The notes under the pieces were generated by a model. That model saw only the letters and a program-made list of their open reading frames with translations, had not been told where the DNA came from and made no database searches. The translations under genes and the position numbers were made by a program. From the IMG/VR virus record IMGVR_UViG_3300005611_000181, positions 1-25,183 of that record: a stretch of 25,183 nucleotides of DNA, one strand, 5' to 3'. Within the stretch, counting starts at the first letter, position 1. Each line of letters starts with the position of its first letter. This document shows, piece after piece, positions 1 through 25,183 of the stretch. The DNA is from a virus. Lineage: Duplodnaviria > Caudoviricetes.

Positions 1-2175
1 GACCTAGAACGCGCGTATGATACTTATCAAAAATCAATTGACCAGTTTACCGGCACCGACGACGAACGCATCTTGTCAAATGTAGAAGCTACGGCCGAGG
101 GTATTGAAGACATTAACGAGCGTATAGCCTACATTCGTGGGCAGGCTCAAAACTTACGTCAACGTGCAAGCAACCGTGAGTTTGATGACAACGCGAATGC
201 TCGTAAACTTGCGACAGCATATGACCGTTTAGCAAACCTTGAATTGCTTAAATCTCGTGAGCCTGATCCGGACCTGTTAGCTGCGGGTGATGAAGCAGAG
301 TTTGTTCCGCTTACGGCAACAGAAATTTATGACATGTATAGTGTTGCTTTATCAAAGGGTAAGGAACTCAACGCACAGGGCAAATCTAATTCTGCTCGTG
401 TAGCCTTTGGGTTTGCTCAAGCTTTGATGCGGGACCTTGATAACTTTGACACCGGCGATGCTGCATACAATACCGCTCGTGCATATACTCGCGCACTTAA
501 CGATGCGTTCACACGCTCTTTTGTTGGTGACGTACTGGCAACTGAAAAAACAGGTGCTTTAAAAGTAGCCCCTGAAATGATTGCTAATGATATTTTCCAA
601 TCCGACGCGGGTTACTTGCGGATGAAGCAGCTTGACCAAGTAGGTCAGTTTGAGCTTACTCAGGCTTTAACAAACTTATCACAAGCGGCAGGAACACCTG
701 ATCTACAAAAGACGCTAGATCGCGCAATTAAGTATTCAGTCAACGAAGACACAGGTCTTGTCGACACTGCGCGTTTAAACAAGTGGCTTAAAAACAATCG
801 CAAGGGGCTGTCTAAGTACCCACAAGTTTTAAAGAACGTGGAACAGGCTGTTGAAACGACTACCACGATCCGCGGAACTACGGAAAGCATTCTGCGAAAT
901 ATCCGTGCCGCAGCGTTTAATCCAGATACAGGTGAAATAAATGTACCTGCCTTGCGTCGTTGGATGGAGCGTCCCGAAAACCAAGACATTCTATCGGCAA
1001 TGCCTGCCCTCAAAGCGGATCTTGAGAACGTACAAACCGCACGTACTCTTTTGGATCAGGGGCTTGCAGAGCAACGAGATCAACTAAAAGAGCTTAAAGC
1101 TCAAGTCTCCTTTATGGACTTGCTACCCGGTACTACCGAAAACCCTGCGACTGCGGCAGCAAAGGCATTGGCTAATCAGCAAAAGAAACCAGTTGCGGCT
1201 TGGGATAACCTGTTAAACGTGGTTAAGAAAGCCCCGAGCGAGTGGACAACTGCGGATGGTGTAAATCACACAAAAGCAGAAGCGATGAATGGATTACGTT
1301 CTGCGTTTATTGAAGCGGCCATGGTCAAGTCTGGCGGCACAAGCCAAACATTTAGTGCCCGTGATTTCTACGACACAATCTTTGCACCTCACCGTAACTC
1401 TGAAAACAAGGTCAGCTTGTCTGATTGGATGCTCAAAAATGATGTGATGAGCGAAGAAGAAATAAAGAACTTAAAACAATTTGCGACAGAGCTTGTAAAA
1501 ATGGAAAGCTTTGTAGCCTCTGGTGATATGGACCTTGAAGGTTTAGCAGAAACGGTTGGGCCAATGGTAGACTTTTACTTGCGTATTGCAGGTTCTGCCG
1601 CAGGTTCAAGGTTACAAAGCTTAATACCGGGCGATACCGGAGCAGGTTCGCTTGTCGCAGCGGGCGCAGGTTCGAAAGCATTTAGAGCCGTATATTCGAA
1701 GGTTTTCTCTGAAATTCCAGAGGCATTAAAAATGGATGTTATGACAGAGATGTTCAGGGACCCTGATTTATTGGCTACAATGCTTTCAAAAGGTAAAACT
1801 GAAAGTCAGGCAAAAAATATCGCAGGACGTCTTACAGAACTATTGAAAGAAAAAGGCTTCATTGCAGTGGGTGAGCGCGTTGGAACGATTGCTCGCCGTG
1901 GCGCACCACCCATTGTGCGTGAAACAGAAGAAACAATCATGGACGAGGAACCACAGATCACGGTTCCCGAGCCAGATGAAGAGGCTTCACTGCGGGCGCT
2001 TCCCACCAGCCCGCCAGTGGCGCAACCTAGACCTGTCGCAGCGCCTGCGCCAGTCCCTTCGACAACCCCACCTTCTCCGCAGCCTGCGGCAAGGTCTAGG
2101 TATGCTGCGCTATTTCCGAATGACCCAATATCGGGTATGATAAAACAAGGACAAGGCATAGGTAGCTTACTATGA
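1..2175 (+). CDS. Large internal virion/ejection-type protein, 5'-truncated
   Basis: The frame is open from base 1, so the TTG at 73 is not the true start. The product is Ala-rich and helical-looking, with a Pro-rich linker and C-terminal GIGSLL. It is coupled to the next virion gene by a 4-nt overlap (ATGA). Function is inferred from context. Confidence 0.6.
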   Translation, partial: DLERAYDTYQKSIDQFTGTDDERILSNVEATAEGIEDINERIAYIRGQAQNLRQRASNREFDDNANARKLATAYDRLANLELLKSREPDPDLLAAGDEAEFVPLTATEIYDMYSVALSKGKELNAQGKSNSARVAFGFAQALMRDLDNFDTGDAAYNTARAYTRALNDAFTRSFVGDVLATEKTGALKVAPEMIANDIFQSDAGYLRMKQLDQVGQFELTQALTNLSQAAGTPDLQKTLDRAIKYSVNEDTGLVDTARLNKWLKNNRKGLSKYPQVLKNVEQAVETTTTIRGTTESILRNIRAAAFNPDTGEINVPALRRWMERPENQDILSAMPALKADLENVQTARTLLDQGLAEQRDQLKELKAQVSFMDLLPGTTENPATAAAKALANQQKKPVAAWDNLLNVVKKAPSEWTTADGVNHTKAEAMNGLRSAFIEAAMVKSGGTSQTFSARDFYDTIFAPHRNSENKVSLSDWMLKNDVMSEEEIKNLKQFATELVKMESFVASGDMDLEGLAETVGPMVDFYLRIAGSAAGSRLQSLIPGDTGAGSLVAAGAGSKAFRAVYSKVFSEIPEALKMDVMTEMFRDPDLLATMLSKGKTESQAKNIAGRLTELLKEKGFIAVGERVGTIARRGAPPIVRETEETIMDEEPQITVPEPDEEASLRALPTSPPVAQPRPVAAPAPVPSTTPPSPQPAARSRYAALFPNDPISGMIKQGQGIGSLL

Positions 2176-4121
2176 GCGAAGGTATTTCCTATTACATTCC
2201 CCCTGAATTTAGGAAAATGGGAAGTCAGGTCCTAAACCTTATGTCTGCCATTGATCCCGCGCAAGGAATTATGCGTGGTATGGCTGCGTCAGGAAGAGCC
2301 TTTGATACTGAATTGCCTGCTGACGAACGCAAAGCGGCCGCGATAGAAGCTGGCGTTGAAACTTTGTTTCCTGTTGGAATGATCGGCATGGGCGCAGCGG
2401 CAAAGCAGCCCGCTAAAGCAGTTCTTATGGATATCTTAACACCAACAGGTGCTACAAAAGATATTGCGGAAGACACCCTTGGGGACCCAAGCCGTCGTAA
2501 GTTTTTGCAAGGCGCAGCCGCCGTGATTCCCGTAGCAACGGTGGCTCCAGATGTTATAACGGATGTTGTAACAAAAGCCACGAAGGCAGGCGGCAAGGCA
2601 GCGATTAATCCACTCGACATGGCTTTGAAAAACCTAAAAGTTCTTCGCGGTCAGATGGACGAACAGTATCAGATACTTGATGACCTTGAAGGAATGGGTG
2701 TTGGCGCAGACCGTAACGCTGATCTTGCAAACGAGGCTAACAGAAGTATCCAAACTGCTGAGATGGAGATGGTAGACGTCGCAAGAGAAGCTATCGAAGA
2801 TGCGGACCCTGCTGTGTTTGCCGAAGCATCCGACGAGGCTATCGAAGAAATCATTGGAATGCAGTACGAAAGCATTTATGCAAATCAGGCTATTGTGCCT
2901 GAGCATCCAAACTATGAGGTCATTGCACAAGAGATTAGACGTCGCGGCATGGACACCGCAAAAGATCAAAACGGTGTAGATCGCTTCCCCAATGCTCGTG
3001 TGTTTGCAGAAGACATCTTTGAGCCATCTGCTTTAAGTGATGTAATCCTGCCGAAGCGCAGCGTAGACGACGATTTACTGGACTCTGCGGGTGTCTTACG
3101 GGACTATGGTAACCTGAACATGGCTCGCCAAACACCGCCCGATATCGAAGAAGACATCTTAAACTTAAAGCTAACTGAGTTGCGCCGTGAGATAGAAAAC
3201 GCAGATCGGATCATGCGTATTGACGGCAAGTCGACCAAAGAGATAGATGAGTTCAAGGCGCAAAAGCGTCGCGAAATGTTTGAGCTTCAAAACTTGCCAC
3301 CAGACATGGACGACTTCTACGCACAAGGCGGTGCGGTTGAAGGCGTGGGCAGCCTTAGTCGCGTAGCGCGGGACATGTTCCGCGGCCCACGGGGCATTGC
3401 TACTCTGTCGCGGTTTGCTGAAGGCGGTGCAGCAATAGCTACGGACGATGAGTTGTCTGCCATGCGGACCAAGGTAATGGAAGATTATGGGTTTGACCCT
3501 GTCAGCGTAGCCATTGAAGAGGGTGTGGACCCTGAGTTGCTATTGCGTGTCATGTACACAGAAAACAAAGGCCGCCAAGGGCCTAGAAGCTCAAAGGGTG
3601 CTATTGGCTTGATGCAGCTTATGCCCGGCACTGCAGAAGAGCTTGGGGTTGACCCAAACGATCCAAAGGAAAACACCGTTGGTGGAGCGCGTTATCTGAA
3701 AAGAATGCTAGAAAGATTCCAATCGATTCCGTTAGCTCTTGCAGCTTACAACGCAGGACCCGGCAATGTTACAGACTACGGCGGCATTCCACCCTTTGCT
3801 GAAACACAAAACTATGTACGTCAGATTGCTCCTGCGCTGACAGGCGCAGACGTAGAGCGTCAAATTGAAGACACGGCAGAGGCGTTTGTTATGTCTCAAC
3901 CCGTAGCAGCGGAAGGCGAGTACAGCCCAAGACCAATGCTGCGACCCTTTAACTTACCGACGTTTCAAGGTCTGCCTGCAACATCACCTGTTCCACGCTT
4001 GAGGCCAGAAATGCCGGAAGAGACACCTCAAGGCATCCCTTCAGGACCGGGCGTCATTCCCGGTAAGCGTACAAACCTGTTTCAAGAGTATGGCGGGATC
4101 GCTAGTTTAACCAATCCCTAG
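2172..4121 (+). CDS. Virion-associated protein with C-terminal lytic transglycosylase (SLT) domain
   Basis: SLT motifs are present: catalytic Glu in YTENKG (3561), SSKGAIGLMQLMP, ALAAYNAGPG and PFAETQNYV. Confidence 0.85.
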   Translation: MSEGISYYIPPEFRKMGSQVLNLMSAIDPAQGIMRGMAASGRAFDTELPADERKAAAIEAGVETLFPVGMIGMGAAAKQPAKAVLMDILTPTGATKDIAEDTLGDPSRRKFLQGAAAVIPVATVAPDVITDVVTKATKAGGKAAINPLDMALKNLKVLRGQMDEQYQILDDLEGMGVGADRNADLANEANRSIQTAEMEMVDVAREAIEDADPAVFAEASDEAIEEIIGMQYESIYANQAIVPEHPNYEVIAQEIRRRGMDTAKDQNGVDRFPNARVFAEDIFEPSALSDVILPKRSVDDDLLDSAGVLRDYGNLNMARQTPPDIEEDILNLKLTELRREIENADRIMRIDGKSTKEIDEFKAQKRREMFELQNLPPDMDDFYAQGGAVEGVGSLSRVARDMFRGPRGIATLSRFAEGGAAIATDDELSAMRTKVMEDYGFDPVSVAIEEGVDPELLLRVMYTENKGRQGPRSSKGAIGLMQLMPGTAEELGVDPNDPKENTVGGARYLKRMLERFQSIPLALAAYNAGPGNVTDYGGIPPFAETQNYVRQIAPALTGADVERQIEDTAEAFVMSQPVAAEGEYSPRPMLRPFNLPTFQGLPATSPVPRLRPEMPEETPQGIPSGPGVIPGKRTNLFQEYGGIASLTNP

Positions 4122-5550
4122 CCTGTTCGCCCAAAACCTTCTCCGCGAGATTAATCTTGTCGCGTAGCGCGTCGATGATCTTCTCGTCTATCGTGTCTGG
4201 CGAAACCAAGTCGATGTAGGTTACAGGATGATGCTGCCCGATACGGTGAGCGCGGTCCTCGGACTGCAAGCGTATCTCCAAATCATATGAGTTACTGAAG
4301 TATATGACGGTAGTCGCCTCTGTCAGGGTAATGCCGTAGCCCCCTGTTTTGGGCTGACCGACAAAGAACCGCAGCGGGTGGTTGGGGTTTTGAAAATTCT
4401 CGACGATGCGTTGCCGCATGGATTGTGGAGTATCTCCGTAATAAGTTGCCACCGCTTCCGCGGAAAAGCGGTGGCGCAGGGCATAGGCAATCCGTTGAAT
4501 ATCGTGGGTGTACGATGCCCAAATGATTGCCTTTCCCTGAAACTCTTCCACGACGTTCATCAGTTCGTCCAGACGTTTGCTTTCAAGCGTTCTGGGTTCT
4601 CCTACGTCGGGAGTAAAGTGACCGCAGCATATCTGCTGTAGCCTCATAATCTGTGTCAACACACTGGATGTTGTAGCTAGTTCCCCGCTGTCTAACTGTG
4701 CCAAAGCAAGCTTCTTCATCTGAGTGTAGACGTTACGCTGCTCGTTGGTCAATTCGACATAGCGTTTGACATAAACCTTTTGCGGTAAGTCCAAACACTC
4801 ATCTTTTAAAATACGTGTGCTAAACCGATCCAAGCGTTCTGACAGTTCGTCAAGCCGACGATATCCTGTGATCTCTTGGAAGCTTTTGGCACCCATTGTC
4901 CGCTTTTGCACGATAGCGTAGCGGTTTTGAAACGCAAAGTAGCTGTTGTATCCAAGGGCTTTCTCTTCAAGAAAGCTGCACTGACTGAACAAATCCATCG
5001 GACTTTTGGTGACAGGAGAACCTGTAAGTATACGACGGTACTTGGCGTACTTCGTCATTACCATGAGATTCTTTGTGCGGTTGGCTTTGCGATTCTTTAT
5101 GGTGGTGCTTTCGTCAACCACCATCATGTTGTTTGGGTTCTGTACAAGGAACCTACCCGCTGCTTTTGCACCGCGTGGCGATGAGAAAGCCTCTACGTTT
5201 ACCACAAAAAACTTCATTCCGTTGAAGTCTTCTATAATAAAATCGTCAAGCTCTCGCGCATATCTTTTAGATGTACTAGGTGCCCAACGCATAACGTAAC
5301 GATTAATGCGGTCTGGTAAGTGAGTCGGTATTTCACCCTTAACCCAGTTATCATAGACCCCTTTTGGAGCTACAATTAAAGCCGCGTTGATCTCACCTTG
5401 CTCATACAAAACACCAATGTTATCAATGGTTACTTTAGATTTTCCTGTACCCATTTCCATAAATAAAGCATGGTAGGGGTCCGACCACGACTCCTCTAGT
5501 GCAGTCTGTTGATGATCGTATGGTTCAGTTTTAAATTTGTAATTTTTCAT
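4102..5550 (-). CDS. SNF2-family (SF2) helicase/ATPase
   Basis: Motifs MEMGTGKS, VVDEST, LTGSP, GYGITL and QSEDRAHRIGQ. RBS GAGGTG lies upstream on the minus strand. Confidence 0.92.
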   Translation of the reverse strand: MKNYKFKTEPYDHQQTALEESWSDPYHALFMEMGTGKSKVTIDNIGVLYEQGEINAALIVAPKGVYDNWVKGEIPTHLPDRINRYVMRWAPSTSKRYARELDDFIIEDFNGMKFFVVNVEAFSSPRGAKAAGRFLVQNPNNMMVVDESTTIKNRKANRTKNLMVMTKYAKYRRILTGSPVTKSPMDLFSQCSFLEEKALGYNSYFAFQNRYAIVQKRTMGAKSFQEITGYRRLDELSERLDRFSTRILKDECLDLPQKVYVKRYVELTNEQRNVYTQMKKLALAQLDSGELATTSSVLTQIMRLQQICCGHFTPDVGEPRTLESKRLDELMNVVEEFQGKAIIWASYTHDIQRIAYALRHRFSAEAVATYYGDTPQSMRQRIVENFQNPNHPLRFFVGQPKTGGYGITLTEATTVIYFSNSYDLEIRLQSEDRAHRIGQHHPVTYIDLVSPDTIDEKIIDALRDKINLAEKVLGEQARDWLN

Positions 5551-5560
5551 GTTTCACCTC

Positions 5561-5601
5561 TTGACTATAAGAATTAATAAGAATATCTAGGAACTTGTCA
5601 A
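5561..5601. promoter_or_regulatory. Overlapping divergent sigma70-like promoters with operator heptamers
   Basis: TTGACT at 5561-5566 (+) and TTGACA at 5601-5596 (-). TATAAGA (5566) and AATAAGA (5576) lie between them, 10 bp apart. Confidence 0.65.
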
Positions 5602-5660
5602 GGCCCCAAACAAGGTCTTTAACAACGAACCGCGAAACACGAACCACGAAAGGAAGACAT

Positions 5661-6245
5661 ATGTCGGAAGATTTATGGAATGTCTTTGAGAATGATTTCG
5701 AAAAAGAAATTGCCTCAAACCTTGAAAAGACTGACGGCGGCGTACTCAAAACAGTCGCAGAGTTAGCAAGGGCTATAGCAGCCAAAGAGGCGCAAGTTGC
5801 CGATCTAGATCGACAATTGAAAGAGGCCAAAAAAGAACTTCTCAAATTAACGGACGAGGACCTACCTGCTTCCATGGCAGAGATGGGCTTGGCTTCGTTT
5901 ACCTTGGACGACGGATCACAGATCGATGTAAAGCCCACATACGGCGCATCTATTCTCGTGGACAACCGCCCGAAGGCTTACGAATGGCTCCGCGACCACG
6001 GCTACGACGACATTATCAAGAACAATGTCAGTGTGTCCTTTGGCCGTGGCGAGGATGATTTGGCTAACGCGTTTAAAGCGGTGGCTGAGAAGGAAGGGTA
6101 TGTACCGCAACAGGACACATCTATCCACGCGGGTACTCTGAAAGCATTCGTTCGCGAACGCATTGAAGCGGGCGACGAATTTCCAATGGAACTATTTGGC
6201 GCATATGTAGGACAACGCGCATTTATTAAGAAGGGGAAAAAATAA
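5661..6245 (+). CDS. Phage replication-module hypothetical protein (coiled-coil N-terminus)
   Basis: ATG 5661 follows AAGGAAG and is a better start than TTG 5595. The stop overlaps the next start (TAATG). Confidence 0.75.
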   Translation: MSEDLWNVFENDFEKEIASNLEKTDGGVLKTVAELARAIAAKEAQVADLDRQLKEAKKELLKLTDEDLPASMAEMGLASFTLDDGSQIDVKPTYGASILVDNRPKAYEWLRDHGYDDIIKNNVSVSFGRGEDDLANAFKAVAEKEGYVPQQDTSIHAGTLKAFVRERIEAGDEFPMELFGAYVGQRAFIKKGKK

Positions 6246-7021
6246 TGGCCGGTGCAGTAGCAAAAACAAATAAGGCTGACGTAGTCGAGTTCGATCCAAG
6301 CATGTTCGAAGCAGATGCAGGAGAAGGCGTAAGCAACATGGGTCAGGACGACCTCGCGCTTCCGTTCCTTAAAATCCTGTCAGGCTTGGACCCTTTGTTG
6401 GACGAGTTAGATCACGCAAAGCGTGGCGACCTATACAACACAGTATCGGGTCAAGTGTACAAAGGTAAGGACGGCATTCGTGTCATTCCTTGTGCTTACC
6501 AACGCCGCTATATCCAGTGGGCACCCCGCGGCAGCGGGTCAGGCGCACCGACTGCAATCTATGAGACACAGCAAGACTGTCCAAAGGTGCAGCGCAGCAA
6601 GGACGACAACAAAGACTACGTTGTCGGCGGCGATGGTGAGTACATCGAAGAGACACACCAACACTTTGTTCTTATCGTTGGCGAAGACGGATCAGTCGAG
6701 ACTGCCCTGATCGCTATGAAATCTACGGCTCTCAAGAAAAGCCGCAAGTGGAACAGCATGATGTCATCGATCACAATGCAGGGTAAGAACGGCCCGTTCA
6801 CTCCGCCACGTTATAGCCAAGTGTATCTAATGAAAACTGTGCAAGAAGAGAACAGCAAGGGTTCATGGCACAACTGGGAAATGACCCGCGAAGGTCCGAT
6901 CACAGACGCTGCTATTTACAAACGTGCAAAAGACTTTTACGAAAGCATTAACTCTGGCGACGTAGTTGTTAAGCACCAAGACGATAGTGCGCCAATACAA
7001 AGCGACGACGTTCCATTCTAA
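6245..7021 (+). CDS. Putative single-stranded DNA-binding protein
   Basis: The acidic tail ends DDVPF, like the SSB C-terminal DDIPF motif, and the gene lies directly before the primase. Confidence 0.65.
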   Translation: MAGAVAKTNKADVVEFDPSMFEADAGEGVSNMGQDDLALPFLKILSGLDPLLDELDHAKRGDLYNTVSGQVYKGKDGIRVIPCAYQRRYIQWAPRGSGSGAPTAIYETQQDCPKVQRSKDDNKDYVVGGDGEYIEETHQHFVLIVGEDGSVETALIAMKSTALKKSRKWNSMMSSITMQGKNGPFTPPRYSQVYLMKTVQEENSKGSWHNWEMTREGPITDAAIYKRAKDFYESINSGDVVVKHQDDSAPIQSDDVPF

Positions 7022-7071
7022 TTGCAGAAACAATCAAACGGATGTCTCCAAACGTTAGTTGATTGTACCGA

Positions 7072-7123
7072 ACCCCGACGGGCGGCGGGGTCTGCGAACC
7101 GCCCACTCACAACATTGAGGTGG
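7072..7123 (+). promoter_or_regulatory. H-type RNA pseudoknot and SD-masking hairpin in the primase leader
   Basis: S1 is ACCCCG 7072-7077 / CGGGGT 7086-7091. S2 is GGGCGG 7080-7085 / CCGCCC 7099-7104. The SD GAGGTGG is at 7117-7123. Confidence 0.6.
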
Positions 7124-7127
7124 AACG

Positions 7128-8660
7128 ATGTCCGAAGAAAAGTTTGCGGCCATCTTCGATGGTCTGAAAGAAGCCTATGGCACATACAGAGTAGAAAAGA
7201 AGCAATCTAACGGTAAAAATACTGGGAAGGCTGCCATCGTACGTGACCCACGGACCCCGAAACTGTGGCAGGGGCATTTGTCTGGTAAAGGCAATTCAGT
7301 CGGTATCATACCGATTAACGAAGAGAATAAATGTAAGTGGGGCTGTATTGACGTCGATCAGTATCCGCTAGATCACAAGCTGTTGATTGAAAAAATCAGA
7401 CGTATGAAGCTGCCATTAGTCGTGTGTCGATCTAAGTCTGGCGGCGCACACTGCTTTCTGTTTGCAGAGGATTGGGTTGAGGCCCGCGACATGCAGAAGG
7501 CATTGCAGAACATTTCCGCAGCCTTGGGCTACGGCGATAGTGAAATATTTCCTAAGCAAGTTAAGCTGAACCTTGAACGTGGTGACGTAGGTAACTTTCT
7601 TAACCTACCGTATTACGACGCAGAAGGGGGCCTACGCTACGCTTTCTTGGACGACGGCACCTCTGCCGACCTAGAAGAGTTTTTCGCACTGTACGAGACG
7701 CATAAACAAACGCCAGAACAGGTGATAAAACTACAGGTGGAAAGCACCGCCGACATGGCGGACTTCGACAAAGGGCCACCCTGCCTCAAGATATTGGCGA
7801 AGCTAAAGATATCTGAGGGTGGGCGCAACAACGGGCTGTTTAACGTAGGCGTATATCTGCGCAAGGCGTATCCCGATAGTTGGGAAAGCGAAATCCTGCG
7901 GTACAACATGGAATATTTTGAACCGCCGTTGCCGCTGAACGAAGTCAACGTCGTGGCCAAGCAAGTGCAGCGCAAAGATTATGCATACAAGTGTAACGAC
8001 GCACCGATCAACGCGCACTGTAACAAGGACCTGTGCCGCACGATGGAGTTTGGCATTGGCGCAGCCGCGTCGGGCGTTCCGATTGCAAACCTACGCAAGT
8101 ATAACTCAACCCCGCCTGTTTGGTTTCTGGACGTAAACGGCGAACCGCTCGAACTAGACACGGATGCCCTGATGAACCAGTCGGCTTTTCAGAAGGCTTG
8201 CATGGAGCAGCTTAACCTCTACCCTCGCACTGCCAAAAAGGAGCAGTGGGAAGCGCGTGTAGGCGCACTACTGAACGAAATGAAAGAGAATGAGAGCGCA
8301 ATTGTTGAGGTGGCGCAGGACGCAAGCATCAGTGGTCAGTTCTACGATTACTTAGAAGAGTTTTGCTCTTACTTACAGACGGCTCAAGACCGCGAGGAAA
8401 TACTGTTACGCAAGCCGTATACAGATGAGGAAGAGGGCAAGACATACTTCAGGCTCAAAGATTTCGAAGCGCACTTACGCAAGAACAAATTCTTTGAATA
8501 CAAGTCGCACAAGGTGGCGCAGCGTCTGCGTGATATAAATGGCGACAGTACAGTCCTGAAGATCAAAGGCCGCTCTGTTCGTGTCTGGTGCATACCGTCT
8601 TTTGAGAAAGGCGACATGGATATCAGAGTGCCAGAGTTTGGTGGGGAGTCTCCGTTTTGA
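7128..8660 (+). CDS. AEP-superfamily primase (primase-polymerase) with PriCT-1-like domain
   Basis: Catalytic motifs GCIDVD, SKSGGAH and GNFLNLPY; PPCL...EGGRNNGLF region resembles PriCT. The RBS is strong. Confidence 0.85.
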   Translation: MSEEKFAAIFDGLKEAYGTYRVEKKQSNGKNTGKAAIVRDPRTPKLWQGHLSGKGNSVGIIPINEENKCKWGCIDVDQYPLDHKLLIEKIRRMKLPLVVCRSKSGGAHCFLFAEDWVEARDMQKALQNISAALGYGDSEIFPKQVKLNLERGDVGNFLNLPYYDAEGGLRYAFLDDGTSADLEEFFALYETHKQTPEQVIKLQVESTADMADFDKGPPCLKILAKLKISEGGRNNGLFNVGVYLRKAYPDSWESEILRYNMEYFEPPLPLNEVNVVAKQVQRKDYAYKCNDAPINAHCNKDLCRTMEFGIGAAASGVPIANLRKYNSTPPVWFLDVNGEPLELDTDALMNQSAFQKACMEQLNLYPRTAKKEQWEARVGALLNEMKENESAIVEVAQDASISGQFYDYLEEFCSYLQTAQDREEILLRKPYTDEEEGKTYFRLKDFEAHLRKNKFFEYKSHKVAQRLRDINGDSTVLKIKGRSVRVWCIPSFEKGDMDIRVPEFGGESPF

Positions 8661-8869
8661 ACGACTTTAAGCAAAAAAGAAACAAAGAGATCGTCCGTAT
8701 GATCGACGAGGAACTCATGACCGCAACGGCTGTGGGCAAGTGGTTCAACATCTCAAAGCAACGCGTGTCGCAGATATATAACAGGGAAAAGCAGCATGTT
8801 CAGAATATTCGGACCCCCGGGAACGGGCAAGACAACGACACTATTAAACATGGTGGACAAGGCTCTTGA
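8657..8869 (+). CDS. Small helix-turn-helix DNA-binding protein (sigma70 region-4-like)
   Basis: HTH pattern TATAVGKWFNISKQRVSQI. RBS GGGGAG at 8643; the TTG start overlaps the primase stop. Confidence 0.7.
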   Translation: MNDFKQKRNKEIVRMIDEELMTATAVGKWFNISKQRVSQIYNREKQHVQNIRTPGNGQDNDTIKHGGQGS

Positions 8870-10313
8870 AGACGGCACTCCGCCCACGGGCATTGCCTTC
8901 CTCGCGTTTACCAAAAAGGCCGCAACTGAGGCCAAGGAACGCGCGGCTGCCCGCTTTAACCTAGACCCCAAGAAGGACCTGTTCTACTTTCGCACACTGC
9001 ATAGTCTTGCTTTGACACTGTCTGACATACGCCCCGAACAGGTGATGCAGCCAGAAAACTATCGTGAGCTAAGTCAGGCTATTGGGGTAACCCTACAGTC
9101 AGGGGCCAAGCCAAACATCGACGATGATTTGGCAGACATGGTCAACCAACACGATCCGATCATCGGCCTGATCAATCTAGCGCGGATCAAGAAGACCGAC
9201 CTGCGCGAAGAGTATAACAGAAGCGATCTGGAAGAAGATTGGAACACGGTAAACTTTGTGGCCAAAAGTCTTCGTGCTTACAAGAAGGGCAACAACCTCT
9301 ACGACTTCACCGACATGCTTCAGAATTTTGTTGATGACAGTCACCGCTTCTGCCCACGCTTTAATCTATGCTTTTTAGATGAGGCGCAAGACTTGTCGCC
9401 GCTACAGTGGGACATAGCCCATCTGATCGAACAGAAGGCTGAACGCATGTATTGCGCAGGCGACGACGACCAAGCCATCTACCGTTGGGCGGGGGCCGAC
9501 GTGGATCACTTTATCAACCTAGACGGGCCGTCCGAGACACTTTCTAAGTCGTACCGCATCCCGTCAACTGTACACGGTATAGCCGAGGGTATATCCAAGC
9601 GTATATACAGACGTTACCCCAAGCGATACGAGCCGAGAGAAGAACGCGGAAACTACTCACGGATCACTAACGTGTCTGAACTGGACATGTCCCGCGGCTC
9701 TTGGCTTGTATTAGCCCAAGCAGGATACCTGTTGCAGCCCGTCGCTGCCGACCTACGCTCCAATGGACACCTGTTTATCTATCGCGGATCACGGTCCATT
9801 AACGAGAAACTAAGTGACGCCGTCAACGGGTGGACCGACCTACAAAAGGGCCGCACTGTGTCAGGAAAAACAGGCCGCAATATCTACAGCTACATGTCTA
9901 CAGGCAACCGCATTGCACGGGGCTACAAGAAACTTACAGGCGTAGAGGACACAGACGAACTCAGCTTGGCGCACCTACAGCTACACCACGGGTTAAACGC
10001 CGACGAAAACATGATCTGGTCAGAGGCCATGGACCGCATACCAGACAAAGACCGAGCTTACATCACCGCGCTCTTGCGCCGTGGCGAGAAGTTCAATGGG
10101 ACGCCCCGCATTACAGTGTCCACGATCCACGGATCAAAGGGTGGCGAGGCCGACAACGTAATCTTGTTTACTGATCTATCTGCGGCAGCGGATGAGCAGC
10201 TTAAACATAACCCAGACGACATACACAGAGTGTTCTATGTGGGCGTAACGCGGACCCGCAAGAATTTGTTTGTCGTTGAACCCGAAGACGCGCAGAGGAG
10301 TTATCCGTTATGA
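8796..10313 (+). CDS. UvrD/Rep-like SF1 DNA helicase
   Basis: Motifs GPPGTGKT, DEAQD, GDDDQAIY, SYR, STIHGSKGGE and YVGVTR. Confidence 0.93.
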   Translation: MFRIFGPPGTGKTTTLLNMVDKALEDGTPPTGIAFLAFTKKAATEAKERAAARFNLDPKKDLFYFRTLHSLALTLSDIRPEQVMQPENYRELSQAIGVTLQSGAKPNIDDDLADMVNQHDPIIGLINLARIKKTDLREEYNRSDLEEDWNTVNFVAKSLRAYKKGNNLYDFTDMLQNFVDDSHRFCPRFNLCFLDEAQDLSPLQWDIAHLIEQKAERMYCAGDDDQAIYRWAGADVDHFINLDGPSETLSKSYRIPSTVHGIAEGISKRIYRRYPKRYEPREERGNYSRITNVSELDMSRGSWLVLAQAGYLLQPVAADLRSNGHLFIYRGSRSINEKLSDAVNGWTDLQKGRTVSGKTGRNIYSYMSTGNRIARGYKKLTGVEDTDELSLAHLQLHHGLNADENMIWSEAMDRIPDKDRAYITALLRRGEKFNGTPRITVSTIHGSKGGEADNVILFTDLSAAADEQLKHNPDDIHRVFYVGVTRTRKNLFVVEPEDAQRSYPL

Positions 10314-10516
10314 ACTGTTGGCATTGCAAGACCGAACTAATCTGGGGTGGTGACCACGATTGTGACGTAGAAAGTTACGACGTTGGAATAGCCGCTGACG
10401 GTGGCGAAGATTTAGAACTTATGCACGAAGAATACAGCATGGTCACAAACCTCACATGCCCCAATTGTAAATCACTTCACTTAGTATACTACCCCGTGGA
10501 AAGGAACACTCAATGA
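10310..10516 (+). CDS. Small zinc-ribbon protein
   Basis: CWHC...CPNC; RBS GAGGAG; ATGA coupling to the helicase. Confidence 0.75.
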   Translation: MNCWHCKTELIWGGDHDCDVESYDVGIAADGGEDLELMHEEYSMVTNLTCPNCKSLHLVYYPVERNTQ

Positions 10517-10749
10517 GTTGGGATTACTATTGGGCAGTCAGGGACGACGGTTTGTACATCTGGGAAGATAATGTCAAAATAGCAAAAATACCTCCAGACC
10601 AATTCGTTTTTATAATGGCCGATATGGCGCAACATCTACAATGGCAGGTTACAGATGGCACTACAAATGGCAATGTTCGCTCCAAAGAGCGAGTGGGTTC
10701 CACCACACGAGCTACCCGACATAACGGGCGCGAAGAAAATAGCGATTGA
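10513..10749 (+). CDS. Hypothetical protein
   Basis: RBS AAGGA and ATGA coupling. The 3' end overlaps the polymerase start by 95 nt. Confidence 0.6.
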   Translation: MSWDYYWAVRDDGLYIWEDNVKIAKIPPDQFVFIMADMAQHLQWQVTDGTTNGNVRSKERVGSTTRATRHNGREENSD

Positions 10750-12547
10750 TGTCGAGACACGCGACCCTAATCTAAAGCAAAACGGTCCGGGATGGGCCAC
10801 GGGCGACGGTGAAGTTGTAGGCTACGCAATCGCCGTGGACGACTGGTCTGGATACATTCCAATTCGGCACGTTGGTGGCGGCAATCTCGACGAGAAAATC
10901 GTCAACCGTTGGCTCAAGAAGGTATTTGAATGCCCTGCCGACAAAATCATGCACAACGCACAATACGACATGGGTTGGATACGCCGCATGGGCTTCGACA
11001 TAAAGGGCACGGTGTACGACACAATGATTCTAGCGTCCCTACTCGACGAGAACCGTTTTAGCTACAGCCTGAACGCACTTGCCTACGAGTACCTAAACAA
11101 AACAAAGTCAGAAAAACTTCTGACAGAAGCAGCGCAAGCGTTTGGCCTCGACCCAAAGGCCGAAATGTACAAGATGCCCGCCATGTTTGTCGGACCCTAT
11201 GCCGAGGTGGACGCTGAAGTCACGCTCGAACTCTACAACTTCCTACGCGTTAAAATAGAACAGGACGGGCTAGGACAGATCATGGACCTCGAAACACGGC
11301 TCTTGCCCTGCTTGGTGGACATGACATGGCGCGGTGTCCGCGTCGATCTGGAAAAGGCCGAGCGCACACGGAACGCGCTTCTTAAACGTGAAAAAGAAGT
11401 TTTACAAAACATTAAGAAGCTTGCGGGCTTTGATGTAGAAATCTGGGCAGCCCAATCGATAGCCAAGGCATTTGATGCGCAGGGTCTAACCTACGACAGG
11501 ACGGAGAAAGGGGCACCGTCCTTTACAAAGTCTTATCTTTCGGACCACCCACATGAATTACCGCAGATGATTGTCGAGGCGCGTAACCTAAATAAGACGT
11601 CTGGCACGTTTATCAATACGATCCTCAAGCACTGTCGGTCTGATGGGCGCATCCACTCGCACATAAACCAGATCAGATCGGACGACGGCGGGACGGTTTC
11701 GGGGCGCATTTCGATGAACAACCCCAACCTACAACAAATTCCTGCTCGCGACCCAGAGTTGGGTCCGATGATTCGCAGCCTGTTTTTACCAGAAGAGGGC
11801 GATCAGTGGGCGGCAATTGATTTCTCGCAACAGGAACCACGCATCTTGGTTCACTATGCTCATGTGTTTGGTGAACAGCGTGGGCAACCGTTACGTGGGG
11901 CCAAAGAGTTTGTTGAGCGTTACAACCAAGACCCAAGCACAGATTTCCATACGATGGTATCCGAGATGACCAACATTTCTCGGAAGCGGGCCAAGACGGT
12001 GGGTCTGGGCATTCTGTATGGAATGGGCGTCAACAAGCTTGCGGGCGAGTTGGACGTGCCTGTGGACGAGGCCAAGGATGTCTTGAAACATTTCAACGAG
12101 ACACTGCCGTTTGTTAAGGGACTGTCGATGGGCGTGATGAACCGCCTGAACCAGAAAGACAGTAAGGGCGAATTGCGTTCTCTGTTGGGCCGTCGCTGCC
12201 GCTTTAACTTGTGGGAGCCTGATACGTTTGAAATGAACAAGGCTTTGTCATACGAGGATGCGGTCAAAGCATATGGCGACACGGTGCGTTTGAAGCGGGC
12301 ATACACATATAAAGCGTTGAACCGTTTAATCCAAGCGTCTGCCGCGGACATGACTAAAAAGGCCATGGTAGATATCTACGAACAGGGCATGTTGCCCATG
12401 ATTCAGATACACGATGAGATCGCCATGTCAGTAAAAAATCGCGAAGAAGCAGAAAACATTTCTCAAATTATGCAAAATGCGATACCATTAAGCATCCCTA
12501 ACAAATGTGACGTTGAGGTAGGTCCAAGTTGGGGAGAAGCAAAGTAG
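10655..12547 (+). CDS. polA: Family A DNA polymerase with 3'-5' exonuclease
   Basis: Exonuclease motifs IDVET and HNAQYD. Polymerase motif A DFSQQEPR, motif B RAKTVGLGILYG, motif C QIHDE. Confidence 0.95.
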   Translation: MALQMAMFAPKSEWVPPHELPDITGAKKIAIDVETRDPNLKQNGPGWATGDGEVVGYAIAVDDWSGYIPIRHVGGGNLDEKIVNRWLKKVFECPADKIMHNAQYDMGWIRRMGFDIKGTVYDTMILASLLDENRFSYSLNALAYEYLNKTKSEKLLTEAAQAFGLDPKAEMYKMPAMFVGPYAEVDAEVTLELYNFLRVKIEQDGLGQIMDLETRLLPCLVDMTWRGVRVDLEKAERTRNALLKREKEVLQNIKKLAGFDVEIWAAQSIAKAFDAQGLTYDRTEKGAPSFTKSYLSDHPHELPQMIVEARNLNKTSGTFINTILKHCRSDGRIHSHINQIRSDDGGTVSGRISMNNPNLQQIPARDPELGPMIRSLFLPEEGDQWAAIDFSQQEPRILVHYAHVFGEQRGQPLRGAKEFVERYNQDPSTDFHTMVSEMTNISRKRAKTVGLGILYGMGVNKLAGELDVPVDEAKDVLKHFNETLPFVKGLSMGVMNRLNQKDSKGELRSLLGRRCRFNLWEPDTFEMNKALSYEDAVKAYGDTVRLKRAYTYKALNRLIQASAADMTKKAMVDIYEQGMLPMIQIHDEIAMSVKNREEAENISQIMQNAIPLSIPNKCDVEVGPSWGEAK

Positions 12548-12584
12548 ATTCATTTTTTACTCCTCTCGTTTTACCTCACAACTT

Positions 12585-12616
12585 GCCGCGGTATGCTCGA
12601 TTACCGCGGCTTTTTT
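12585..12616 (+). terminator. Intrinsic terminator of the replication operon
   Basis: Stem GCCGCGGTA/TACCGCGGC with an 8-nt loop, followed by T6. Confidence 0.85.
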
Positions 12617-12617
12617 C

Positions 12618-12651
12618 TTGCTTTTCCCATAGTATCCTATATATTCTTACA
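12618..12651 (+). promoter_or_regulatory. Promoter of the RHH gene with three operator heptamers
   Basis: TTGCTT at 12618. TCCCATA 12625, TCCTATA 12635 and TCTTACA 12645 occur at an exact 10-bp period. Confidence 0.65.
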
Positions 12652-12672
12652 CAAATAGTGAAAGGACAGCGA

Positions 12673-12816
12673 ATGAATACCGAAAAATGGAAGAGTGTGT
12701 TGGTTCCGATAGAGGTATATCGCGAAATAAAGCACATGGCAAAGTCAGAAGGCCGCACGATTAGCGGGCAATTACGAGTAATGTTCGAGATATACAAAAA
12801 ATCGGTTGACGCGTAG
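12673..12816 (+). CDS. Ribbon-helix-helix (Arc/CopG-like) regulator, 47 aa
   Basis: MNTEKWKSVLVPIEVYREIKHMAKSEGRTISGQLRVMF fits strand-helix-GRT-helix. RBS AAGGA precedes ATG 12673. Confidence 0.75.
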   Translation: MNTEKWKSVLVPIEVYREIKHMAKSEGRTISGQLRVMFEIYKKSVDA

Positions 12817-12840
12817 TATATTATCGCATATATAAAAGAC

Positions 12841-12887
12841 ACCTCATGAATGAACTAAAGCCTCGGACTTCGGTCTGGGGCTTTTTT
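12841..12887 (+). ncRNA. Putative ~47-nt small RNA with anti-SD 5' seed
   Basis: Promoter TTGACG 12806-N17-TATATA 12829 is followed almost at once by a terminator. The predicted 5' end reads ACCUCAUGAAUGAAC. Confidence 0.55.
12860..12887 (+). terminator. Intrinsic terminator with cUUCGg tetraloop
   Basis: GCCTCGGAC-TTCG-GTCTGGGGC followed by T6. Confidence 0.85.
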
Positions 12888-12900
12888 CTTACCTATGTAC

Positions 12901-12929
12901 TTGACAAAGTCCCATACATTGGCTAGATA
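12901..12929 (+). promoter_or_regulatory. Promoter of the small-gene operon with operator heptamer
   Basis: TTGACA-N17-TAGATA, with TCCCATA at 12910 in the spacer. Confidence 0.7.
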
Positions 12930-12959
12930 TCAAAAACGTTTTAATTTTATGAGGGTAAA

Positions 12960-13160
12960 ATGCCACAATACGAAATCATCCGCCATTACGAAAAATGCGA
13001 CGTACACGTCGTTAACGCCAAAAGCGAAGCTGAAGCCCGTTGGCGCGTCCTGAACCGCGGCGCAGGGTTCAAAAACTCTTTCGACAGCGAAGACACGCTG
13101 ATCGAAGTCAAAGTCGTCAACCCCGAGTTCGAAGAGGAGTTGAACGACGATGGACAATAA
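12960..13160 (+). CDS. Hypothetical protein
   Basis: RBS TGAGGG; first ORF after the 12901 promoter. Confidence 0.75.
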   Translation: MPQYEIIRHYEKCDVHVVNAKSEAEARWRVLNRGAGFKNSFDSEDTLIEVKVVNPEFEEELNDDGQ

Positions 13161-13299
13161 TACGTTGCTTATACAATCGTTGGAATACTGGGCGAAGCTG
13201 TTTCGTGAGGGGCTTTTGTCTGACGAATTTGCGCAAGATATTGCGCACGTTCTTGAGGACAAGGCTCACGACCTGAGATTGGAGCAAGAAGATGCCTAA
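13150..13299 (+). CDS. Hypothetical protein, 49 aa (absent from ORF track)
   Basis: RBS GAGGAG at 13134; MDNNTLLIQSLEYWAKLFREG...LEQEDA*. Confidence 0.65.
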   Translation: MDNNTLLIQSLEYWAKLFREGLLSDEFAQDIAHVLEDKAHDLRLEQEDA

Positions 13300-13432
13300 A
13301 GCACCCTTTAATAATAAGTGGTCCACGCTGACCACCGAAGAGTTGGATCGCATCTTGGACAGTGTTTTCTGGGATGTATTCTGGAAGAAGCGTTTAAATG
13401 TTCCCGAGAAATCTAAGGAAGTTACGCAATGA
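13292..13432 (+). CDS. Hypothetical protein, 46 aa (absent from ORF track)
   Basis: GGAG upstream; MPKAPFNNKWSTLTTEELDRILD...EVTQ*; ATGA overlap with the next gene. Confidence 0.65.
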   Translation: MPKAPFNNKWSTLTTEELDRILDSVFWDVFWKKRLNVPEKSKEVTQ

Positions 13433-13617
13433 CGAACCTTATGAAGTTAGCCCTGAAACGCGGTGCAATAGACGCCTACTACGGGCATTCTGGCAACCCC
13501 CGCATTGTAGACGCCTTAGGCAACACAATTGTACTCAAGACCGAAATGTCTAAAGACGAAATTAAAGCCTACTGGGAAGGCTATGACAGCCAAATCGATA
13601 GAAAGGAGTGGGAATAA
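13429..13617 (+). CDS. Hypothetical protein
   Basis: Coupled ORF with AAGGA RBS; contains RGAIDAYYG and AYWEGY. Confidence 0.7.
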   Translation: MTNLMKLALKRGAIDAYYGHSGNPRIVDALGNTIVLKTEMSKDEIKAYWEGYDSQIDRKEWE

Positions 13618-13790
13618 TGGATGAAGATGTACCCGTCTATGAATGCAAAAGAAAAGGCGATCAATTCATTTTCTTTTGCCCAAAGTGCGAAAAAACGCAT
13701 TACCACGCCCCAGAGGAAGGTCACCGTCTTGCGCACTGTGTCAACGATAACCATCACCCCGATGGTTATTATTTGTTGGAGAAGAAGTGA
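13617..13790 (+). CDS. Small Cys/His-rich putative zinc-binding protein
   Basis: CPKC..THYH....HRLAHC; RBS AAGGAG; TAATG overlap. Confidence 0.7.
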   Translation: MDEDVPVYECKRKGDQFIFFCPKCEKTHYHAPEEGHRLAHCVNDNHHPDGYYLLEKK

Positions 13791-14905
13791 TGAATAAGCG
13801 CAAGAAAATAAGAAGTCAAAGCGATGAGTTTGTTGAACCGCCGATGAGTTCTTTGGCAGACCGTCTGAATGCATCAGCCAACGGCATAGTCACAATGAGC
13901 GGACGTGGCCATGGACGTAAAACACACCACGGACGGGGGTCAAAGCGTAACGGACCACGGACCACGAAACGCGACATGCTTTACTTTGTCCGAGACTACG
14001 TCCGCGAGCTACGCGCCAACAATCCACGCTTGGAAGAAAACTGGCAGAACGCCATAGGTTGGGTGGACGGCAGGGATGTCGCTGATTTTCTAGTGAACGA
14101 GGTTCAGTATTTTGATTGCAGTGAAATCTGGGAATATGTTTGGCTTAACCTAGAAGAGATGTATCCCACAAACGATGTACCCCCTTCCCCTGATTGTATT
14201 CTACCCGCCGAAGCAGTTGGTTTATACCTAGACTACTGGGGAAAGTACTTAGACGAACCAAATGAAAACCAAAACATGTATCTTTGCATTCCCACCACAG
14301 AAGCGGAAGAACATGAAGAATTTAGATCACGTCACTACCGTGTTTTTTGTTTAGACCACCCCTACGAGCAGCCCGCACATGGCAAAGGACCGCAGCAAAT
14401 ACCAATGCCCCTTGGCGAAATAAGCGTAGTCGAGGGGATCGAACTGTTCGATGTCTATGATATCTCGCAGTACAAAGGGAACAGCAAAGCCCCACATGAT
14501 TGGATTGAGGAACAACAAGCTAATTTCGCAGCACACTTGCGTATCGTTGCCGCTTTGCTTGCGACAATCAATCAACCACGGTTCGTGGTTAGCGGAAAGC
14601 GAGACGTCAGCCTCGTCAAACGGCAGTCGTTCAAGAAAGCAACAGGACGCTTTACACCAGACAGTTGGAACATGGTGACATGGAACATCGAAGCACCCGT
14701 CAAATCTAAAGACTACAAAGAAGGCACAGGCGGCCGTCAGGCTCTACACTTTCGCCGTGGGTATTGGCGCAAATCCGAAAAGGATTGGGAACGATCCAGA
14801 TGGAGTGAAACACGTAAACGTTGGGAGCAGTATATTCACGGATACGAAGCAGGACATCCTGCGTTTGGGGTGAAAAAAAGCTACCACTTACCAAGGAAAG
14901 AATAG
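13787..14905 (+). CDS. Hypothetical phage protein with basic C-terminal HFRRGYWR motif
   Basis: A 372-aa ORF coupled to the upstream gene; no function recognised. Confidence 0.75.
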   Translation: MMNKRKKIRSQSDEFVEPPMSSLADRLNASANGIVTMSGRGHGRKTHHGRGSKRNGPRTTKRDMLYFVRDYVRELRANNPRLEENWQNAIGWVDGRDVADFLVNEVQYFDCSEIWEYVWLNLEEMYPTNDVPPSPDCILPAEAVGLYLDYWGKYLDEPNENQNMYLCIPTTEAEEHEEFRSRHYRVFCLDHPYEQPAHGKGPQQIPMPLGEISVVEGIELFDVYDISQYKGNSKAPHDWIEEQQANFAAHLRIVAALLATINQPRFVVSGKRDVSLVKRQSFKKATGRFTPDSWNMVTWNIEAPVKSKDYKEGTGGRQALHFRRGYWRKSEKDWERSRWSETRKRWEQYIHGYEAGHPAFGVKKSYHLPRKE

Positions 14906-14909
14906 TACA

Positions 14910-15101
14910 ATGATGGACGATAGGATTTGCATTTTCTATGTAGCCGACAGAGTGCAGGAAATCGTAGACGGCGACGCAACGCCAGAAGATTTCTTGAGCG
15001 AGTTGAACCACAACATAGGCGTGAACGCCAGATGGAAGCGCAACAACCCAGATGCGCTAACCGCGGACCTCCCGCCCATCGAGAAAAGAGGACGAAAATG
15101 A
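14910..15101 (+). CDS. Hypothetical protein
   Basis: Fills the gap in a tightly packed operon; ATGA overlap with the next ORF. Confidence 0.65.
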   Translation: MMDDRICIFYVADRVQEIVDGDATPEDFLSELNHNIGVNARWKRNNPDALTADLPPIEKRGRK

Positions 15102-15394
15102 ACGAGAAATTTTTAGAAGTGTACGTTTCAGATGAAGGCCTAACAGCAGAAGGCAAATTTAGAGCGGGAACCCACTTTCATTTCGACGACGACTTTCTCT
15201 GCAACCGTCTCGCAATCGATCAATACCAAATCGTTAAATCATGTATCAACATCCTAGAAGACGTCATGTATGAACTCGAAAAAGAGGTTAAAGCAGAAAA
15301 CGAATTCTTTAACGCTGAAGCCGAAAAAGCTATGAACAAACTATGGGACAAAATTAAAAAACCAAAAAAAATGAGCAAACGACATGGGGAATGA
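15098..15394 (+). CDS. Hypothetical protein
   Basis: ATG 15098 follows GAGGA and is preferred over the track start at 14927. Confidence 0.7.
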   Translation: MNEKFLEVYVSDEGLTAEGKFRAGTHFHFDDDFLCNRLAIDQYQIVKSCINILEDVMYELEKEVKAENEFFNAEAEKAMNKLWDKIKKPKKMSKRHGE

Positions 15395-15572
15395 AGCGCT
15401 CAACCCCGCCCAAAAGGCAGAATACCGTTTCCTCAAAAACGAAGTGGATAAATACGAACGAGAAGCAAACCGTGTCGATATGCATCCCAACGTACAACAC
15501 GACCTCTGGAGAGCGCGTATGGAGCTTAAACAGTTTGTTCGCGAACTACGGCAGCACGGAGTAAATATATGA
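15384..15572 (+). CDS. Hypothetical protein
   Basis: Overlaps its neighbours at both ends; helical amphipathic sequence. Confidence 0.7.
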   Translation: MGNEALNPAQKAEYRFLKNEVDKYEREANRVDMHPNVQHDLWRARMELKQFVRELRQHGVNI

Positions 15573-15748
15573 ACCACGACCCACGGCTCATCGATGTGGT
15601 GCGCGAGTTGACCGCTCGACAAAAAGAGTTCGACGATATCGTCTGGGACTACGGCGTTCACGACCCGCGGCTCGCGGCACTGGCCAACGAAATCCAACGC
15701 CTCAAAAAACTCGACGAAGACGGAATCTTAGTTGATCCTGTCTTTTAG
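15569..15748 (+). CDS. Hypothetical protein, 59 aa (absent from ORF track)
   Basis: RBS GGAG and ATGA overlap; MNHDPRLIDVVRELTARQKEFDD...VDPVF*, with HDPRL twice. Confidence 0.7.
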   Translation: MNHDPRLIDVVRELTARQKEFDDIVWDYGVHDPRLAALANEIQRLKKLDEDGILVDPVF

Positions 15749-15848
15749 TATATAGTCCCATACTTTCGTATACAATGGTATCTCAAATGCCCCATACTCT
15801 ATACTTCGTAGGGTATGGGATTTTTCGCATATTGTGGTACTCTATACT
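15746..15848 (+). promoter_or_regulatory. Operator-rich promoter region
   Basis: TAGTATA 15746, TCCCATA 15756 and TCGTATA 15766 at a 10-bp period; inverted pair TATGGGA-N4-TCGCATA 15813-15830; TATACT at 15843. Confidence 0.6.
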
Positions 15849-15946
15849 TGAGGGTACAAACCCCACGCTTTTTGACAATCAAATACCTCGTCCGACTAGG
15901 GTCACCCCGATAATGTCACGTTCATTCTTTTTTATGAGGTATCACC

Positions 15947-16258
15947 ATGAGTGATTTTAAAAAAATTGACGGTAAAGTCGTCATCACAACTATCGACGAA
16001 CTCAACAAGTTCGAAGCTCAAAACTTTCCAGACGGTGTCAAAGCCAAACGTAAACGCGACTTCTTTAATGACGGCGCATACATCGGCTTTAACCTAAACC
16101 GCTTCGCATATACCGACCTGCTCGCCGCAGAGTGCCACGCACTACGCGACAGAATACTAGGGTATAGCGGCAGCAGCTACGGGTTCCCGTTCGAACCATA
16201 CGTCGAAACACACACCGACGATAACGGTGAACAGTGGTTCGAAGTCTATACAGGATAA
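15947..16258 (+). CDS. Hypothetical protein (monocistronic)
   Basis: RBS ATGAGGT; has its own upstream control region and a downstream terminator. Confidence 0.8.
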   Translation: MSDFKKIDGKVVITTIDELNKFEAQNFPDGVKAKRKRDFFNDGAYIGFNLNRFAYTDLLAAECHALRDRILGYSGSSYGFPFEPYVETHTDDNGEQWFEVYTG

Positions 16259-16264
16259 CACCAC

Positions 16265-16302
16265 GCCTCGTGTGCCGTCGATCACGGTTCACGGGGCTTT
16301 TT
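16265..16302 (+). terminator. Intrinsic terminator
   Basis: Outer stem GCCTCGTG/CACGGGGC, inner stem CCGT/ACGG, followed by a T-tract. Confidence 0.7.
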
Positions 16303-16327
16303 CTTTGTTTGGCGTTACGTTTCTATA

Positions 16328-16549
16328 TATATATAGCCAGAAAAATAAAAAAAATATTTTTGAAAAAAATACCCGTAACCCGTGTAACCGTGTAACCAGA
16401 GGCACTTTGGCCATATAAACAAGGGGTTTGAGGGGTTACGCCGTAGGTTACACCCTGCGAAAACAACGTGTAGCCCTAGACAGAAATCAGGATTTGCGTT
16501 AAATGTCTCTGAAGTTTTTTTTTTTTTTTTTTTTTTCTGGCTCTATATA
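16328..16549. repeat. Inverted-repeat-bounded iteron cluster (candidate origin or pac region)
   Basis: AT-rich inverted repeat 16328-16354 / 16523-16549. GTAACC at 16375, 16384 and 16392; GGTTAC at 16434 and 16446. Confidence 0.7.
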
Positions 16550-16600
16550 AGTAAAAGCGTTATTTCTTGTTATTATAGCCGAAAAGTTATGGGGCATGAC

Positions 16601-17257
16601 ATGGCAAAGAAAAAAAACATCTTGGACGCAGGTTTGGTTATTCGACCAAAGAAAAAACCAACCGCTAAAAAATACAACAAACAAAACCCTGATGAGTTGC
16701 GCGGCCGTAAGCGTGTGAACGAAAACAGCCCTCTGACCCGCATGCAGGAAATCTTTATTAAAGAGTTGGTTTCCAACGACGGGACAATCACAGCAACCGA
16801 GGCAGCATTGCGGGCAGGATATTCTGAAAAGTCCGCCCCTGTCCGTGCGTCGCAAATGACAAACCCATATATCAGCCCGCACGTTTGCAAAAAGATTAAA
16901 GAGTATAAGGATGAGTTGGACGCAAAGTTTGGCGTGACCTATCAACGGCACGTTAGAGACTTGCAGCGCATCCGTGATCTTGCTTTACAGAACGGGGCAT
17001 ACTCTGCCGCAGTTCAAGCTGAATATCGTCGAGGCATGGCGCAAGGCGACATCTATGTTTCCAAATCTGAGATCAGACACGGCAGCATTGACAGCATGAG
17101 CAAAGAAGACGTTTTGAAAGCTTTGAATGAGTTGAAGACAACCTATGGCGACGCAATCGATATTACCCCAAATCAAGATGAAGACCGAGTCGGGACTTTA
17201 TCAGCAATTGAAAGCATCAACACAGAGATCGAAGACGCGGAATTTGATTCTAACTAG
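16601..17257 (+). CDS. terS: Terminase small subunit
   Basis: LTRMQEIFIKELV...TATEAALRAGYSEKSA matches the TerS N-terminal HTH (ATQAAIRAGYS type). The start could be 16589 or 16601. Confidence 0.8.
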   Translation: MAKKKNILDAGLVIRPKKKPTAKKYNKQNPDELRGRKRVNENSPLTRMQEIFIKELVSNDGTITATEAALRAGYSEKSAPVRASQMTNPYISPHVCKKIKEYKDELDAKFGVTYQRHVRDLQRIRDLALQNGAYSAAVQAEYRRGMAQGDIYVSKSEIRHGSIDSMSKEDVLKALNELKTTYGDAIDITPNQDEDRVGTLSAIESINTEIEDAEFDSN

Positions 17258-17585
17258 AATTGAAAATTCTGTTGGGCGTGGCATACCGGATCTTATGATC
17301 TGTGATGAGCGCGGCGCATTTCATTTTGTCGAGCTAAAGTTTTGTAAAGCAAACGCGGTAAAACTTAGCCCGCATCAAGTGGCTTGGCTTACTAAACACA
17401 AGCATAGTAGCAGTTGGATACTGGTAAAGCAGCAATCCAAGGCGACATCTGTCCCGAAATTGTTTTTGTACCATGCACGGCAAGCGATAGATTTAAAAAC
17501 GGATGGCCTCAAAACAGAGGCCATTTTTGTTTCCGAGAAAAAGTTTGATTGGGATTCCGTTTTTAACTTGATAAGTCCCACATGA
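17145..17585 (+). CDS. VRR-NUC/PD-(D/E)xK nuclease (Holliday-junction-resolvase-like)
   Basis: KTESG...GIPDL...FVELK...LSPHQVAW. Alternative start at 17178; overlaps the 3' end of terS. Confidence 0.8.
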   Translation: MATQSILPQIKMKTESGLYQQLKASTQRSKTRNLILTRIENSVGRGIPDLMICDERGAFHFVELKFCKANAVKLSPHQVAWLTKHKHSSSWILVKQQSKATSVPKLFLYHARQAIDLKTDGLKTEAIFVSEKKFDWDSVFNLISPT

Positions 17586-17602
17586 TCCCATAGACTCGCT
17601 TA
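17568..17602 (+). promoter_or_regulatory. Promoter with three operator heptamers
   Basis: TTGATA at 17568; TCCCACA 17576, TCCCATA 17586, TCGCTTA 17596. Confidence 0.6.
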
Positions 17603-17625
17603 CATGTTTAACAAACGAGGTGATG

Positions 17626-17715
17626 ATGTTTATATTTAATCTTATCGGGCGATTGCTCTATGGCGCGGATTACGAGGAACTGAGTAAGCGAACAAACAAA
17701 AGGCGACGCCGCTAA
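17626..17715 (+). CDS. Small basic peptide, 29 aa (absent from ORF track)
   Basis: RBS GAGGTG; MFIFNLIGRLLYGADYEELSKRTNKRRRR*; lies between its own promoter and terminator. Confidence 0.65.
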   Translation: MFIFNLIGRLLYGADYEELSKRTNKRRRR

Positions 17716-17721
17716 AAATTT

Positions 17722-17748
17722 AACCCCGCTCTTGACGCGGGGTTTTTT
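17722..17748 (+). terminator. Intrinsic terminator
   Basis: Stem AACCCCGC/GCGGGGTT followed by a T-tract. Confidence 0.8.
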
Positions 17749-17750
17749 AT

Positions 17751-17787
17751 TTGCCATTTATATGGGATTAATCGCATATCATGAGGT
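17751..17787 (+). promoter_or_regulatory. Promoter with palindromic operator
   Basis: TTGCCA at 17751; TATGGGA-TTAA-TCGCATA 17761-17778; RBS ATGAGGT. Confidence 0.65.
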
Positions 17788-17794
17788 AAACGTT

Positions 17795-18499
17795 ATGCTT
17801 AAAACTGTAGAAATTTCACGCGCTAAAAAAACCAAAGGTATCGCTGTAACATATCGGGCGGGCACAAAGAACAAATACGGGACGTGCCCGATTGATTGCA
17901 AAATGAATTGCAGCGGGACGGGGACCAAATCAATTGATTGGGAATATTTCGACGCGTTATTGGACGCGGTGCCGAGTAAAGGGGTTTCTTTTACATATTC
18001 GCATTTTGATCCGAATGTTTTTGGATGGGGCAAAAAACTAAAAGAGGGGAAAACCGTTGTAAACTTTTCAACGGAAAGCGCGCTTGCTGCGACGGCGTCA
18101 ATTTACAACGGCGTTCCCTCTGTTCTGGTGGTCCCCGCGGAATTTTGGCACGGCCGCAAAACTGCCGCGCCGCACGGGAAAACGATTGTGCGCTGCCCTG
18201 CCGAATATCGCGATATATCTTGCGCCCAATGCGGGAACGGTGAGCCATTGTGCGCCCGCCTCAATCGCAATTTTATTGTTGGATTTACTGCGCATGGTCC
18301 CAGTAAACGCGCGGCCGCTGATCCAACTATTCGCGGCGGATGTTATGCGGATGCGGGCAATTGTCGTATTTGGTGGGATCAGACCGCCAACGCGTCGCAA
18401 GATGAAACCGACGGGGAAAAACTAAAACGGTTTGTTTCTGGTTTGCCGCCGCGTTCTATTGTGCGCCACCATGTTGCGGGCGATATTGGCGCGGAATAA
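17795..18499 (+). CDS. Cys-rich phage protein (GP88-like, possible metal/Fe-S binding)
   Basis: ATG 17795 follows the RBS. Motifs TCPIDCKMNC, FTYSH, RCPAE..CAQC..LC, GFTAHG, GGCYA and RHHVAGD. The family link is from recall and unverified. Confidence 0.6.
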   Translation: MLKTVEISRAKKTKGIAVTYRAGTKNKYGTCPIDCKMNCSGTGTKSIDWEYFDALLDAVPSKGVSFTYSHFDPNVFGWGKKLKEGKTVVNFSTESALAATASIYNGVPSVLVVPAEFWHGRKTAAPHGKTIVRCPAEYRDISCAQCGNGEPLCARLNRNFIVGFTAHGPSKRAAADPTIRGGCYADAGNCRIWWDQTANASQDETDGEKLKRFVSGLPPRSIVRHHVAGDIGAE

Positions 18500-18518
18500 A
18501 ACTTTTAAAAATTTCCCA

Positions 18519-18594
18519 TTGCATAATATGGGACAATATGAGATAAACGGGGCGGGGTAATCCTGCCCCTTTGCATTTATGAGGTAAAAACATG
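18519..18594 (+). repeat. Promoter-operator-hairpin-RBS cassette, copy 1
   Basis: TTGCAT; TATGGGA 18527 and TATGAGA 18537; GGGGCGGG-GTAAT-CCTGCCCC 18549-18569; ATTTATGAGGTAAAAACATG. Confidence 0.85.
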
Positions 18595-19713
18595 CACAAT
18601 ATCGAAAACGAAAAAGGCACTTTAACGCAGCTTTTGAAAACCGTTCAAGAACGCGCCAACCGCAGCGCGGATTTCCTGACGTCCACAAATAACCTTGTTA
18701 AGACAACCGACGACGACGGGAAAGCCAAGCTTGTTATTGAGCAGGACGGCGGGGAACCAACTCGCATTTTGGACATTAACGATTTTACGCAGGGCCAAAT
18801 TGCGCAAGCGGCCGAAATCGACACCCGCACGGCCCGCCGCTTGCAAGCGAATTACCCCGCCGAATATGACGCGCTAATTAATGCGCGTTGGCAGAAAGAA
18901 CCCGTCAACCGCATGGTTCGGACATATCTAGACGGGGATGAAACAAGCGGAACGGCGCGGGCGTTTGTTTCGGATAAGTTTAAAACTTTCGACAACGTCA
19001 ATTTGTTGCAAGCAAGCTTGCCCCAATTGATGGAAAGCGATGCGCAATGGAAAGTTGTCAACGCGGATGTTTCTGATAAACGTCTTTATTTGCGCCTTAA
19101 ATCAGAAACCCAAACGGGAACGGGTGCGGCCGTCGGTGATGTTATGGCAAATGGCATAGGTTTCCAAAATTCGGAAGTTGGTGCGGGTTCGGTTTCTGTT
19201 TATCAGATCAATTGGACGTTGGCTTGCCTGAACGGTATGCAAACCCAAAACAAAACCCGCAGCTCTCATATTACAAGCGCCCGCGATCAATCCGATTACG
19301 GCCTTTTGTCGAATGAGGCCAAAGACGCCGACAATCGCGCACTGGAATTAAAGCTTCGGGATTTGACGGCCGCTTATGCGTCGCGTGAAAGCTTCGATGC
19401 GGTTCTTGACCAGATGCGCCGCGCGGCTGACGACGTGATTGAGGGTGAATTTGAAGTTGTCGACATTGTCGAGAGCGTCGGCACTGTTTTGAAATTGTCG
19501 AAAAAAGAAAACAACGACGTTTTGAACGGTTTGATGCAAACGATTGGTCAATCTGGTTATGAGCAGGGGCGGCCGCTATCCCGTGCGACGTTGGTCAACG
19601 CCGTGACCGCTTGCGCTCATAAAGCCGATATTGACGATGTCGATTTGTGGCAGGAACGCGGCGGGCAATTGCTCAATATATCCAACCGCGATTGGGCACG
19701 GATTGCCGCTTAA
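18592..19713 (+). CDS. DUF932-like phage/plasmid protein
   Basis: ARAFVSDKFKTFDN, NSEVGAGS, TLACLNGM and LVNAVT motifs are characteristic of DUF932-type proteins. Confidence 0.7.
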   Translation: MHNIENEKGTLTQLLKTVQERANRSADFLTSTNNLVKTTDDDGKAKLVIEQDGGEPTRILDINDFTQGQIAQAAEIDTRTARRLQANYPAEYDALINARWQKEPVNRMVRTYLDGDETSGTARAFVSDKFKTFDNVNLLQASLPQLMESDAQWKVVNADVSDKRLYLRLKSETQTGTGAAVGDVMANGIGFQNSEVGAGSVSVYQINWTLACLNGMQTQNKTRSSHITSARDQSDYGLLSNEAKDADNRALELKLRDLTAAYASRESFDAVLDQMRRAADDVIEGEFEVVDIVESVGTVLKLSKKENNDVLNGLMQTIGQSGYEQGRPLSRATLVNAVTACAHKADIDDVDLWQERGGQLLNISNRDWARIAA

Positions 19714-19724
19714 AGTTTTAAAGC

Positions 19725-19799
19725 TTTACATATAAGACAATATGCGATTTAATAGGGGCGGGGCAATCCTGCCCCTTTTTATTTGTGAGGGACAAAATG
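19725..19799 (+). repeat. Promoter-operator-hairpin-RBS cassette, copy 2
   Basis: TTTACA; TATAAGA 19731 and TATGCGA 19741; GGGGCGGG-GCAAT-CCTGCCCC 19755-19775; TTTTTATTTGTGAGGGACAAAATG. Confidence 0.85.
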
Positions 19800-20204
19800 A
19801 AAAATCTAGACTTAAATGGTCCAATGCTAACGCATGCAGAATTAAGCGCGCGAAATGAAAACCTATCCGCCCAATTGGAAGCGGCGCAAAATAACGCCGA
19901 TACTTACGAACGGGAACGCGATGCAATGCGCAACCAGATCGATGCGCTATTGGTACCGTCAATGGAACGCTACTTAAAAGGCGCGTTTGCGGATTACATG
20001 CGCGACAATTCCGATGCGTTTATGGATTTGGTAAATGATCATGAATACGAAATTCGCAACGCGTTGGATATTTCCGATGTCATCACCGAAAGCAACATTG
20101 AAGAATTTCAAACCAGCGACGACGACATAGCGCAAACCGTGCGCGATACGATCCGCGATTTTGTCCGCGACGGTACAATCACGGCAACGTTAGAGGTGAA
20201 ATGA
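19797..20204 (+). CDS. Hypothetical acidic coiled-coil protein
   Basis: ATG 19797 follows the cassette RBS; ATGA coupling to the next gene. Confidence 0.8.
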   Translation: MKNLDLNGPMLTHAELSARNENLSAQLEAAQNNADTYERERDAMRNQIDALLVPSMERYLKGAFADYMRDNSDAFMDLVNDHEYEIRNALDISDVITESNIEEFQTSDDDIAQTVRDTIRDFVRDGTITATLEVK

Positions 20205-20653
20205 TGAACAGTCCTATTTTTGCAATCGATCCGCAGGAAATCATTTTGGGCCTATGCGGCGCACAATGGAACCCAACCAACGACGATAACGTTTCGGACA
20301 TGCGCGACTATTGGCGCGACATGGTGGGCGTGATCCCGATGTTTTTTTGGGAAGCGGCCAACGCCGACGGGCGGGAATACATCACCGATCCCGCCTACCT
20401 TTTGCAATTCGTGGCCGACGGGATGGATAAGGCATACGGTTACGGCGGGTTTCAATCCAACGCTTGGACCAAAAACGGCGTGATCGATCCCGCGGGCGTT
20501 TATCGGTCTGGATACGACGACGATCCCGCGCTGCATCCAATCGTGAAATTGCAAACCGACGACGTTGAATGTTTCATTTACGATTGCGCAATCGTTGCGA
20601 TCCGACACCGCCAATTCAATTTGGATCAGGCGAAAATCGCGCGGTTTGACTAA
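20201..20653 (+). CDS. Hypothetical protein
   Basis: RBS GAGGTG; 150-aa ORF ending IARFD. Confidence 0.8.
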   Translation: MMNSPIFAIDPQEIILGLCGAQWNPTNDDNVSDMRDYWRDMVGVIPMFFWEAANADGREYITDPAYLLQFVADGMDKAYGYGGFQSNAWTKNGVIDPAGVYRSGYDDDPALHPIVKLQTDDVECFIYDCAIVAIRHRQFNLDQAKIARFD

Positions 20654-20719
20654 TAAGCGATAATATGCGATCAATTGGGCGGGGCAATCCCGCCCTTTTT
20701 ATTTGTGAGGTACAAAATG
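20646..20719 (+). repeat. Promoter-operator-hairpin-RBS cassette, copy 3
   Basis: TTGACT; TAAGCGA 20654 and TATGCGA 20664; GGGCGGG-GCAAT-CCCGCCC 20677-20695; TTTTTATTTGTGAGGTACAAAATG. Confidence 0.85.
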
Positions 20720-20971
20720 AAAATTGAAACGTTTCAATTGCCCGCGCACTGGGCCGCCGCTTTAATCAATGCAGATCCAAGCGGATTGGATGACGACGAC
20801 AACGCCGCATTAGACGCGTTCACGGTTTTTATGATGCGTGAGTTTAATCAATGTTGGCCGCTATCTTGCGACGACGAACCGCAATTCATGCGATATCACG
20901 ACGCTGCTCAATTTGGCGTTTTGGCTTGCGATACGTTAACTTATTCGTTCGATATAACGCCGCAACTCTAA
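20717..20971 (+). CDS. Small acidic hypothetical protein
   Basis: ATG 20717 follows the cassette RBS; LPAHWAAALINADPSGLDDDD. Confidence 0.8.
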   Translation: MKIETFQLPAHWAAALINADPSGLDDDDNAALDAFTVFMMREFNQCWPLSCDDEPQFMRYHDAAQFGVLACDTLTYSFDITPQL

Positions 20972-20998
20972 CCAACGAACCGCCACAAACCAACGATT

Positions 20999-21022
20999 GG
21001 CCCGCCCCGTGCGGGCCTTTTT
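20999..21022 (+). terminator. Intrinsic terminator closing the accessory block
   Basis: Stem GGCCCGC/GCGGGCC followed by a T-tract. Confidence 0.75.
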
Positions 21023-21223
21023 ATTTGTCTTTAATACAAGCCAGCGGCCGCCGCCCGTGCTGCCTGCTAAACGTACGACGCGCCCCGAACCGTGGGCCGT
21101 GGGCCTCGGATCCCGCCCCACCGATGACCAAACGCGCGGCGCAGCTGCCGATTAAAACTGCGCGGCGGCCGTGCGAACTGGACCGCCAACCGTGCAAATT
21201 TAACTGCGCCCAAAATCGCATTT

Positions 21224-21323
21224 ACAATTAATTGTCGGTGCAATTATTCGGATCGGTGCAATTAATTAATTGCATATGGCCGGTGATTTATTGCCCGCGG
21301 CCGGTGCATCTGATGTCACCGGC
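21224..21323. repeat. Palindrome and direct-repeat cluster in the non-coding region before terL
   Basis: ACAATTAATTGT 21224; TCGGTGCAATTA at 21235 and 21253; 18-bp palindrome TGCAATTAATTAATTGCA 21257-21274; GCCGGTG..CACCGGC 21300-21323. Confidence 0.7.
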
Positions 21324-21515
21324 AACGCGTCGGGTCCCCCGCATATCGGGTCATCAAACCACGGCCGGAAACCAAAAAACGCGATCCGCGCAGCGCGGCC
21401 CCCGCGCCGACCACTCGGGGGCTTGGGCCATGTTTTTCTCAAATAATTATCTGTAAAAACCAACGAATATGCATTATATGTTGGATATCGCATAAAATCG
21501 TTTAGGGTCCCCGAC

Positions 21516-22976
21516 ATGAATGCAACCACAAGTTCAGTAGAAGACAGGGCGTTAAAGCTTAGGCTGCGTCTGGCACAGATTGAAAAACAGGAATCTTGCC
21601 GTGAAAATTTTCTAGATTTTGTATCCGCCATGTGGCCAGACTTTATATCTGGTAGGCACCACCGAATTATAGCCGAAAAACTTGAACGGGTAGCTAGTGG
21701 TGAACTAAAGAGATTAATCATCAATATGGCCCCGCGGCACACGAAAAGTGAGTTCGCATCTTTTTTGTTTCCGGCGTGGATGATGGGCAAGAATCCTAAC
21801 ATGAAAATCATTCAGGCGACGCACACTACGGAGCTTGCTGTAAACTTTGGTCGGAAGACAAAGAACCTGATTGACAGTGACGAGTTCAAGGATGTTTTTC
21901 CTGACGTAAAGCTCGCGGCGGACAGTAAGGCCTCTGGTCGGTGGGACACGAGCCGTGGTGGTATGTACTATGCTGTTGGTGTTGGTTCGAACTTGGCTGG
22001 TCGTGGTGGTGACTTGGTTATTATCGATGACCCTCATTCTGAGCAGACGGCGATGAGTAACAGTGGTTTTGATGATGCATGGGATTGGTATACTGGGGGT
22101 CCCCGACAGCGTTTACAGCCGGGTGGCAGTATAGTTTTGGTTCAGACGCGTTGGTCTGAGAAGGACATGACGGGTCAGTTGTTGCGGGCGCAGGCTAAAG
22201 ACCCGTTGGCGGATCAGTGGGAAGTTGTGGAGTTGCCTGCTATTTTTGATGATGGGACTCCGTGTTGGCCTGAGTTTTGGAGTCTTGAGGATTTGACCGC
22301 GGTCCGCGCATCTATACCTCCGAGCAAGTGGAATGCGCAGTATCAGCAGAATCCTACTGGTGAGGAGAATGCGATTATCAAGCGTGAGTGGTGGCGGACT
22401 TGGGAGAAGAAGGACGTTCCTCAGTTGGAGTATGTGATACAGAGTTATGATACAGCGTTTAGTAAGCGCGAGAGTGCGGATTACAGTGCGATAACGACGT
22501 GGGGTGTTTTTTATCCGAATGAGGGTGGTTCGGGTCCTAATTTAATATTGTTAGATAGTAAGAAGGGGCGTTGGGAGTTTCCTGAGTTGAAGGCGATTGC
22601 ATTAGAGGAGTATGATTTTTGGGACCCTGACACTGTAATTGTAGAGGCGAAGGCGAGTGGTATGCCCTTGACGCATGAATTGCGCAACATGGGTATACCT
22701 GTTGTAAATTTCACCCCTAGTCGTGGTAATGACAAGGTGACTCGTGTACATAGTGTGAGTCCGTTGTTTGAGGCTGGGATGGTTTGGGCACCGGATACGA
22801 CTTTTGCGGATGAGATGATTGAGGAGGTTGCTGCGTTTCCGAATGGCGAGCATGACGACTTGGTTGATAGCATGACACAGGCCTTGATGCGTTATCGTCA
22901 AGGTAATTTTGTACAGTTGCCAACAGATGATTGGCAAGAAGGTGAAGAATCTGCTAGGATACGGGCATATTATTGA
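21516..22976 (+). CDS. terL: Terminase large subunit
   Basis: Walker A variant APRHTKS, Walker B IIDDPH, coupling motif VQTRW, and nuclease motifs QSYDTA and HDDLVDS. Confidence 0.95.
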   Translation: MNATTSSVEDRALKLRLRLAQIEKQESCRENFLDFVSAMWPDFISGRHHRIIAEKLERVASGELKRLIINMAPRHTKSEFASFLFPAWMMGKNPNMKIIQATHTTELAVNFGRKTKNLIDSDEFKDVFPDVKLAADSKASGRWDTSRGGMYYAVGVGSNLAGRGGDLVIIDDPHSEQTAMSNSGFDDAWDWYTGGPRQRLQPGGSIVLVQTRWSEKDMTGQLLRAQAKDPLADQWEVVELPAIFDDGTPCWPEFWSLEDLTAVRASIPPSKWNAQYQQNPTGEENAIIKREWWRTWEKKDVPQLEYVIQSYDTAFSKRESADYSAITTWGVFYPNEGGSGPNLILLDSKKGRWEFPELKAIALEEYDFWDPDTVIVEAKASGMPLTHELRNMGIPVVNFTPSRGNDKVTRVHSVSPLFEAGMVWAPDTTFADEMIEEVAAFPNGEHDDLVDSMTQALMRYRQGNFVQLPTDDWQEGEESARIRAYY

Positions 22977-22988
22977 TTGGAGTAGCTT

Positions 22989-25183
22989 ATGGCTAGAGAA
23001 CCGATTGCGGGATTAGTGGTTCCGTCTCAGCTTGACGAGGGTGAGATGGCGGCGGAGTTGGAGCTTGAGATACCAGACTCTGGCCAAGAGCCTTTATTCA
23101 CGGACCTTGGTGATGAGATAGAGATCATTGAGGAAGAGAACGGAGACGTTATTGTAGATTTCGAGCCTATGGCTGAGATGCCGGAGGGTGGTTTTGATGA
23201 GAACTTGGCGGAGACGCTCCCTGATAGTGAGTTGGCGCGTATTTCTGGTGATTTGTTAGATGAGTTTGATTCTAACAAGTCGTCTCGTCAGGAGTGGGAA
23301 GACACGTATTCTAATGGTTTAGAGTTGCTTGGTTTCAGTTATGAGGACCGGACGCAGCCGTTCCGTGGAGCCTCTGGTGTGACTCACCCGTTGTTAGCGG
23401 AGGCTGCTACTCAGTTTCAGGCGCAGGCGTTTAATGAATTGTTGCCTTCTTCTGGTCCTGTTCGCACTGTTGTTTTGGGCAAGGAGACGCGAGACAAGGT
23501 TGATCAGGCGGCGCGTGTTAAGCAGTTTATGAACTATTACATTACGAATGTGATGGAAGAGTACACGCCTGACATGGACCAGATGCTGTTTTATCTTCCG
23601 TTGGCGGGTAGTACGTTTAAGAAGGTGTACTATGATTCGAACTTGAGTCGGATTGTGGCGAAGTTTGTGCCTGCTGAGAACTTGGTGGTACCTTACGACA
23701 CGTCTGATTTGGAGACATGTCCGAATGTGACGCAGGTTGTGAAGATGTCGTTGAACGATCTGCGTAAGATGCAGGTTGGAGGGTTTTATTTAGACATACC
23801 TGTTTTGCCTTCGCAGCAGGAGACGGACGAAGTAACGTCTGAGATGGATCGGATTGGAGGATTCGAGCCGTCGCATGTTGATTATGACTGTACATTGTTG
23901 GAGTGCCACGTTGATTTGGACCTGATGGGTCACGAGGATATGGACGAGGATGGCGAGCCAACGGGCATTAAATTGCCTTATGTGGTGACGATTTCGCAGG
24001 ATAACGGGCAGATATTGTCGATTCGGCGAAATTATCGTGAAGACGACCCGATACGCAAGAAGATCAACTACTTCGTGCATTACAAGTTCCTACCGGGCTT
24101 TGGGTTCTATGGATTGGGTCTGATTCACACTATTGGCGGTCTATCCCGTACCGCCACGGCAGCACTGAGGCAGTTGATCGACGCCGGTACATTGTCCAAC
24201 CTCCCTGCTGGCTTTAAAGCCAGAGGACTTCGTATCAGAGATGACGACGATCCGCTTCAGCCCGGTGAGTTCCGCGACGTGGACGCGCCGGGTGGGGCTA
24301 TCCGAGATAGCCTCATGCCGCTGCCCTTTAAGGGACCCGACCAGACACTGTTTAACCTGTTAGGTTTTGTGGTTCAGGCGGGTCAAAGGTTCGCGACCAT
24401 TACAGACATGAAGGTGGGCGACGGCAATCAGCAAGCGGCTGTTGGCACGACTATCGCCATGTTGGAACAGGGTTCGCGGGTCATGAGTGCTGTGCATAAG
24501 CGGTTGCACTATGCGATGCGTCAGGAGTTCAAGATATTGGCTCGTGTGATGAGCGAGAGCTTACCGCAGGAGTATCCGTATAGTGTCGCGGGCGACGATC
24601 AGACGATCATGGCGGAGGATTTTGATGATCGTGTGGATGTGGTTCCTGTATCTAATCCGAATGTATTTAGTCAGGCGCAGCGGATTGCTTTGGCTCAGAC
24701 TAAGTTGCAGTTAGCGGCACAGGCTCCTGATATGCACAACATGCACGAGGTGTTTAGGGACATGTACGAGGCTTTGGGTGTTACTGATACGGATCGCATT
24801 ATGAAAGCGATGCCGGAAGAGGACCCGCGGCCCACGGACCCTGCGCAGGAGAACATCAACGCGATGGATCAGATACCGTTGTACGCGTTTCAGGGTCAGA
24901 ACCATCAGGCGCATATTATGTCGCACTTGGTGTTTGGTTCTAGTCCGATGGTTGCGAATATGCCGCCGGTTGCTATTTCTATGCAGAAGCACGTCATGGA
25001 GCATGTTAAGATAGCTGCTGAAGAGCAGGCTATGTCTCAGATGCAGCAGATGGGTCCTATGGACGCGGATCAGCAAGAGATTCAATTCCAAGCGATGGTT
25101 GCTCAGTTTGTAGCGGAAGGCATGCAGCAAGCAAAGGCGATGTCGGCACAGATCAGCGGGGCTGGTCAGCCGGACCCCTTGGT
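22989..25183 (+). CDS. Portal protein, 3'-truncated (absent from ORF track)
   Basis: RBS GGAG and ATG 22989. Translates as MAREPIAG...SRQEWEDTYSNGLELLG...PFRGASGVTHPLLAEAATQFQAQA. It directly follows terL and appears open to the window end. Confidence 0.88.
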   Translation, partial: MAREPIAGLVVPSQLDEGEMAAELELEIPDSGQEPLFTDLGDEIEIIEEENGDVIVDFEPMAEMPEGGFDENLAETLPDSELARISGDLLDEFDSNKSSRQEWEDTYSNGLELLGFSYEDRTQPFRGASGVTHPLLAEAATQFQAQAFNELLPSSGPVRTVVLGKETRDKVDQAARVKQFMNYYITNVMEEYTPDMDQMLFYLPLAGSTFKKVYYDSNLSRIVAKFVPAENLVVPYDTSDLETCPNVTQVVKMSLNDLRKMQVGGFYLDIPVLPSQQETDEVTSEMDRIGGFEPSHVDYDCTLLECHVDLDLMGHEDMDEDGEPTGIKLPYVVTISQDNGQILSIRRNYREDDPIRKKINYFVHYKFLPGFGFYGLGLIHTIGGLSRTATAALRQLIDAGTLSNLPAGFKARGLRIRDDDDPLQPGEFRDVDAPGGAIRDSLMPLPFKGPDQTLFNLLGFVVQAGQRFATITDMKVGDGNQQAAVGTTIAMLEQGSRVMSAVHKRLHYAMRQEFKILARVMSESLPQEYPYSVAGDDQTIMAEDFDDRVDVVPVSNPNVFSQAQRIALAQTKLQLAAQAPDMHNMHEVFRDMYEALGVTDTDRIMKAMPEEDPRPTDPAQENINAMDQIPLYAFQGQNHQAHIMSHLVFGSSPMVANMPPVAISMQKHVMEHVKIAAEEQAMSQMQQMGPMDADQQEIQFQAMVAQFVAEGMQQAKAMSAQISGAGQPDPL

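Follow-up and report, generated by a model that had tools for sequence, protein, structure and literature searches.

What purpose could be served by a promoter that fires almost at once into a terminator, downstream of the DNA polymerase gene of a Caudoviricetes phage, when the first 15 nucleotides that it would transcribe resemble the reverse complement of ribosome-binding leaders up to 8 kb away? The DNA in question, hereafter the window, is a whole stretch of 25,183 nucleotides (IMG/VR record IMGVR_UViG_3300005611_000181) that encodes a lytic transglycosylase, an SNF2-type helicase, a primase, a UvrD-type helicase, DNA polymerase A and the small and large terminase subunits. The interval from polymerase to large terminase is filled with small ORFs without assigned function, organized in several promoter-led units. 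The window PolA is 48-54% identical to those of 023Pt_psg01, DSL-LC04, HTVC023P and HTVC027P and the gene order is similar; by both measures the phage appears related to the HTVC023P-type pelagiphages, a group described in the accessible part of PMC12753301 as the most abundant known. An earlier note, made from the letters alone, had proposed that this locus specifies a small RNA acting in trans on the first genes of several presumed early units. The element comprises the following features:

12806..12834, + strand: sigma-70-type promoter of the RNA (-35 TTGACG at 12806-12811, -10 TATATA at 12829-12834)
12824-12830, + strand: TCGCATA box inside this promoter (box listing)
12841..12855, + strand: predicted single-stranded 5' seed ACCTCATGAATGAAC, made of the invariant ACCUCAU and the variable extension GAAUGAAC
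12857..12887, + strand: intrinsic-terminator-like hairpin with a C(UUCG)G loop and a U run (hairpin 12857-12884, U run to 12887; terminator listing and fold)

The promoter and cUUCGg terminator described in the earlier note are thus both present, with a spacer of 17 nt between TTGACG and TATATA. A promoter consensus scan of the window did not list this promoter because its -10 lacks the T at position 6; alphaproteobacterial promoters commonly lack this final T. The predicted RNA is 45-47 nt long, and the 55 nt from 12838 are predicted to fold into the terminator hairpin alone, leaving the 5' part unpaired (-20.1 kcal/mol, z -5.2). The family seed consists of ACCUCAU followed by an A-rich tail, of which the window's GAAUGAAC is a local variant. 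Translation of a 26-codon ORF at 12846-12926 had been named as one finding that would overturn an RNA reading; that ORF runs through the terminator and is not conserved, its ATG occurring in 4 of 21 sequences that share the window's seed class. Rfam returned no match at E<=1 in the window, nor at the gathering score in 6 loci spanning six seed classes. Relatives appear in four metatranscriptome runs of one study as contigs only, with intergenic and coding DNA covered alike.

All six leader matches that the earlier note had listed (15920-15940, 18574, 17779, 20701, 19781 and 12946) were recovered, 4-8 nt before the ATG of ORFs of 66-373 codons, in these leaders:

12946..12962, + strand: target leader 1, TTTATGAGG, before ORF 12960 (66 aa), head of the 12960-15748 cluster (duplex -12.3 kcal/mol, rank 6 of 30)
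15892..15949, + strand: target leader 2, a CCGACTAGGG..TGTCA anchor and then GTTCATTC-T6-ATGAGGT, before ORF 15947 (103 aa; duplex -17.8 kcal/mol, rank 1)
17779..17797, + strand: target leader 3, TCATGAGGT, before the DUF7227 gene at 17795 (234 aa)
18549..18594, + strand: target leader 4, a GC hairpin and then CATTTATGAGGT, before the gene at 18592 (373 aa, phrog_1362, weak DUF932), match at 18574
19754..19799, + strand: target leader 5, a GC hairpin and then ATTTGTGAGG, before ORF 19797 (135 aa), match at 19781
20677..20719, + strand: target leader 6, a GC hairpin and then ATTTGTGAGGT, before ORF 20717 (84 aa), match at 20701

Thirty gene starts of the window were ranked by the energy of their duplex with the first 20 nt of the RNA, two further starts being left out for wrong coordinates. 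The six leaders, which had initially been picked for their match to the RNA, take ranks 1 to 6, with a mean of -15.7 kcal/mol against -6.2 kcal/mol for the remaining starts. They therefore outscore other gene starts, as the earlier note had held that genuine targets should, and the predicted duplex covers the SD core in all six. Pairing is longest, and covaries, in leader 2, where the match at 15920-15940 includes six extra U. When RNA nucleotides 6-15 were shuffled with the ACCUC core kept, the observed sum was reached in 0 of 2000 trials. A generic anti-SD 12-mer showed no preference for the six leaders (p 0.17), and neither did the RNAs of seed classes B, C and D from related phages. Several leaders are predicted to fold locally over their own SD. 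Because all were picked for their match and those at 18574, 19781 and 20701 share a paralogous leader hairpin, the window alone does not amount to six independent cases, and it therefore fell to relatives to decide.

The three paralogous hairpins are GC hairpins with U tails (18549-18569, 19754-19776 and 20677-20695) that lie between promoter box and SD; in this position they resemble terminators that immediately follow the transcript start. The long leader of ORF 15947 holds a conserved TGACA..CCGACTAGGG..CCCGA..TGTCA element (15875-15920), which persists throughout class A although different genes follow it, together with a cis ACCTC at about 15885; it is possibly a structured leader.

Relatives were collected by polymerase (80 loci) and by the product of a small gene directly upstream of the RNA element (at least 80 viral and at least 80 metagenomic loci):

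12673..12816, + strand: gene for a 47-aa ribbon-helix-helix (RHH)-like protein (Pfam RHH_5, E 3e-5, 24.1 bits, under the 26-bit cut-off)

This RHH-like gene is present in at least 245 loci, which form at least 103 groups, at least 48 of which extend 5 kb or more downstream; no carrier was found among the cultured phage records searched. A promoter-plus-seed pattern scan returned at least 119 loci, and only those also holding the RHH gene were used. A scan with the exact 15-mer was set aside, as 5 of its 36 matches were the element in near-identical phages and the remainder lay in unrelated contexts. Among the matches listed, TTGAC stands exactly 35 nt before ACCTCAT in 21/21 distinct sequences of class A, the window's seed class. 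Their predicted RNAs measure 45-64 nt (20 of 21 could be delimited), the spacer and terminator vary, and the terminator stems are unlike one another. Indeed, an alignment of 8 loci leaves only the -35 (TTGAC), the TA of the -10, ACCTCAT and the 3' arm of the terminator invariant. At three loci (L263, L324 and L351) an ORF starts at TTTTCATG right after the RNA terminator with no free SD, and read-through of the RNA would there carry a gene.

Across lineages the seed itself is replaced. Besides the window's class, five others were distinguished: B (CTCCGTAG), C (TTCTCCAAA), D (CACCTTTG), E (TTCCTCCCTGTCC, which lies in the terminator loop) and F (TCCCGTAG). Promoter-seed-terminator units of these six classes occur, among the matches listed, in 43 of the 48 loci with at least 5 kb downstream; no unit was found in the other 5. 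The covariation between seed and leaders that the earlier note had proposed to check in related phages is indeed there, seed and leader motif switching together across the six classes. With motifs that were defined after part of the data had been seen, and a class F pattern that was widened, the own motif per 10 kb downstream amounts to 6.7 for A (RTGAGG), 6.2 for B (TAYGGAG), 5.5 for C (TTGGAGA), 4.2 for D (AAAGGTG), 2.6 for E and 5.3 for F, against 0-1.2 for foreign-class motifs. The own motif ranks strictly top in 38/43 loci (1/2 in class E, which is a weak class), and the upstream replication module has no leader motif denser than 1.1 per 10 kb. Class F was reached in the opposite direction: in 26 loci the RHH gene was not followed by an RNA, although many of these loci have TACGGGA leaders. 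An RNA was predicted from such leaders and subsequently turned up in 17 of the 26, at a distance of 0.6-2.1 kb downstream and flanked by promoter and terminator. Four more carry a one-letter variant of the seed and 5 yielded none. A first guide search with CTCCC[AG]TA had given no match, the actual seed being [TCA]TCCCGTAG.

Promoter-terminator units with still other seeds were noticed in L409, L387, L064 and L254 (GTTCTCCGCT, TTTCCCGACT, CTCTCCGTG and CTCCTTGTTG), which suggests that the classes number more than six. Several class B loci (L011, L023, L028, L039 and L042), and also L251, L309 and L339, have an RNA terminator loop that reads GGTTGCCCCC or similar and complements hairpins of the GGGCAAC type found at cassette-leader 5' ends. 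Sites of the latter type number 4-9 per 10 kb on the coding strand vs 2-4 on the reverse, and the loop offers a possible second contact with the leaders.

A test free of motif choice took leaders by protein homology in 39 loci. The leader of the 373-aa gene was obtained from 13 of them and pairs best with the RNA of its own class in 11; for the DUF7227 gene, 20 of 27 leaders do so and the other 7 do not favour their own class. The observed class matrix was the best of 6 permutations for the former gene and the best of 120 for the latter. On a polymerase tree of 86 rows (a quick IQ-TREE search, with class F not labelled), A, C, D and E each fall on one side of a starred branch, D is nested in B with starred support, and classes A-E need 4 changes; the independent class switches are therefore only about five.

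Within class A the covariation can be followed at finer grain. The leader at 15892-15947 has a class A orthologue marked by CCGACTAGGG, and 5' of its SD this leader tracks the variable RNA positions 8-20: GUUCAUUC partners GAAUGAAC in the window and CCAAAUCUUUUA partners UAAAAGAUUUGG in L324, with AAUCUUUU in L263 and AAAUUUU in L238 as further variants. Own pairing is the best of 40,320 assignments over 8 loci and the best of 120 over five loci from separate sub-branches; for the 8 leaders, the own RNA ranks first in 4 cases, second in 3 and fourth in 1. Several of these sites pair with bulges. Where the RNA has a U, the facing position in class A leaders is A 32 times, G 10, C 0 and T 3, and single leader changes in class B comprise 14 C-to-T opposite G vs 0 T-to-C opposite A. 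This dominance of G-U-compatible changes in classes A and B lends only modest support to RNA pairing because wobble changes are transitions; in class F, T-to-C opposite RNA A, which pairing does not favour, is seen in 19/64 leaders.

The locus therefore combines what characterizes trans-encoded sRNAs, namely a predicted promoter and intrinsic terminator of its own without a conserved ORF, a conserved seed predicted to be accessible, imperfect complementarity to distant mRNAs, and compensatory changes. As far as comparison of genomes can tell, a trans-acting anti-Shine-Dalgarno RNA family with a co-evolving target code is very probably real in these uncultured marine phages. For the window itself, 12841-12887 is probably a phage sRNA gene whose anti-SD 5' end blocks ribosome binding at accessory-cassette leaders in trans. 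Host sigma-70 RNA polymerase would make the 45-47 nt RNA, whose unpaired seed would meet the lineage-specific SD variant RUGAGG in leaders of the first accessory-cassette genes and form 9-15 base pairs across the SD in about six mRNAs. We infer that this pairing represses the targets, and accumulation of the RNA may lower translation of probably early, host-takeover-type genes. The early timing is suggested by analogy with HTVC027P, whose early genes are all of unknown function and whose temporal classes are interspersed, according to the available text of PMC12753301. With an SD variant of this private kind, the core genes of the phage and the majority of host genes would escape the RNA.

The neighbouring RHH-like gene may add a transcriptional layer. 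TCSCATA boxes occur 16 times in the window vs 5.6 expected (0/100 shuffles), and 13 of the 16 are intergenic, sitting at the large terminase promoter and at those that serve the target units, the RNA and the RHH gene. The RHH-like protein is a candidate binder of these boxes; its model gives weak fold matches to CopG, Arc, AmrZ and CdbA, none at E<=0.001, and the top Foldseek matches are mostly RHH at E about 1 or worse, with a monomer model that lacks the strand. As the RNA, RHH-gene and target promoters share the TCSCATA box, the protein (transcription) and the RNA (translation) could form a two-layer brake on one gene set. Both the box and the protein's N-terminal strand motif (KSVL) are nearly constant across classes with different seeds, so the protein is unlikely to read the SD variants.

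A second anti-SD tract lies upstream of the RHH gene:

12548..12617, + strand: 3' UTR and terminator of the DNA polymerase gene, with ACCTCAC at 12573

This ACCTCAC is a wobble-free match for the GTGAGG leaders at 19781 and 20701. The replication-operon 3' UTR has an anti-SD tract before its terminator in most relatives (L047, L347, L372, L068 and others), which reads CATGGTTTTCCTCCCT in class F, so that a 3'-derived second guide RNA is a possible product. As a second covarying guide, the 3' UTR gave the best of 24 class pairings but by under 1 kcal/mol, and was not accepted.

The joint switching of guide and target across classes is also what diversifying selection on specificity would produce. 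From that perspective, the same pairing might serve mainly to silence superinfecting phages of the same class, or to quiet a carrier state, with the classes as immunity groups. The C4 RNA of P1/P7 works in this manner, as described in the available portion of PMC5320573, and the window RNA has the RHH gene beside it. On the other hand, the 25-kb fragment shows no integrase, the text of PMC12753301 that was available calls the relative HTVC027P lytic, and eight genome matches contain no intact prophage, only one short remnant in a chromosome-sized contig; we regard this role as unlikely. The eight matches are assemblies of unrelated phyla, mostly small phage-like contigs, for which reason no host was assigned. 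The remnant itself (L410:9496-10130, the polymerase end and RHH start) belongs to a contig of 822 kb that carries the label Alphaproteobacteria; by eye it reads in frame with a glyoxalase-like ORF, and it is a hint as to the hosts of the phage family.

Pairing could instead stabilize or activate the mRNAs, or host mRNAs could be the main targets. The local folds predicted over the SD of several leaders would suit activation, yet the SD core itself lies under the duplex in all six, and in every class the phage leaders change with the seed, a pattern that would not be needed if only host mRNAs were targets; we find this improbable. Hardly to be favoured either is an explanation at the level of DNA, by which the leaders are recombination-homogenized repeats or protein sites and the element an inverted copy without RNA function. 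PeSL-type repeats of T4-like phages are known (accessible text of PMC4122927), three of the window leaders are paralogous repeats, and wobble-type changes are also the commonest transitions; however, the inverted match spans 7-19 nt, is bulged and leaves out the hairpin and box of the repeat, the element always stands between promoter and terminator at two different genome places, and the minus-strand ATG behind the motif is lost in relatives. Finally, a chance match to SD sequences by an anti-SD-like stretch that is in fact a leader or the 26-codon ORF can be dismissed as very improbable, common as ACCUC is as an anti-SD core, given the indifference of generic and foreign-class RNAs to the six leaders, the failure of every shuffle and an ORF that crosses the terminator and seldom keeps its ATG.

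A translational repressor acting in trans, the reading preferred here, has partial precedents. The C4 antisense RNA of P1/P7, as the accessible parts of PMC5320573 and PMC8198154 describe it, is about 77 nt long and processed by RNase P, folds into three stem-loops and regulates a temperate phage's icd-ant operon. Like the window RNA, it is a phage RNA acting in trans, one part occluding a ribosome-binding site and another giving specificity, and guide and target differ together between phages. Unlike C4, the window RNA is about 47 nt long, consists of a linear 5' seed and a terminator, and would address about six dispersed targets. Membership of the C4 family was rejected, since there is no Rfam match, one hairpin only in place of three stem-loops, and targets that are unknown ORFs, DUF7227 and phrog_1362 genes, not icd-ant. 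Sar of P22 is another small phage RNA that blocks translation initiation by pairing (available part of PMC12197685). The window RNA resembles it in that presumed action and in having an RHH-type regulator nearby. Sar, which is associated with the RHH repressors Arc/Mnt, has a single antisense target, the ant mRNA, and is encoded on the opposite strand. By contrast, the window RNA is 0.1-8 kb from its targets and pairs imperfectly; with the same strand, a separate locus and bulged pairing, it was not placed in the cis-antisense class of Sar and OOP. RsaE/RoxS, 6C and cuckoo/CcsR are chromosomal trans-acting sRNAs whose anti-SD seeds use a generic CCUCC or C-rich motif. They share the layout of seed plus terminator and multi-target pairing over the SD, whereas the window seed departs from the 16S tail and the matching private SD variant of its targets changes by lineage. 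By these comparisons the window RNA is like trans-acting anti-SD sRNAs and like C4 in its way of working, and outside both the C4 family and the cis-antisense RNAs.

Conserved motifs at phage gene starts have been described before. The Start Associated Sequences (SAS) of cluster K mycobacteriophages, as the available text of PMC3203893 has it, form a conserved, extended RBS motif that precedes non-structural genes and is accompanied in part by inverted-repeat operators; RNA or protein binding was suggested for it, and K1 genomes hold one reverse copy. The likeness to the present leaders lies in the conserved extended RBS motif at non-structural genes. The right half of Anaya has one reverse copy (L393:29871, record 59870), intergenic and after a hairpin, without the promoter geometry of the window RNA, and the right half of Pixie has none within two mismatches. 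The PeSL cassettes of T4-like phages are repeated units of promoter, hairpin and SD heading accessory genes, as here, with hairpins upstream of the promoter, while the three window hairpins lie between promoter box and SD; the accessible text of PMC4122927 contains neither 'antisense' nor 'small RNA' and mentions no trans-acting RNA.

A literature search covering open-access text and not subscription papers found no description of such an RNA system for this phage group, no paper joining 'HTVC023P' with 'small RNA', and none joining 'anti-Shine-Dalgarno' with phage, sRNA and early genes. The terms 'small RNA', 'sRNA' and 'promoter' are absent from the available part of PMC9599517, and six seed or loop strings were unmatched in 6 supplementary files of the viral structured-RNA catalogue PMC10690425, whose files 1, 2 and 4, outside that search, may hold these motifs. 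Most phage RNAs whose targets are known belong to temperate phages, where they regulate a single phage gene or genes of the host (accessible part of PMC12197685). In the cultured relatives HTVC023P and DSL-LC04, no promoter-seed-terminator unit was recognized in leaders read by eye.

If true, the system would amount to an RNA regulon that spans the phage, with compensatory evolution on the scale of the genome, and would give exact, testable targets for otherwise unannotated genes. It also provides a discovery route, which worked for class F: once the private leader motif of a genome is known, its reverse complement can be sought between promoter and terminator. The classes would supply natural orthogonal RNA-leader pairs of 45-65 nt. 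More tentatively, a lineage-private SD and one guide RNA might constitute an addressable translation code that new genes join via their leader, with the classes as RNA immunity groups against superinfecting kin; this possible extension could explain start-associated motifs in other phages.

Two further stretches were noticed. Between ORF 15947 and the small terminase gene, window positions 16260-16590 combine long A/T runs, GTAACC/GGTTAC repeats and a low in GC skew, and are origin-like or packaging-site-like in sequence. In four SAR-like low-GC relatives (L067, L071, L074 and L076), the polymerase and RHH genes are separated by a conserved insert of 400 nt that shows no obvious gene, has a promoter and a terminator of its own, and possibly specifies a larger non-coding RNA.
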